A stretch of 64,000 nucleotides of DNA from Armatimonadota bacterium (lineage in GTDB: Bacteria; Armatimonadota; SYMT01): the NCBI GenBank assembly GCA_041690135.1, contig JAWLHY010000006.1, positions 262,337-326,336 on the forward strand. The letters are read 5' to 3'. This document shows positions 1 through 64,000 of the stretch, in pieces. Under the pieces are notes generated by a model. It worked only from the letters and a program-made list of their open reading frames with translations. It was not told the DNA's origin and searched no databases. How positions within the stretch are numbered: the first letter of the stretch is position 1; every line of letters starts with the position of its first letter. The translations under genes and the position numbers were made by a program.

Positions 1-1
1 G

Positions 2-349
2 GGAAGCTTCCGTAACAGCGCCTACGCGGCCAGCAAGTTCGGGGGCGTGGGCCTGACCCAGAGCCTCGCGCTCGACCTGGCCCCCTACGGCGTGCGAGTG
101 AACGCCGTATGCCCGGGCAACCTGCTAGACGGAACCCTGTGGAGCCAGAGCCTCTACGAGCAATATGCGAAGAAGTGGGGCCTCACGCCGGAGGAAGTGC
201 GCAAGAAGTACGAAGACCAGGTCCCGCTTGGCCGCGGGTGCACCTATGAAGATGTGGGCAACGTGGTCGTCTTCCTGGCCAGCGATGAGAGCAGCTACAT
301 GACCGGACAGGCGCTTAACGTGACCGGAGGCCAGCAACTCAGTCCTTAA
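2..349 (+). CDS. SDR family oxidoreductase, sorbitol-6-phosphate dehydrogenase (SrlD)-like, 5'-truncated by the window edge
   Basis: Frame is open from base 2: GSFRNSAYAASKFGGVGLTQSLALDLA (YxxxK), then VPLGRGC and TGQALNVTGG, resembling the SrlD C-terminal half. Confidence 0.8.
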   Translation, partial: GSFRNSAYAASKFGGVGLTQSLALDLAPYGVRVNAVCPGNLLDGTLWSQSLYEQYAKKWGLTPEEVRKKYEDQVPLGRGCTYEDVGNVVVFLASDESSYMTGQALNVTGGQQLSP

Positions 350-370
350 GGTCCAGTTTGCCTGATTACT

Positions 371-1684
371 TCACAGTAACTGCCGGTACTTTAGCTCCAG
401 GTACCGATTGACGAGGTTCATCGACAACTCGTCGGGAGAAGTATCCAGTACGACTGCCCCCAGCTTGTGAAGGCTGTCGAGGATGCGACGGCGCTCGTTG
501 AGCAAATCGATTGCCACGGTGCGCTCGTACATCTGCTCCGCCATTTCGCTGGGGCGCCGGGAGGTCGCCAGCACCTGCTCGTCCTGGAGCGTTACGCAGA
601 GGGGAAGGTGAACGGGGCGCAGTAGCCGCAGGTAGGTGACCAGGTCGGCCGAAGTGTCCTCATCGACCAGGTCCGTGAAGAAGACCACCAGCGAGCGCCG
701 CTTGCACCGCTGGGCGATCTGCTCCAGCGCGCCGCGGTAGTCCACGTGGCAGAGGCGTGCTTCCACCCCGTAGAGCAGTTCCAGGCACTGCTTGAAGTGG
801 CCCGGGCTCTTCCCCAACGGCAGGTACGCGTCAACGCTGTCGGAAACGATCATCAGGCCCACGCGGTCCCCCGCCTTGAGCGCCACGTGCGCCAGCATGA
901 GCGCGGCGTTGACTGCATAGTCCAGCTTGGCCAACTTCCCCACGCGTCCCGCCATCATCCGCCCCGCGTCGAGTACCAGGAACACGTTCTGACTCTTCTC
1001 GACTTCGTAGACGCGCGTCATCGGCCGGTGCCTGCGGGCGGTCGCCTTCCAGTCGATCTGACGGTACTCGTCGTCCGGCGTGTAGTCGCGGATGCGTTCG
1101 AACTCCGTCCCCCTGCCGACCATACGAGAGCGGTGGATGCCGAACTCCCCCAGCCGGCTCCGGCGCGCCATCAACTCATAGCGGGTCACTTCCCGGAGAT
1201 CCGGATAGATGCGGACCTCTTCCGGCGCGGAGAGACTTAGCTGCCGCACCGCCAGACCGGGCGCCTGTTCCACCCGGGCATAGAGGTCGCCGAACTGGAA
1301 CCGCCCCCGCGCACCCGGCGTGACGTAATACGTCAGGGTCGCCTCCTCTTTGGCGCCCACGAGCACTTCCGCGGGCAATCCTTCCGCCTCAAAGGCTTGG
1401 GGAACGGTATCGGTGACGAGAATCCGGGCGGGAGCGCGACCGAAATTCCGCACCCGCAGTTCGACCTTTTCCCGCTCGCCCAGCGAAAGACGCGACGGGA
1501 CCGACCGCGTGATGGTCACCTCTTCGGGGCGGAGTCCCACCAGATAGGTCCCGGCCAGGAACGCGCAGCAGATGACGAAGTAGGCCAGCGCCAGAGAGAA
1601 CAGTCCCGGCACAAACGTGCCCAGTGCTGCCGGCACGAGCCCAAGGGCGATCAGAAATAGGAATTTGCGGCTGGGAATCACCAT
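371..1684 (-). CDS. DUF58 / VWA-like protein with N-terminal TM segments (MoxR partner)
   Basis: GTEFERIRDYTPDDEYRQIDWKATAR is the DUF58 signature; directly downstream of the MoxR ATPase. Confidence 0.9.
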   Translation of the reverse strand: MVIPSRKFLFLIALGLVPAALGTFVPGLFSLALAYFVICCAFLAGTYLVGLRPEEVTITRSVPSRLSLGEREKVELRVRNFGRAPARILVTDTVPQAFEAEGLPAEVLVGAKEEATLTYYVTPGARGRFQFGDLYARVEQAPGLAVRQLSLSAPEEVRIYPDLREVTRYELMARRSRLGEFGIHRSRMVGRGTEFERIRDYTPDDEYRQIDWKATARRHRPMTRVYEVEKSQNVFLVLDAGRMMAGRVGKLAKLDYAVNAALMLAHVALKAGDRVGLMIVSDSVDAYLPLGKSPGHFKQCLELLYGVEARLCHVDYRGALEQIAQRCKRRSLVVFFTDLVDEDTSADLVTYLRLLRPVHLPLCVTLQDEQVLATSRRPSEMAEQMYERTVAIDLLNERRRILDSLHKLGAVVLDTSPDELSMNLVNRYLELKYRQLL

Positions 1685-1687
1685 TGG

Positions 1688-2650
1688 TTACCGGGGCACG
1701 GGCACTTTCTGCATGACAATCCGCAGCACATCATCCGAGGTCAGGCCGTTGGCTTCCGCTTCGGGTTGGAGCACGATGCGGTGGCGGAGGGTGGGGAGCA
1801 CCATGGATTGGATGTCATCCGGAGTGACGAACTCGCGACCGGCAAATGCGGCGGTCGCCTTGGCGGCCATGAGGAGGTGGATGCCGCCCCGGGGGCCGGA
1901 ACCCACCAGGATCTCGTCCGAGAGACGCGTGGCGGTGATCAACTCGCGGACGTAGGTCACCAACTCGGAGCGCATTGCCAGCGCCTTGATGACCGTGCGG
2001 CAGCGGTCCAGTTCTTCCGGCGTCATCACCGGTTGGATTTGCGCATCTTCGACGTTGTGCGGCTCCTCGCCGCGGTTGTACATTTCGAGGATTCGCTCTT
2101 CTTCCGCCGCCTCCGGGTAGCCTACGTGGACTTTCATCATGAAGCGGTCCAGTTGGGCCTCTGGCAGGGGGTAGGTACCCTCGTACTCGATGGGGTTCTG
2201 GGTAGCGAACACGGTGAAAAACCGGGTGAGCTCGTAGGGTGCGCCATCGATGGTGCAGCGTCGCTCCTGCATCGCCTCCAGCAGGGCGGCCTGGGTTTTG
2301 GCGGGGCTCCGATTGATCTCGTCCCCCAGGAGGAGATCCGTAAACACCGGGCCCTTGCGCAGGATGAACTGCCCCTTCTGGAGGTCGAAGATATTCGTCC
2401 CGATCACGTCGGAAGGCATCAAGTCCGGGGTGAACTGGATGCGTCCGAAAGTCAGGCTCATCGAGCGCGCCAGGGCACGGACCATGAGCGTCTTGGCGGT
2501 ACCGGGCACCCCCTCCAGGAGCACGTGACCGCTGCAGTAGACCGCCACCAGCAGCGATCGGATCACCTCTTCCTGGCCGACGACCACCCGGCTCATCTGC
2601 TGGAACACCTGGGTCGTTTTCTCGTTAACGAAAGTAAGTCCGTCCATCAT
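1688..2650 (-). CDS. MoxR family AAA+ ATPase
   Basis: Walker A GVPGTAKT, RIQFTPDLMPSD, DEINR, ATQNPIEYEGTYPLPEAQLDRF; ATG at 2650 overlaps the upstream stop (ATGA). Confidence 0.95.
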   Translation of the reverse strand: MMDGLTFVNEKTTQVFQQMSRVVVGQEEVIRSLLVAVYCSGHVLLEGVPGTAKTLMVRALARSMSLTFGRIQFTPDLMPSDVIGTNIFDLQKGQFILRKGPVFTDLLLGDEINRSPAKTQAALLEAMQERRCTIDGAPYELTRFFTVFATQNPIEYEGTYPLPEAQLDRFMMKVHVGYPEAAEEERILEMYNRGEEPHNVEDAQIQPVMTPEELDRCRTVIKALAMRSELVTYVRELITATRLSDEILVGSGPRGGIHLLMAAKATAAFAGREFVTPDDIQSMVLPTLRHRIVLQPEAEANGLTSDDVLRIVMQKVPVPR

Positions 2651-3954
2651 TCTTTCTTGTCCGTGCCAGGGGGATGAAGCGCCTGATCGAGACGCGTCAA
2701 CTGCTCGCAAAACTCCAGGGCTTCCTTTTCCGAAAGCCGTTCTCGCGCCAACGCCGCCTCGGTCTGCACCAGCACCATCCGGGCTTCAATCGCGGGCCGT
2801 CCCGTGCGTCGCTCATAGCGCCGGCCCACCTCTTCCAGGTCCGTCAAGCCGTCCATCCGGAGCGCCCCTGCCAGTCGGCGCCGGAAGTCCAGGAAGATTG
2901 TATTCAGTGCGTCGCGGGCTACGCCGGCGTTCCGGTAGAGTTGCGCCACCGCCCGGACATATTCCGCGCTGTCGCGCTGCCGGTCGGCCACCAGCGGTTC
3001 GGGGGCGCCGAAGCGGACTCCCGTACGCCAGAAGACGAGGCCCAGCAGCAGAAGTCCATACACCAGCACCGGCACGAGCGCCCGGTCACGGAGATAGGCG
3101 ATTAGCCCGCGCTCCACATCTCGTTTGTGGAATTCATCAAACCAGATCGTCCCGCCGGATGGCCGCATGGCGGCGAGGTTCAGCACGAAGCGAGAGTTGT
3201 CGGCGGCGGTGACCCCCAGATTGCTGGCGGGATAGGCATCGTTCACGGCGACGTAAAGCCCCCTCCCGCGGACCGCGGTCACCACTTGCGGCACTTTGCG
3301 CGGCCCATCCTCCTTCACAAAGAGCGGCAGCCACTCCTCCGCGGGAATGGGCGGGATGGGAGGCTCCGGCTCGTCGACTTCGAGCATTTTCGCCATGGCA
3401 TCCTTCTGCCGCCCGAACTTGAACCCAAACTGGGTTTGGGTCTGCAACTCGCTGAGGCCTTGCGCCAGAAGACTGGGCTGTGTTGGCAATGCCGGCTTCC
3501 CGGAAAGGCTCTTCGGCTCATCAACGATCAGGCCCAGGCCCGCATAGAGGGGATTGGTAACGGACGACATGACGACCACCACATTCCCCTCTCGGACCCA
3601 ACGGTCCAGAGCCTCCAGTTCGTGAGGGAGGATGTCGCCGCGACCGCCCACCTCCTGTCCCCCGCCGAGCACGAACTGGCCGCGGGCGGGAGCGATCAAG
3701 ATCAGCAGCCCCGGCTCCTTCAGGCGCGTGAACTCGGAGTTCCAGATACGTGGCGACAGCCCGGCACCCTGGTAGAGCCGGTACGCGATGGCGGCGCCGC
3801 GATCGTCGGTGCGGTGGACGGAGTACTCCGGGTGCCGGGTATCGCGCCGGGTGTCCTGCGTCCAGAGGAGCCACGCGCCGGCGATCAACACTCCCAGCAC
3901 CGCCATCAACCAGAGGATAATCGCTACGGACGAGCGTCGATCAGCCACGCACAC
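2647..3954 (-). CDS. DUF4350-like membrane-anchored protein
   Basis: N-terminal TM, LDRWVREGNVVVV, IWFDEFH, TM followed by RFGAPEP and EYVRAVAQLY; standard neighbour in MoxR clusters. Confidence 0.75.
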   Translation of the reverse strand: MCVADRRSSVAIILWLMAVLGVLIAGAWLLWTQDTRRDTRHPEYSVHRTDDRGAAIAYRLYQGAGLSPRIWNSEFTRLKEPGLLILIAPARGQFVLGGGQEVGGRGDILPHELEALDRWVREGNVVVVMSSVTNPLYAGLGLIVDEPKSLSGKPALPTQPSLLAQGLSELQTQTQFGFKFGRQKDAMAKMLEVDEPEPPIPPIPAEEWLPLFVKEDGPRKVPQVVTAVRGRGLYVAVNDAYPASNLGVTAADNSRFVLNLAAMRPSGGTIWFDEFHKRDVERGLIAYLRDRALVPVLVYGLLLLGLVFWRTGVRFGAPEPLVADRQRDSAEYVRAVAQLYRNAGVARDALNTIFLDFRRRLAGALRMDGLTDLEEVGRRYERRTGRPAIEARMVLVQTEAALARERLSEKEALEFCEQLTRLDQALHPPGTDKKE

Positions 3955-5869
3955 CCCCAGAGCCGGTTACGAAAGGAGCTGGGGTTCCGAGCGATCTTAC
4001 TCCTTCCTCAAAGCGATGGTAGACTTCCTCGCCGCAGGGACGTTCTCCGTACCACACCTCATCGAAGACCTGGGTCAGTTGACGAAGAGTGCTTCGCTGC
4101 TCCGATTCACCGCGGAACTGACGAACGTAGATCCAGTTGGTCAGGGCGCGGTTGTATTCAATCTTGCGCTCGCGATGCAGGTGGACCAGGGTCGCAAGGT
4201 AGAGGGCACGGATCGCCTGGCGTACGTCCCCCTGTCCCAGCCACTGTTGGGCGAACCTTTCCCACTCGTCCACGGTGTGATCCAGGGCGTTCTCCGTCGT
4301 CGAAGCTTCCAGGGGTGGCGCCGCGCCGGATGCGACAGCCGCTGCGCGGCCTCGGTCGCTCATAGGCCGTTCAATAAGCCAGCGGATCAACATCGCCAGC
4401 AGGTAGAGCACGGCCAGAGCCAGAAGGATCCAGAACACCGGTTCGAGCTGGCCCAGGTTGGGCAGGGTCCCGTCTGGGGCATCCACTTCCGGCCGGGCGG
4501 GTTGAAACAGTTTCTCACGGACCCACTTCCAGAACCCGGTCCACCAGTTAGCCGGTTGGCGGAAGTTGACGTTCTTGAGCAATTCCCGCAGTTCCGGGCG
4601 GTCGGCGAGGGGCTGAAACTCAGGCTGCTGGAGAATCTGCTTAACTGCCTCCTTCGGGTCGTGACCTCCGGCGCCGACAGTTACGGGGACCCTCTGTTCC
4701 GCCTGGGTTCCCCCACTCTCTCCTGAGGCCACGCCCGCGAGCGAGCGCTCCAACGCTTCCAGCCTTCGAAGCAAGGCATTCTTCTCGGCGGAACTCTCGC
4801 CCTCGCCGTTCTCCCACCGCCGGAGTCCCTCGGAAATCCAGGTGTTGTCCACGGAAAGCTTACGGTCCCCTGGAAGCTCGACGGTGGTGTGTCCGAGACC
4901 ATCCAGCACCCGGGGATTAACCGAGTCCGGTCTGGGCGCGGCCTGAATCTGTTTGCGGGCAGCACGCACTTGCTCGACATAGCGGTCCAGCGGCGCGGCA
5001 GCGGTCGGCGTGGCAAAGAGCACCAGGAACACCGTCACCAGACCGGCAGCGGAACGAAGGCGCAGCAGTTGCCCCTGGAGATCGGCCCCTTCCCGCCGGA
5101 TGCGCAAATCGAGATAGAACAGCGCGTCGATGGTCGTCTTGATAGGATCCAATAAGACCAGCAGCACCGCGGCAAGAAACAGGGTGTAGGCCTGGTTACC
5201 GAGACTCAACCGGGGTCTCAAGCCGCTCAACTCCAGACCGAGGAAGTCCGCAGCCACTCCCAGACCCAACTGCAAAAGCAGGTGCAGGTTGAGGATGCCC
5301 AGCGCCCCCACTCCCACCAGGAGCAGCCAAAGACCCAGTGAGCGGAGGCGATAGCCCTCCGTCAAACGCCAGCTTCGGCGCAGCGCCGCGACATAGGGAC
5401 GGCGCTCGTCCAGCAGCACGGGCCGCGCCACCCACCAGCCCATAACCAGCATCAAACCTGGCGCCAGCAGGCATGTAGCGCCGGCCCACGCCAGCGAGAA
5501 GCCGGCGAGACCGACGAACGCGCTGCCCAGCGCCGCGCGACGGGCTTCTCCCCAGGCGCCACGCAGGTCGACAGGTTCACCCCGGAGCGCCGATAGCGCC
5601 AGGCGGGTGACTGCGGCACGGGAAACGGAGTGGACCGTCCATGCAAGCGTCATCAGTAGCGCCCACCATGCCGTACCCTGATAGAACTCGCGGTTCTCCA
5701 CCTCTCCCACCAGCCGACCCAGCCACAAAAAATATCCGATCGTCAACACGGCTACCGGAACCGTTCCGGCGGTAGACGCGGCAAAGAGGGGGAGCCAGTG
5801 GCGTCGGACCACCAGCCAGGCCGCATCCAGGAGTTCCACGGTATTTAAGGGTCGAAGGTCGGTGGCCAT
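3941..5869 (-). CDS. Membrane protein with C-terminal DUF4129 domain
   Basis: LRPL..ELLDAAW start, multiple TMs, YLDLRIRREGADL; C-terminal AIRALYLATL..TNWIY..FDEVWYG. Confidence 0.8.
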   Translation of the reverse strand: MATDLRPLNTVELLDAAWLVVRRHWLPLFAASTAGTVPVAVLTIGYFLWLGRLVGEVENREFYQGTAWWALLMTLAWTVHSVSRAAVTRLALSALRGEPVDLRGAWGEARRAALGSAFVGLAGFSLAWAGATCLLAPGLMLVMGWWVARPVLLDERRPYVAALRRSWRLTEGYRLRSLGLWLLLVGVGALGILNLHLLLQLGLGVAADFLGLELSGLRPRLSLGNQAYTLFLAAVLLVLLDPIKTTIDALFYLDLRIRREGADLQGQLLRLRSAAGLVTVFLVLFATPTAAAPLDRYVEQVRAARKQIQAAPRPDSVNPRVLDGLGHTTVELPGDRKLSVDNTWISEGLRRWENGEGESSAEKNALLRRLEALERSLAGVASGESGGTQAEQRVPVTVGAGGHDPKEAVKQILQQPEFQPLADRPELRELLKNVNFRQPANWWTGFWKWVREKLFQPARPEVDAPDGTLPNLGQLEPVFWILLALAVLYLLAMLIRWLIERPMSDRGRAAAVASGAAPPLEASTTENALDHTVDEWERFAQQWLGQGDVRQAIRALYLATLVHLHRERKIEYNRALTNWIYVRQFRGESEQRSTLRQLTQVFDEVWYGERPCGEEVYHRFEEGVRSLGTPAPFVTGSGGVRG

Positions 5870-5875
5870 TTCGGG

Positions 5876-6211
5876 CTATTCGGCCGACACGCCGCCGCCC
5901 ATCCACAGGCGGGTCAGGGCCAGCAACCAGCCCAGCACGGCAAAAACAGCAGTGGTCAGTAGAAATGCACCGATCAGGAGCGGTACGCCCAGGATTCTCT
6001 CGCGCGCGAGGTTCTCAGGCGGCGCGCTGCTCGTCGGTTCCGCTGTGCGGAGGCACCGGATGCAGTAGTTCATCCGGTCCACGCGGGTCGAACACTCAAC
6101 GCACACTACCGTCCGGCACTGAACGCAGATTCCCACACCTTCTCGATCGGGATGGTTACGACATCGGAAAGTGTGCGGTAAGTTAGGGTGGTGCGTGTAG
6201 GGTTGCGACAT
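5876..6211 (-). CDS. Small B-box-type zinc finger membrane protein
   Basis: CRNHPDREGVGICVQCRTVVCVEC...YCIRC followed by one TM helix; first gene of the cluster. Confidence 0.75.
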   Translation of the reverse strand: MSQPYTHHPNLPHTFRCRNHPDREGVGICVQCRTVVCVECSTRVDRMNYCIRCLRTAEPTSSAPPENLARERILGVPLLIGAFLLTTAVFAVLGWLLALTRLWMGGGVSAE

Positions 6212-6467
6212 CGACTCGGCGTGGCTCTGCAGTGTATAACGGTTAGCGACTTCCCCGCGTTCCGTTCCACCCTGCGAGCGCGCTTTCCTTTAATGGCCCG
6301 CAACCCTACCGAGAGCGATCCGGCGCAGGAAGTTGTAGATCCGAACGTCAATATCAATTCTAGAGCGAACGACCAACCACCTGAAGGGTAGTCCACCTTT
6401 CGCATGCCGGTGTTTCAAGCCCGCCGGAATGTGGCTACGCTTTTAGGGTTTACGGCAGAGAAAAACC

Positions 6468-7325
6468 ATGGCCCAAACTTCAACCCGAATTCCAGAAGTG
6501 CTCGCCAAGCACGAGACCGCGCTTCTCGCCGCGTGGATAGGCGAACTCTCCGGCTCCATCCGACGACGGGATCTCATCAGCGAATCGGAGCTGCGGATCC
6601 AGTGTGAGGAGTTCATCCGCCTGGTGCGCGCGGCTTCCGAGAGCGGCAACATCAGTAACACTCAGGCTTCCGAGTGGGCGCCGGTCCGCGAAGTGCTGGG
6701 GGACCTGTCCCGCTCCCGTGCTCGGCAGGGCTTTACACCTCGTGAAACCGCCCTCTTCGTGTTCTCCTTCAAGAGCCCCCTTTTCAGCTGTTTGCGGGAG
6801 GAATACGGAAAGGACGCCGAAGGTCTCACCGACGACATCTGGAACGCGACGCAACTTCTGGATGGCCTGGGGCTCTGGACGACAGAAGTCTTCCAGCAGA
6901 CCCGGGAGGAAGTGATCGCCCGCCAGCAAGAGGAACTGATGGAGCTCTCCACGCCCGTCGTGAAGCTCTGGGACGGCATTCTCGCACTTCCGCTCATCGG
7001 CACACTCGACAGCGCCCGGACGCAGACGGTGATGGAGAACTTGCTCCAGCGGATCGTGGAAACCGAGGCGGAAGTCGCTATCATCGACATCACCGGCGTG
7101 CCCACGGTAGACACCCTCACCGCCCAGCACCTGATCAAGGCAATCACCGCTGCCCGGTTGATGGGCGCGGATTGCATCATCAGCGGCATCCGCCCGCAGA
7201 TCGCGCAAACTATCGTGCACCTGGGAGTTGACCTGGGTGAGGTGGTCACCAAGTCCAGCCTCGCCGACGCCTTCCAGTTGGCCCTGAAGCGCCGCGGCGT
7301 CGCGCTGCAGCGGCCTGCCGTCTGA
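6468..7325 (+). CDS. rsbR: Stressosome RsbR: RsbRD-N-like sensory domain plus STAS
   Basis: ELSTPVVKLWDGILALPLIGTLDSAR, IIDITGVPTVDT, ISGIRPQIAQTIVHLG. Confidence 0.92.
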   Translation: MAQTSTRIPEVLAKHETALLAAWIGELSGSIRRRDLISESELRIQCEEFIRLVRAASESGNISNTQASEWAPVREVLGDLSRSRARQGFTPRETALFVFSFKSPLFSCLREEYGKDAEGLTDDIWNATQLLDGLGLWTTEVFQQTREEVIARQQEELMELSTPVVKLWDGILALPLIGTLDSARTQTVMENLLQRIVETEAEVAIIDITGVPTVDTLTAQHLIKAITAARLMGADCIISGIRPQIAQTIVHLGVDLGEVVTKSSLADAFQLALKRRGVALQRPAV

Positions 7326-7338
7326 GGGGTAAAGTACC

Positions 7339-7695
7339 ATGGACCGGATTCCCATCCTTCGCATGGGCCCCTTCCTGCTCGTCACGATCCAGGTGGACAT
7401 GCATGATCAACTGGCGTTGACACTGCAGGATGACCTGACCAATAAGATCTCCGAAACCGGCGCCAAAGGTGTGCTGATCGATATCTCCTCTCTAGAGATG
7501 GTCGACTCGTTTATCGGGCGGGTTATTGCCAATATTGCGGCGATGGCACGCGTCCTCGACGCCCAAACGGTGGTCGTGGGGATGCAGCCTGCCGTGGCCA
7601 TCACCCTCGTGGAGCTCGGGCTCTCACTGCCGGGAGTGCGTACCGCGCTGAACGTGGAAAAGGGAATGGATCTCCTTCGGACCGCACTCGGCTAG
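7339..7695 (+). CDS. rsbS: Stressosome RsbS (STAS)
   Basis: [13 protein letters not shown] with the conserved phosphoserine; [14 protein letters not shown]. Confidence 0.93.
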
Positions 7696-7711
7696 ACGGG
7701 AACGCCAGAGA

Positions 7712-8119
7712 ATGCTTGCCGTCAAGAGAGAAGAGACCTATCCCATCCGCTCCGACGCGGACGTCGTGCTGGCCCGCCAGGCCGTCCGCAAGGCGGCTAC
7801 CAGTCTCAGCTTCAGCCTGGTGGACCAGACCAAAATCGTCACTGCTGCGAGCGAACTCGCGCGCAACGCCGTCATCCACGGTGGAGGCGGCCAGATGCGT
7901 CTTGAAGTAGTGGAACAGGGATTCCGCAAGGGCCTGCGCCTGGTGTTCGAAGACCAGGGGCCGGGCATTGCGGATATCGACCTGGCATTGAAGGACGGGT
8001 ATACCACGGGCAGCGGATTGGGTATGGGACTGAGTGGGTCCCGCCGGCTGGTCAATGAGTTCGAAATCGATTCGCGGCCGGGCGAAGGCACGCGTGTCAC
8101 TATCATCCGCTGGAAATAG
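7712..8119 (+). CDS. rsbT: RsbT Ser/Thr kinase (GHKL fold)
   Basis: TAASELARN, DQGPGI, GYTTGSGLGMGLSGSRRLVNEF. Confidence 0.93.
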   Translation: MLAVKREETYPIRSDADVVLARQAVRKAATSLSFSLVDQTKIVTAASELARNAVIHGGGGQMRLEVVEQGFRKGLRLVFEDQGPGIADIDLALKDGYTTGSGLGMGLSGSRRLVNEFEIDSRPGEGTRVTIIRWK

Positions 8120-8132
8120 CAGTGAAGCAGTA

Positions 8133-9161
8133 ATGAGAGAATCCGTGGTCCTGCCGATGCAGGAGCCGAGCCAGGTGGGCGAGGCGAGAAGAATCGCCGT
8201 GACCCTGGCCGACCGCGCCGGCTTCAGCGAAGAACGGCAGGGCCGCGTGGCCCTCATCGTTACGGAAGCCGGCACCAATCTCGTCCGCCATGCACACAAT
8301 GGCGAGCTGATCCTCACCCAATTGCGGCAATCCGGCGTGGCGGGCCTGGAGATGCTGGCCCTCGACCAGGGACCGGGTATCGAGCGTCTTGATGAATGTA
8401 TGCGCGACGGCTTCTCCACGGCAGGAACTGCCGGAGGAGGCATGGGAGCCATCCGCCGGATGTCGGACCAGTTCGATCTCTACACCCAACCCGGCGTAGG
8501 CACAGCGGTCGTGGCGCGCGTCTGGCAAAGCGCTCCAACGTCACGGCCCGCCGGGAATACCTCCGGGTTCGAGATCGGAGGGCTGAGTGCACCCCTCACC
8601 GGGGAAAGCCGCTGTGGCGATGCCTGGGCGTGTTGGGCAGATGAGCACCGCGCCGTTGTCATGGTAGCCGATGGCCTGGGACATGGTCCGGCCGCGGCGG
8701 ATGCCTCTGCGGAGGCGGTCGAATGCTTCTACGATCGCCCCGAATTATCACCGGACGAAATCCTGGAAGCCGTGCATCTGGCACTACGCGGCACTCGCGG
8801 TGCAGCGGTAGCGGTCTGCGAGATCCGTAGGACGCAAGGCAACGTTCGCTTTGCGGGGGTGGGCAATATCGGCGGCGTAATCGTCCGCCCCGAGGATTCG
8901 CAGCACATGGTTTCCCACCATGGCACCATCGGACACCTGGCGCGCCGGTTTCAATCCTTCACCTACGACTGGACGCCCGATTCCCTGCTCCTCATGTATT
9001 CCGATGGATTGACCTCCCAATGGCGGCTGGATCGTTATCCTGGCTTGATCGCCCGACATCCAAGCCTCATCGCGGGTACACTGTACCGGGACTTCAAACG
9101 AGAACGTGACGACACTTCGATAGTTGCCGTCCGTTATTCGTCCCCACGACCAAACTTTTAG
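8133..9161 (+). CDS. RsbX-like protein: HATPase-like domain fused to a SpoIIE/PP2C phosphatase
   Basis: EAGTNLVRHA, DQGPG, GGGMGAIRR, then CGD, VADGLGHG, SDGL, RDD; ATG at 8133 is preferred over the longer ORF. Confidence 0.88.
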   Translation: MRESVVLPMQEPSQVGEARRIAVTLADRAGFSEERQGRVALIVTEAGTNLVRHAHNGELILTQLRQSGVAGLEMLALDQGPGIERLDECMRDGFSTAGTAGGGMGAIRRMSDQFDLYTQPGVGTAVVARVWQSAPTSRPAGNTSGFEIGGLSAPLTGESRCGDAWACWADEHRAVVMVADGLGHGPAAADASAEAVECFYDRPELSPDEILEAVHLALRGTRGAAVAVCEIRRTQGNVRFAGVGNIGGVIVRPEDSQHMVSHHGTIGHLARRFQSFTYDWTPDSLLLMYSDGLTSQWRLDRYPGLIARHPSLIAGTLYRDFKRERDDTSIVAVRYSSPRPNF

Positions 9162-9163
9162 CC

Positions 9164-11332
9164 ATGCCCGCTCGCCGGACTCGTATCCTCGTACTGAAAA
9201 TCGCAAGTGAACCCGATGTGGTGCTCGCCCGCCAGCGGGCCCGCCAGATTGCGGGAGCCCTGAGTTTCGACCCTCTCGACCAGACCCGGATCGCTACAGC
9301 CGTCTCCGAGATTGCGAGGAACGCCTACCAGTACGCCGGCGGCGGCACCGTCGAATACGCGGTGGAAGGTCAGAACCCCACCCTTTTCGAGGTGCGCATC
9401 CAGGACCAGGGCCCGGGTATCACCGAGCGCGCGAGGCGTGGGCGCGGTGATTGGAGCACCGGAGGATTGGGCATCGGCATCAGCGGCAGCCGGGCGCTGA
9501 TGGATCGCTTCGAGATCGAGTCAGTTCCAGGAAAGACCACCATTCTGCTGGGGAAGTATCTCCCCCACGCTGCCCCCCCGGTCACCAATAGTCTGCTCAA
9601 CAAGCTGTCCGGGGAGTTGACGGCGGCCCGTGATGGCGGCGCGTTACAAGAGGCACTTCAACAGAACCATGAGCTTCTTCAGGCCCTGGAAGATTTGTGC
9701 GCCCGCCAGTCGGAGATCGAGCAACTAAACGCGGAACTCGACGACACCAATCGCGGCGTGATGGCGCTGTACAGCGAACTCGAGGAGAAGGCCGAGTACC
9801 TGCGGCGGATCAACGACCAGAAGAGCCGGTTCTTCTCCAACATGAGCCATGAGTTCCGTACGCCGCTGAATGCCATTCTGAGTCTTTCCCGGCTGCTCCT
9901 GGACCGCATCGATGGAGAACTCACCCCGGAACAGGAAAAGCAGGTTACTTTCATCCGGCGTTCGGCCGAGGGACTTTCGGAACTGGTCAACGATCTCCTC
10001 GACATGGCCAAGGCCGAAGCGGGCAAGATCACCATTCGCCCCAGCGACTTCAGTGTCGATTCGCTTTTCGGCACGGTGCGCGGAATGCTGCGCCCCATCA
10101 TCAGCCCTGGACGTGTTGAGTTGTCCTTTGAAGATCCGGCCGGGATCTCCAACCTGCACACCGACGAAGGGAAACTGTCTCAGATCCTCCGCAACTTCAT
10201 TTCCAACGCGCTCAAGTTCACGGTGGAAGGCTCGGTTCGCGTCACTGCCAGTATGGGGCCGGCCGATACCGTCGTCTTTTCGGTCATTGATACGGGCATT
10301 GGGATCGCCCCGGAACAACAAGAGCGGGTTTTCGAAGAATTCGCGCAGGTCGAGGGTCCCATGCAGCACCGGTTCCGCGGTACCGGCCTGGGGCTGCCGC
10401 TCTCCAAGAAGCTTGCGGAACTGCTGGGGGGCACGGTCTCCCTGCATTCCGAGCCGGGAAAGGGTTCTACTTTCACCGTTCGAGTGCCCCGTATCTACTC
10501 CGGGCCCGCCGCCGTAGCCTATGTGCCGGAATCAGGATGGCAGATCGACCCAACCCGGACCCCGGTGCTGATCGTGGAGAGTGATCCGGAGACCCTCTTC
10601 ACCTATGAGACTATGCTGCGTGGCACCGGCTTCCAGGGGATTCCGGCGAGGAGCATCCAGGACGCCCGCAGAGCCATACGGGACGTACATCCGGCCGTCG
10701 TCGTGGTGGCACACCTCGAGGGCGCGAGCACCGCCGCCGACCTGGTGCGAGACTTCAAGGCCGACGCCCGCTACCGGGCGACTCCCATTCTTGCCGTGTC
10801 GCCACCCGAGTTCCACGAGATGCTGCGTCTATCCGGCGTGGACGGCTTTCTCAAGGGGCACTCGGATCGGGAGGGTTTCATCAAGCAACTCCAACGGGTA
10901 ACCCAGCGCACCCGTGACGACGTCATTCTCGCCATCGACGACGATCCGGTGGCCCGCTACCTCATGAAGCGCCTCCTGTCGGATACGCGTTATGAGTATG
11001 TCGAGGCCACCGGGGGTCGAGAGGGCCTTCGCATCGCGCGGATCGAGAAGCCTCAGGTGGTCCTGCTCGATCTCTCCATGCCGGACATGTCCGGGGCGGA
11101 AGTCCTGACTGAATTCCACAATGACGACGAACTCCGCGACGTACCTGTGTTGATCGTTACGGGATTGCCCCTCAGCGACGACGAACGGGACGAGCTCAGT
11201 GGCCGGTCAGCAGGGATTCTCTCCAAGCAGGCTCTATCACGCGAGGCACTCGTGAATGCCATTCGAGAGGTTCTGGAAGCCGGCGCGGGGGCGCACGGGT
11301 CAGGCGCCACGCGGGAGGCCGCCGGTGTCTGA
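9164..11332 (+). CDS. Hybrid histidine kinase: RsbT-like N-terminal domain, HisKA, HATPase, two receiver domains
   Basis: ATAVSEIARNAY; MSHEFRTPL; NFISNALKFT; DTGIGI; GTGLGL; receiver AIDDD..LLDLSMPDMSG. Confidence 0.9.
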   Translation: MPARRTRILVLKIASEPDVVLARQRARQIAGALSFDPLDQTRIATAVSEIARNAYQYAGGGTVEYAVEGQNPTLFEVRIQDQGPGITERARRGRGDWSTGGLGIGISGSRALMDRFEIESVPGKTTILLGKYLPHAAPPVTNSLLNKLSGELTAARDGGALQEALQQNHELLQALEDLCARQSEIEQLNAELDDTNRGVMALYSELEEKAEYLRRINDQKSRFFSNMSHEFRTPLNAILSLSRLLLDRIDGELTPEQEKQVTFIRRSAEGLSELVNDLLDMAKAEAGKITIRPSDFSVDSLFGTVRGMLRPIISPGRVELSFEDPAGISNLHTDEGKLSQILRNFISNALKFTVEGSVRVTASMGPADTVVFSVIDTGIGIAPEQQERVFEEFAQVEGPMQHRFRGTGLGLPLSKKLAELLGGTVSLHSEPGKGSTFTVRVPRIYSGPAAVAYVPESGWQIDPTRTPVLIVESDPETLFTYETMLRGTGFQGIPARSIQDARRAIRDVHPAVVVVAHLEGASTAADLVRDFKADARYRATPILAVSPPEFHEMLRLSGVDGFLKGHSDREGFIKQLQRVTQRTRDDVILAIDDDPVARYLMKRLLSDTRYEYVEATGGREGLRIARIEKPQVVLLDLSMPDMSGAEVLTEFHNDDELRDVPVLIVTGLPLSDDERDELSGRSAGILSKQALSREALVNAIREVLEAGAGAHGSGATREAAGV

Positions 11333-13283
11333 ACCCATGTCCAAGCGCATCGTGCTGGTGGACGACGACGAGCCGAACCGTTACGCCGTTGGCCGGATCT
11401 TACGGAACGCCGGGATGGAAGTCTTGGAGGCCGGACGCGGCGATGAGGCTCTCCTACTGGCGAAGGATAATCCCGACCTGGTCATTCTGGACGTCAACCT
11501 CCCCGACATGAACGGCATGGAAGTCTGCCGTCTCATCAAGACGAATCCGGCGACCGCTTGCATCCCCGTCATTCATCTTTCCGCGAGTAAGGTCCAATCT
11601 CGCCACCGGGTGCAAGGGCTGGAATCCGGAGCCGACGGCTACCTGATCCAACCAATTGAGCCGGAGGAATTGATCGCCACGGTGCACGCGTTGCTGCGCG
11701 CGCGCACCGCCGAGGCTGCGCTGCGGGCTGCGGCCCGGGAGTGGAAGACCACATTCGACGCACTGAGCGACGCGATTTGCCTGGTGGCGGCCGACGGCGA
11801 GCTCTTGCGATGGAACGCGGCCATGGCGGAGTTGATCGGTCCGCATGGAGAGTGCGAGGTCGGTTCCTCTTACCTCGCACTCCCTCGCGAGGTTCGCCTT
11901 CTGGGCTTTCCCCTCCTCGAAAGGGCCCTCGAAAGCGGAAAGCGGCAAACCACGGAAGGTCGGCTGGGAGAGAAATGGTTCCGCCTGGCTGCCGATCCGG
12001 TACTGGATGAGAGCGGCGAGGTTTCGGCGGTCGTGCAGATCCTCACCGATATCACGGACCTCAAACAACTGGAAGAGGCCGCCCGGCAACGTGCCGACGA
12101 TCTGGCGTCTGCCGCTCGAGCCAAGGACGAGTTCCTGGCCATGCTCGGTCACGAGCTCCGTAACCCGCTGGGAGCCATCAGCAACTCGCTTTACATCCTG
12201 AACCAGGTCGGTGGACAGAATGAGCCGGCAATCCGCCAGCGTTCGCTCCTCCTACGACAGATTGGCCACCTCACTCGCATGGTCGATGATCTTCTCGATG
12301 TGTCGCGGATCACCCGCGGTAAGATCGAGTTGCGGAGAGAGCCCGTCGACCTGCGTCAACTGGCGCTCAGCGCCGTGGCTCCGCTAGAGCCGATGATTGC
12401 GGGCAACCAGCAACGGCTTACGGTAACCCTTCCGGACGAGCCGGTAATGGTCCTGGCGGATACGACCCGCGTCGATCAAATCATCAGCAACCTGCTCAAC
12501 AACGCGTCCAAGTATACCGATGCGGGGGGAAGCATCCATCTGAGCCTCAAGATCGAGGCAGCGCCGGAAAGCTGCCGTTTGCTTCCAAGCGATCCCGAAC
12601 CCGCCGGATGCGCCGTCCTTCAGGTTGTCGACACCGGCATCGGCATTTCGCCCCAAATGCTGCCCCGCATCTTCGATCTTTTCGCGCAGGTGGACCAAAC
12701 CCTCGACCGTACGCGAGGGGGCCTGGGAATTGGGTTGACCCTCGTTAGAAACCTGGTGGAAATGCATCAAGGTACCATAACGGCGGAGAGTGCCGGTCCG
12801 GGACGGGGAAGTACCTTCACGGTCCACTTCCCACTTGCCGACGCAGCCGACCTGCTATCACCCGTAGCGGGTTCACCGGCTGCCGCCCCCGCCGGAGCGG
12901 AGGGTGAAAACCCGTTGGCACCCGCAACAACCCGCCGAGTTCTGGTGATCGAAGATCAGGAAGATGCTCGGGAAACACTCTGCGACTTGCTGGAACTATG
13001 GGGCTTTGAAGTGGTGGCGGCGAACTCCGGCTTGGACGGCCTGGAGCAGGTCCGTGGGTTCCGGCCGGACGTGGCGCTGATCGATATCGGGCTTCCAGGT
13101 CTATCCGGATACGAAGTGGCCAGAGCCGTGCGGGCCGAGCCGGAGTTCTCGCCGACCCGCCTGATCGCTCTGACCGGCTACGGACAGGAAGAGGATCGAC
13201 GGCGGGCGCAACAGGCGGGGTTTGACGAGCACCTCACGAAGCCCGTGGACCCGGAGGTCCTCCGACCGCTCCTGTGCCGGTAG
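11325..13283 (+). CDS. Hybrid histidine kinase: REC-PAS-HisKA-HATPase-REC (start GTG 11325 or ATG 11337)
   Basis: VLVDDD..LDVNLPD; LGHELRNPL; NLLNNASKYT; GGLGIGL; ALIDIGLP..LTKP. Confidence 0.9.
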   Translation: MSEPMSKRIVLVDDDEPNRYAVGRILRNAGMEVLEAGRGDEALLLAKDNPDLVILDVNLPDMNGMEVCRLIKTNPATACIPVIHLSASKVQSRHRVQGLESGADGYLIQPIEPEELIATVHALLRARTAEAALRAAAREWKTTFDALSDAICLVAADGELLRWNAAMAELIGPHGECEVGSSYLALPREVRLLGFPLLERALESGKRQTTEGRLGEKWFRLAADPVLDESGEVSAVVQILTDITDLKQLEEAARQRADDLASAARAKDEFLAMLGHELRNPLGAISNSLYILNQVGGQNEPAIRQRSLLLRQIGHLTRMVDDLLDVSRITRGKIELRREPVDLRQLALSAVAPLEPMIAGNQQRLTVTLPDEPVMVLADTTRVDQIISNLLNNASKYTDAGGSIHLSLKIEAAPESCRLLPSDPEPAGCAVLQVVDTGIGISPQMLPRIFDLFAQVDQTLDRTRGGLGIGLTLVRNLVEMHQGTITAESAGPGRGSTFTVHFPLADAADLLSPVAGSPAAAPAGAEGENPLAPATTRRVLVIEDQEDARETLCDLLELWGFEVVAANSGLDGLEQVRGFRPDVALIDIGLPGLSGYEVARAVRAEPEFSPTRLIALTGYGQEEDRRRAQQAGFDEHLTKPVDPEVLRPLLCR

Positions 13284-13380
13284 AGCAGCCCACTTCCAGT
13301 GAAGCCCGCAAACCGTGGGAGGCGGAAATTCAGGACTCCCGGGCCGCTGCGGCGAACCTGCATCGGTATGGGAGACCCGC

Positions 13381-14805
13381 ATGTCACAGAATAGACCTCC
13401 ACGAACCAGGAGGAACCTGCCGATCTACCTTCAGGTGCTGGTTGGCGTCGTGCTCGGCGCGGCCCTGGGGGTGATCTTCGAAACCCGCCCCTACCTCTTC
13501 GGGCTACGCAACGACGACCTCGGCCAACTCGGGTTGCTCGTCATCCGCCTGCTCAAAGCCCTCGCCGTTCCCCTCATCCTCTTTGCCATCCTGGACGCCT
13601 TCGTGCGAACGCGCCTCTCCGCCCGCAGCGGTGGTCGGTTGGTTCTGATCTGTCTGGTGAATGTCACCGTCGCGATGACGATCGGCCTGCTGATCATGAA
13701 CACGCTGAAGCCGGGACTCCAGTGGCGCGGACGGATGGATGAGTTGCAAAGCCTGGTGCAAACCGCGTCGCACACCGCACCGGCACCGGCCGGCGCGGCA
13801 CCCCAGGTTTCCGCCCCCCAAACGGCAGCTAAAGCCGACGGACCGACTCTGAACCCGATCAAGAACATCGCGGGTTACGTTCCGGAGAGCCTGGTCGATC
13901 CCTTTGTAAAGAACAACGTGATCAGCGTGGTACTTCTGGCGCTTCTGCTGGGAGCCGCACTGCGCCGGGTCCGCGACGTACAGCGCGAAACGGGTGAGGA
14001 TACGATCGAGGCCGTCGAACGGTTCGTGAAGGCAAGTTACGAGATCTTCCTGCAAATGCTGGAGTGGGTCGTGCGGATGGTACCGTTCGCGGTCTTCGGC
14101 GTGGTCGCACAGGTAGTCGGCAAGTCCGGCCTGGGCATCTTCAGCATCCTCTGGGTCTTTCTCGGGACCGCCATGCTGGGGCTATCGATCCATGCCCTGC
14201 TCTACTATCCGTTGGTGGCCTGGCTGGTCGGCAAGAAGTCCCCACGGGAGTACATCGGCAAAGGCGCGGACGCGATCATCACCGGTCTTTCAATCAACAG
14301 CAGCCTGGCCACCGTCCCCGTCACCCTGCGCTGTCTCACCCAGAAGATGGGTGTTTCGGAGCAGTCCGCGCGCCTCTCGGCATGCGTGGGCACCAACCTG
14401 AACAACGATGGGGTCACCCTTTACGAGGCGATGGCCGCGCTCTTCCTTACCCAGGCGCTGGGGATGACCCTGGGCCTGGAGCAGCAATTCATCGTAGTGC
14501 TCGCCTCCATCATGGCCGGGGTGGGTATCGCGGGCATACCCGAAGCGGGGCTCGTGGTACTGCCGCTGGTGCTCGGCGCGGCCGGGCTGCCCGAGGGCGC
14601 CATCGCCGCCGCCATCCCGCTCATCATCCCCGTAGACTGGATCATCGCGCGCCTCCGCTCCGGCGTGAACGTGATGAGCGACATGCTGGTCGCTATTCTG
14701 CTCGACGTCGGCCGCAAGCCGGAGACCGAACCCGGCATCGGATCGGATGGCCAGGACGGTTCTTGTGTACTGGCGGATGCTGTCGCGGAGATGACCCCTC
14801 GCTAA
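13381..14805 (+). CDS. Dicarboxylate/amino acid:cation symporter (DAACS/SDF family)
   Basis: NSSLATVP, GTNLNNDGVTLYE, GIAGIPEAG, DWIIARLRSGVNVMSD; multiple TMs. Confidence 0.92.
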   Translation: MSQNRPPRTRRNLPIYLQVLVGVVLGAALGVIFETRPYLFGLRNDDLGQLGLLVIRLLKALAVPLILFAILDAFVRTRLSARSGGRLVLICLVNVTVAMTIGLLIMNTLKPGLQWRGRMDELQSLVQTASHTAPAPAGAAPQVSAPQTAAKADGPTLNPIKNIAGYVPESLVDPFVKNNVISVVLLALLLGAALRRVRDVQRETGEDTIEAVERFVKASYEIFLQMLEWVVRMVPFAVFGVVAQVVGKSGLGIFSILWVFLGTAMLGLSIHALLYYPLVAWLVGKKSPREYIGKGADAIITGLSINSSLATVPVTLRCLTQKMGVSEQSARLSACVGTNLNNDGVTLYEAMAALFLTQALGMTLGLEQQFIVVLASIMAGVGIAGIPEAGLVVLPLVLGAAGLPEGAIAAAIPLIIPVDWIIARLRSGVNVMSDMLVAILLDVGRKPETEPGIGSDGQDGSCVLADAVAEMTPR

Positions 14806-14833
14806 CCATCCTACGGGTTGAAACCCGCAAATC

Positions 14834-16621
14834 CTAGCCGAGTGCCTGCTCGCGGTGGGTTTCGACCTCCCGGGCCGCCACCTTCAGGAGCACCGGGATG
14901 GCGATCACGTTCGCCACGGCATAGAGCATGGGCAGCCCCAGGATGATTTCCTCGGGTCGCGCCAGGTTTTTGGCAAAAGCCCAGAGCAACAAGAGCGGCT
15001 CCGCCAGCACGATCGCTCCGACCGCACCCTGCGTGGTGAATAGATCGCGCCACCGGGTCATGGTACGTAGGGAAGCGGAGCAGCCGACGGCAATGACGAA
15101 CGCCAGGCTCAGGAACCACGCACCGAGGGCGAGACTGAGCCCGTAGTCGTCTCCTTCCGTCGCGATGAGCAGGAAGAAGTAGAAACTGGCGATCCACGGC
15201 ACCGACGTGAGCAGGCCCTCGATCAGCGCCGCCGCGAGCCGGCCGCGAATGATCTCGCGTCCGGCCAGGGGGGTGAGGAGGAGCTGACTGACCGTGTTCA
15301 TCCGGCGCTCGCTGCCCCACTGCGCGGCGGCACGGGAGCCGATCCGAATCGCCGTGACAAAGGCTACCCAGCCCAGGATAGAGCACATCATCCCGGCGAA
15401 GGCCGCCACCAAGAGGCCGCCACCCCGAGGCACGCCCCACGGCCCGGCGACCAGCAGCGCCATCATCGCGAGGCCGATGAGCACGATTCCCAGGCACTGA
15501 CCCAGGAAGGTCCAGAGGAGGCCGCTCCCCCGCAGCGCGACTCGGAGGTCGCGGATGAGGACCGGGTTATCCCAGCGGCGCTGGAGGGATAGAATCTCTC
15601 CCGCGGTGCGCGCTCCTTCTTTGCGGGGCTTGACCTTTCGATCCTTTCCTGGCTGTTGGGCCTGCCGCTCCTGCCCGCCCTGACGATAAAGCCGCAGCAC
15701 CTGCACGAGGGGAAAGCCGATGACCATGACCTTCCAGATCCACCAACTCCCCACCCAGGTAAGCCCCAGCAGGATCAGGTACCCTACCGTAACGGTGGTC
15801 ACTTGCATACCCGTCCGCAAACGCCGTGCGAGCGGGCTTGCCGGGTTTGCCCAGGTCCAGGCAGCCGCCAGCGCGTACGCCAGGAACAGCGCCAGCAGCA
15901 AACCCACGATCTGATCCTGTCGCAGCCAGATCGCGGCAAAGAGCCGCCTGGGGAACAACCCAAGCGGCTTGCCTGCCGCGGCATCAACGATCCATCGGCC
16001 GCCAATGGATAGCAGCATCCAGCCGATCCCCATGGGCAGCACGCGGTGAATGCTCGTCTCGAGGCGCTCCGTCAGTGGACGCGTGCGCTCATTCACCGGC
16101 GGCGCCCCGATCCGCTCAGGCGCGATCACCAGAGCCGCTGCAAACGCCAGCAGTCCAATGCACGCCGAGAGGATGAGGCCGGGCCAGAGGTCGCGCGGGA
16201 GGAACTCCCCGCGCATCACCAGGGCGAAGTAGCCGGGGAGGGCCGCCGCCCAGATAAGCGCAAGCGCATAGACTGGGAAGGCCAGCTTCTGCAGAACCCA
16301 CCACCAGGGGGACACCGAAATGAGACGCAGGCTTTCCAGAGTTTTCTGCCGGTACTCTGCTCCGAACACGCGCACCCCAAGCAGCCATCCCGCGGTAGCG
16401 CACACGCCCCCATGGGTGAGGCCCACCGCGACCAGAACCATCGCCCTCAGGAACGTCTCCATCATCCGATTTTCCGTTTCGGAAAACCGCTCCCCGAGCC
16501 AGAGGGGAAACAAGGGAAAAAGCGCGCCCGCAAGAAGTAGCCACGCCAGAGGTGACCAGGCCTTCCGAGAATAGGCGCGTACTTCACGAACGAAAAACGG
16601 GTTCTCCACTCCGAACATCAT
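14834..16621 (-). CDS. Polytopic membrane protein with two ABC-2-type permease-like modules
   Basis: Repeated NPFFVREVR / NPVLIRDLR and EYRQKTLESLRL / ERRMNTVSQLLLTP motifs; many TMs. Confidence 0.7.
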   Translation of the reverse strand: MMFGVENPFFVREVRAYSRKAWSPLAWLLLAGALFPLFPLWLGERFSETENRMMETFLRAMVLVAVGLTHGGVCATAGWLLGVRVFGAEYRQKTLESLRLISVSPWWWVLQKLAFPVYALALIWAAALPGYFALVMRGEFLPRDLWPGLILSACIGLLAFAAALVIAPERIGAPPVNERTRPLTERLETSIHRVLPMGIGWMLLSIGGRWIVDAAAGKPLGLFPRRLFAAIWLRQDQIVGLLLALFLAYALAAAWTWANPASPLARRLRTGMQVTTVTVGYLILLGLTWVGSWWIWKVMVIGFPLVQVLRLYRQGGQERQAQQPGKDRKVKPRKEGARTAGEILSLQRRWDNPVLIRDLRVALRGSGLLWTFLGQCLGIVLIGLAMMALLVAGPWGVPRGGGLLVAAFAGMMCSILGWVAFVTAIRIGSRAAAQWGSERRMNTVSQLLLTPLAGREIIRGRLAAALIEGLLTSVPWIASFYFFLLIATEGDDYGLSLALGAWFLSLAFVIAVGCSASLRTMTRWRDLFTTQGAVGAIVLAEPLLLLWAFAKNLARPEEIILGLPMLYAVANVIAIPVLLKVAAREVETHREQALG

Positions 16622-16982
16622 CCCCTCAGGCCCACCGGCGCTCGACGCCCGGTCTCCACGTTCAACCACAACCCCATGTGCCGGCCCATCCACCGCGCCC
16701 TGCTACCCGATAGCCCGGTACGACCCAGCCCGCGGGAGGCCCAGGTACGTCTCCATCCATCCAACGTAGAACCACCGGTGACAAGTTACGCCCGAGCCTC
16801 ACCGTCCCTGAGGAAAGTGCCGTACCCTGGAGTTCGCGATAGGCCTCCCAAAGTACTGCATCCGAGATGCGCAACCTGCCCAGGGAACATTCCGTTTGTA
16901 ATACCGGTAAGATGAGTATGTAAGGATATGGCAACGGCCCGGCAACCGCCGTGGGCTCAACCCTTTCCAGATCCAAAATCAG

Positions 16983-17108
16983 GTGCCGAGCTCCGCGGCA
17001 GCGGAGGCGGGGGACCCGTGGTAGTTGGGGCATATTCCGGAACACCCGGAACGAGGACTCTTCCCCTCGCGCCCGTCAGCTAACCTCGTAGGCACGGCGC
17101 GAAGAGTC
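16983..17108 (+). ncRNA. c-di-AMP (ydaO/yuaA-class) riboswitch
   Basis: GTGCC...GGCAC closing stem, GGGGGACCC, GGGG..TTCCGG..CCGGAA, hallmark CCCGTCAGCTAACCTCGTAGGC, and pseudoknot GACTCTTC (17056-63) / GAAGAGTC (17101-08). Confidence 0.88.
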
Positions 17109-17217
17109 ACCTACACCTAACGACTTCCCATGCCGGAACGTCGTCCTGTTTTTGGCACTCCTCCCGCCGTTCCTCCCTCGCATCTTCTCCTGCCGCGCGA
17201 GCCGGCGGGAGTGAACG

Positions 17218-18246
17218 ATGTCAAGCACGCAATTCCGCGGACCCCGGCCGGCTAAGTGGCAAGGCTGGGCCGCATTCTGTTCCATTACCTTGCTCGCCGG
17301 TGGCGCCACCCACTCGCTCTGGTTGCCGCGAATCACCATGGCGGGCGACAGTCTTCGCGAGACGCCGAAGCCCGCTGCCCAAAGACCCGCTGCCAAAGAC
17401 AAGAGCCAGGCCACCGACAGGACCCGGGTGAGCGGCAAGTCAAAAGCCGGGGCCACGAAGTCACCGAAGAAAACCGCGAAGACGGCTAAGAAAGCTGCGA
17501 CCTCACCGGTGGCCTACCGGAAGATCATCGTCCGCGGGGTACCGATGCACGTGGTTCAGGTGGACCCTCGCAATCCCAATGTCCGGCTCGGAGTGGTCAC
17601 ACCGAAGTACGGAATTGGGGCCCGGGAGTCGTGGTCGGACCTCGTCGACCGTGCGCGGCCGGCAGCGGCCATCACCGGCACGTACTTTTGCACTTCGTCC
17701 GGCATTCCGGTCGGAAGTATCATCGCCGCGGGCAGAACGGTCCATCGCGGTGGAATCGGCACCGCCTTCACCTTCAGCCCGGCGAAGGGGGCGCAAGTCG
17801 TTACCTGCCTCCCTAACCGCGGCTATGACTGGAAGGGGGCCGACACGGTGCTGCGCGCCGGACCCCGCCTGTTGACCGCCGGCCAGCGCACCCTATGGCC
17901 CGAAGCCGAAGGGTTCAAGGACCCGGCCGTCTATCAGCGCAAGCGCCGCACGGCCGTGGCTGTGACGAAGCACGGAAAGCTTCTGTTGGTGGCCGTGAAC
18001 AAGCCGGTGCTGCTGCGGACCCTGGCCGATTCCCTGCGGGATCTCGGAGCGGTGGACGCTATGTGTCTCGACGGCGGTGGATCGACCGGTCTCTACACCC
18101 GCGGCAAAACCCAAATCAAGCCGGATCGTCCTCTCACCAACCTGCTTGTCGTTTACGACTCGCCAGCGCGCTACGCACAGCAGGTGGGGCGCCTCAACCC
18201 GACCGATACGCAGATCGTGCGGCTGGAGGCGAGCCCGAGTGGTTAG
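17218..18246 (+). CDS. Secreted phosphodiester glycosidase (NAGPA/DUF2233) family protein
   Basis: Signal-like N-terminus, K/A-rich linker, AAITGTYF, RTAVAV, AMCLDGGGST. Confidence 0.88.
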   Translation: MSSTQFRGPRPAKWQGWAAFCSITLLAGGATHSLWLPRITMAGDSLRETPKPAAQRPAAKDKSQATDRTRVSGKSKAGATKSPKKTAKTAKKAATSPVAYRKIIVRGVPMHVVQVDPRNPNVRLGVVTPKYGIGARESWSDLVDRARPAAAITGTYFCTSSGIPVGSIIAAGRTVHRGGIGTAFTFSPAKGAQVVTCLPNRGYDWKGADTVLRAGPRLLTAGQRTLWPEAEGFKDPAVYQRKRRTAVAVTKHGKLLLVAVNKPVLLRTLADSLRDLGAVDAMCLDGGGSTGLYTRGKTQIKPDRPLTNLLVVYDSPARYAQQVGRLNPTDTQIVRLEASPSG

Positions 18247-18259
18247 GGGTTTCGGGGTG

Positions 18260-18343
18260 CGAGTTGGGAGTCCGGACGAAGTCCGGTTCTCCCTCGCGAC
18301 CGCCGGATCCGAACCCCGGACTGGCACCCGGACTCCCAACTCG
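18260..18343. repeat. 16-bp perfect inverted repeat between convergent genes (REP- or terminator-like)
   Basis: CGAGTTGGGAGTCCGG (18260-75) and CCGGACTCCCAACTCG (18328-43). Confidence 0.7.
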
Positions 18344-18606
18344 GGCGCGGAGAGGCTGGTAACCACAGGCCGACGCCACGTGGCGTTGCGGCAGCTCTGC
18401 GACCCGGACGCTCACACAGCAATACAACTGTGCCCTAAGACCGACCGTTGGTCAGTTTAGGTGCGAGGGCAAGAATCTGATGGCGCAAGCGACCTGACCC
18501 TTTGGTCGCTGAACAATGAACCGAAACGGCTCCGGTTGCCAACTTCCTTCCTGGCCTCTCGGCAGGTAAGACGTTGGCAACCGGAACTTGAGTGCCAGGG
18601 GACCCC

Positions 18607-20100
18607 TCAGGGCTTTTCCGCCAGGAGAGCCTTAACCTGGTCGAGCACGCCCTGCTCGTTGAAGCCGGCTTCCAGGTAGCGCAGCACGCCTTTCCGGTCG
18701 ATGACTGCGACCGTGGGGAAAGCCTGCACCTGGTAAGCCTGGGAGGCCACATCGTCCAGGTCCATCATGACCGGATAGGTCACCCCGTGCTTGTCCACGA
18801 ACTCGCGGGCCATGCGCATCGGATCGGAGCGCTCACCGGCGTTGACGCCGAACACCATCAAACCCTGCTCGCGATACTTGTTCCAGATCTCTTTTTCCAT
18901 ACGCGGAGCCTCCGCGTTGCAGGGTCCTCACCAGGAGGCGAACCAGTTCAGCAGCACCACCTTACCGCGGTGCTCTGAAAGCTTCGCCTCTTTTCCATCG
19001 AGAGTTTTGAGCTGGACCTCCGGCGCGGGCTTGCCGACCGAAGCGAAGCGCGCGGCCTGCTTTTCGTGCAGGGCCTTCACTTCCGCCAGGGTGAGTTCCC
19101 GATCCCCCTGTTTGTAACGGACCGGAGGATCGAATCGCCCGTCCGCCACCAGGGTGCCCGCGGGGAAATCGACCGTCAACTCTTCCGGGCGGACCGGGAC
19201 GTTGATCTGCGAGCCTTCGATCTTGTAGGTGGAGAGCATGCCCCGGTTCAGGGCCCCGGTGATGTAGATGAGGTGTTCGACGCTCTTCAGGGCAAGGCCG
19301 CTCTTGGTGACCTCGTGCGTGATCTTCAGCTCCTGCCCTCGCGCCACCGGGCCCTGGGGCGTAACGGTATCGCCCGCCATCATCAGCTTCTCCAGGGCAT
19401 AGCGCGGCGCGGTCCGGAGAATCGCGGTCACCCGGTCTTCACCCCGCGTTCCGCTGAGGGTCATCAGACCCTTCGAAGGCTTGGCCGAGGACCAGGTGAT
19501 CCCTTCGAGCAGGTCGGCACCCCGCATCACCAGCAAACGGTCCGGCGCTGTCTGGTCCGGTTGCGGGCCTACCTGGCCCACGCGCTCCAGCTTTTCGGCA
19601 CGGCCAGTCTCCTGGAGCACCCGGCCCAGGTCCTTCGCCACACCGACGAGGTAGTGGGCTTGGGTGTCCCCCTGGGCATCCATCACCGTGACATCACGCT
19701 TCCAATCGTCACCGGAAAAGAGGAGGTATTCGCGCCGCTGGGTACCGACCGGTGCCTTCGCAATGGCCGATCGCACAGTCGCACGCTGGGTGCCCTCCGG
19801 CAGATCGACCTGGCGTTGTGCCACGTGCAGCGAGATGCGACCGCTCTTGACCCGAGCCTCATCCTTCTTGAGTTGAGCTACGGCCTTTTCCGCAAGAGCA
19901 GATCCCTTGGGCGAATTGGCCGATTTAGGCGCCGCGGGCCTGGCGGGCGGTTTGGCAGCGGTTGCCCTGGTGGCGGCAGACTTTTTGGCCGCGGGAGGGG
20001 CCAGGGTAGCCGACACCGGCTGGCACCCCACGCTGGCGGCCGTGATTCCGGCCGCGGCCACCGCTCCGAGAGCACAGCGGATCCGGGTCTTCTCGTTCAT
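18607..20100 (-). CDS. Selenocysteine-containing TlpA/redoxin (UxxC) with a large exported N-terminal domain, 497 aa, Sec at residue 391
   Basis: GKPAPEVQLKTLDGKEAKLSEHRGKVVLLNWFASW-TGA-GPCNAEAPRMEKE continues in frame into ORF 18607-18900 (VTYP..D..AYQVQAFPTVAVIDRKG); hairpin directly 3' of the UGA. Confidence 0.88.
18901..18917 (-). promoter_or_regulatory. Putative bacterial SECIS hairpin
   Basis: mRNA UGA GGACCCUGCA ACGCGGA GGC UCCGCGU: 7-bp stem, G-leading loop, 17 nt between the UGA and the loop. Confidence 0.7.
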
Positions 20101-21527
20101 TGCATCTCCTTATCGAGGAGGCCCCACGCGGCGGCCAGTGCGGCGGCCTGGACCTTCTTGACCGGCGCCCCGGTCGCAGCCGAACATTTACGGCAATCCT
20201 CGTATTCGGGGGTTGCGGTGCGGATCTCACCATCCTGCCGCGCAACCTTCACCCTGACTTCTCCATACGGTGTTTCCACCGCAAGCCATTCCCGTGGGAG
20301 GCAATCCCGGCTCCAGCTCGAATACCGCACCCCAAATGTTGTGGTCTCCTGGAATAGAACCCGGGTGAGTACTTCGCGTTTCGCCGGATCACACAGCACA
20401 CTCAGGGTAAGGGCCGGCCGGTTCTTCTTCATCTGGATCGGCGTCCACCACACGTCCAGCGCCCCGGCGGCGAAAAGCCCCTCCATCACCGGCTCGAACA
20501 ACTGCGGGGACTGATCGTCGATATTCGCCTCGATCAACGTGACCTGCGTGGGCTCGGACTCTACCTCGGCCAGCTCCCCGATCACCACCCGGAGCAGGTT
20601 GGGGAACGGAAAGTTTTTCATCCCTGCCCCGTACCCGATTTCGTGTACGGTGAGCGGCGGCAGGTCCCCGAACTCTGGGGACAACGTACTGGCGAGGGCA
20701 GCCCCGGTGGGGGTGACCAGCTCTCCTTCCACGTCCACGTGGCGTAGGGGGCAGCCTTTGAGTAACTCCATGGTGGCCGGGGGCGGCACCGGCATCATTC
20801 CGTGCGCGCACCTCACGAAGCCATGCCCCGTCGGCAACGGTGAGCACACCACGCGCTCCACTCTTAGCAGGTGCAATGCATAGACGGAGCCCACCACATC
20901 CACAATGCTGTCTACAGCGCCCACTTCGTGGAAATGAACTGCCTCCAGGGTGGACCCGTGGACGGCCGCTTCGGCCTCCGCCAACCGTCGATAGACCCGT
21001 TCGGCATCCCGCTTCACCCCCTCCGGTAACCCACTCGCACGGATCAGGGCCGCTACCTCAGTGAAGGTGCGGGTGCCGGCGTGAGCATTGGGCATTGGGC
21101 ACTCAGACGTTGGGCGATCAGGCGTTGGGGACTGGGGATCGTGATCGTGATCGTGATCGTGATCGGCTTCCCTTCTCTCCTCGCCGTGAGAATGGCTATG
21201 GCCGTGGGAATGCTGCGTGTGCTCGTGGGTGTGGTGCGAGTGTTCGTGGGTGTGGGTGTGGCCGGAGGGTTCTGGGAGGGGGGCGTCGGTGGGTGGGAGG
21301 CGCAGGAGGGGCGCGGAGCCGGCGACCTCGCCGTGGACCAGGACCTCCACATGCGTCGCGGCAATGCCGGATTTCCAGGCGCGCCTGACTTCGAGGTCCC
21401 AGCCGGGCAGGTCGAGGGTGTGCAGGCCTTCCACCAACAACCCCGCATCCACCCCCGCGTCCAGCAGGGCACCCAGCATCATGTCGCCGCTGATTCCACC
21501 GATGCAATCCAGGTAGGCTACTCGCAT
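20097..21527 (-). CDS. larC: Nickel-pincer cofactor biosynthesis nickel insertase LarC
   Basis: YLDCIGGISGDMMLGALLD, His-rich tract, VHFHEVGAVDSIVD, GELVTPTGAA, EANIDD, MKKNRP, ETTTFGVR, PEYEDC. Confidence 0.95.
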   Translation of the reverse strand: MRVAYLDCIGGISGDMMLGALLDAGVDAGLLVEGLHTLDLPGWDLEVRRAWKSGIAATHVEVLVHGEVAGSAPLLRLPPTDAPLPEPSGHTHTHEHSHHTHEHTQHSHGHSHSHGEERREADHDHDHDHDPQSPTPDRPTSECPMPNAHAGTRTFTEVAALIRASGLPEGVKRDAERVYRRLAEAEAAVHGSTLEAVHFHEVGAVDSIVDVVGSVYALHLLRVERVVCSPLPTGHGFVRCAHGMMPVPPPATMELLKGCPLRHVDVEGELVTPTGAALASTLSPEFGDLPPLTVHEIGYGAGMKNFPFPNLLRVVIGELAEVESEPTQVTLIEANIDDQSPQLFEPVMEGLFAAGALDVWWTPIQMKKNRPALTLSVLCDPAKREVLTRVLFQETTTFGVRYSSWSRDCLPREWLAVETPYGEVRVKVARQDGEIRTATPEYEDCRKCSAATGAPVKKVQAAALAAAWGLLDKEMQ

Positions 21528-21528
21528 A

Positions 21529-22278
21529 TTAATCCCGGCAGATGAGGTGCGCCACGTACCCGGCGCCGAAGCCGTTGTCGATGTTGACGACCACTACCCC
21601 CGTCGCGCACGAATTGAGCATGCCCAGAAGCGCGGCCACTCCCTGGAAGCTGGCGCCGTAGCCCACGCTGGTGGGGACGGCGATCACCGGCACTTCCACG
21701 AGGCCACCAACCACGCTGGGCAGAGCGCCCTCCATTCCGGCGACAACCACCAGGGCCTTCGCTTTGACCAGGGCATCCCGTGCGGCGAGAATCCGATGGA
21801 GACCGGCCACTCCGCAGTCGTACAACCGCTCCACCCGACTCCCTAACGCTTCCGCAGTAACAGCGGCTTCCTCCGCCACCGGTTGGTCGGAGGTCCCCGC
21901 GCTCACCACGAGAACATGGGGAGCATCCGCGGGTGGTTCCGGACGAGGCTCCGCTCGCAACTCCACGATCCGTGCGGGGGAATGCAAAACGGCTTCCGGA
22001 AAGATCTCCGCAACTGCGGCAAACTGTTCCGGGGAGATGCGCGTACCCAGGACGAACCCGTGCCGCTCGTAGAGCCGTGCCGCGATGGCGACCACCTGGT
22101 CCGCCGTCTTGCCGGCGCAGTAGATCACCTCGGGCACGCCCTTGCGGAGGTGGCGGTGCGTGTCCACACGCGCGAAACCCAGGTCTTCGTAGGGCGCCCA
22201 CTTGAGCGCTGCCACCGCATCTTCGATGGTGAGGATGCCGGACTGGACGCCGGCCAGGATCTCTCGAATGTTGTCCAC
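21529..22278 (-). CDS. larB: Nickel-pincer cofactor biosynthesis carboxylase/hydrolase LarB
   Basis: [59 protein letters not shown]. Confidence 0.95.
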
Positions 22279-22702
22279 GCTCGCTTTTGCCTCGAACCAA
22301 GTTCACGGGGTTGGGATTAGAATCTGCCCGCGGAACACACGGAAGAACGCGGAGAAAGAAAGAAGAAGGCGGAAGAAAACTCCGCGAAACGCCTTCTCCC
22401 GTGATGCTTCGGCTTTTCCAGTGAGTCGCGTCTTTGCTGGTGCTGGTTAGCCAATCTCTCTTCAGTTTACCACTGCGGTGGACGGGGCGCATGGGCGGAA
22501 AGGAGAGGCCGGAAAAGGCGGGCAAGATGACCGCCCCACGGGGCGGCTACCGTCGTGCAGGACAGGGCCGGTGGGCAGGTCCGTTTTCAGATTTTTCTGC
22601 CGCGGTGCAGTCCGAGAGCGTCGGCAAGGTCCTGGTCGGCGACAGCGAGCCGACCCTACCGGTGCGCAGTCCAGGTGCGGAGGCAGAGGCGTGGATGTGA
22701 AA

Positions 22703-22729
22703 AAAGGGCGGGCAAGATGCCCGCCCTTT
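22703..22729. terminator. Hairpin, probable terminator of the Gfo/Idh/MocA gene; REP-like, with a degenerate copy at 22517-22535
   Basis: AAAGGGCGGGCA-AGA-TGCCCGCCCTTT, 12-bp stem; reads hairpin then T-tract on the minus strand. Confidence 0.6.
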
Positions 22730-22785
22730 AGTGCGTCCTGATTGCGAGAGGGCACAGGCCCCCCCTTTTCTTGAGCCACGGTGGG

Positions 22786-23853
22786 TTATCCCAGCTTGAG
22801 CGGCTGGCCGCGGCGAGCGCTTTCGTAGACCGCGGTCATGATCTCGATGGTGTGCCGGGTCGTTTCGATGCTGTTGGCCGGCTCCTCGCCGCGCCGGATC
22901 GCCGCGGCAAACCCCTCGAACTGCTTCAGGTGGCCGCGGGTGGCGAAAGCGAACGGGTCGGAGGCAATGGTGGCATCGCGCGGGCCCTTGGGGCCGAAGC
23001 GGGCCAGCATCGCCGCTTCCTCTTCCTTCTCCGCCTCACGGCTCTCGCCGGCAATCGTCCAGGCGGTCAACTCGTCGTCTTCGACCGTGATGCTGCCTTT
23101 GGAGCCGTGGATCAGGAGGGTCCGGCTGAGGCCCGGGTAGGCCGCCGTCGTCGTGGTCATCGTGCCCAGGGCACCATTCGCGAAGGTCAGCACCGCGACC
23201 GTCTTGTCCTCGGATTCGATGTTGTGGGCAAACACGCCGTACTTGCCGTAGACCTCGACCACGGGGCCGCCCAGCCACTGGACGATGTCGAGCGTGTGGA
23301 TTCCCTGGTTGGCCAGCGATCCGCCACCGTCCAGCTTCCAGGTGCCCTTCCAGCCGCCTGGAGGTCCGTAGTATTCATCGGAGCGCCACCAGTTGACCTC
23401 GCCATGTACACCGACCAGCCGGCCGAGGCGACCGCTCTCGATCGTCTTCCGGATCTCCTGGTAGAGGGGCTCGAAGCGGGACTGGAAGATCACCATCAAG
23501 TGCTTCCCGGCCTCCTGCTTCGCCGCGATCATCCGGTCCACGGCTTCCAGGGTGACATCCGGCGGCTTCTCGCAGATGACATGTTTGCCGGACTGGAGCG
23601 CCTTCACGCTGAGGTCGGCGTGCGTGCCGGAAGGAGTGCAGATGTTCACGACATCCACGTCGGCATCGTTCAGGAAGTCGTCGTAGGAGGTGTAGGCGCG
23701 GACGCCGAACTCCTGGCGGTTCTGTTCCAGGCGTGGCTCGTTGGCGTCGCAGATGGCCGCCAACTCACAGCCTGCGGCATCGACCAGGTCGCGGCAGTGC
23801 TGCACGCCCATTCCGAGGCCTACGACTCCAAATCGGAGGGGTTTATCACTCAT
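22786..23853 (-). CDS. Gfo/Idh/MocA family oxidoreductase
   Basis: FGVVGLGMG, ICTPSGTH, GKHVICEKP, GGGSLANQGIHTLD; start at MSDKP. Confidence 0.92.
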   Translation of the reverse strand: MSDKPLRFGVVGLGMGVQHCRDLVDAAGCELAAICDANEPRLEQNRQEFGVRAYTSYDDFLNDADVDVVNICTPSGTHADLSVKALQSGKHVICEKPPDVTLEAVDRMIAAKQEAGKHLMVIFQSRFEPLYQEIRKTIESGRLGRLVGVHGEVNWWRSDEYYGPPGGWKGTWKLDGGGSLANQGIHTLDIVQWLGGPVVEVYGKYGVFAHNIESEDKTVAVLTFANGALGTMTTTTAAYPGLSRTLLIHGSKGSITVEDDELTAWTIAGESREAEKEEEAAMLARFGPKGPRDATIASDPFAFATRGHLKQFEGFAAAIRRGEEPANSIETTRHTIEIMTAVYESARRGQPLKLG

Positions 23854-24238
23854 GGGTGTTCTCGTTCTTTTGTGGGCCGTCAAACCCAGCATCACCTTGT
23901 TCTACGAGGGCAACGTGGGCTTCCAACATTGAGATTAGCGCGGGAAGATCTAATTCCAGCGTGTCCCACACTCTCTCGGGATCTATATCCCAATAAGCAT
24001 GCACCAATCGGTTCCGCATACCGATGACACTTCTCCAGGGAATGTTGGGATACTCCGCCTTCGCTTCCTCCGAAAGCCGGGTGGCAGCCTCGCCAATTAT
24101 CTCAATACACCGGACAACGGCAAGCGCGAACATCCGATCATGCTCTAGATCGTCCCGCGTTCGTGTACTGGCGAAGCCGACTGCCTCGCGAGCGGCCTCC
24201 ACCATGTGGCGAACACGATTCTGGTCTTCACGCCGCAT
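23846..24238 (-). CDS. HepT-like HEPN ribonuclease toxin (DUF86)
   Basis: IEIIGEAA, IPW..IGMRNRLVHAY (RX4HXY). Confidence 0.92.
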   Translation of the reverse strand: MRREDQNRVRHMVEAAREAVGFASTRTRDDLEHDRMFALAVVRCIEIIGEAATRLSEEAKAEYPNIPWRSVIGMRNRLVHAYWDIDPERVWDTLELDLPALISMLEAHVALVEQGDAGFDGPQKNENTHE

Positions 24239-24527
24239 ACTGGATCTCTGCAGCTTGCTCTACTTCCTCGCGAAAGTGCCGGCTGAGCTCCCGTGGCGTG
24301 CGGAGGTCGACTCGCCGGCCGAAGAGTTCGGATAGCTCCTCTTCCATTTTGGCCATCGCCAGCAATCCGGCCCGTACGTCGGGTTCGAACTCAACGAGGA
24401 CATCCACATCGCTCTCCGGAGTGAAGTCGCTTCGCAGAACTGAGCCGAAGAGTGACAGTTTGCGAATCCCGTTTCGCCGACAAAACTCTGCAATCCGGTT
24501 TCGGTCTACTGTCACTCTCGCGTCCAT
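24228..24527 (-). CDS. MntA-like minimal nucleotidyltransferase antitoxin
   Basis: LFGSVLRSDFTPESDVDVLVEF (GSX10DXD), GRRVDL; overlaps the HEPN gene. Confidence 0.92.
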   Translation of the reverse strand: MDARVTVDRNRIAEFCRRNGIRKLSLFGSVLRSDFTPESDVDVLVEFEPDVRAGLLAMAKMEEELSELFGRRVDLRTPRELSRHFREEVEQAAEIQYAA

Positions 24528-24536
24528 GGATCTAGC

Positions 24537-27500
24537 TTACCGCTTTCCCTTGCAGTACTCGTCGATGGTGAGGCAGTGGGGGCGCATGTCTTCACCGCCG
24601 CCGTTGGCGCGGGCGGAGAGGGCTTCGAGCAGGGCGCCTACCGTGTCCAGGCTGGTGAGACAGGGCACGCCGTTCTCCACCGCCGCCCGGCGCAGGAGGA
24701 TCGCTTCCTGCTCGGACTTCTTGTTGCGGGAGACGGTGTTGATCAGCAGGTTGACCTTTCCTTCCTGGATCAGGGAGATGAGGGTGCGCCCGCCTTCGTG
24801 GATCTTATTCGCCTGCTCGGCATCGATGCCGTTCTGCTGGAGGTACTTCGCCGTGCCGGCCGTGGCATAGATCTTGTAACCCATCTGCGCGTAGCCCCGC
24901 AACATGGGCAGGGCTTCCAGCTTGTCCGGGTCCGCAATGGTCGCGATGATGGCGCCGTGCGTCGGCACATCGACCCCGCTGGCGATCATCGCCTTGTAGA
25001 GGGCGCGCGGGTAATCGAGGTCGGTGCCCATGATCTCGCCGGTGGACTTCATCTCGGGGCCGAGGCTCACATCGACCTTGGTAAGCTTGGCGAAGCTGAA
25101 GACGGGCGCCTTCACCGAAACGTGATGGGCGGGCCGCTCCGCGCCGCCGGCGTAGAGGCCGGAGGTGTAGCCCAGGTCCTTCAGCCGGTCGCCCAACATA
25201 CAACGGGTGGCGAGATGCACCATCGGGACGCCCGTGATCTTGGAAAGGTAGGGAACCGTGCGGCTGGAGCGCGGGTTCACTTCGAGGATGTAGACCTCCT
25301 CGCCCTCGACCACGAACTGGATGTTCATCAGGCCAACGACTTTGAGCGCCCGCGCCACGCGGATGGCGTAGTCGCACATCTTGTCCTGGACGACCTGCGA
25401 CAGAGACTGCGGCGGAAACACCGCCATCGAGTCGCCGCTGTGGACGCCGGCCCGCTCGATATGCTCCATGATGCCGGGGATGAGACAGTCCACGCCATCG
25501 GAGATGACGTCGACTTCCGCTTCCTTACCCAGGACATACTTGTCGACCAGGATGGGCGCGTCCGGGCTCACTTCCACCACATACCGCATGTAGTTGAGCA
25601 GTGCTTCACGAGTGTGGATGATCTCCATCGCCCGGCCGCCCAGCACGTAGGACGGGCGGACCAGCACCGGATAGCCGATCTCATCCGCTACCTCGACGGC
25701 CGCCTCAATGGAGCGGACCGCGCGTCCCGGAGGCTTGGGAATGCCCAGGTCGCTAAGCATCTGCTCGAAGAGGTCCCGATCTTCCGCGGCATCGATCCCC
25801 TCGACCGTGGTCCCGAGGATCGGCACGCCGGCCTCCTTCAACGGCTTCGCCAGGTTGATGGCCGTTTGCCCGCCGAACTGGACGATCACCCCTTCCGGCT
25901 TCTCCTCGGCCACGATCGCCAGCACGTTCTCCAGGGTTAGCGGCTCGAAGTAGAGGCGGTCGGAGGTATCGAAGTCGGTGGAGACCGTTTCCGGATTGTT
26001 GTTGATGACGATCGATTCGTAGCCGGCCTCGCGGAGCGCCCACACGCCATGCACGGTACAGTAGTCGAATTCGATCCCCTGTCCGATCCGGATCGGCCCG
26101 GAGCCGATCACGATAGCCTTCTTCTTAGGGGCTAGGGGCTGGGGGTCGGGGGTCGGGGTGGTCGGGGAAGCGGGGGAATTGACAATTGTCAATTGGGCAT
26201 CTGCTTCTGACCCCTGGCCCCTGGCCCCTGGCCCCTCACCGCCATCAGCAGCTTCGTCTTCGGTTTCGTAGGTGCTGTAGAAGTAGGGGGTGGCAGCCTC
26301 GAATTCGGCGGCGCAGGTGTCCACCATCTTGTAGACGGGCTTGATGCCGTTCGCCCAGCGCAGGTCACGGATTTCCTTCTCCGTCACCCCGCACTTCTCG
26401 GCCAGCGTTCGGTCACTGATGCCGCAGCGCTTGGCGGCCGCCAGATCCGCCAGGAACTGCGGATCGGCGGACGGCTGCCGCCCCTCGAAGCTGTCTTCGA
26501 GGCGGACCAGCTCGCGCACCTTCCAGAGGAACCAGGGGTCGACGTGGGTAAGCGACTGGACCTCTTTGATTTCCCACCCGCGCCGGAAAGCCTCGGCGAT
26601 GGCGAAGAGACGCTCGTCCGTCGCCTTGCGGAGACCGACCTCGAGCTCCATCTCGCTCCAGCCATGGGTATTCCGCGCGGAAAGGCCGTGGACCCCCACT
26701 TCGAGCGAGCGGATTGCCTTCAACAGTGCGGACTCGAAGGTGCGCCCGATGGACATCACCTCGCCGGTGGCCTTCATCTGGGTGCCGATGGTCCGGTCCG
26801 CGGTCACGAACTTGTCGAAGGGCCAGCGTGGGATCTTAACGACGCAGTAATCGAGCGCCGGTTCGAAGCAGGCCAGCGTCTTGCGGGTCACTTCGTTCCG
26901 GATCTCGTCCAGCCGAAGCCCGATACAAATCTTGGCGGAAACGCGTGCGATCGGGTAACCCGTCGCCTTGGAAGCCAGCGCGGAGGAGCGGCTGACCCGC
27001 GGGTTCACCTCGATCACGTAGTACTGGAAGCTCTTCGGGTCGAGGGCGAGCTGGACGTTGCAGCCCCCTTCGATCCCCAGCGCGCGGATGATCTTGAGGG
27101 AGGCGGACCGGAGCATCTGGTACTCCTTGTCCGACAGCGTCTGGCTCGGCGCCACCACGATGGAGTCCCCAGTATGAACGCCCATCGGGTCGAAATTCTC
27201 CATGTTACAGATGGTGATACAGGTATCCGCGCCGTCGCGCATCACCTCGTATTCCACCTCTTTCCAGCCGGCGAGATACCGCTCCACCAGGATCTGGTGC
27301 CGCATGGAGAGTTTCAGGCCCAGCGCGCCAATCTCCATCAACTCATTCCGGTCCTGGGCGATTCCGCCGCCGGTCCCACCCAGCGTGTAGGCCGGACGCA
27401 CGATCAGCGGCCACGGCAGATCGTCCTGGCCGGCCAGCTCACGGAGCTGTTCCATGCTCTCGATGATCCAGCTCTCCGGCACCGGCTCGCCGATGCGGCG

Positions 27501-27908
27501 CATGAGGGAGCGGAACTCCTCGCGGTCCTCGGCCATCCGGATCGAAGGAAGAGGCGTGCCCAGCAGTTCGACGTCGTACTTCTCCAGCACGCCCGCCGCG
27601 GCCAGCTTGGTGGCCAGGTTCAGACCCATCTGTCCGCCCAGGCCCGGCGCGAGGCCGTCCGGACGCTCGCGGGCGATGACCTTCTCCGCGAACTCGACCG
27701 TGAGCGGCTCGATGTAAACCCGGTCCGCCATCTCCGTATCGGTCATGATGGTGGCGGGGTTGGAGTTAATGAGGACGACCTCACACCCTTCCTCGCGTAA
27801 GGACTGGCAAGCCTGGGTGCCCGCGTAGTCGAACTCTGCGGCCTGGCCGATGATGATCGGCCCGGAGCCGATGACCATTACTTTCTTGATGTGCGGTTTC
27901 TTTGGCAT
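24537..27908 (-). CDS. carB: Carbamoyl-phosphate synthase large subunit
   Basis: [17 protein letters not shown], two ATP-grasp halves, [11 protein letters not shown]-terminal MGS domain. Confidence 0.98.
26125..26237. repeat. Heptamer-repeat element with central 18-bp palindrome, inserted in frame in carB
   Basis: TTAGGGG CTAGGGG CTGGGGG TCGGGGG arm, AATTGACAATTGTCAATT (26177-94), TGACCCC TGGCCCC x3 arm. Confidence 0.8.
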
Positions 27909-27924
27909 ACGTCCTGCTATCGTC

Positions 27925-28527
27925 CTACAACAAACCGAACCGGATCAGGGGCCAGGTTACCAGGAACCCCCGTCCAACGAAATTCTCCCGGAAGGCCGCG
28001 CCCCACTCGTGACTGTCCCGGCTGAAGTTCCGGTTGTCACCCAGCACCCAGTACTCCCGAGCCTCTAGCTTCAGCGGCTTCGTGGTGTAAAGCATCGGCT
28101 GCCCTTCCTCGATGTACGGCTCCGGGAGCACCTTGCCGTCGATGAACAACTTTCCGTCGCGCACCTCGATCGTATCGCCGGGAAGACCAACCACCCGCTT
28201 CACCAGGAAGGGCCCGTTGCCATCTTCCGGCGTGGGATTGCGCAGCACCCAGATCTCTCCACGGCGCGGACCCACCCGAGGCGCGATGAGTATGTCCGCC
28301 CGGAAGCGGTCCCCCTCCTGCAGTCGCGGGAACATCGAACTCGATGGCACGAAGTACGGCTGCGTCCCCGTGAAGTAAATGGAGAGCGCAAGGCCCGCCA
28401 CCAGGATCAACAGAAACTTTTGCCACCCCGGAACCGCGGCCCAACCGGTCTTCCGGTTGCCGCGCGGCGCGTATGGATCGCGTGCTTCCAACTCCGGATC
28501 GTCCGGCCGGCGCCACGCCTCGCTCAA
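27925..28527 (-). CDS. lepB: Signal peptidase I
   Basis: TM, then PSSSMFPRL (Ser), [11 protein letters not shown] (Lys), [10 protein letters not shown]; TTG start. Confidence 0.92.
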
Positions 28528-28743
28528 CCGCTCCGGCGCCCGCTCGCGCAGGCTCTCCCCGGAACGGGACCGGGATCGCGAGGATCTCTCGCCCCGATGA
28601 GAAGGCTCGCTGCCGTGCGAGCGGCTGCTCCCCTGGGAGCGACCGTGGCCATGCGATCTCCCACTGCGGTGAGACCGGCCGCTGCCCCGTGACCCCTCTC
28701 GGGAGTCGCCTTCGCGATGCCTCGGCTTTTCCGGGTCCAGGGT

Positions 28744-29838
28744 TTAGCTCTCCTCCATCGCTTCGATGAAGCGGTTGAACAGATAGGCGCTGTCGCGCGG
28801 GCCGGGGTTCGCTTCCGGATGGTACTGAATGGTGAATACCGGCAGCTCCCGGTGGCGCAGCCCCTCGACCGTTCCGTCGTTCAGGTTTACGTGGCTGACC
28901 TCCAACCCGCTCTTCTCCAGCCCCTCCGGATTGACGGCATAGCCGTGATTCTGGCTGGTGATATAGACGCGGTCCGTGGCCAGTTCCTTGACCGGGTGGT
29001 TGCCGCCCCGGTGTCCGAACGGCAGCTTGAAGGTCCCCGCACCGAACGCCTTTCCCACGATCTGGTTGCCCAGGCAAATCCCGAAGACCGGCCGGCCGCT
29101 GTGGATGAGGGTGCGGGCCGTGTCCACCACCCCGCCCAGGCGGTCCGGGTCGCCGGGACCGGGCGAGAAGGCGATGCCGTCGGGATTTCGCTCCAGGATC
29201 TCCTCGGCACGCGTAGTGCAGGGGAAGACGGTGGTACGCACCCCGCACTCGCCGAGCGCGCGCAGGATGTTGTACTTCACGCCGCAGTCGACCAGGCTCA
29301 CCTCCAGCACGCGGCCATCGGGGCGGGTCGCCGTGGGCTCCCACACGTAGGGTTCCGCCGTGGTCACCTTCTGCACGTAACTGATACTGCTGTAGTGCGG
29401 GCTCTCGCGCAGGCGCTGCAGGGCCGCTTCCGGCTCCAGCTCCGAGGAGATGAGCCCCATCATCACGCCCTGGACGCGCAGCCGACGGGTGAGGGCACGG
29501 GTGTCGATCCCCTGGATCCCCACGACGCCCTGGCGCGTGAGGAACGACTGTAGATCCTCCCCGCTGCGCCAGTTGCTGGGCGCCTCACAAAGCTGTTTGA
29601 TGATGAACCCGGAGGCCTGAATGCCCCGCGACTCGAAGTCCGCTTCCGTGACCCCATAGTTGCCGATGAGGGGATAGGTGAGGGTGAGGAGCTGCCCCGC
29701 GTACGAAGGGTCGCTCAACATCTCCTGGTAACCGGTCATGGAGGTGCTGAACACCACCTCGCCGGCTACCGTCCCCGGAGCTCCGATGGCCTGGCCTTCG
29801 AATACCGAGCCGTCTTCCAGAACCAGTAAACTACGCAT
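28744..29838 (-). CDS. carA: Carbamoyl-phosphate synthase small subunit
   Basis: LVLEDG, GEVVFSTSMTGYQE, SPGPGDP, GICLG, QNHGY, QYHPEA. Confidence 0.97.
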   Translation of the reverse strand: MRSLLVLEDGSVFEGQAIGAPGTVAGEVVFSTSMTGYQEMLSDPSYAGQLLTLTYPLIGNYGVTEADFESRGIQASGFIIKQLCEAPSNWRSGEDLQSFLTRQGVVGIQGIDTRALTRRLRVQGVMMGLISSELEPEAALQRLRESPHYSSISYVQKVTTAEPYVWEPTATRPDGRVLEVSLVDCGVKYNILRALGECGVRTTVFPCTTRAEEILERNPDGIAFSPGPGDPDRLGGVVDTARTLIHSGRPVFGICLGNQIVGKAFGAGTFKLPFGHRGGNHPVKELATDRVYITSQNHGYAVNPEGLEKSGLEVSHVNLNDGTVEGLRHRELPVFTIQYHPEANPGPRDSAYLFNRFIEAMEES

Positions 29839-31156
29839 CCAGTACGATCCCATCCCGCATCAAAACCCGGCCACCGGAAACGGTGGCGCAGGCGGCACCC
29901 TTCAATTCCCAACCCGCGAACGGCGTGTTCTTGCTCCGGCTGTAGAGCTTCTCCGGCTCCACCACGTACTCGCGGTCCAGGTCGAGGACCGTGACGTCGC
30001 CGGGCGCCCCCACCTGGAGCGTGCCCAGCAGCGGATGTACCCCCGCCGGCAGCCGGTAGCCATCGCCCTTCAGCACCGCCGCGGGGTGCGTCGAGAGCTT
30101 CGCAACCGCCTCCGACAGCGACACGACCCCCGGCCGGACCAGCTTATCCAGCGTGAGCGGCACCGCCGTTTCCAGCCCGACCATTCCGAACATCGCCAGG
30201 TCGAACTCGCATTCCTTCTCGTTCACCGCGTGCGGGGCGTGATCGGTGGCGATGCAATCGATCGTCCCGTCGGCCAGCCCCTCCAGCACGGCGGCCACGT
30301 CGTCCGCGCTGCGCAGCGGCGGATTCACCTTGGCCTGCGTGTTGTAGTTGAGGCAGGCCTCGTCCGTGAGGCAGAAGTGGTGGGGACACCCCTCCGCCGT
30401 GACCGGCAGCCCCTGCGCCTTCGCCCGGCGGACCAGATCCACCGACACCCGCGTGGAAACGTGGAGGATGTGCAGCCGGACCCCGGTGAGACGGCAAAGC
30501 TCGATATTCCGCGCCACATGGACATCTTCGGCCGCATTGGGGATTCCGCGGATGCCGAGGAGGGTGGAGACCGGCCCCTCGTTCATGTGGCCGCCTTCCG
30601 CCAGGGATTTGTCCTCGCAGTGGAGGGCCACCCCCCGGTGGAGCATCCGGGCGTACTCCATCGCCCGCCGCATCACCTCGGTGTCCTGGATCGGGAAGGC
30701 GTCATCCGAGAAGAGCGCGGCGCCGGCATCCGCCAGGCGGCCCATCTCGGCCAGCTCCTTGCCGGCATTCGCCTTCGTCATCGCGGCGAGCACGTGAACC
30801 TTCACGCCGACCGCGGCTTCCGTCTTGTCCTGGATCAGCCGCACGACGGAGGGATCGTCGATGGCCGGATCGGTGTTCGGCATGCAGCAGGCGTGTACGA
30901 ACCCACCCGCGGCGGCCGATTTCGCCCCGGTGGCGATCGTTTCCTTATACTCCTGTCCCGGTTCCCGCATGTGCACGTGCAGGTCGATGAAGCCGGGGCA
31001 GACGACGCGGTCCGACGCATCGAGGGTTTCGTGGTTGCCCGCCGCCAGGCCGCGCTCGACGGCGACGACGTGGCCCGCCTCGATGAGCACGTCGGCTTCG
31101 CGGTCCAGGTTTTGCGACGGGTCGATCACCCGCCCGTTTTTGATCAGAAGTCCCAT
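29831..31156 (-). CDS. pyrC: Dihydroorotase (type I)
   Basis: PGFIDLHVHMREPG, MPNT, HCED, KVNPPLR, IATDHAPH. Confidence 0.96.
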   Translation of the reverse strand: MGLLIKNGRVIDPSQNLDREADVLIEAGHVVAVERGLAAGNHETLDASDRVVCPGFIDLHVHMREPGQEYKETIATGAKSAAAGGFVHACCMPNTDPAIDDPSVVRLIQDKTEAAVGVKVHVLAAMTKANAGKELAEMGRLADAGAALFSDDAFPIQDTEVMRRAMEYARMLHRGVALHCEDKSLAEGGHMNEGPVSTLLGIRGIPNAAEDVHVARNIELCRLTGVRLHILHVSTRVSVDLVRRAKAQGLPVTAEGCPHHFCLTDEACLNYNTQAKVNPPLRSADDVAAVLEGLADGTIDCIATDHAPHAVNEKECEFDLAMFGMVGLETAVPLTLDKLVRPGVVSLSEAVAKLSTHPAAVLKGDGYRLPAGVHPLLGTLQVGAPGDVTVLDLDREYVVEPEKLYSRSKNTPFAGWELKGAACATVSGGRVLMRDGIVLDA

Positions 31157-31215
31157 TGTTTTGGATTAGGACAAGCGAAGATAAAGATAAGGATAAAGAC
31201 AAAGACCAACCAGGG

Positions 31216-32855
<1,640 letters not shown>

Positions 32856-33565
32856 CCAAACCTATCGTCTGCTCAGTCTATCACGGCGATGGGGTGCATG
32901 CGAAGGGTTCGTGCTGCAATTGCGTGCCTTGATTTCGACACAGAGGGGCACAGAGGAGGCCGAGAAGGAACACAGAATTCGGAACCGGGATGGACACGGA
33001 GGACACGGATCGGACGGATGGGCACGGACGACTGCGGTTGGGGTGGTCTCTCGCAAATCCATCACCCGCACACGGGTACCCGACCCGAACCGGGGGCGCA
33101 AAGATACCCAAAGGACTATAAAGGGAGCGAAGGGTGCGGACCTGGTTTAGGAACAGCTTGCAGGGGTTTCATGGTGCGCGTGGGAGCCGGTTTGGGAATC
33201 TCGCAGAACACGGAACGGGAGGAAAAGGTAGCACAGGGCCTCGTGCCCGTTGGTTACGGTACGCACAGACGATAGTGGTGGTGCCGCCTAATGACGGGGA
33301 GCCCGTGATGGTTGCGGAGGACGCCTGACGGGTAGCGGTGCTCTATCCGGCGGCGGAGCACACCCAGTTGCGCGGTGGATTGGGGAACGCAGAGGGCGCA
33401 GAGAGTGTGAAGCGCGCAAAGGGGGACAAGGACGGGATGGGTGCGGGAGTGGAGGGGAGTTCGTTTCGCAACTTCTGTGTTGCATACCTTCCGCCGAAAT
33501 CCGCCGATCTTTCCCGGCACCCGCGCCGCGAGGGTGAGTTCGTTTCGCAGCTATCGAGTACGGAA

Positions 33566-33759
33566 GGCTGTAGGGGAGCGGTCGCTGTCCCTTCCCCAGA
33601 GCGTGTTCACGCACCCGTCGTCCAACCGTGAGGGAGGGTCGGCCACCCCGCGGCTGACGAAAAGTCCGCTGACTGGGTAAGGGCTTCCGCCCTTTCGGCC
33701 CCCTCCCCCAATCCTGGGGGTGACTGCACCCCACGACGCTGGCCGCTCCACCCGAAGCC
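33566..33759 (+). ncRNA. Candidate ~195-nt structured non-coding RNA (unassigned; 6S-sized)
   Basis: Nested helices 33575-83/33741-49, 33616-21/33733-38, 33632-44/33697-707 plus local hairpins, in a gene-free region. Confidence 0.4.
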
Positions 33760-34113
33760 GGACGGGAATCCGGACGAGCTTTCCGGTTTGCCCGCGGCGC
33801 ATGCGTCCGTATGGAAACACGCGGAATGGCGCGGAAGAAGGAAGGAACGTGAAGATTGGCCCACTCCGTGTGTGGGGAAAGTTCCGCCACCCCGCGGGTG
33901 GCAAAAGTTCCGGCTTCCGGGTTCCGCCACTTCGCAGGAGGCAAAACCTTCGAGGCTCGACTGCCCACTGCCCACTGCCCACTGCCTTCTGGGATTGCCC
34001 GGTAACCAGTTTACCAGGAGATCGAAGGCAATACAAATACATGTTTGATATTCTTTGGTGGGCGGGCCGGGCGGCGAGGGTTGGATGGTGCGGGTTCGCG
34101 AAGTACGGACGGT

Positions 34114-34236
34114 GGCGCGCTGGAGAGCCGGGATACGCTGAACAGCGAGAAGAGGCCGACGACGCTTACCGTCCCCCTTACCCGCAGAGCGCATTTCCGG
34201 ACGCTGAGAGAGGTGGTAGGAAATGTACCCACTGGT
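34114..34236 (+). pseudogene. Degenerate remnant homologous to the 5' part of the beta-helix gene at 36043
   Basis: 34114-46 matches 36103-35 at 31/33 nt; GALESRDTLNS..TLTV..AHFRTL versus GAPESRDTLNS..TLTV..AQFRTL. Confidence 0.7.
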
Positions 34237-34330
34237 AGCTACGAATTCTCCCGTCTATGACCCCAGGCAGCCGCAACTTTGGGCGCCATACCCCGTTAGG
34301 CAAGCAGAGTAGAGCCCTGGGGGAGGCGCC

Positions 34331-35581
34331 ATGCGAGCAACCGGCTACACAGGATTCGTCGCCATCGCCCTCGTGTTGACGGCGGCTGCCGCTCCGGCCC
34401 AGGAGAGATCCAGGACAGAGCCTCGGTCATCGGTCTACCGGCAGCTCTTCCCTCGTCCCACCGGCAAGAACGGCTATGAGGAGTTGATCCTGGCAGGCGA
34501 GACCGCCCGTGCGAGTAAGCTCTACCTCCGGGCCGAGGGTGCCTTGCCCACGGATCCGGAAGGGCGGAGCCTCGCCTTCAAGCGTCGAGTGCTGAAGGAC
34601 CCCCCGGTAGTGAAAGCGCTCGCGCTGATCCGACAAGGATTGGCGAAATCGATCTTCCCATCGCGAAGGACGGCAGGCTCGGATACCGGCATCCAGCAGA
34701 TGCGCCCACTGCACACCGTGCGGCGGCTGCTGGCCCTACAGCAGTACGTGCTGCTGGCGGACGGGCACGTCTCGGAGGCGATTCTCGTGGCGCGGCAGGG
34801 ACTGCGTATCGGGCAGGTCCTCTACACGGACCCGCAGATCACGGGACTGCTGGGAATCAACATCGCCACGGGTTCTCTTCGCACCCTCGCCAGCCACCTG
34901 GACCAGCTCTCCGCACGGGATTGCGAACAGCTCTTCCAGGTCTGTGTGGAGTGGCTCCGGCAACCAGATCCACAAGTCGGCGAGATGGCCGAAGCACGGC
35001 GGTTCCAGCGGACCTATGTAATGTCAGTCCGCGAGAAGCTCACCCAAGGGGGCCTGGCAGCGCTCAATGAACTCCAGGTGTACGACGAGGAGATTCCGGA
35101 CGAGGTGGAAAGCGCCCTGGCAGGTTCCCCGCGGGTGTTGGATGAGTTGTACCGGCAGGTAGAGCAGCGTCTCGACCAGATCTACGCTCACAACCTGGCG
35201 CAGTTCAGCAAACCGCCCTGGGAACGAAACTGGGATTTCCCCCCGGACGATGGTAGTCCTGCAGCGCAACTCGTTGCCCTGATCCATTCACCCTACGAGG
35301 AGTTATCCGACGCCTACACCCGGGGCAGTGCCTCCATCCAATTGTTCGCCTGTCACTGCGCCGTCCTCCGCCATCGCTGGGAGCACCACCGGGTTCCAGC
35401 CAGTCTTACAGAGTTGCAACTGGGGAGGTTAACCGTTGATCCGTTCACGGGAGAGCCCTTCCCCTATGAGACCCAAGGCAGGAGCTATCGTCTCACGAGC
35501 GCCGGACCTACCGCCGACGAAGATGACCCCAAGGCGGTAAATGGTCGCGTTCCATTCACCATCGTGCCTGGAGACTCATGA
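34331..35581 (+). CDS. Secreted hypothetical helical protein
   Basis: RBS GGGAGG, signal peptide, 416-aa ORF; C-terminal DPFTGEPFPY..YRLTSAGP resembles GspG-like C-termini. Confidence 0.75.
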   Translation: MRATGYTGFVAIALVLTAAAAPAQERSRTEPRSSVYRQLFPRPTGKNGYEELILAGETARASKLYLRAEGALPTDPEGRSLAFKRRVLKDPPVVKALALIRQGLAKSIFPSRRTAGSDTGIQQMRPLHTVRRLLALQQYVLLADGHVSEAILVARQGLRIGQVLYTDPQITGLLGINIATGSLRTLASHLDQLSARDCEQLFQVCVEWLRQPDPQVGEMAEARRFQRTYVMSVREKLTQGGLAALNELQVYDEEIPDEVESALAGSPRVLDELYRQVEQRLDQIYAHNLAQFSKPPWERNWDFPPDDGSPAAQLVALIHSPYEELSDAYTRGSASIQLFACHCAVLRHRWEHHRVPASLTELQLGRLTVDPFTGEPFPYETQGRSYRLTSAGPTADEDDPKAVNGRVPFTIVPGDS

Positions 35582-35937
35582 AATTGCGAAGGCATGAGCT
35601 GCGAGTCACTCATGCGCTGCTTCAGAGGGTTACCCGACGCCCCGCTCACGGGTCCGGCGCACCATGCTTTTGGACGCTCCGACCGACCATTGAGGAGCCG
35701 CGGACCTATCCGTGCGGTCAGTACCTCCAGTGGCTTCTGCAAGCCCGAGCGGCGCTCCGTCGGCCTTGGTGACAGGTGCAGGGAAGGATGGATGATGGCA
35801 AAAGGATGAAGGATGAATTACAAAGCCCGCTGTGGAGGTGAGGCTGATACGCCGGAGTACCAGCGTGCTCCGCATCGGCGGTGCGCTAGAGGTGGTGCTT
35901 GACGGCTAGGGGTCTGCCAAGCAATCACCGCTACAGT

Positions 35938-35992
35938 TGGGCGAGTGAACTCGCGGCTACATAAGGCGAAGCCGACCTACGTCGGCTGGGAA
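35938..35992. repeat. 55-bp REP-like element, copy 1 (GTAG-type)
   Basis: 53/55 identical to the reverse complement of 47344-47398; two hairpins GCGAGT-GA-ACTCGC and GCCGAC-CTAC-GTCGGC. Confidence 0.85.
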
Positions 35993-36042
35993 CGATATAG
36001 CGGTTATTCCTTGGCGTTTCCAAAGTGATTTGAGGAGTGGCG

Positions 36043-37923
36043 ATGAGGGGTCTTCCAATCCTGGCCGCGATGGCGGTGCTGTTCCTGGCCGGTGCCTCCG
36101 CGGGCGCGCCGGAAAGCCGGGATACGCTGAACAGCATCCGCGGGAAGAAGAAGCCGCCGGCGATACCCGCCGCGAAGGGGGCTCGTCCTCGTCCGACCGC
36201 CCAGGCGCCGGTCCGGAAGCCGGCGCCGGCGCCGGTCCGCCGCGCCACGACGCCGAAGAAGGCGACACCCAAGCCGCCACCCACGCTCACCGTCTCCCCT
36301 CTCGGGGGCGCGCAGTTCCGGACGCTGGGCGATGCGCTGAAGAAGGCGCCCGCCGGAGCCCGGATCGTGGTGCGCGGGGGGCTGTACCGGGAGAGCCTGG
36401 TCCTGGCGCGGCCGGTGGAGATCCTGCCTGCGGGAGCCACGGAGGAGATCATCGTGGAGAGCGCCGGGCGGCCCTGCCTGACGATGCAGACAGACCAGGC
36501 GCGCGTGCGGGGGCTTACCCTCCGGTTGAAAGCGGGAGACGAGACGACGGAGTACGCAGTCGAAATCCCGAAGGGGCGGCTGATAATGGAGGCGTGTGAG
36601 GTCGCCTCCGGGTTGAAGGCGGCCGTGCACGTCCATGGTCAGGGGGCGGACCCCTTCCTTCGCAAGTGCCGGATCCGGCAGAGCGGGCAGGACGGTGTGC
36701 TGGTGACGGACGGCGCGCGGGTGACGCTGGACGAGTGCGAGATCTTCGGCAACGGCGGGCACGGGGTGTCCGCGCTCCGGGGCGCGAAGCCTTCGCTGCG
36801 GGGCTGCAAGGTGCGGGAGAACCGGGGCGACGGACTGCGGTTCGCGGAAAGGTCCGAGGGCGCGGCGGAAGATTGCAAGGTGTTCGGCAACGGCGCGGAG
36901 GGAATCTCCCTCCTGCAGGGCAGCAACCCGATTTTGCGGAGGGTCCAGGCTTACCGCAACCGCGGGACCGGTGTGTTCGTAGGTGGGGACAGCCAGGGCA
37001 CGCTGGAGCGGTGCGACCTGCGGGAAAACGGCAACTGGGGATTGGCGGTCAATGGCGGCCGGCCGGTGGTGTTCCGCACCCGCATCCACCACAACCCCAA
37101 TGGCGCCCTGTTCTCCCAAAAGAGCCGCGGCAGCATGGATCACTGCGAGTTGGATGCGAACGGCGCGGTCGGCGTGCGGGTGGAGCAGGAGAGTGACCCC
37201 ATCCTCCGCAACTGCCGGGTCCGGGAGACCCGGGGCGGCGGGATCACCTTCCAGGGGAAAGGGACCCGGGGCACCCTGATCGACTGCGAGGTAGCGGGCA
37301 GCGAGGAATGGGAATGCGTGGGCGCCGGCACCGGCAGTGCTCCCGTGCTCCGGCGCTGCCGGATCCGCGGCGGCAAGAAGCACGGGGTGGTGGTCGCCCA
37401 CGGCGCGAACGCCACGCTGGAAGAGTGCGACGTCCACGACAACGCCGGCTCCAACGTCCACCTGGCAAAGGAAGGACAGGCCACCCTGCTGCGCTGCAAG
37501 CTGTACCGCGCGGGCGAGGCCGGCCTGTGGATGATCGACGGCGCCACCGCCCTGGTGGATGGCTGCAGCCTGTATGAAAACGCAGCCGCCGGGATGGTGA
37601 TCCGGCGCCAGGCACGGCCCGTGGTCCGCAACAGCCGCATTTACCAGAACCCGGGCGACGGCCTCCACTTCAGCGAGAACGGAATGGGGACCGTGGAAGG
37701 GTGCGAGGTCTACGCCAACGGTACGTCCGGCGTGGGGATCGTCCGGGGCTCCAACCCCACCCTCCGGAAGTGCCGGATCTACGAGGGCCGCAAAGACGGG
37801 CTGGCGGTGGCGCAGAACGGTCGCGGATTGCTCGAGGAGTGCGAGATCTTCGGCAACGCCGGCCGGAACGTGAACACGTGGGACGGGGGGCAGCCGAAGC
37901 TGGTCAGGTGCCAGGTCGAGTGA
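36043..37923 (+). CDS. Secreted right-handed parallel beta-helix repeat protein
   Basis: RBS GAGGAG, signal peptide, P/A/K linker, FRTLGDAL..GGLYRE, many repeats of type CxIxxNxxxGv. Confidence 0.88.
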   Translation: MRGLPILAAMAVLFLAGASAGAPESRDTLNSIRGKKKPPAIPAAKGARPRPTAQAPVRKPAPAPVRRATTPKKATPKPPPTLTVSPLGGAQFRTLGDALKKAPAGARIVVRGGLYRESLVLARPVEILPAGATEEIIVESAGRPCLTMQTDQARVRGLTLRLKAGDETTEYAVEIPKGRLIMEACEVASGLKAAVHVHGQGADPFLRKCRIRQSGQDGVLVTDGARVTLDECEIFGNGGHGVSALRGAKPSLRGCKVRENRGDGLRFAERSEGAAEDCKVFGNGAEGISLLQGSNPILRRVQAYRNRGTGVFVGGDSQGTLERCDLRENGNWGLAVNGGRPVVFRTRIHHNPNGALFSQKSRGSMDHCELDANGAVGVRVEQESDPILRNCRVRETRGGGITFQGKGTRGTLIDCEVAGSEEWECVGAGTGSAPVLRRCRIRGGKKHGVVVAHGANATLEECDVHDNAGSNVHLAKEGQATLLRCKLYRAGEAGLWMIDGATALVDGCSLYENAAAGMVIRRQARPVVRNSRIYQNPGDGLHFSENGMGTVEGCEVYANGTSGVGIVRGSNPTLRKCRIYEGRKDGLAVAQNGRGLLEECEIFGNAGRNVNTWDGGQPKLVRCQVE

Positions 37924-37936
37924 GTTGAAAGTTGAA

Positions 37937-38017
37937 GGTTGGAAGCCCCCCGCGGGGGCCAGGGGTTGGAAGCCCCCCGCGGGGGCCAGGGGTTGGAAGC
38001 CCCCCGCGGGGGCCAGG
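37937..38017. repeat. Three identical tandem 27-bp palindromic units
   Basis: GGTTGGAAGCCCCCCGCGGGGGCCAGG x3, flanked on both sides by GTTGAAAGTTGAAGGTT. Confidence 0.9.
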
Positions 38018-38384
38018 GGTTGAAAGTTGAAGGTTGGGGCGAGGTTCCGGATAGCGTCCGCCCTGGGGGCACCCGGCTCTGGCTGCTTCCGGAAGCAGGC
38101 CAGTTGGACCCGCCGGACCTCCTGCGCTTCCGCACTCGCAGACTCCCCAAGCGGCCCTGGGCCAACGGATCGAAGCCCGCTTCGTGCGGCAGGAGGAAGC
38201 GGAAAAAAGCGGAAGCCGCCCGACCCGTACAGCACCCCCGACATCGCTGCTCGTCATTTCGAGATCGCCGGTCCGTGGTCGAAGCGAACCTTCCGGCTCC
38301 AACGGCCCACCAATCGCCTGACGGGAAACAACGGGTTCAGTCGGCGCTCCAAAGTCGGAGCGCCGCCCGCTTGGGAGGTGAGAA

Positions 38385-39581
38385 ATGGTGCAGCCAAGAG
38401 GTCGCCTGGGGGTCCTGATCGCCGGACTGCTCCCCCTCCTATCAGCAGCCGCGACGTCGGAAGCCGCCAGCAAAGGGTCGGGGGGTCCTCACGCGGTGTC
38501 GATTGCCCGACGCCCTCCGCGGGAGGCGCCCCGGACTGCCTGGGAGCAGGAGTTTCCCGGCGCCTCGCGGGTGCGTCTCGTCGCCGCCAGGGGAGGTCGG
38601 GTGCTCCTGCAATCCGGCTACCCCTCCGGACCGGAAGGCGACCAATGGACGTGGCGACTCCACAGCGTGGAACTGGAGAGCGGTAAAGAGCACTGGCGCC
38701 GCGAGGCTTCGGCATGGTTTGCCCCCTTAGTTGATGCGGGGCGTCTCTACCTCCTTCAAACGAGCGCGCTCCTAGCGCTGGATTGGGGGACGGGCCGGAA
38801 GCTGTGGAGCACGCCGGCCAAAGGTGACCTGAGTCACCCGCTCCTGGCCCGGAACGGCCGCGTCTTCTATCGGGAGCGCGGCGGTGCGGTGGTGGCGGCC
38901 GACGGTGCCGGCGGACATCAACTTTGGGGTCTCGCGCCGCCCCGGGAGTTTGCCCGCTTCCATCCACTGGCGATCGCTTCCGACTGCCTCTACCTCCAGA
39001 GGACCGGGGCCGAAGGACACTACCTGGCGGCTCTCGACCCGGCGACCGGAACGGCGGTGCAGGAAGTCCGTCTGGAGCGAGGGGAAGACCTGGATTACGT
39101 CGTTACCGCTCTCCACTGGGCTCCAGAGCAGCGTCGGTTCTTCCTGCAGGAAGTGAAGACCGGCGCGGGCATCGACTTCCGCAGCCTCCGTGCGCTGCGG
39201 CCGGACCTGACGGAGGTGTGGCGGCGGGAGCACCTCGGCAGATTCGCCCTCGCCGAGGGGGTTCTGGTCTGCGAGGCCTGGAAAAACGTCCATAACGAGC
39301 GGCAGGGGCTCATGGCTTTGGACGCGGGCAACGGGCGCGTTCTGTGGGAACGTACGGAGAAGGGGCAGGAGGGGCATAGCGTCATCGGCACTCTGGGAAA
39401 TACCGTCGTAATCGCACAGGAGCACGGAAAGCTGCGCGGTCTTCAGCCCCGAACCGGCCGCGAAGTCTGGTCGCTGTCCGTCCCGTTCACCCACGTCCGG
39501 GCTGCCGGAGATACCCTTCTCGTCTTTTCGGACGGCGAGGCGGGGAAACTCGCCCGCGTTTCCGCCCTTACCAGGCCCTAA
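38385..39581 (+). CDS. Secreted PQQ-like (BamB-type) beta-propeller protein
   Basis: Signal peptide; repeated ALDxxTGxxxW motifs. Confidence 0.85.
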   Translation: MVQPRGRLGVLIAGLLPLLSAAATSEAASKGSGGPHAVSIARRPPREAPRTAWEQEFPGASRVRLVAARGGRVLLQSGYPSGPEGDQWTWRLHSVELESGKEHWRREASAWFAPLVDAGRLYLLQTSALLALDWGTGRKLWSTPAKGDLSHPLLARNGRVFYRERGGAVVAADGAGGHQLWGLAPPREFARFHPLAIASDCLYLQRTGAEGHYLAALDPATGTAVQEVRLERGEDLDYVVTALHWAPEQRRFFLQEVKTGAGIDFRSLRALRPDLTEVWRREHLGRFALAEGVLVCEAWKNVHNERQGLMALDAGNGRVLWERTEKGQEGHSVIGTLGNTVVIAQEHGKLRGLQPRTGREVWSLSVPFTHVRAAGDTLLVFSDGEAGKLARVSALTRP

Positions 39582-39854
39582 TGGTGACCTCAGTTCCCTT
39601 GCCCGCGCGTTGCGAACGAGATTGGGAGGCCGCGCATCGCCGTATCCGAACGGACGGGATGCGATCACACCGCCGCCGCGCATGCCGGACTTCCCGGTCC
39701 TGCCGTCCCCCCAATTGACGGGTTCGGCCGGGGTGGGATCCCTCATACGGATCACTCGGTTTCCCACTTACCAACACGCTTGACGAGCAGGCTAACCCGA
39801 TATAGGCTGTACGTACTCTGTCGTTCACCTTCTATCTCCAACCGAGGTTACGCA

Positions 39855-41117
39855 ATGGATCGGCGCTCGTTCCTTCACTCCCCGCATGCCGGGTTGGCAC
39901 CCGCCCTGCTGGTCTCAAGCCTGGGCGCTGTGCCTGCGCAGGCCAGGGAAACACCCGAATCCGTGTTCAGCGTCAAGAACCATGGCGCCAAAGGAACTGG
40001 AAGCGCAGATGACACGGCTGCCATCCAGGCGGCCATCGACGCCGCGAGTGCGGCGGGCGGGGGAATCGTTTTCTTTCCCAAGGGCGCGTACAAAACAACG
40101 GCCGGTCTCCGCTGCTCCGCCCATCACGTTTCGCTGGTGGGGGTGGGGCACGCATCCGCACTCCACCCCACCGGGAATTTTGACACGATCCGTTTTGCCG
40201 GCAAAGGGCACCTGTACGGAAACCGAGTGGAGGATCTGCTGCTTCAGGAGTCTGGAAAAACCGGCGGGCACGGCCTGGTGGGGGACCACGTGGCGCAATT
40301 CCACGCCATGCGCGTCTACGCCGGAACAGGCTGGAATGGCTGGCACTTCCATAACTTCAACAACGTCACCCTGGACCACTGCCGCTTCGAGAACTATCGC
40401 GGTGAATACTACGGTCGCGCCACCGGCGGAGGAGCAGGACCCGGCAAGGGGCGTAGCGACGTGCTCCGCCTGTTCAGCATCGTCTGCGGGGGTGCGCGTA
40501 AAGCCGGGATGATCGGGATCGACATCGACGGCTTCGTGCATACGGTCAACGGCTGGGGAGTGCACTTCGTGAGTATTGGGGCACAAGCTCTCCTGGCGCG
40601 GAACAGCCTGGGTGCCGAAAACCCACCCGCTTTCTTCACGTTCGACGATCTGGAGTGCGATTACCCAGGGATGGAGTGCATCCGCCTGGAAGACGGGATC
40701 CGCTTCTTCTTCAACAACGTGCAGGTGCACGGATCGCAGGGGGCCGCAAACATCTTTGTGGGCAGGAAAGCGCGCAGCGTCTCCTTTACGGGCGGCTTCT
40801 CCACCGGCGCCTGGGATGCCGGAATCTCTATTGGCGGCCATGACGTGGCCCTATCCGCCATGCACTTCAACACCAACAGCGCCGGCGCCCATAGCCGCCA
40901 CCCGGGGATCTTCGTGCGACAGTACGCGCGCGAAGTAACGATTACGGGATGTCGCTCCGGGGGCGAGGCTTCCGCGGGATGGCAGGCGGCAGGATGCCTG
41001 ATCGAGCAGGGTGCAGATGGTTTCGTCGTCACCGGGAATAACTTCCGGCATAATGTACGCGGCATTATCAACGGCGCGGGTTTCGGCCCCAGCCGGGTGG
41101 TGGCCAACAACGTCTGA
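39855..41117 (+). CDS. Tat-exported pectate_lyase_3 / GH28-like beta-helix protein
   Basis: MDRRSFL Tat motif; FSVKNHGAKGTGSADDTAAIQAAID..GGIVFFPKGAY. Confidence 0.85.
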   Translation: MDRRSFLHSPHAGLAPALLVSSLGAVPAQARETPESVFSVKNHGAKGTGSADDTAAIQAAIDAASAAGGGIVFFPKGAYKTTAGLRCSAHHVSLVGVGHASALHPTGNFDTIRFAGKGHLYGNRVEDLLLQESGKTGGHGLVGDHVAQFHAMRVYAGTGWNGWHFHNFNNVTLDHCRFENYRGEYYGRATGGGAGPGKGRSDVLRLFSIVCGGARKAGMIGIDIDGFVHTVNGWGVHFVSIGAQALLARNSLGAENPPAFFTFDDLECDYPGMECIRLEDGIRFFFNNVQVHGSQGAANIFVGRKARSVSFTGGFSTGAWDAGISIGGHDVALSAMHFNTNSAGAHSRHPGIFVRQYAREVTITGCRSGGEASAGWQAAGCLIEQGADGFVVTGNNFRHNVRGIINGAGFGPSRVVANNV

Positions 41118-41230
41118 GCCTGCCCGCACCAGCGCCCGACGCGGCATTGTTGAACCCAAGGGGCAGTGTAACGGCCCGTGTCCGAAACCCACCTGCAAGA
41201 ACTCTACCAATTTCTGAAAGAGATCGCTCC

Positions 41231-42928
41231 ATGCCGGCAGAGTTGAACGGCGTCATGTTCCAGGGGTTCCACTGGTTCCTGCAGCCCCAGCCGGCGGGCT
41301 TTCCCGGCAGCCAGGGGCGACGCCTCTGGGAGTTCCTGCGGGACGAAGCGGACCATTACCGCCGCATCGGCATCGACGCCGTCTGGATCCCGCCTCCCTA
41401 CAAGCCCGCGGGGAACCGCAGCAACACGGTGGGTTACGATGTCCTGGACCACTACGATCTCGGGGAGTTCACCGTCCACGGCGACCCCGGCCCCGCGACC
41501 AAGTACGGCACGAAGGACCAGCTCCACCAGGCGGTCCGCGCCCTCCACGGGGAGCACCGTGGCCGGCGGATTCAGGTCTACGCGGATGTCGTCCTGAACC
41601 ATAAGACAGGCGGCGCCCTGGACGATTACTGGCACGCCGTCCGCGTGGAGAAGGGAAACCGCAACCACGAACGTCGGGGCACCGGGTTCGAGGAGGGCGA
41701 GATCGAGATCCGCGCCTGGACCCGTTTCGATCACCCGGAACGCGGCGGCGCCCACTCCCGCTTCCAGTGGCGGGCGCGCCATTTCGACAGCGTGGATGCC
41801 GTCGACCGCATTCGCCAGCACGGGGCCGAGTTCAACGACCCGCACGACCGCTACATCTACCGGCTCCTCTTCAACGAGGCGGGTTATGTGCCCCAGGAGA
41901 AGCGGTTTGAGGACTGGACCTCCCTGGAGAAGGGCAATTACGACTACCTGACCGGCTGCGATTTCGACTACCGCCGCCACGACGTGCGGGAGGAGATGAA
42001 GGCCTGGGGCAGTTGGTTGGTCCGGGAGCTGGACCTGGACGGGGTGCGTCTCGATGCGGTGAAGCACATCAGCGCGGACTACCTCCGGGAGTGGCTGGGT
42101 CACGTCCGCTGGACTTCCGGCCGGCCCCTCTTCGCGGTGGCCGAGTACATCGCCGGCGGTACCGAAGAGCTCCACGGTTACCACAGCCGCGTCTCGGCCC
42201 ATGGCGAACACCCGCAGCCGGTCACCCTGTTCGATTTTCCGCTCCGGTTCAAGTTCGGGGACGCGAGCCGGCTGGGCGACCGCTACGACCTGCGAGAGCT
42301 GGACCGCGGCACGCTGATGGCGGAACAGCCGGCCCTGGCGGTCACCTTCGTGGAGAATCACGACTACGAGCATGGTCGAGAGAAGGACCCGCCCACCCAC
42401 GTCCGCGAGTGGTTCAAACCGCTCGCCTACGCCTACATCCTGCTGCGCCGGAACGGCTACCCCTGCGTCTTCTTCCCCGATTATTACGGCTCGGAGGACT
42501 GGGTCGAGCCGGACGGCGAGCTCTGGCACCGCGCGCAGAGGCCCGGCCGGGAGTACCTGGACCTCCTGCTCAAACTCCGCCGCCAGTTCGCCCTCGGCGA
42601 AGAGCGCTACTACGCGGACCGGAATGCCGCGGGATGGGTGCGGATGGGCTTCGTCCCCGGCGCGAAGAGCGCGATGTCCGTGGTGATCAACACCGCGCAC
42701 GATGCGGTGAAGTCGATACACATGAACACCGGCCGTTTCCACAAGCGCTTCTACCACCTCGCCACTATCCGCTGGACAGAGGGCGGCTTCCTGGTCGTCC
42801 GCAACCGCTACGACCGGTACGGGGACAAAGCGGAAGGTCTCACCACGGACGGAAACGGCTGGGCCGAATTCCCGGCCGACGGCGGCAGCGCGGCCATCTG
42901 GATCGAGGAGGGTGTCGGCCTGGACTGA
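41231..42928 (+). CDS. Alpha-amylase (GH13, liquefying/AmyA-like), no signal peptide
   Basis: VMFQGFHW, VWIPPPYK, GYD..D.YDLGEF, DVVLNH, RLDAVKH, AEY, FVENHD. Confidence 0.92.
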   Translation: MPAELNGVMFQGFHWFLQPQPAGFPGSQGRRLWEFLRDEADHYRRIGIDAVWIPPPYKPAGNRSNTVGYDVLDHYDLGEFTVHGDPGPATKYGTKDQLHQAVRALHGEHRGRRIQVYADVVLNHKTGGALDDYWHAVRVEKGNRNHERRGTGFEEGEIEIRAWTRFDHPERGGAHSRFQWRARHFDSVDAVDRIRQHGAEFNDPHDRYIYRLLFNEAGYVPQEKRFEDWTSLEKGNYDYLTGCDFDYRRHDVREEMKAWGSWLVRELDLDGVRLDAVKHISADYLREWLGHVRWTSGRPLFAVAEYIAGGTEELHGYHSRVSAHGEHPQPVTLFDFPLRFKFGDASRLGDRYDLRELDRGTLMAEQPALAVTFVENHDYEHGREKDPPTHVREWFKPLAYAYILLRRNGYPCVFFPDYYGSEDWVEPDGELWHRAQRPGREYLDLLLKLRRQFALGEERYYADRNAAGWVRMGFVPGAKSAMSVVINTAHDAVKSIHMNTGRFHKRFYHLATIRWTEGGFLVVRNRYDRYGDKAEGLTTDGNGWAEFPADGGSAAIWIEEGVGLD

Positions 42929-43082
42929 CCGGCAATCACCAGAAAGTTGGACGCACGGGAGAGGAACCGGGCAGCGGCGCTTCTTCTCTCCGTGCTCTCT
43001 GTGGTCGCCGTGGCGCCGCAGTCGACCTACGGCACCGTTGCTACCCTCCGGGACAAAGGGTGAGACGCAACCAGGGCCGGTG

Positions 43083-44213
43083 TTAATCCGGCTTTGGATC
43101 GGCGCGGTAGACCGCGAATCGGCCGTCTGCCAGGTAGGCCCCGAAAGCGACCTGCCCACCGTTGTTGAACGCCTCGCGTCCCGCGAATACCAGGTCCACC
43201 ACGGTGGAGCCATCCAGAGGATCTCCGGTGCGAATCACCGGGGTCAACACCTCACCCGTAGCCACGAAGATACTCTCCGAAAGTGCCTCCCCGTCCGGAT
43301 CGAGGCCGGCTAGAAAGGCGACCTGGCCACTGTCGTTGATCGCGGGTGGTTCGAACGTATCCAGCGGACCGGTATCGTCGGCCACGCGGCGCAGGCCCTT
43401 CTCGTCCCCCGCGAAGAGGACTTCGTTATCCGGAGCGCTGTCGAGCAACGCGACAAAGGCCACTTCCCCATTTTCGTTCAATGCAACCTCTCCGGAGACG
43501 CCCAGTCCGCCCGAGGCGCCGGGATACTCCGCGATCTGCGTAAATGCCCCGTCCTGCCAGCGGAACACCGCCTCGCTGCCTTTGCCGTACCACGCGGCGA
43601 ATGCCACCTGCCCCCGGTCGTTGATGGCGGGCTTGGGGTTACCGTTGATCAGGCCCTGCGACGCCCGGTATACCGTCGTGATTGCTCGCCCCTTCCCGAC
43701 GAAGAGGCCTTCGTCACCATTATCCAGATCCGCGCCAAAGGCGACCTGCCCCTGGGTGTTCACCTGGAGACCGAAAGTAAAGAACTCGAATGGATTACGC
43801 CGTGTGGAGGCCACTCGGGTGAGCCCACCGCCGCGGCCCCGCAAAATTTCCTCGTAATTCCCCAGCGAGGCCGGGAACGCCACGTCGCCACGATCATTGA
43901 TCGATAGGTCCCCAATTCCGTTGGGGAAGACTCTTCGCGCGATCACCCTTCGCCTGACACCGTCCGTCCGGACAATGGTGGTCAGCGTACGGACCCTCCC
44001 ATTTCCAAGCTCGCGTGTGGTCGTCAGGTAGGTGGCAGCCTGGCCCTGGTTATTCAGTACGGGATAACCGATGGACACATTTTCCGTTTCGCTCTGGGCA
44101 AGCCTGACAAACGTATAAGTCGGAGCTTCTCCCGTCTTGGCCGGACGTACGGACCCCACCATGGCAAGGGCCATGGGAAACACCAAGAATGTCGCTCGAC
44201 GGACCAGGATCAT
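43083..44213 (-). CDS. Secreted protein with tandem NxxGxVAF repeats
   Basis: LNNQGQAA, INDRGDVAF, VNTQGQVAF, INDRGQVAF, LNENGEVAF, INDSGQVAF, FNNGGQVAF; start codon uncertain. Confidence 0.82.
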   Translation of the reverse strand: MILVRRATFLVFPMALAMVGSVRPAKTGEAPTYTFVRLAQSETENVSIGYPVLNNQGQAATYLTTTRELGNGRVRTLTTIVRTDGVRRRVIARRVFPNGIGDLSINDRGDVAFPASLGNYEEILRGRGGGLTRVASTRRNPFEFFTFGLQVNTQGQVAFGADLDNGDEGLFVGKGRAITTVYRASQGLINGNPKPAINDRGQVAFAAWYGKGSEAVFRWQDGAFTQIAEYPGASGGLGVSGEVALNENGEVAFVALLDSAPDNEVLFAGDEKGLRRVADDTGPLDTFEPPAINDSGQVAFLAGLDPDGEALSESIFVATGEVLTPVIRTGDPLDGSTVVDLVFAGREAFNNGGQVAFGAYLADGRFAVYRADPKPD

Positions 44214-44627
44214 GGCTGCCTCTCTCCGTAACAGGTGCATGGATACAGGCACGATTAGTTCAGCAAAGCGCACTCTCCTGTGTGATTGTGCGGTTTGACT
44301 GCCCCGGGAACCCACGTGCGGAGCGGTGAGCGCAACACCTCTGTCAAGGGGGAGGCAGCCCTGGCATCCGGCCGTACAAAGCGTGTCCTGGACCCGGCTC
44401 CGTTGTAAGCGGATAGCGTACCACCGACGACCAGCAGCTCCACCTCCAGCCGCCCGACCCGAAGCAGGCGGTGGTCGTCACCGCTCCGAATTAAGAGGAA
44501 ACCGGCTCGGATCCAATCGGGGATCGGACAGGATAGGTCCGCTCCCCCGCCGAAGCTGGGACTTTGGGCCCAGGATGACGAAGTACCGGGCCGTTTATAA
44601 CAGTTAGCGTCAGGAGGGACCCCACGG

Positions 44628-45464
44628 GTGGCAAGGCAGAACCGAGAAGAGATCCTGGCCCGGCTCCGGGACAAGGCGGCGAGCGGTGAGGTGATCGTCG
44701 GCGGCGGCGCGGGCACCGGCATCAGCGCCAAGTGCGAGGAAGCGGGCGGCATCGACCTCATCGTCATCTACAACTCCGGCCGGTACCGCATGGCTGGCCG
44801 GGGCTCCCTCACGGGCATGATGCCCTACGGGAACGCCAACCAGATCGTGAAAGAGATGGCCTATGAGGTACTCACGGCGGTGAAGCACACCCCCGTGCTG
44901 GCCGGGGTCTGCGCCACGGACCCGTTCATGATCCAGGACAAATTCCTGCGGGACCTCCGGGAGATGGGCTTCGCGGGCATCCAGAACTTCCCCACGGTCG
45001 GCCTGATCGACGGCACCTTCCGCGCGAACCTGGAGGAGACCGGCATGGGCTATGCCCTGGAGGTAGAGTGCATCGCCGCGGCCCGGCGCCTGGACCTGCT
45101 CACCACCCCCTACGTCTTCGATCCCCAGCAAGCCCGCGACATGACAGAGGCCGGCGCGGACATCCTGGTGGCCCACATGGGTCTCACCACTTCGGGAAGC
45201 ATCGGCGCGCAGACGGCAAAGACGCTGGATGAGTGCGTGGTCGCCATCAACGAAATCGAGGCTGCGGCCCGGAGCGTGCGGCGCGACATCCTGGTGCTGT
45301 GCCACGGCGGCCCCATCGCCGAGCCGGAGGACGCCGCCTACGTGCTGGAGCGGTGCCCGGGGGTGTGCGGATTCTACGGCGCCAGTTCCATGGAACGCCT
45401 GCCGGCGGAACGGGCCATCACCGAACAGACCCGCAGCTTCACCCGGATCCGGCGTGGCAAGTAG
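44628..45464 (+). CDS. Phosphoenolpyruvate hydrolase-like / TIM-barrel signal transduction protein
   Basis: [62 protein letters not shown]. Confidence 0.93.
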
Positions 45465-45494
45465 CCGTGTGAGGCGCGAGGGAGAAGAACGGAA

Positions 45495-46712
45495 ATGCCG
45501 AAGACCATCGCATTGATCGGCGCCCTGGACACCAAGGGGGCGGAGTACCGGTTCGTCCGGGACTGCATCGAGGCCCGCGGGCATCGCACGCTGCTCATCG
45601 ACGTCGGCGTTCTGGAACAGACGGACCTGGCCCCCGACGTCTCCCGTGAAGAAGTGGCCCAGGCCGCGGGCGCGGATCTCGCCGCCCTGGCTGAGAATCG
45701 GGACCGCGGCGAGGCCGTGGCGGCCATGAGCCGGGGAGCGGCGGTGGTGCTCCCGCGGCTGTACGCCGAGGGACACTTCGACGGCATCCTCGCGCTAGGC
45801 GGCTCCGGCGGCACCTCGGTGGCCTGTGCCGGTATGCGCTCGCTGCCGCTCGGCGTGCCCAAGGTCATGGTCTCCACCGTGGCCGGCGGCGACGTCTCCG
45901 GGTACGTCGGCGTCCAGGATATCGTCATGATCCCGGCGATCGTGGATGTGGCGGGGCTCAACCGGATCAGCCGCGGCGTTTTCGCTCGCGCCGCGGGAGC
46001 CGTCTGCGGGATGGTGGAAACGGACGTCCCCACGGCGCAGGACCGCCCACTCATCGCCGCCTCGATGTTCGGCAACACCACGCCGGCCGTGGAGCGAGCC
46101 CGCGCCCTCCTGGAAGAGAACGGGTACGAGGTGCTCGTCTTCCACTGCACCGGAACCGGGGGCCGGACCATGGAAGCGCTTATCGACTCCGGGCAGATCG
46201 CGGGCGTTCTCGATCTCACCACTACCGAATGGGCCGACGAGCTGGTGGGCGGCGTCTTTTCGGCGGGACCGTCCCGCCTCGAGGCGGCGGCGCGGCGCGG
46301 CGTGCCGGCGGTGGTTGCGCCGGGCTGCCTCGACATGGTCAACTTCTGGGCGCCGGATACGGTCCCCGCGAGGTTCACGGGCCGGACCTTCTACCCGCAC
46401 AACCCCAACGTGACCCTGATGCGGACCGACGTGGAAGAGAACCGCCGGCTGGGCGAGATCCTGGCCGGAAAGCTGAATGCCGGCTCCGGCCCCACCACCG
46501 TGCTCCTCCCCACTCGCGGCCTCAGTATGATCGATGCTCCCGGTGGGCCCTTCTGGTACCCCGAGGCGGATGGAGCCCTCTTCGAGAGCCTGAAATCCCA
46601 CCTGGAGCCCCACGTCTCCGTCATTGAGCTGGACTGCAACATCAACGATCCCCTCTTCGCGGAAACCAGTACGCGTGCTTTGCTGGATCAGATGTCGAAA
46701 GGGAGCGGGTAG
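45495..46712 (+). CDS. Tm-1-like ATP-binding protein (UPF0261)
   Basis: GALDTKG.E, GGSGGT, LPLGVPKVMVST, DVAGLN, MFGNTTP, FHCTGTGG, DMVNF. Confidence 0.93.
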   Translation: MPKTIALIGALDTKGAEYRFVRDCIEARGHRTLLIDVGVLEQTDLAPDVSREEVAQAAGADLAALAENRDRGEAVAAMSRGAAVVLPRLYAEGHFDGILALGGSGGTSVACAGMRSLPLGVPKVMVSTVAGGDVSGYVGVQDIVMIPAIVDVAGLNRISRGVFARAAGAVCGMVETDVPTAQDRPLIAASMFGNTTPAVERARALLEENGYEVLVFHCTGTGGRTMEALIDSGQIAGVLDLTTTEWADELVGGVFSAGPSRLEAAARRGVPAVVAPGCLDMVNFWAPDTVPARFTGRTFYPHNPNVTLMRTDVEENRRLGEILAGKLNAGSGPTTVLLPTRGLSMIDAPGGPFWYPEADGALFESLKSHLEPHVSVIELDCNINDPLFAETSTRALLDQMSKGSG

Positions 46713-46771
46713 AGGCGACTACTCAGCGGAGGTCACTCTCGACCGCCAGAATTTCCTACCGGAGAAACCCC

Positions 46772-47272
46772 ATGAAACTGAGTCGAAGCATCACCCCCTG
46801 CCTCTGGTTCGATGGCCGCGCCGAGGAAGCCGCCGCGTTCTACACCGGCATCTTCAGCAACTCCCGCATTGTCGCGGTCTCGCGGTTCAGCGAGGTCGGC
46901 AAGGAGTTCCATCAGCAGCCCGCCGGCGCGGTGATGACCGTCGTGTTCGAACTGGACGGGCAAGAGTTCACCGCTCTGAACGGCGGGCCCATGTTCCAGT
47001 TCACCGAGGCGATCTCGTTCCAGGTCCACTGCGACACCCAGGCAGAGCTGGACTACTTCTGGGAGAAGCTCTCCGAGGGCGGAGACCCGCGGGCCCAGCA
47101 ATGCGGCTGGCTCAAGGACCGGTTCGGCGTCTCCTGGCAGATCGTGCCCACGATCGTGGCGGAACTCTTCAAAAACCACGAGTCCGAAGGCTACCAGCGC
47201 GCCGCCGCGGCCATGTTCCAGATGCAAAAACTCGACATCGAGACACTGAAGCGCGCCTACGAAGGCGCTTGA
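46772..47272 (+). CDS. VOC family PhnB-like protein
   Basis: ITPCLWFD..AEEAAAFY, ALNGGP, QQCGWLKDRFGVSWQIVP. Confidence 0.93.
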   Translation: MKLSRSITPCLWFDGRAEEAAAFYTGIFSNSRIVAVSRFSEVGKEFHQQPAGAVMTVVFELDGQEFTALNGGPMFQFTEAISFQVHCDTQAELDYFWEKLSEGGDPRAQQCGWLKDRFGVSWQIVPTIVAELFKNHESEGYQRAAAAMFQMQKLDIETLKRAYEGA

Positions 47273-47343
47273 CAAAGATACCTACCGTTCAATTAGGCGC
47301 CTGTTCCGCGAATGTGTTCGACCTGTTGGGTGCGGATGTCGGT

Positions 47344-47398
47344 TTCCCAGCCGACGTAGGTCGGCTTCGCCATTTGTAGCCGCGAGTTCACTCGCCCA
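47344..47398. repeat. 55-bp REP-like element, copy 2 (inverted relative to 35938-35992)
   Basis: TTCCCAGCCGACGTAGGTCGGCTTCGCCATTTGTAGCCGCGAGTTCACTCGCCCA. Confidence 0.85.
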
Positions 47399-47487
47399 GC
47401 CGCACATGGCCGAGTCCAAAGGTACGTCTCATTCCTCATACCCCATCAACCTGCGGACTTGGGGATCGGCCCAAAGGAAAACTGCTC

Positions 47488-50400
47488 ATGAACCGGCAAT
47501 GGTGCCTGTTGTTCCTGTTCGCGGTGACGTGCGCGGCCTCCGCGGAGGCCGCGGTCCCGCCGCCCCGGCGCGACCTGGCGGAGGTCCGAGCCGTACTGGC
47601 CCGGGCCCCGCGGGTCCCGGTTCCGTCCGAGCTGCGCCCGCTCCGCGTGCTCCTGGTGGCCAACCGGAAGGACCACGGTCCGCACGAGCACGATTACCCC
47701 CGCTGGATGGAGCGGTGGAAAGTTTTGCTGGGAGGTGCGGGGAGCGGCAAGGGAACCGGAACCACGCCGGTGACCCTCTACGGCCCCACCTCCGACCTGT
47801 CGCGAAGTCCGCGACCGGGGGCCGCCCGGGTGACCGTGGAAACGGCGCGGGATTGGCCTACCGCCGAGCAACTCCGGCGCGCGGACCTCGTCGTCGCGTT
47901 CATGGGCACCGGCGGCATCTGGAACGAAGTCAAGCTCCGGGACCTGAAGGCGCTGCTCGACCGCGGCGCCGGGTTCGTCGCCCTCCACGCCGCCGTCATC
48001 GCGGAGAAGCCGCACGCCCGGCCGCTGGCGGAGCTGCTGGGCCTCGCCTGGGAGGGCGGCACCACCTTCTTCCGCCACGGCGCGCTGGACCTGAAGATTG
48101 CCGCGCCGGACCATCCCATCACGCGTGGGCTGCCCGAGCGGATCTACTTCGAGGACGAAAGCTACTGGCCGCTGGTGGGCGACGCCACGCGCGTCAACGT
48201 CCTGGCCACGGCCGAGGAGACGGCTCCGGGGACCGGACGGCTCCAGCCACAGCCGATGTTCTGGACCCATACGGTCGGCAAGGGGCGCGTCTTCAATTCC
48301 ATCCTGGGACATTACTCGTGGACCTTCGATGATCCGTACTTCCGGATTCTGGTCCTGCGGGGAATGGCCTGGGCCGCCGGGGAGTCCCCCTACCGCTTCG
48401 ACCCACTGGTACTCTCGGGGGCACGCACCACGGAAAAGAAACCCGTCGCAACCGAGGAGAAGCCGGCGACGGCGGCCCCCCTCGCGCCCGACGCCGCGGA
48501 CCCGAACCTTCTGCTCTGGCTCGATGCCTCGGACCGGGTCACGATGACCACCGGACCCAACGGCCGGGTCTCCGCCTGGAAGAGCAAGGCCACTCGCGTG
48601 CGGGCCACCCTCTCCACGGAAGGGCAGCACCAACCCCTCGCCGTGCCCCAGGCGTTGGGCGGCCGGCCCACCGTGCGGTTCGATGGTGTGGATGACGTGC
48701 TCCGTGAGAAGGCGTTCCGGCAGGCCGCCGGGGAGTGGACCGTCGCGCTGGTGGTCACCCCCCAATCTAACGCGGGAACTTTCCGGGCGCTGCTGGCGGC
48801 CAACCAGCCGGGGAAGGACGACTTCCAGACCGGTTTCAACATTGACTTCGGTGCCGGCGGCACCGGCGCTTTCAACACCCTCAACCTGGAGGGAATCAAG
48901 GGCGGAGGCGCCACCAATCTCCGTACGGATTCGGCACCGTTCGGGAGCGGCCACGTCCTGGTGCTCAGCACGGGCAGCGGCGGGAGCCGGCTTTGGGTGA
49001 ACGGTCACCAGGAGGAAGGCCGGGGCGCGTCGGATGCCGTTACGGTGATGGAGGAGTTGCGCCTGGGCGGACGGTTCTACTTCGGCCGGGAGACGGGCTA
49101 TTTCCACGGCGATGTCTCGGAGGTACTGATCTACCGGACACAGCTCACGGACGCCCAGCGCTCCGGACTCACCGCGCACCTGATGCAGAAGTACGGGCCG
49201 GATATCCGTCCGCCAGCCGTGGTTTCCCTGGATCCATGGGATTACCTGCCGACCTACGATTGGGGGTCCACCCGTCGTCCTCTGGCCCCCATTGACGAGG
49301 CCATCGCCCGGGTCCAGAAGGACTCGCGCACCCGCAAGGCGTTGGAGGCCCGACTGCTGGAAGTGTTGGCTGACCCCGCCAACACGGCGGCTTCCCGCGA
49401 CTTCGCGTGTAGGCGCCTGGCGATCATCGGGTCACCCGCGAGCGTACCGGTTCTGGCCGCCCTGCTCGGAGATCCCACGCTCGCCACGATGGCCTGCTTC
49501 GCCCTGGAGCGGATTCCCGGCGATAAAGCGGAACGGGTGCTGGTGGAGGCGTTGCCCCGCATGCCGGCGCGCCACCGGATCGAAGTGATCCAGGTCCTGG
49601 CGAACCGCCGGAGTCGGCGAGCCGTCCCGCACCTGGCCCGAGTTCTGCAACACCCCGATGCCGGCGTCCGCGGCGCCGCCGTCGCCGCGCTGGGGAATAT
49701 CGGAGGCACAGCGGCACTCACGGCTCTCACCACCGCGTTCGAGCAAGGAGCGTCGGCCGACCGGACGGTTCTGGCTGGCGCCCTGCTGCTGTGCGCGGAG
49801 CGATCCCAGGCGGAAGGACGCCAGGCGGAGGCCGACGCTCTCTATGAGCGCCTCCGGAAGGCGGACCTACCTCCCCACCTTCGCCGCTCGGCGGCTCGAG
49901 CATTGATCCTACTCCGGGGCGCCGAGGCGGCCCCGCTCCTGGTGGAGCAACTCCGAAGCGGCGACGAGCCCACGCGGACCGCCGCCCTGCTCCTGGTTCG
50001 GGAGGCGGGCGGGTCCTCCGGCACGCGCGGGGGCTGGATCGTCCCCGCGGTGGCTTCAGCTCTCGCCGGTCTTCCGCCGGAGGTCCAGGTCCCGACTCTC
50101 GGCGCCCTGGCCGACCGGGGCGATCCGGACGCAGCGCCTGCGGTCCGGACAGCTCTGCGGAGCAGCGTACCTGAAGTCCGTCTTGCGGCCCTGCGGGCTC
50201 TTGGGCGACTGGGAGATGTCTCGGACATTCCGGTACTGCTGGCTACGGCTGCCGCGGATATTCGGGATCAGACCGCCGCGGCCCGTGCCAGCCTGGCCGC
50301 CCTGTCGGGAAACGGGGTCGATGCGGCACTTCTCCGTGCGCTCGAGCAGGGAGAGCTAGCCGTCCGGGCTGCTGCCATCGAAGCACTCGGACGCCGCGGC

Positions 50401-51219
50401 CATGCCCCGGCCGCCCGGGTCCTGGTGCGTATCGCCCGGGGCACCGAACCCGCACTGCGGCAGGCCGCCATCCCGGCCCTCGGGGAAACGGCCACCGCCG
50501 CCGAGATTCCGGCACTGGTGGAAATACTGTCCCAGTCGCGCGACCCGGGCGAAATGCAGGCGGTGGAAAAGACGCTGACGACGGTCTATCAGCGGACCTC
50601 GGATAAGGAACAGTGGGTTGAAGCACTCCTGACGCGTCTCGGCGAAACGTCCGGGGAAGCAAAGTTGGCCCTCCTCCGCACCCTGAGCCTGCACGGCGGT
50701 CCGAAAGCGCTTCAGGCTCTCCGGATTGCCCTCCGCGACACCGACACCGATGTGCAGGAAGAGGCCCTGGATTTGCTGGCCGGCTGGGAAACCCCTGACG
50801 CCGCCGCGGATCTCCTCGAGGTGGTGCGGACCTCCACCAACCGGGTCCACCGCACGCTCGCCCTGCGAGCCTATATTCGGATGGCCGGGATGACTACACT
50901 GACCCCGGCGCAGCGGCTGGCCATGGGCCGAGAAGGACTGCGACAGGCCCAGCGAGATGACGAGCGCCGCCTCGCGCTGGCGACACTGGCGGGCATCCCC
51001 ACGGCAGACGCCCTGCAAACGGTTCTTCCGTTTATCGAGCAGGAGGGCCTGTCGGAAGAGGCGGGTGCGGCAGCCGTGGCCATCGCGCAGAAGCTGCTTC
51101 CGGGCCAACCGGCGGCGGTCCGCGAAGCCATGGACCGGGTCCGCCGGCACCTGAAAAACGTGGAGCTCCTCCGCCAGGCGGCGGAGCTCCACACGCGGGC
51201 CGAGCAGGCGGGGAGATGA
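47488..51219 (+). CDS. Secreted multidomain protein: ThuA-like, LamG-like, HEAT repeats
   Basis: KDHGPHEHDY, HPITRGL, DESYW, GKGRVFNSILGH; LLLWLDAS..VRFDGVDD..GDVSEVLIY; long HEAT array. Confidence 0.85.
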   Translation: MNRQWCLLFLFAVTCAASAEAAVPPPRRDLAEVRAVLARAPRVPVPSELRPLRVLLVANRKDHGPHEHDYPRWMERWKVLLGGAGSGKGTGTTPVTLYGPTSDLSRSPRPGAARVTVETARDWPTAEQLRRADLVVAFMGTGGIWNEVKLRDLKALLDRGAGFVALHAAVIAEKPHARPLAELLGLAWEGGTTFFRHGALDLKIAAPDHPITRGLPERIYFEDESYWPLVGDATRVNVLATAEETAPGTGRLQPQPMFWTHTVGKGRVFNSILGHYSWTFDDPYFRILVLRGMAWAAGESPYRFDPLVLSGARTTEKKPVATEEKPATAAPLAPDAADPNLLLWLDASDRVTMTTGPNGRVSAWKSKATRVRATLSTEGQHQPLAVPQALGGRPTVRFDGVDDVLREKAFRQAAGEWTVALVVTPQSNAGTFRALLAANQPGKDDFQTGFNIDFGAGGTGAFNTLNLEGIKGGGATNLRTDSAPFGSGHVLVLSTGSGGSRLWVNGHQEEGRGASDAVTVMEELRLGGRFYFGRETGYFHGDVSEVLIYRTQLTDAQRSGLTAHLMQKYGPDIRPPAVVSLDPWDYLPTYDWGSTRRPLAPIDEAIARVQKDSRTRKALEARLLEVLADPANTAASRDFACRRLAIIGSPASVPVLAALLGDPTLATMACFALERIPGDKAERVLVEALPRMPARHRIEVIQVLANRRSRRAVPHLARVLQHPDAGVRGAAVAALGNIGGTAALTALTTAFEQGASADRTVLAGALLLCAERSQAEGRQAEADALYERLRKADLPPHLRRSAARALILLRGAEAAPLLVEQLRSGDEPTRTAALLLVREAGGSSGTRGGWIVPAVASALAGLPPEVQVPTLGALADRGDPDAAPAVRTALRSSVPEVRLAALRALGRLGDVSDIPVLLATAAADIRDQTAAARASLAALSGNGVDAALLRALEQGELAVRAAAIEALGRRGHAPAARVLVRIARGTEPALRQAAIPALGETATAAEIPALVEILSQSRDPGEMQAVEKTLTTVYQRTSDKEQWVEALLTRLGETSGEAKLALLRTLSLHGGPKALQALRIALRDTDTDVQEEALDLLAGWETPDAAADLLEVVRTSTNRVHRTLALRAYIRMAGMTTLTPAQRLAMGREGLRQAQRDDERRLALATLAGIPTADALQTVLPFIEQEGLSEEAGAAAVAIAQKLLPGQPAAVREAMDRVRRHLKNVELLRQAAELHTRAEQAGR

Positions 51220-52550
51220 CCATGGGAGAAAAGGCTATCACCACCCGGAGAGGGTTTCTCACGCAGGCCTGTGGGGCCGGAGCCGCGCTGGCGATCCCCA
51301 CCATCATCCCGGCGCGCGCGCTGGGCCGGGACGGGCACACAGCCCCCAGTAACCGGATCAACATGGCGGCCCTGGGCCTGGGGTTTGCCTGGCAGATGTT
51401 CCTGCGAGAGGACGTGCAATACGTGGCCGTTTGCGACGTCCAGAAGGGACGTCGGGACGCCGCGAAGGCCCACGTGGAAGAGAAGCAGGGCCAGGGCAGT
51501 TGCACGGCTGTCAACGACTTCCGGGAAGCGCTCTCCCGCCCGGACGTGGACGCCGTCTATATCGCCACTCCGGACCACTGGCACGCCGCCATGATCGGCG
51601 CGGCGGCGCGGGCCGGCAAGCACGTCTATTGCCAGAAGCCACTCACCCGGACCATCGCCGAAGGCCAGGCCGCGGTCGAGGCCGTCCGGCGCCACGGCAT
51701 CGTCTTCCAACACGGCACGCAGCAGCGCCACGACGAGCGCATGCTCTTCGGCTGCGAACTGGTGCGCAATGGGTACATCGGCAAACTCCGGCACGTCAAG
51801 ATCGGCAGCCCGTCCGGCGCGACCTGCCCGCCGCAGTCCCCGCAGCCGGTACCGGCCGGCCTCGACTGGGATATGTGGCTCGGTCCTGCCCCCTGGGCGC
51901 CGTTCACCCCGCTGCGCATCGCCTCCCACCCCTGGTACCACATCTCCGATTACAGCCTGGGCTACATCGCCGGCTGGGGCGTGCACCACTGCGACAGCGC
52001 CATGCAGGGCTCCGGCCTCGACGACTACACCGGGACCGTGGAAGTGGATGCGAAGGGGATCTTCCCCGCGGACGGGCTCTTCGACAATCCCCATCGCTGG
52101 CAGATGCACTTCCGTTTCCCCGGCGGCCTCACCTGGCACTGGACCGACTGTCCCGGAGACGGCTTCGGCTCCCGGGCGGAGGGCGACTGGCCGCAGCACC
52201 GCATGGGCGTCACTTTCGAGGGGACGGAGGGCCGGGTGTTTATCTGGCGCAACCAGGTCGAGGCGGAACCGGCAAACCTCCTCCAGGTCCGCATTGGGCC
52301 TCAGGACCGGGTCCGCCTACGGGAAAACCTGCCTGGCGACTTCATCGACTGCATCCGCCAGGGGCGCCGGACGTGCGCCCCCGTGGAAGTGGCGCACCGC
52401 TCCACCACGCTTTGCGCCATTGCCGCCATCGGGATGCAGCTTCGTCGCAAGGTCACCTGGGACGGAAAACGCGAGCAGTTCGTGGGTGACGAAGAGGCCA
52501 ACCGCCTCCGCGCCCGCCATGCGCGCAATTCATGGAGCAGCAAAGGCTAA
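51216..52550 (+). CDS. Tat-exported Gfo/Idh/MocA oxidoreductase
   Basis: TRRGFL, IATPDHWHA, GKHVYCQKP, LDWDMWLGPAP, WGVH. Confidence 0.92.
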   Translation: MTMGEKAITTRRGFLTQACGAGAALAIPTIIPARALGRDGHTAPSNRINMAALGLGFAWQMFLREDVQYVAVCDVQKGRRDAAKAHVEEKQGQGSCTAVNDFREALSRPDVDAVYIATPDHWHAAMIGAAARAGKHVYCQKPLTRTIAEGQAAVEAVRRHGIVFQHGTQQRHDERMLFGCELVRNGYIGKLRHVKIGSPSGATCPPQSPQPVPAGLDWDMWLGPAPWAPFTPLRIASHPWYHISDYSLGYIAGWGVHHCDSAMQGSGLDDYTGTVEVDAKGIFPADGLFDNPHRWQMHFRFPGGLTWHWTDCPGDGFGSRAEGDWPQHRMGVTFEGTEGRVFIWRNQVEAEPANLLQVRIGPQDRVRLRENLPGDFIDCIRQGRRTCAPVEVAHRSTTLCAIAAIGMQLRRKVTWDGKREQFVGDEEANRLRARHARNSWSSKG

Positions 52551-52585
52551 GCGCCGGCTTCGCTTCTGGTGACGGTACCCCGCGG

Positions 52586-53482
52586 CTACCGGAGGGTGAC
52601 CGGGCACTGCACGCGAGCGCCCACCGCACGGCCGATCAACTTGCCCGTGCAGAGGTAGAACACCACGGCCCCAAAAGACAGGAAGCCGAGCGGCACCCCG
52701 ATCACCAGGATCACGAAACCCACGCCCAAACCGAGCCAGGACCCGGTGTCCTCGTCCGCATCGAACGCCGCCACAAGGAGCCCCGTGAGCACCCCCATAG
52801 CGCTGTGGAAGAGCGTGGTCAACACGGCAAGGACCGCAAACGCAATGATCGCGTGCGCCACCCGTGTGGCGAACAATGAGAGCAGGACTGCCCCAATCAA
52901 TGACAAAGCCGTCCACCACAGGCTGTAGACGAAACCCCAGCCAATACCGCGAAGAAACCGCCGTCCCACGGTGGGCGCGCCGTAAGCCTCGGGTACTGAA
53001 CTACGACCCGGCTGCCGGACCGCTGCCGAACGGGGAGCCGTGGTGTGAGCGGATATCGCGGCGGCTCCCTGCGCGGGCGCTGCTGCGGCTGCCGCGGACG
53101 AGCGCTGCATGTAAGACAGCAGGCTTTTCGCGTCTTCGTGGTCGGGTTCGGCCTCGAGTATTCGCCCCAGGCGCCACCGGGCCTGGTCCAGTCGCCCGAC
53201 CTGGAACAGCGCGCAGGCGAGATTGTATTCCACCGCCGGATCACGCGGGCTCAGGACGGCCGCAGTCTCCAGTGACTTCACCGCTGCATCCAGGTTACCT
53301 TGCTGGGCGTGGCAGATTCCGACCAGCGCGTGCACCTGCCCATCCGACGGCATTCGCTGGATGAGCGAGCGCAGGATCGCGAGGGCGTCGTCAAACTGCC
53401 CGGCTTCGATGTGGGCCATCGCGTCCGCTGTCGAGCCGTTCGGGATTGAAATAGCTTCCATGGTTTTATAGCCAAATGGCAT
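52586..53482 (-). CDS. TPR-containing membrane protein (start uncertain, 53482 or 53461)
   Basis: TPR helices (HALVGICHAQQG, YNLACALFQVG), linker, about four C-terminal TMs. Confidence 0.75.
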   Translation of the reverse strand: MPFGYKTMEAISIPNGSTADAMAHIEAGQFDDALAILRSLIQRMPSDGQVHALVGICHAQQGNLDAAVKSLETAAVLSPRDPAVEYNLACALFQVGRLDQARWRLGRILEAEPDHEDAKSLLSYMQRSSAAAAAAPAQGAAAISAHTTAPRSAAVRQPGRSSVPEAYGAPTVGRRFLRGIGWGFVYSLWWTALSLIGAVLLSLFATRVAHAIIAFAVLAVLTTLFHSAMGVLTGLLVAAFDADEDTGSWLGLGVGFVILVIGVPLGFLSFGAVVFYLCTGKLIGRAVGARVQCPVTLR

Positions 53483-53639
53483 GCCGGTGCTCCCCTGAGT
53501 ATCGGCCAGGTTAGCTACCCAGCCCATCATCCGAATGGATGATCGACCGCGGAGCCGGAGCCGCAAGCGGTACAATGGCGAAGGGGTTTGCCGGCGCTGC
53601 GGCCTCTCCATGCGGGGAATGATCGTAGGAGGACTTCTG

Positions 53640-54320
53640 TTGAACCGAATCACACTTCTGGTCGCCGCCGCCGTAGTCTGTGCCGCAGGCGCCCCGATCA
53701 CGACCGGGGCGCAGGGCGGCGACCTCGTCCCACTGCCCCACACGTTGCCCAAGCCGGCGTTCGCGGGCACACCCTCCGAGGCGCCGGTCGGCACAAATGT
53801 GGAAAAGCCGCTCGGACGACCTCGTCCCGTGCCGCTTGTTCCCAAGGGGACCACCAATCTGGCCCTGAAGAAGAAGGCGACGTCCGGGCGGCCACCCTTT
53901 GCCGGTTCGCTGGACCTGATTACGGACGGCAACAAGGAGGCCACGGACGGCACCACCGTGGAGTTGAAGCCGCGGACCCAGTGGGTGCAGATCGACCTGG
54001 GGGCGCCCTCCCGGCTCTTCTACATCCTCTTCTGGCACTTCCATAATGAGCCGGTGGTCTTCCGCGACGTGATCGTGCAGGTGTCCAACGATCCGGATTT
54101 CCTGGACGGGGTGACCACCCTATTCAACAACGACGTGGACAATTCTTCCGGCCTGGGTCTCGGTAAGGACCGCGAATATTTCGAGACCCGGGAAGGTAAG
54201 CTCGTGGACGCGAAAGGAGCCACGGCCCGCTACGTGCGCCTCTACAGCAACGGCAGCACCTACCGTGATCCTCTGAACCGGTACACCGAGGTCGAAGTCT
54301 ACGGCCTTCCGGCCAGGTAG
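53640..54320 (+). CDS. Secreted discoidin/F5-8 type C-like domain protein
   Basis: RBS AGGAGG before TTG; signal peptide; NLALKK, LITDG, QWVQIDLG, ARYVRLYSNG, EVEVYG. Confidence 0.82.
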   Translation: MNRITLLVAAAVVCAAGAPITTGAQGGDLVPLPHTLPKPAFAGTPSEAPVGTNVEKPLGRPRPVPLVPKGTTNLALKKKATSGRPPFAGSLDLITDGNKEATDGTTVELKPRTQWVQIDLGAPSRLFYILFWHFHNEPVVFRDVIVQVSNDPDFLDGVTTLFNNDVDNSSGLGLGKDREYFETREGKLVDAKGATARYVRLYSNGSTYRDPLNRYTEVEVYGLPAR

Positions 54321-54334
54321 TGTTGAAGGGCTCG

Positions 54335-55936
54335 ATGCGACCCGAGGCGGCCGGCATCGCTACCACGCTCCTCATCCTGGCGGTGGCGCTGGTTTTGCGG
54401 CTTCCGCACCTGGGCGACCGCCCGTTCCACGGGGACGAGGCGGTCCACGCGGTCAAGTTCCGGGAACTCTGGGAACGGGGCCGCTATGAGTACGACCCGA
54501 ACGAACACCACGGCCCGACGATCTACTACGCCGCCTTGCCGTTGGTGGCGGCAACAGGCCGCGCGTCGTTCGCGGAGACCCAAGAGGCCGATTTTCGCCT
54601 CGCCGTCGCACTGATGGGCGCCGCCATGGTGCTGCTCTTCCCCCTGCTCCGGGAGGGGCTAGGCGCTCGCGGGGCATTCTGGGCGGCCCTCTTCCTGACG
54701 GTCTCCGCTCCGTTCGTCTTCTACAGCCGCTACTTCATCCAGGAGATGGCGCTGGTCGCCTTCACGCTGGCGCTCATCGCTGGCGGGTGGCGCTACCACA
54801 TCTCCGGGCGGATCGTGTGGCTAATGGGCGCGGCGGTTGCGGCGGGGCTGGTCCTCGCCACCAAGGAGACCTCCGTCCTCACCCTTGCGGCCCTGGTGCT
54901 CGCCTGGAGGGCGTCACGATCGACACGCTCGGATGGATGCCAGGATAACCCCGCCGACGGTACGCGGGACGTTGCACTAAGGCCCAGGCGGCTCCACCTC
55001 GGCCTGGCCCTTCTCCTCGCCCTGTCCGTCGCGTATCTGCTCCTCTCCGGATTCCTCTCCCATCCTCTCGGGCCGCTGGGCTACTTCGAAACCTACACCC
55101 CATGGCTGCACCGGGCGACTGGAACCGAGCTCCACCGCCACCCCTGGCACTACTATCTTTCGCTCCTCGCGTGGCAGCAGCCGAAAGGCGGGCCCGTCTG
55201 GACTGAGTTGTTCGTCTTCGTACTCGCGACTGTAGGTCTCGTGGCGGCGTTCTCTCCAAAGGTCGGGAAACGGGCCGGCGCGCATCCCGGTTTCACTCGG
55301 TTCGTGCTGGTGTACACCCTGGCCTTGACGGTCGCTTACAGTCTCATCCCATATAAGACGCCCTGGAATCTGCTCAGCTTCTACCTGGGCTTCCTGCTCC
55401 TCGCCGGGCTCGGCGCCGGCATTCTGCAATCGTGGGTCCAACCCGGGGCGCCCCGGACCGCGGTGACGGTCCTGCTGCTCGCGGGCGTAGGCCAGCTAGC
55501 ATGGCAATCCCAACGGGCCACGTTCGACTACCGCGACGACCGGACCGGACCCTACGCCTACGCGCAACCCCTCCGCGGGGTGCGCGAGATCGAGCAGCGC
55601 GTCAACGAGCTGGCGGAGTTCAGCCCCCAGAAGGACAAGACGGTGGCCCAGGTCGTCTTCACCGACGACTACCACTGGCCGCTCCCCTGGTATCTGCGCC
55701 GCTTGAGGCACGTGGGCTACTGGACTGGTAAGGTGCCGGCGGAAGCCGAAGCACACCTGACCGGCACACCCATCGTCCTCTCTTCCGCCGAATACGACGC
55801 GGAGTTGACCACACGGCTCCAGGCCAGCCACTTCATGATCGGCTTCCACAGTCTCCGTCCTGGTGTGCTGGTCCAGATGTGGGTGAAGAACGAGCTCTGG
55901 GAACCATACATCCTGAGCCGGTCGCGGCCCCGTTAA
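54335..55936 (+). CDS. TIGR03663-type GT-C fold membrane protein
   Basis: LGDRPFHGDEAVHA, YDPNEHHGP, YSRYFIQE, TKET, IPYKTPW, WPLPWYLR. Confidence 0.85.
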   Translation: MRPEAAGIATTLLILAVALVLRLPHLGDRPFHGDEAVHAVKFRELWERGRYEYDPNEHHGPTIYYAALPLVAATGRASFAETQEADFRLAVALMGAAMVLLFPLLREGLGARGAFWAALFLTVSAPFVFYSRYFIQEMALVAFTLALIAGGWRYHISGRIVWLMGAAVAAGLVLATKETSVLTLAALVLAWRASRSTRSDGCQDNPADGTRDVALRPRRLHLGLALLLALSVAYLLLSGFLSHPLGPLGYFETYTPWLHRATGTELHRHPWHYYLSLLAWQQPKGGPVWTELFVFVLATVGLVAAFSPKVGKRAGAHPGFTRFVLVYTLALTVAYSLIPYKTPWNLLSFYLGFLLLAGLGAGILQSWVQPGAPRTAVTVLLLAGVGQLAWQSQRATFDYRDDRTGPYAYAQPLRGVREIEQRVNELAEFSPQKDKTVAQVVFTDDYHWPLPWYLRRLRHVGYWTGKVPAEAEAHLTGTPIVLSSAEYDAELTTRLQASHFMIGFHSLRPGVLVQMWVKNELWEPYILSRSRPR

Positions 55937-56063
55937 AGGAAAGTCTGCGAGCCCTCGAAAAGATCCCCTACCGGCAGCCTTTAGAAGCAGACCCCCGGCA
56001 CCGATAACTGTGGGGCACCGGACTGCAACGGCTCCGGGCGATCATTGGAGAAGGACGGTTCAA

Positions 56064-56633
56064 ATGCGTTCGAGGATAGCGGTGGGGATGCTCTGTTTCC
56101 TGTTGACTGCGGGAGCCGACCCTACGCACGCCGGTACAAGCGAAAAGCCCGTCGGCGAGGCATCCAAGGCTGGCGCACAGCCAGCGGAGAAGGGGTTTGT
56201 CTCGAAGGCCGGCCGGTTTTCTGTTGCCGCAACCGGCACACCTCGGTTCACCAAAGAATCGGTGCCCACCGCCGCAGGCCCGATCACCATGAACACGTAT
56301 ATGTTCCAGGCAGGCGCCTGCGTACAGGGCGCCATCTATGCGGACTATCCGCCTGCCGTATTACAGAAGGCGTCGAAGTCCGCCATGCTGGACGGTGCGC
56401 GAGATGGGGCGGTCCGAAATGTGAATGGGACCCTGGTGAACGAACGAGAGATCGCCTATCTGAAGCACCCCGGGCGGGAGCTGCGCATCGACATCGGGAA
56501 CAGACTCTGGCTTCTGGGGCGGATTTTCCTGGTCGGAAACCGGCTCTACCAGGTGACGGTCATCGGACCCAAGGATCAGTTTCCGGAAGAAGAGGCGAAG
56601 AAGTTTCTTCAGTCGTTTGCGCTGGTCAAATAG
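56064..56633 (+). CDS. Secreted hypothetical protein
   Basis: Signal peptide; GRFSV..P, LDGARDG, RLYQV, KFLQSF resemble a PsbP/DcrB-like fold. Confidence 0.72.
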   Translation: MRSRIAVGMLCFLLTAGADPTHAGTSEKPVGEASKAGAQPAEKGFVSKAGRFSVAATGTPRFTKESVPTAAGPITMNTYMFQAGACVQGAIYADYPPAVLQKASKSAMLDGARDGAVRNVNGTLVNEREIAYLKHPGRELRIDIGNRLWLLGRIFLVGNRLYQVTVIGPKDQFPEEEAKKFLQSFALVK

Positions 56634-56764
56634 ACGCGGACGTCGAGAGGACCGGCACGGGGACGGGAAACCGGGAACTCATCGGAAGGCCGCGGGTCCG
56701 TATGATATCGTGAAGGTAGTCCCGCTTGCTGCCGGATCCCTTCTAACCGTTGCGCGCTTTCCCC

Positions 56765-57523
56765 ATGAACCTTCGACCTATTGTCGCCCTTGCTTGCGGT
56801 CTCGCCTGCCTCGCTCCTCTTGGGGGCTCCACCGCCGATCGTCCGCCCGTGCCCGAAGAGCCGATCGGCCGGAAGAAGGAGCTCCTCTTCGCGGACGACT
56901 TCGAGGCTGACCAGCCCGCCGCCGCCTGGCACCAGGTGGTCCCGACTTTCGATTTTACAGAGGGGGCGCTCAAGGGCACCCAAACCCGCGACAAGAATAT
57001 TCCCGCGATGGACGGCAAGCGGGAGATCCGGGCCCACGCAGCGGTGCACGGTCTTAACATCCCCACGCGGGACAGCATCGTGGAGACGAAGATCCGGTTC
57101 GCCGGCGCGACCATGATCGACGTCGAGTTCGACGACCGCGCCTACAAGGGGTCGCACTACGGCCACATTTGCCGCGCCCAGGTCCGCCTCAACGGGGTGA
57201 CCCTCATCGACGAGCGCGATGGCAACATGCGCAGCGATATCTACGCGATGAAGAAGGACCCGGCGCGCAAGGCCGAGGTCGCGAAACTGCTGGTGGGGCG
57301 GCAGGTCACCTATCCCGCCAGCCTGGAGGCCAACAGGTGGTACACGCTCGTCGTCGAGACCATCGGCGACGAGATGCGGGTCACGCTCGACGGCCGACCC
57401 GCGGGCTATCTCAAGTCTTCCGGCATCGCCCACCCCACCAAGTCGAAAATCGAACTGGGAGTCGCGGGCAAAGATGGCTACTTCGACGACATTAAAGTGT
57501 GGAACGCCGAGCCCGCGAAGTAG
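56765..57523 (+). CDS. Secreted hypothetical protein, ConA/LamG-like
   Basis: Signal peptide; LLFADDFE, WYTLVVE..GDEMRV.LDG, FDDIKVW. Confidence 0.75.
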   Translation: MNLRPIVALACGLACLAPLGGSTADRPPVPEEPIGRKKELLFADDFEADQPAAAWHQVVPTFDFTEGALKGTQTRDKNIPAMDGKREIRAHAAVHGLNIPTRDSIVETKIRFAGATMIDVEFDDRAYKGSHYGHICRAQVRLNGVTLIDERDGNMRSDIYAMKKDPARKAEVAKLLVGRQVTYPASLEANRWYTLVVETIGDEMRVTLDGRPAGYLKSSGIAHPTKSKIELGVAGKDGYFDDIKVWNAEPAK

Positions 57524-57632
57524 CTTCGACATGGCCGGGCTCATCCCATCGCAAGTAAGGGCCGGCCACACCCACATCGAACTATGCATCCTGGGAGTTG
57601 TCCCCGGTGAACGTTCTAGAGGTTAAGGAACC

Positions 57633-58499
57633 ATGTCTCGTCATCACCTGACTCGAAGGTCGGTGCTGCTCATGTCGGGCGCAGCCGCCCTGGGCAGTGC
57701 ACTCCCCGGCTGGGCGGCCCCGAAATCTCGCCGCGTGGCCGTAGGGCTGGAACTCTACTCCGTCCGCGACGAACTGCAGAAGGACCTTATGGGCACCGTC
57801 CGCGCCGTCGCCAAGATGGGTTACGAGGTGGTGGAGTTCTACTCCCCCTACCTCCAGTGGACTCCCGAGTACGCGAAGGAAGTCCGCAAGCTCATGGATG
57901 ATCTGAACATCCGCTGCCTCTCCACCCACAACGGGCGCAATGGCCTGGAGGGTGACGGCCTCAAGAAGGCGATCGAGCTGAACCAGATCCTGGGCTCCAA
58001 GAGCATCGTCATGGCCAGCGCCGGCCGGGCGACGACCCAGGACGACTGGAAGAAGGTCGCGGAGATCCTCACGCAGGCATCGGATACGCTGAAGCCGCTG
58101 AAGATGCGCTCCGGCTTTCACAACCACCAGGTGGAATTCCAGGACAAGGGTGGCTTCCGGCCGATGGAGATCCTGGCGGCCAATACGCCGAAGAGGGTCA
58201 CGCTCCAGTTCGACATCGGCACCTGCGTGGACGCGGGGTACGATCCGGTGGCATGGATCAAGGCCAACCCCGGCCGTATCCGCTCCCTGCACCTGAAGGA
58301 CTGGGGCGCCGGCGCCGACCGCGGTTACCGCGTCCTGTTCGGGGAAGGCGATACCCCCTGGAAAGAGGTGCTGGACGCAGCGGAGAAGTATGGCGGCGCG
58401 GAGTGCTACCTGATCGAGCAGGAAGGCAGCCGCTTGCCGTCCCTCGAAACCGCGGCGAAGTGCCTGGAGAACTTCCGCAAGCTCCGTCCCAAGGCATAA
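57633..58499 (+). CDS. Tat-exported sugar phosphate isomerase/epimerase (xylose isomerase-like TIM barrel)
   Basis: TRRSVL, GLELYSVRD, FHNH..EF, FDIG, HLKD, IEQE. Confidence 0.9.
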   Translation: MSRHHLTRRSVLLMSGAAALGSALPGWAAPKSRRVAVGLELYSVRDELQKDLMGTVRAVAKMGYEVVEFYSPYLQWTPEYAKEVRKLMDDLNIRCLSTHNGRNGLEGDGLKKAIELNQILGSKSIVMASAGRATTQDDWKKVAEILTQASDTLKPLKMRSGFHNHQVEFQDKGGFRPMEILAANTPKRVTLQFDIGTCVDAGYDPVAWIKANPGRIRSLHLKDWGAGADRGYRVLFGEGDTPWKEVLDAAEKYGGAECYLIEQEGSRLPSLETAAKCLENFRKLRPKA

Positions 58500-58535
58500 C
58501 CCCTCAGGGTGCCCGAAGTTCCGGGGATTTACATC

Positions 58536-58581
58536 AAAAGGCACCGGCCCGACGTTTGGAAACGTCGGGCCGGTGCCTTTT
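58536..58581. terminator. Bidirectional intrinsic terminator
   Basis: AAAAGGCACCGGCCCGACGTTT-GG-AAACGTCGGGCCGGTGCCTTTT, 22-bp perfect inverted repeat between convergent genes. Confidence 0.88.
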
Positions 58582-58692
58582 CGTAATCACGCCTCTAGGG
58601 GTGCGGTCGCCTGGAAAACGAATGACGGCTTGGAATCACATTCGTCGCCCGCTGCTTGATGCTGATCGCAGCCGCTCTCTATCCTTATCTCG

Positions 58693-60081
58693 TCACTTCT
58701 TATCTACCTCCGGCCGGTGCCGGGGAAGCTGGTCCTTGAAGTTGCCGAGGCTGCGCCAGTAGGTGCGGCGGTCGAGATCCACCTCCGCGATGGCCAGTGT
58801 TCCCCACTCCTTCGCCTGGGCCAGGGTCGCACCCGTGTGGTCATAAACCGCTGTCTTCATCCAGTTAGTAGAGAGGTCCTCGTAAGTACTACTGACCAGG
58901 TAGACGTGATTCTCGGCCGCTCGCGCCACCGCCAGCTCCGGGTTGCAGCCCCACACCGGCCAGGCGATTACCTCGGCGCCCCGGTTGGTCAGCTCGCGAG
59001 CCACTTCCGGGAAGAAGCCGTCGTAGCAGACCATCATCCCCAGGGTTCCGAAACGCGTCTTGAACACCGGGTACTCGCGGCCTGGGGCGATCCCTGCGGC
59101 GACCTCACTGCGGGGCAGGCAGACCTTCCGGTACTTCCCGGCCAGTTTCCCGTCCGGACCCAGCAGCACGGCCACGTTATAGATGAGGTGCCCGGCTCGC
59201 TCCACCAGGCCCGCCACGAGGTAGAGGTTGTGGCGTTTCGCCAACGCTCCGAAGTACTCCGTGGAAGGACCGGGCACCGGCTCCGCGACCTGCTCAAACT
59301 TCAGGCCGGTGCGGTAGTAGGTCAGCGTCTCCGGGAGTACCACCAGGTCGGCGTTCTGCCGCGCCGCCTCTTCGATGAGCGGAATGAACTGCGCCCGCTT
59401 TTCCTCCGGTGTGTTTCCCTGGCTGGGGCGAAGGTGCACGGCGGCCAGCCGAACCTTCCGGCCACGGGGAGGCTCGATCTCGTCCAGCGAGACGGCGCTC
59501 CACTCCACGCGACCCGTCGGAGCCCACTGCAGATGTAGTTCCACCTTCGCCTGCACCGCGGCCTTCGGTGCACGGTACAGGCCGGAGACCTCCGTCCAAC
59601 CCCGCAGGTCGGTCGGGCCGTCGGACGGATACTCCGGCTCGGCCGGGGCAGGAGAACTGCTGCGGAGGTATTGCTCCGGAACCGGTTCGTCGCTGGGCAC
59701 CGGGCGTCCCTGAGCATCCTGCCACAGCAGCCGGACGAAGACGTTCTGTCGCGGGACGGGGAGATTGTCGCTCTTGCGGAGGACCCGGAACCGATAGTGC
59801 CTCCCACCTTCCACCCCCAGCGTGCGGGTCCACCAACCCTGGAGGCCCTCCCGGCGATCCGCACGGATGATCCAGGAGCCGCGCCCGTCCGGTCCCCCGG
59901 CAGGCTGGAACTCAAACTCCGGCCGGATCTCATCCCGAGGAGAGACGGCTTCCCAGCCCTCCGGAACCTGCGCAACCGGCGCAGCGACGGCCTCGGCCCC
60001 CGGATGCCCGGCTGCCCAGATAGCGACAGCCCCAAGCAACACCGCGCCGACTTTCACCCACCACCCAGCATCCATTCTCAC
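58693..60081 (-). CDS. Secreted carbon-nitrogen hydrolase (nitrilase superfamily) with N-terminal beta-sandwich domain
   Basis: Catalytic triad VLPE, YRKV, VCYD; signal peptide; start at 60081 or 60075. Confidence 0.88.
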
Positions 60082-60287
60082 CCTCCGACTCCGCTATCCT
60101 CAAGGTGACATTCCTGGGGAGGGTGCTCGTTTCCTGCATCCGCACTCCGCCAAAATACAGCACCAGCGGCTGCGGTGCCCGCAAGAAGCCTGCAACATCC
60201 AGGGTTCATTTCGCATCGTTTAGCGAGAGAGCGCGGTGCGCGTCCCCCGTTCTCCACGTACCTGCAAGAGGAGCTGCCGTTACGAAC

Positions 60288-61214
60288 ATGTGGATTGGCC
60301 TCCTGTTCCTTCAGATTCTCCTCCCACTGATCCTGGTCCGGGACCTGGGGCGAGGAAACTACACGAAACCCCGTGACTGGTTCCTCAACCTGATACCGGC
60401 AGTTGTCTGCGTGCTCTTCATCACGCAGGTTTCCCCCTGGGGACACCTGCCTTACGCACTGCGGATCCTCTGGCCGCTGGTTTTGCTCTTCACAGGTATT
60501 TACAGCTGGCGTCGGCTGCGGCGAGAGGAACCGGATACTCCCCCAGCGGAGGAGTATCCGGCACCCGCACCCAGAAGGCGATCTTCGATGCTCTGGGCGG
60601 TGGTACCGGTAATTCTCTTCGCGGCGCCCATCTACCACAGCTTTGCGGCACGCCGGGTGCCCGAGCCGCCTCTGGATCTGGATTTCCCCCTCCGGAACGG
60701 CATCTATCTCGTGGGGCACGGGGGCAGCCACAAGACGCTCAACTACCACAACGTGAATGAAAGCCAGCGGTATGCGCTGGACATTGGGAAGCTCAATTGG
60801 CTGACCATGCGGGCCACTGGCCTTCAATCCAAGCAATTGAGGGCCTACGCCATCTGGGGGGATACCCTCTACAGCCCGTGTGACGCCCGGGTGAACTCCC
60901 TGGAGAACCGTCTTCCGGACTACACCCCGCCACAGGGGGATCCGCATAATCCCGCCGGCAATCACGTGGAGTTGGAAACCGACGACGGCGTACGGATCTT
61001 CCTGGCCCACATGCAGAAGGGCTCCGTCCGGGTCAAGATCGGCGACCGGGTCCGGCGCGGCGATCCGCTCGGCAAGGTCGGCAATTCCGGCAATACCAGC
61101 GAGCCGCACCTTCACATCCACGCCGTGCGGGGTGGAAGGGGCCTCTTTGAAGGCAAAGGGGTTCCGCTCACCTTCCGCGGCCGGTTCCTGGTGCGGAACG
61201 ACCTGATTTGGTAA
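60288..61214 (+). CDS. Membrane-anchored M23 family peptidase
   Basis: TMs, YALD, GNHV, LAHMQKGS, VGNSGNTSEPHLHIH. Confidence 0.9.
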   Translation: MWIGLLFLQILLPLILVRDLGRGNYTKPRDWFLNLIPAVVCVLFITQVSPWGHLPYALRILWPLVLLFTGIYSWRRLRREEPDTPPAEEYPAPAPRRRSSMLWAVVPVILFAAPIYHSFAARRVPEPPLDLDFPLRNGIYLVGHGGSHKTLNYHNVNESQRYALDIGKLNWLTMRATGLQSKQLRAYAIWGDTLYSPCDARVNSLENRLPDYTPPQGDPHNPAGNHVELETDDGVRIFLAHMQKGSVRVKIGDRVRRGDPLGKVGNSGNTSEPHLHIHAVRGGRGLFEGKGVPLTFRGRFLVRNDLIW

Positions 61215-61294
61215 CCTGCCTCTGGCAGCGAGGCCGAACGGATACAATCTACTGTCGAAGCGCTTGGCTGTGCCGGAAAGGCAAGGGAACAAGA

Positions 61295-61708
61295 ATGACC
61301 CTCCTCAACGACTTCAAGCAATTCATCCTGCGTGGGAACGTCGTTGACCTGGCCGTGGGCGTGGTCATCGGGGCGGCATTCGGCAGCGTGGTGAACGCAC
61401 TCGTGGCGGATATCATCACCCCGATCATCTCCATTCCGGGCAAGGTGAACTTCCCCGATTTGAGCCTGACGATCGGCGGCGGCGTCATCAAATACGGGTA
61501 CTTCCTCAACGTGCTCATCAGCTTCCTGTTGACAGCCGGGGCCATTTTCTTCTTTGTCATCCGGCCGGTCAACTGGCTGATGAACCTGCGAAAGCCCGCT
61601 CCCCCCGCGGAAGCGACGACCCGGGAGTGTCCCTACTGCATCAGCAGCATCCCAAGGAAGGCGACCCGCTGCGCGTTTTGTACGGCGGAGGTTCCCGCCG
61701 CGGAGTGA
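61295..61708 (+). CDS. mscL: Large-conductance mechanosensitive channel with C-terminal zinc ribbon
   Basis: FKQFILRGNVVDLAVGVVIGAAFG; C-terminal CPYC..CAFC. Confidence 0.95.
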   Translation: MTLLNDFKQFILRGNVVDLAVGVVIGAAFGSVVNALVADIITPIISIPGKVNFPDLSLTIGGGVIKYGYFLNVLISFLLTAGAIFFFVIRPVNWLMNLRKPAPPAEATTRECPYCISSIPRKATRCAFCTAEVPAAE

Positions 61709-61738
61709 GCTTTAAGAACGGGCGACCGCCGCAGAAGC

Positions 61739-62272
61739 TCACTCGAAGGCCCCGGCGTCGTAACCGTCGGCCGAAACCACCCGCCACTCTTCTCCAGGGA
61801 AGACGAAAAAGTAGTGGACGCGCTCCTTGCGCACGCCGAGGGTCAGCGTCATCTGCGAAGCCGGCATGGATGCGGCCGCGGACTCGGCGCCGGTTGGTTG
61901 GGAACCACCGGGGGTAAGGATCGCCAGCGGGAAAGTGACCGTGCCGGTGGCGCCATCCGGGGCGATGTACACCTGAACGCGTTCGCTGGGGATCACGACA
62001 TCGAGGTTGCTCCGCCGCGAGAGATACTCGCGGATCTGATACTTCAAGCTCGAGTCGGACATCCCCAGGCCGTCGCGGTAATCCTCGGAAAGGAACTTGT
62101 TGACCCCCGCGGCGTTGCGCTGCTCCGCGGCTCGCTCACCTTCGTAGAGCATCCGCCGCAGCTGCTCTTCATCCGATCCCTGGGGCCGCTGCGCGTCGAC
62201 CGCTCGCTTCACCCAGAGTCCTCCGCCAAGCACAAACAGCACCACCGATCCGGCAATTAAAGCGTTCCGCAT
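61739..62272 (-). CDS. Hypothetical membrane-anchored protein (NTF2-like)
   Basis: N-terminal TM, FLSEDYRD, EEWRVVSADG; start MRNALIAG inferred. Confidence 0.65.
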   Translation of the reverse strand: MRNALIAGSVVLFVLGGGLWVKRAVDAQRPQGSDEEQLRRMLYEGERAAEQRNAAGVNKFLSEDYRDGLGMSDSSLKYQIREYLSRRSNLDVVIPSERVQVYIAPDGATGTVTFPLAILTPGGSQPTGAESAAASMPASQMTLTLGVRKERVHYFFVFPGEEWRVVSADGYDAGAFE

Positions 62273-62321
62273 CGTGTCCCTCCCCTCCGACACTCCCACA
62301 ACCAACACCCAATCCGGTAGA

Positions 62322-62912
62322 ATGGCGTCGATGACGAGAAAATCTCCAACGAAGCCTAACCCGGAACGCCGCAGACGGCGGCGCATCTTTGCCCTGATCG
62401 GAATCCTGGTGGGCGGTTCGGCGGCCTTCGCCACCCTGGGCCTCGCCAGCAGTCCGCACGCCTGGCGTCCCCTGGGCGGCGATCACGGTCGCATCCGCTG
62501 GGCGGAGACCCGCACCGATTATGCTGTGGAACCACCGCTCGCGCCGGAATGGATCCGGGACCTCCGCAAGCGCGGCGTGCCGTGGCCCACGGACCAACCT
62601 CTCGAACCGCCCGGGGCCTCCTTCGCGGCCGATGGAGCGGAGCATACCGTTGCCTGGTACGTCGTGCAGTCGTCCCGATCCACCAACGAGCTATGGCACG
62701 TGCAGAAGGATTCCGTCCGCGTGACGGACGCCCAGGGTCAGGAAGTCTACTGGCCCGGCGGCACGGGCGCCGTGCTTATCGATCCCGACCGCAATCTGCA
62801 GTATCTCTACCTGGGCGTGCCCCGGCAACTCTCCGGCACCGAAGCGCGCATCCGTTTCCGCCTCTCCCGGTTTGATGGCCCGACCACACCGGAGATCATT
62901 CTCCCCTTCTGA
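62322..62912 (+). CDS. Hypothetical membrane-anchored protein
   Basis: Basic N-terminus, one TM, coherent ORF divergent from the previous gene. Confidence 0.6.
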   Translation: MASMTRKSPTKPNPERRRRRRIFALIGILVGGSAAFATLGLASSPHAWRPLGGDHGRIRWAETRTDYAVEPPLAPEWIRDLRKRGVPWPTDQPLEPPGASFAADGAEHTVAWYVVQSSRSTNELWHVQKDSVRVTDAQGQEVYWPGGTGAVLIDPDRNLQYLYLGVPRQLSGTEARIRFRLSRFDGPTTPEIILPF

Positions 62913-62984
62913 CGCCGCTATCCTATAAATGCACCGTGTGGGGTCGTCGACGGGTACGGATTGGCGGAGATGGATCTGAGTTGC

Positions 62985-63040
62985 AGCCCCCTCGGGGGCT
63001 AAAGGTTGGAAGCCCCCTCAGGGGCCAGGGGTTGGAAAGT
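62985..63040. repeat. Degenerate copies of the 27-bp palindromic unit seen at 37937
   Basis: AGCCCCCTCGGGGGCT AAAGGTTGGAAGCCCCCTCAGGGGCCAGGGGTTGGAAAG between convergent genes. Confidence 0.75.
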
Positions 63041-63042
63041 TT

Positions 63043-64000
63043 CTAATCCTGCCCGTCGGAGTCGGTGACGAACCGGTAGACTTTTCGGCTTAGGCGAGCA
63101 ATGGCTGCATTGGCGCGACCTTCCGGGCCGGAGTCGGTGATCAGCACCGCCAGGGCATAGCGGGGACCCTCCGCCGGCTCCACCAGAGCCACGTCGTGGA
63201 CAATTCCGCGGAGGGTGCCGGTTTTGTTCCCAACCGTGGCACCCTCCGGAATGCCGGCGGGAATTCGCTGACGCCGCGTTTGCGCTTGCAAGATCTCTCG
63301 CATCTCCCGGCTCGCCTCCGGGCTCACCAGTTCGCCCCGCCCAATCCGCAGCAGCAAATCCGTCATTTCCGCGGCGGTCACCTGGTTCCGGGCAGCCTTA
63401 CGCCGGTCGAAAATCTTATGGTGCAGCCGGGTACGCGGATAACCGTGGGAGTCGAGCCACTGGTTCGCCTGCGAGAAGCCCACCCGTTCCATCAAGGCAT
63501 CGGCGGAGGGGTTGTCGCTGTGGGTGATCATCTTCCGTACCCGTTCCATGTCGTTCGCCGATCGTTCCCAGGCGCCGGAAGCCCACCGGTCAAAGACGAT
63601 GGCCATGAGAGGCAGCTTGATCACGCTGGCGGCCGGCGCCGGGAGATCGGCATTCACCCCAGCCACCGCCTCTCCGGGAGGTCCCATGTCGGGAACGTCC
63701 ACGCGCACATGTACCCGTGCCTTGCCCGGAAGACGGCGCGCCTCGGCTTCGACCAGAACTCGCAATGCCGCCTGGTCGATCTCCAAGGGCGAAGACGTGG
63801 ACCCAGGTTCGACCACGCCCGGTTCGCGGCCCGGGTCCAGGGTGGCGCGACCGGCACCTGGGCCGGTTGTCTCCGCGTGCACGCCACTAGGGGTGGGAGT
63901 GGCTGCCAATGGTGGGGGTGTGCGGGTGGGAATCACTTTCGCACCGATGAGGCCCAGGGCCACGACCGCAGTCGCAGTCCCCACCGCAATGCTACCTACC
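63043..64000 (-). CDS. Serine hydrolase, class A beta-lactamase-like; true start probably beyond the window edge
   Basis: ASVIK (SxxK), SDN, KTG motifs. Confidence 0.88.
   Translation of the reverse strand, partial: VGSIAVGTATAVVALGLIGAKVIPTRTPPPLAATPTPSGVHAETTGPGAGRATLDPGREPGVVEPGSTSSPLEIDQAALRVLVEAEARRLPGKARVHVRVDVPDMGPPGEAVAGVNADLPAPAASVIKLPLMAIVFDRWASGAWERSANDMERVRKMITHSDNPSADALMERVGFSQANQWLDSHGYPRTRLHHKIFDRRKAARNQVTAAEMTDLLLRIGRGELVSPEASREMREILQAQTRRQRIPAGIPEGATVGNKTGTLRGIVHDVALVEPAEGPRYALAVLITDSGPEGRANAAIARLSRKVYRFVTDSDGQD

Follow-up and report, generated by a model that had tools for sequence, protein, structure and literature searches.

In the 64,000 nt of contig JAWLHY010000006.1 from an Armatimonadota bacterium analysed here (the window), one gene on the minus strand contains an in-frame UGA that very probably encodes selenocysteine (Sec) within a full-length protein of two domains. 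The original prediction, made from this DNA alone, was of a 497-aa selenoprotein with UGA read as Sec, and it is supported by the pairing of Cys and Sec at the same alignment column, by a conserved hairpin downstream of the UGA and by the Sec machinery encoded in the genome.

As had been predicted, a 390-aa ORF (18928..20100, minus strand) ends with ...LLNWFASW followed by a TGA, which occupies the position of the first Cys in a WCxxC motif. Reading this TGA as U adds 106 in-frame codons (GPCNAEAPRMEKE...AFPT...LLAEKP), up to a TGA stop at 18607-18609, and brings the total to 497 residues. The continuation likewise proved to run through a complete redoxin C-terminus that includes AFPT, and the Pfam AhpC-TSA/Redoxin match (residues 355-484, E about 1e-24) spans the TGA. 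The features of the gene and its surroundings are listed in Table 1.

Table 1. Features of the selenoprotein gene and adjacent DNA
Feature	Position in the window	Strand	Details
Complete selenoprotein CDS (predicted)	18607..20100	-	497 codons plus TGA stop; Sec would be codon 391
UGA, putative Sec391	18928-18930	-	First position of the U-G-P-C redox motif
TGC, Cys394, putative resolving residue of UxxC	18919..18921	-	Cys in 9/9 TGA forms and 2/2 Cys forms
Signal peptide (predicted), residues 1-26	20023..20100	-	Basic n-region, Ala/Gly-rich h-region, SVG-C end; export inferred from sequence
Ala/Pro/Lys-rich low-complexity linker, residues 27-63	19912..20022	-	Predicted disordered; length varies among homologues
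LolA/LolB/DUF1329-like open beta-barrel domain (modelled), residues 64-335	19096..19911	-	Without a Pfam match
Interdomain linker helix, residues 336-352	19045..19095	-	Predicted helix H338-351, pLDDT above 90
ResA/TlpA/DsbE-like thioredoxin-fold redoxin domain, residues 353-497	18610..19044	-	
F461-P462-T463, thioredoxin-fold cis-Pro loop (predicted)	18712..18720	-	Precedes strand E463-467 in the model
SECIS-like hairpin	18901..18917	-	Within codons 395-400 (N-A-E-A-P-R)
Strong stem-loop, 15-bp outer stem	18529..18587	-	22 nt 3' of the stop codon
larC (nickel insertion protein), upstream	20097..21527	-	larC TGA overlaps the selenoprotein ATG as ATGA

Proteins related to the complete product were compared in an alignment (A1) in which Cys occupies the U391 column in 23 of 27 homologues, while the other four end exactly at W390 (...WFASW). 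The P and T of the F-P-T loop are conserved across the full-length alignment rows. A wider sample of the N-terminal domain family, comprising 25 of 42 matching cluster representatives, included nine that end at ...WFASW, six with CxxC and ten without the motif, and Sec is thus commoner than Cys as the redox-active state of the family among the representatives inspected (nine versus six). The TGA is present at this site in nine distinct loci, namely the window and eight from different genomes or metagenomes. All nine encode the conserved redoxin C-terminus past the TGA, in a frame that stays open for 104-106 codons and terminates with TAG or TAA in eight cases and with TGA in the window. At two further loci, L057 and L023, the codon is TGC, and the nearest relative on the tree (P0003, 61 % identity) is also a Cys form. 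Within the family, forms with Sec are interspersed with forms that have Cys, so that Sec is a long-standing state that has been repeatedly exchanged with Cys and not a fresh mutation. A sister subfamily retains both domains and the whole thioredoxin fold but has no redox motif, which suggests that catalysis is not the sole role of the family. It had also been expected that standard pipelines would mishandle the gene, and the databases do store the truncated 390-aa product (P0002), with the nine cluster representatives noted above ending at the same place, so gene finders do truncate the selenoprotein at the TGA.

As originally described, the hairpin, ACGCGGA-GGC-UCCGCGU, has seven perfect base pairs in its stem and a G-leading loop, which begins 17 nt past the UGA; the loop is 3 nt long. 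According to the legend of Fig. 2 in PMC13188914, a bacterial SECIS has a loop of 3-9 nt with G in its first two positions, a stem of 4-16 bp, a spacing of 16-37 nt and a minimum free energy (MFE) at or below -7.5 kcal/mol, and the GGC loop, 7 bp, 17 nt spacing and MFE of -11.7 kcal/mol found here all fall within these limits. The folding energy alone does not set the hairpin apart from chance in a G+C-rich stretch (z = -0.30, with 71 of 200 shuffles folding at least as well). An Rfam scan of 18500-20200 (E ≤ 10) returned no SECIS family, only eight chance-level rows of miRNA or snoRNA type.

Comparison among the homologues is what places the hairpin beyond chance, through its conservation and covariation in the TGA forms and its absence from the Cys forms (n=2). 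The pattern NCGCGGA-GGC-UCCGCGN is common to all nine TGA loci, 17 nt downstream of the TGA in each. Over these nine forms 91.7 % of the hairpin cells are paired, against 25-56 % in slid controls, and in 500 shuffles neither the covariation score nor the paired percentage of the actual alignment was reached. Changes on both sides were seen in three of eight pairs, including C-G to U-A in L058. Because the hairpin overlaps the codons of a conserved peptide, AEAPR, part of this conservation is at the protein level, and the support for RNA structure is confined to the synonymous sites and the compensatory changes, with two Cys-form DNAs for contrast. In 9/9 TGA forms codons +5 to +7 (GCG GAG GCU) have invariant third positions; codon +8 is CCG in eight and CCA in one, where GUG at codon +5 is the compensating change. 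Synonymous sites vary freely in nearby invariant Gly, Val and Leu codons outside the hairpin. In L057 and L023, the two Cys forms for which there is DNA, AEAP is written GCC GAG GCG CCC and GCG GAA GCA CCC, and the hairpin is absent.

A similar hairpin lies at the same offset in three other TlpA-like genes of this genome that carry a TGA (loops GGC, GUA and GUU), and hairpins at equal offset, with covarying stems, accompany three TlpA-like TGA genes from other families of the phylum. None of the five TlpA-like WCxxC paralogues in the genome has such a hairpin. We note that a genome-wide motif scan requiring ≥6 bp was also passed by two of 17 unrelated WCxxC frames, and that it missed one selenoprotein paralogue (C19), which has a 5-bp stem.

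The full set of components for Sec is encoded in the genome: a tRNA-Sec (67.2 bits with Rfam; identified by ARAGORN as SeC, anticodon tca) and matches to selA (481 bits), selB (383.6 bits, above the cut-off) and selD (369.6 bits). The selD gene itself includes one in-frame TGA (...VKCGG-U-ASK). TGA is also in use as an ordinary stop, since it ends 28 of the 60 open frames of ≥300 codons in the window, and both larC and the selenoprotein gene terminate with it. The in-frame TGAs are located specifically at the positions of redox Cys, each with a SECIS-like hairpin downstream.

A pseudogene created by a recent nonsense mutation (TGC or TGT to TGA), or an assembly error, would produce the same interruption, and two observations are in keeping with either: P0003, the closest protein on the tree, has Cys, and public reads give no usable cover of the TGA codon. 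However, TGA stands at the same codon in eight further loci, which come from different genomes and metagenomes, and in all of them the frame remains open over 104-106 codons and the hairpin is kept; the relatives are therefore not uniformly TGC or TGT with the hairpin lost, the outcome named at the outset as speaking against a selenoprotein. A hairpin specific to the TGA form and maintained by compensatory changes, in a genome with complete Sec machinery, makes a pseudogene or error very improbable. We give equally little credence to read-through that does not depend on selenium, whether by insertion of Cys or Trp through near-cognate decoding or by reassignment of UGA across the lineage. While the open frame, taken alone, is compatible with any inserted residue, the frequent use of TGA as a stop in the window, the confinement of in-frame TGAs to redox Cys positions with a SECIS-like hairpin at each, and the presence of tRNA-Sec, selA, selB and selD all argue against it.

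Sec insertion in bacteria competes with RF2, and this competition could give a dual or regulated output in which the UGA mostly terminates, the 390-aa LolA-like protein is functional and the redoxin read-through is a minor, selenium-dependent isoform. The truncated form is indeed what the databases hold, and the redox-dead sister subfamily retains the LolA-like domain and the thioredoxin-fold scaffold without catalysis. However, the truncated product would end in a partial thioredoxin fold of 36 residues (355-390), the 104-106 downstream codons are conserved as protein in 9/9 TGA loci, and the redox-dead relatives keep the whole fold and are not truncated. We consider dual output improbable, though less so than the two explanations above, and favour Sec at codon 391 of a full-length protein.

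A hydrophobic signal-like segment is found at the N-terminus of the window protein and of its homologues, and export to the cell envelope is the likely fate of the product. In the predicted model, pLDDT is below 50 over residues 1-52. A possible lipobox, SVG-C, had been proposed. The motif is present in the window protein, but 'SVGC' sits in an insertion that is absent from all 24 other homologues having an N-terminus in alignment A1, and lipoprotein status is for this reason uncertain.

The N-terminal part had been described as an uncharacterised beta-rich domain of about 350 aa. It is not an unknown fold; the region appears to be made up of a signal peptide, a disordered linker and a domain of ~270 aa that is confidently modelled as a LolA/LolB/DUF1329-like half-barrel. 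This domain was modelled alone (pLDDT 94.6) because a wide structure search with the full-length model was dominated by the redoxin domain. The model has the unclosed beta-barrel with a helical plug that defines the LolA/LolB fold, and it aligns with the structures of DUF1329, LolB, LolA and LolA3 with Z scores of 14.7-12.0 (162-214 residues aligned, rmsd 3.4-4.7). Foldseek matched it to many LolA and LolB chains (probability 1.00, E 5e-6 to 1e-3). In sequence, the domain is 6-12 % identical to these structures, and a Pfam search of the domain (E ≤ 5) matched no family, LolA, LolA_like and DUF1329 included. The LolA-like domain is restricted to one lineage of the phylum.

The predicted C-terminal domain has a thioredoxin fold with TlpA-type insertions, in agreement with the Pfam match, and superimposes on ResA and DsbE structures with a Z score of 22.2 (rmsd 1.4-1.6 over 137-138 residues; Foldseek E = 2e-13, TM 0.88-0.92 normalised to the target). 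The W-U-G-P-C motif is at the start of helix 1 (H392-412, directly after U391 in the model), with Sec in place of the first Cys. Assignment to the peroxiredoxins was considered and rejected. Their active-site motif is given in PMC13188914 as PxxxT/SxxC(U), and the LLNWFASW that precedes U391 has neither Pro at -7 nor Thr or Ser at -3.

The neighbourhoods of the homologues are not conserved and indicate no pathway. The overlap of the larC stop and the selenoprotein start suggests that the two genes are co-transcribed and translationally coupled. larC also adjoins redox-dead relatives in two other genomes, G001 and G002 (L026 and L029), but is not adjacent at L024, L025 or the metagenome loci. 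Elsewhere the neighbours are unrelated (YtxH, an M20 peptidase, a Na/H exchanger-Usp fusion and Bax1-I). The stem-loop 3' of the gene folds better than all 200 shuffles (z -4.31), and is probably the 3' end of the transcript or a terminator-like element. Four public sequencing runs share small proportions of words with the query (0.08-0.15), none of them listed as RNA, and over 18903-18969 their reads gave no more than short and diverged matches (5-6 differing letters per 37-50 nt).

Insertion of Sec by SelB at a hairpin downstream of UGA is an established mechanism in bacteria, and comparative evidence points to its use here. SelB carrying GTP and Sec-tRNA(Sec) would bind the 7-bp, GGC-looped hairpin, 11-27 nt past the UGA and inside the CDS, and would deliver Sec to the ribosome at codon 391. 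The exported product would then consist of 497 residues, with a signal peptide, a disordered Ala/Pro/Lys linker, the LolA-like half-barrel and a ResA/TlpA-type domain bearing U-G-P-C. It would probably function as a thiol-disulfide reductase of the cell envelope, in which the selenolate of U391 would attack a disulfide or sulfenic acid in the substrate and C394 would resolve the intermediate into a selenenylsulfide. Re-reduction could come from a membrane electron transporter of the CcdA/DsbD type; the genome includes one DsbD_TM-family gene (99.5 bits), which lies at G000:C15:8929-9567 and is unlinked to the selenoprotein gene. These functional steps are less certain than the decoding of UGA as Sec. 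It is possible, at somewhat below even chances, that the LolA-like domain supplies recognition of a substrate or partner via a hydrophobic pocket. A bolder and rather unlikely proposal is that the half-barrel is a pocket for hydrophobic ligands, from which a substrate that is lipidic or anchored by a lipid is offered to the selenolate. The protein would then represent a new class of selenoenzyme in the envelope, with substrates that derive from the membrane, and the redox-dead paralogues beside larC would be pure carriers or regulators. Candidate substrates for such a lipid pocket are acylated lipoproteins in transit, lipid hydroperoxides and quinone-like oxidants.

Two UxxC selenoprotein families, a Prx-like thiol:disulfide oxidoreductase (PF00578) and a thiol-disulfide isomerase-like family (cd02966, TlpA-like), are listed by Zhang, Fomenko & Gladyshev 2005 (PMC1088965) and in Table 1 of PMC13188914. 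On the descriptions given there, the protein studied here has in common with them an AhpC-TSA/Redoxin domain, Sec at the first position of a UxxC motif of thioredoxin type, Cys homologues, and a small SECIS with a G-containing apical loop just downstream of the UGA. The same descriptions, which are also the basis of the comparison with cd02966, present these families as redoxin domains and do not mention a LolA-like N-terminal domain, whereas the redoxin studied here makes up the C-terminal third of a 497-aa protein of two domains.

The Cys enzymes ResA, TlpA and CcmG(DsbE) (PDB 2f9s, 3gl3, 1jfu and 1kng) resemble the modelled redoxin domain in fold (Z 22.2 for ResA/DsbE, 17.2 for TlpA and 18.6 for CcmG), ResA with 28-31 % identity, and share with it the W-C/U-x-x-C at the start of helix 1, the conserved cis-Pro loop, a putative export signal at the N-terminus and, elsewhere in the genome, a gene of DsbD/CcdA type. 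Unlike them, the selenoprotein would use Sec as the nucleophile, has an extra LolA-like domain of ~270 aa, and has no cytochrome c maturation or Sco/CoxB genes in its neighbourhood. The N-terminal domain is modelled as an unclosed beta-barrel with helices, as in LolA, LolB and DUF1329 (PDB 4z48, 9tpm, 6f3z and 8v1k). However, LolA is smaller (~180 aa), and the domain differs from it in being fused to a redoxin. Envelope proteins that combine a TlpA-like domain with a non-catalytic beta domain are Mycobacterium tuberculosis DipZ, in its C-terminal region (PDB 2hyx/5cyy; Z 20.0 on the redoxin part), and the Bacteroidales DUF4369 plus AhpC/TSA proteins (PF14289 + PF00578; P0037, P0042 and P0045). 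In contrast to the window protein, these use Cys, and their extra domains are absent among the structural matches of the N-terminal domain.

UxxC selenoproteins of TlpA/Prx-like type are thus known, and what is new is the fusion to a LolA-like domain, as modelled, and the redox-dead sister subfamily. A search of a limited literature collection found no report of a LolA-like domain combined with a thioredoxin or TlpA fusion; Armatimonadetes and selenocysteine were paired there in text, with neither in a title or abstract.

The truncated entries amount to a systematic annotation error, with at least nine public protein clusters stored as 'hypothetical proteins' of ~350-390 aa that have lost the catalytic domain. 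The finding also points to a selenium-using lineage, probably within Armatimonadota, with several TlpA-like selenoproteins built on one shared SECIS design, which offers a ready alignment from which a SECIS model specific to the lineage could be built. The architecture that joins a LolA-like to a TlpA domain, occurring in Sec, Cys and redox-dead versions, represents an uncharacterised family of envelope proteins, and would be a test bed both for the benefit of having Sec instead of Cys and for the placing of a lipid-carrier fold beside a redox centre.

When its internal TGA is read as U, the minus-strand gene is a single unbroken frame of 497 residues (...NWFASW-U-GPCNAEAPRMEKEIW...QAFPTVAVIDRKG...LLAEKP), and a second TGA is its stop. 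The original prediction was of a hidden UxxC selenoprotein with a SECIS hairpin, and its sequence statements (the end of the 390-aa ORF, the TGA site, the read-through frame and the hairpin) were all correct when rechecked on the minus strand. Residues 355-484, which span the internal TGA, match the Pfam families AhpC-TSA (E = 1.3e-24) and Redoxin (E = 1.6e-24), and the downstream ORF that a gene finder could call is the remainder of the same redoxin domain. TGA also serves as an ordinary stop in the window, where it terminates 28 of the 60 open frames that are 300 codons or longer, plus larC and the selenoprotein gene itself.

Locations of the gene, associated elements and Sec genes. G000 is the window's own genome and C numbers denote its contigs.
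Feature	Location	Strand	Details
ORF (ORF list)	window 18928..20100	-	390 aa; C-terminal end ...GKVVLLNWFASW
Read-through frame	window 18607-20100	-	497 residues
Internal TGA	window 18928-18930	-	codon directly after the 390-aa ORF
SECIS-like hairpin	window 18901-18917	-	ACGCGGA-GGC-UCCGCGU; 7 perfect pairs; begins ten nt past the TGA
Downstream ORF	window 18607..18900		97 aa
Stem-loop past the stop	window 18529-18587	-	15-bp perfect outer stem plus inner stem; 22 nt past the stop
larB and larC	window 20097-22278	-	directly upstream
TlpA-like TGA paralogue	G000:C19:84753-85268		U-G-P-C; hairpin GCGGA-GGC-UCCGC
TlpA-like TGA paralogue	G000:C5:203628-204011		U-G-P-C; hairpin AUGAGGA-GUA-UCCUCAU
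TlpA-like TGA paralogue	G000:C7:221218-221622		U-G-A-C; hairpin GUGCGGA-GUU-UCCGCAC
selA	G000:C1:1149693-1150778		481 bits
selD	G000:C1:1150877-1151803		369.6 bits
tRNA-Sec	G000:C1:1152265-1152363		Rfam RF01852, 67.2 bits; ARAGORN tRNA-SeC, anticodon tca
selA, selD, tRNA-Sec cluster	G000:C1:1149693-1152363		loci L009, L020 and L001
selB	G000:C8:51343-53220		383.6 bits (cut-off 242 bits)

Bacterial Sec decoding relies on SelB, which carries GTP and Sec-tRNA(Sec) and binds a hairpin immediately downstream of the UGA. The genes for this pathway are all present in the window's genome (9.1 Mb in 25 contigs, 97 % complete, 65 % G+C), as the original prediction needed: selA, selD and a single tRNA-Sec gene are mutually adjacent, and selB lies apart from them. 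The selD gene contains a single in-frame TGA (...TVKCGG-U-ASK...) followed by the hairpin GCGCAG-GUG-CUGCGU, and SelD is therefore itself a selenoprotein here.

Searching a word index with the read-through protein recovered 48 proteins, the best 27 of which were aligned with it. At the TGA site, where the original prediction asked for Cys or UGA in homologues, 23 of these 27 have Cys (consensus WFASWCGPC) and the other four (P0023, P0025, P0026 and P0027; 348-365 aa) stop precisely at ...WFASW. No Pfam domain is recorded for any of the four, and two carry the source name 'hypothetical protein'. The window's truncated 390-aa product is also in the protein collection, as P0002. When 1.84 billion proteins were searched exhaustively by phmmer, the N-domain by itself matched no more than 42 cluster representatives. 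Twenty-five were inspected, the other 17 being mostly fragments of <300 aa plus one 2403-aa protein; nine end at ...WFASW, six have CxxC, and the ten without a redox motif retain both domains (for example ...VWFSSASARGAE...). The 2403-aa protein P0068 matches N-domain query residues 248-282 in 14 separate stretches, and thus contains a short repeated motif that also occurs at the end of the LolA-like domain. One short contig of another genome (G004:C865; L023/L075) holds two tandem copies of the two-domain gene, the first 30 % identical and the second, a Cys form with CPPC inside which the contig ends, 46 % identical.

The hairpin loop starts 17 nt past the UGA. According to the Fig. 2 legend of PMC13188914, a bSECIS has a loop of 3-9 nt, a stem of 4-16 bp, a spacing of 16-37 nt, a G within the first two loop positions and an MFE of -7.5 kcal/mol or below, and the candidate SECIS falls within every one of these limits. 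However, the 50 nt from the UGA fold at -11.7 kcal/mol against a dinucleotide-shuffle mean of -10.9 kcal/mol (z = -0.30), with an equal or lower energy in 71 of 200 shuffles. As the folding energy of the single sequence is no better than chance, the case for the hairpin must rest on comparative evidence.

Scans of whole genomes and metagenomes found TGA at this codon in nine distinct loci. Seven share the two-domain architecture (the window, L024 from the same family, L025 from the same order and identical to L052, L056, L058, L059 and L060), and the other two, L061 and L062, are TlpA-like genes that are short and stand alone. Every locus has 104-106 open codons past the TGA, encoding a conserved redoxin C-terminus, and in eight the final stop is TAG or TAA. 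The hairpin is present in all nine. In the nucleotide alignment of its region, 91.7 % of cells are paired, compared with 25-56 % after sliding the 3' arm by 1-3 columns; three of the eight pairs have two-sided changes, and none of 500 shuffles attained the observed covariation score or percentage paired. Compensation is clearest in L058, where GCG to GUG (Ala to Val) in one arm and CCG to CCA in the other replace C-G with U-A. Because the hairpin sits within the codons of a conserved peptide, x-A-E-A-P-R, synonymous sites are the fair test. Codons +5 to +7 are GCG GAG GCU in the nine loci, with GUG at +5 in L058 as the sole exception, and codon +8 is CCG in all but the compensated CCA. These frozen codons include GCU, which ends in A/T despite the 65 % G+C genome, while the third positions of invariant Gly, Val and Leu codons close by vary freely. 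Two Cys-form genes encode the same AEAP with other codons (GCC GAG GCG CCC in L057, GCG GAA GCA CCC in L023), and neither forms a hairpin; the Cys-form DNA compared consists of these two genes and does not include the window's closest relative, the Cys form P0003.

The same genome has three more TlpA-like genes in which an in-frame TGA occupies the first redox position, each with a hairpin at the same offset. Similar hairpins (AUGCGGA-GGC-UCCGCAU or ACGAGGA-GGC-UCCUCGU) occur in three TlpA-like genes with TGA (L027, L028 and L030) that belong to other families of the phylum. When the open frames of the window's genome were crudely scanned for W-[U/C]-x-x-C, 22 candidates emerged. A hairpin of at least 6 bp with a G-leading loop and 16-37 nt spacing was found for two of five U candidates (the gene studied and one in an implausible frame) and two of 17 C candidates, neither redoxin-like; none of the five clearly TlpA-like Cys paralogues had one. 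The C19 paralogue, with a stem of only 5 bp, was missed. The lineage appears to be rich in redoxin selenoproteins. Redoxin matches with one TGA are also numerous in related genomes.

Sec and Cys forms are interspersed in a quickly built maximum-likelihood tree of 36 proteins of the family, for which X masked the Sec column and P0029 served as an arbitrary outgroup. At least six state changes are required, three of them forced by well-supported branches; the sister of the window's protein is the Cys form P0003. Such a pattern could reflect repeated gain of Sec or its repeated replacement by Cys. Since one hairpin design is common to all Sec forms and the stand-alone TlpA-like genes, repeated Sec-to-Cys replacement is the more plausible, in a tree whose root is not established. 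A peroxiredoxin identity was rejected because the PxxxT/S motif is absent.

A full-length model built from a 28-sequence alignment has a mean pLDDT of 88.3 and pTM of 0.75, with pLDDT <50 for residues 1-52. Structural matches of its C-domain are DsbE and ResA (Z 22.2, with an rmsd of 1.4-1.6 across 137-138 residues), then CcmG (Z 18.6) and TlpA (Z 17.2). Modelled separately (pLDDT 94.6), the N-domain (residues 60-352) matches a DUF1329 protein (Z 14.7 with 203 residues aligned) and Porphyromonas gingivalis LolB and Escherichia coli LolA (both Z 13.9); further LolA, LolB and LolA3 chains follow as far as Z ~10, and membrane beta-barrels rank only below. Foldseek concurs (LolA3, E = 5.4e-6, and many LolA chains). 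Sequence identity to these structures is only 6-12 %, and no Pfam family matched the N-domain at E <= 5. The domain is lineage-restricted, found in nine of 401 genomes sampled across the phylum: the window's genome, all six others of its family, the one genome of a second family in the order, and one of 24 in a further family.

In a sister subfamily (P0065, P0067, P0071, P0074, P0076, P0078, P0080, P0081, P0084 and P0085; loci L026, L029 and L033 in genomes G001, G002 and G003), the LolA-like and thioredoxin-fold domains are kept and CxxC is lost (e.g. WFSSASARG), with SxxS or SxxC retained in two members. Identity over the N-domain is 24-29 % for the subfamily, and over the full length it is 25-28 % for the three loci. 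This redox-dead subfamily shows that the scaffold of two domains serves a further function, independent of catalysis.

The larC TGA overlaps the selenoprotein gene's ATG as ATGA, with larB farther upstream. Both genes belong to nickel-pincer cofactor synthesis: larB has an AIRC domain, and larC matches Ni_insertion (E = 6e-143) and contains a long insert rich in His and Asp (HTHTHEHSHHTHEH...DHDHDHDHD). A functional link to an envelope redoxin is not evident. The larC gene also directly precedes the redox-dead relatives of G001 and G002; the Sec orthologues of G005 and G007 do not have it upstream, and the remaining homologue neighbourhoods have nothing in common. The stem-loop past the stop (MFE -49.4 kcal/mol over 110 nt, z -4.31) has no clear U-run after it, and Rfam returned only chance miRNA-like rows.

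The signal-like N-terminus suggests that the protein is exported. U391 would be the attacking selenolate, with C394 resolving the intermediate to a selenenylsulfide, and a DsbD/CcdA-type transporter could re-reduce the site; a DsbD_TM-family gene lies elsewhere in the genome. The modelled LolA-like domain may dock a hydrophobic or lipid-anchored partner.

UxxC 'Prx-like' and 'thiol-disulfide isomerase-like' selenoproteins were described from Sargasso Sea data (PMC1088965), and a 2026 review (PMC13188914) lists both families in its Table 1, where PF00578 and cd02966 are given for them. As those families are presented there, the gene fits on every feature tested. A narrow literature search, limited to the papers themselves, found no fusion of a redoxin with a LolA-like domain. 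What the analysis shows is the pattern across homologues that Sec decoding leaves, together with the two folds, and we are highly confident that the UGA encodes Sec. The gene is real and misannotated; it encodes a selenoprotein of a kind already known, whose architecture of two domains is new.
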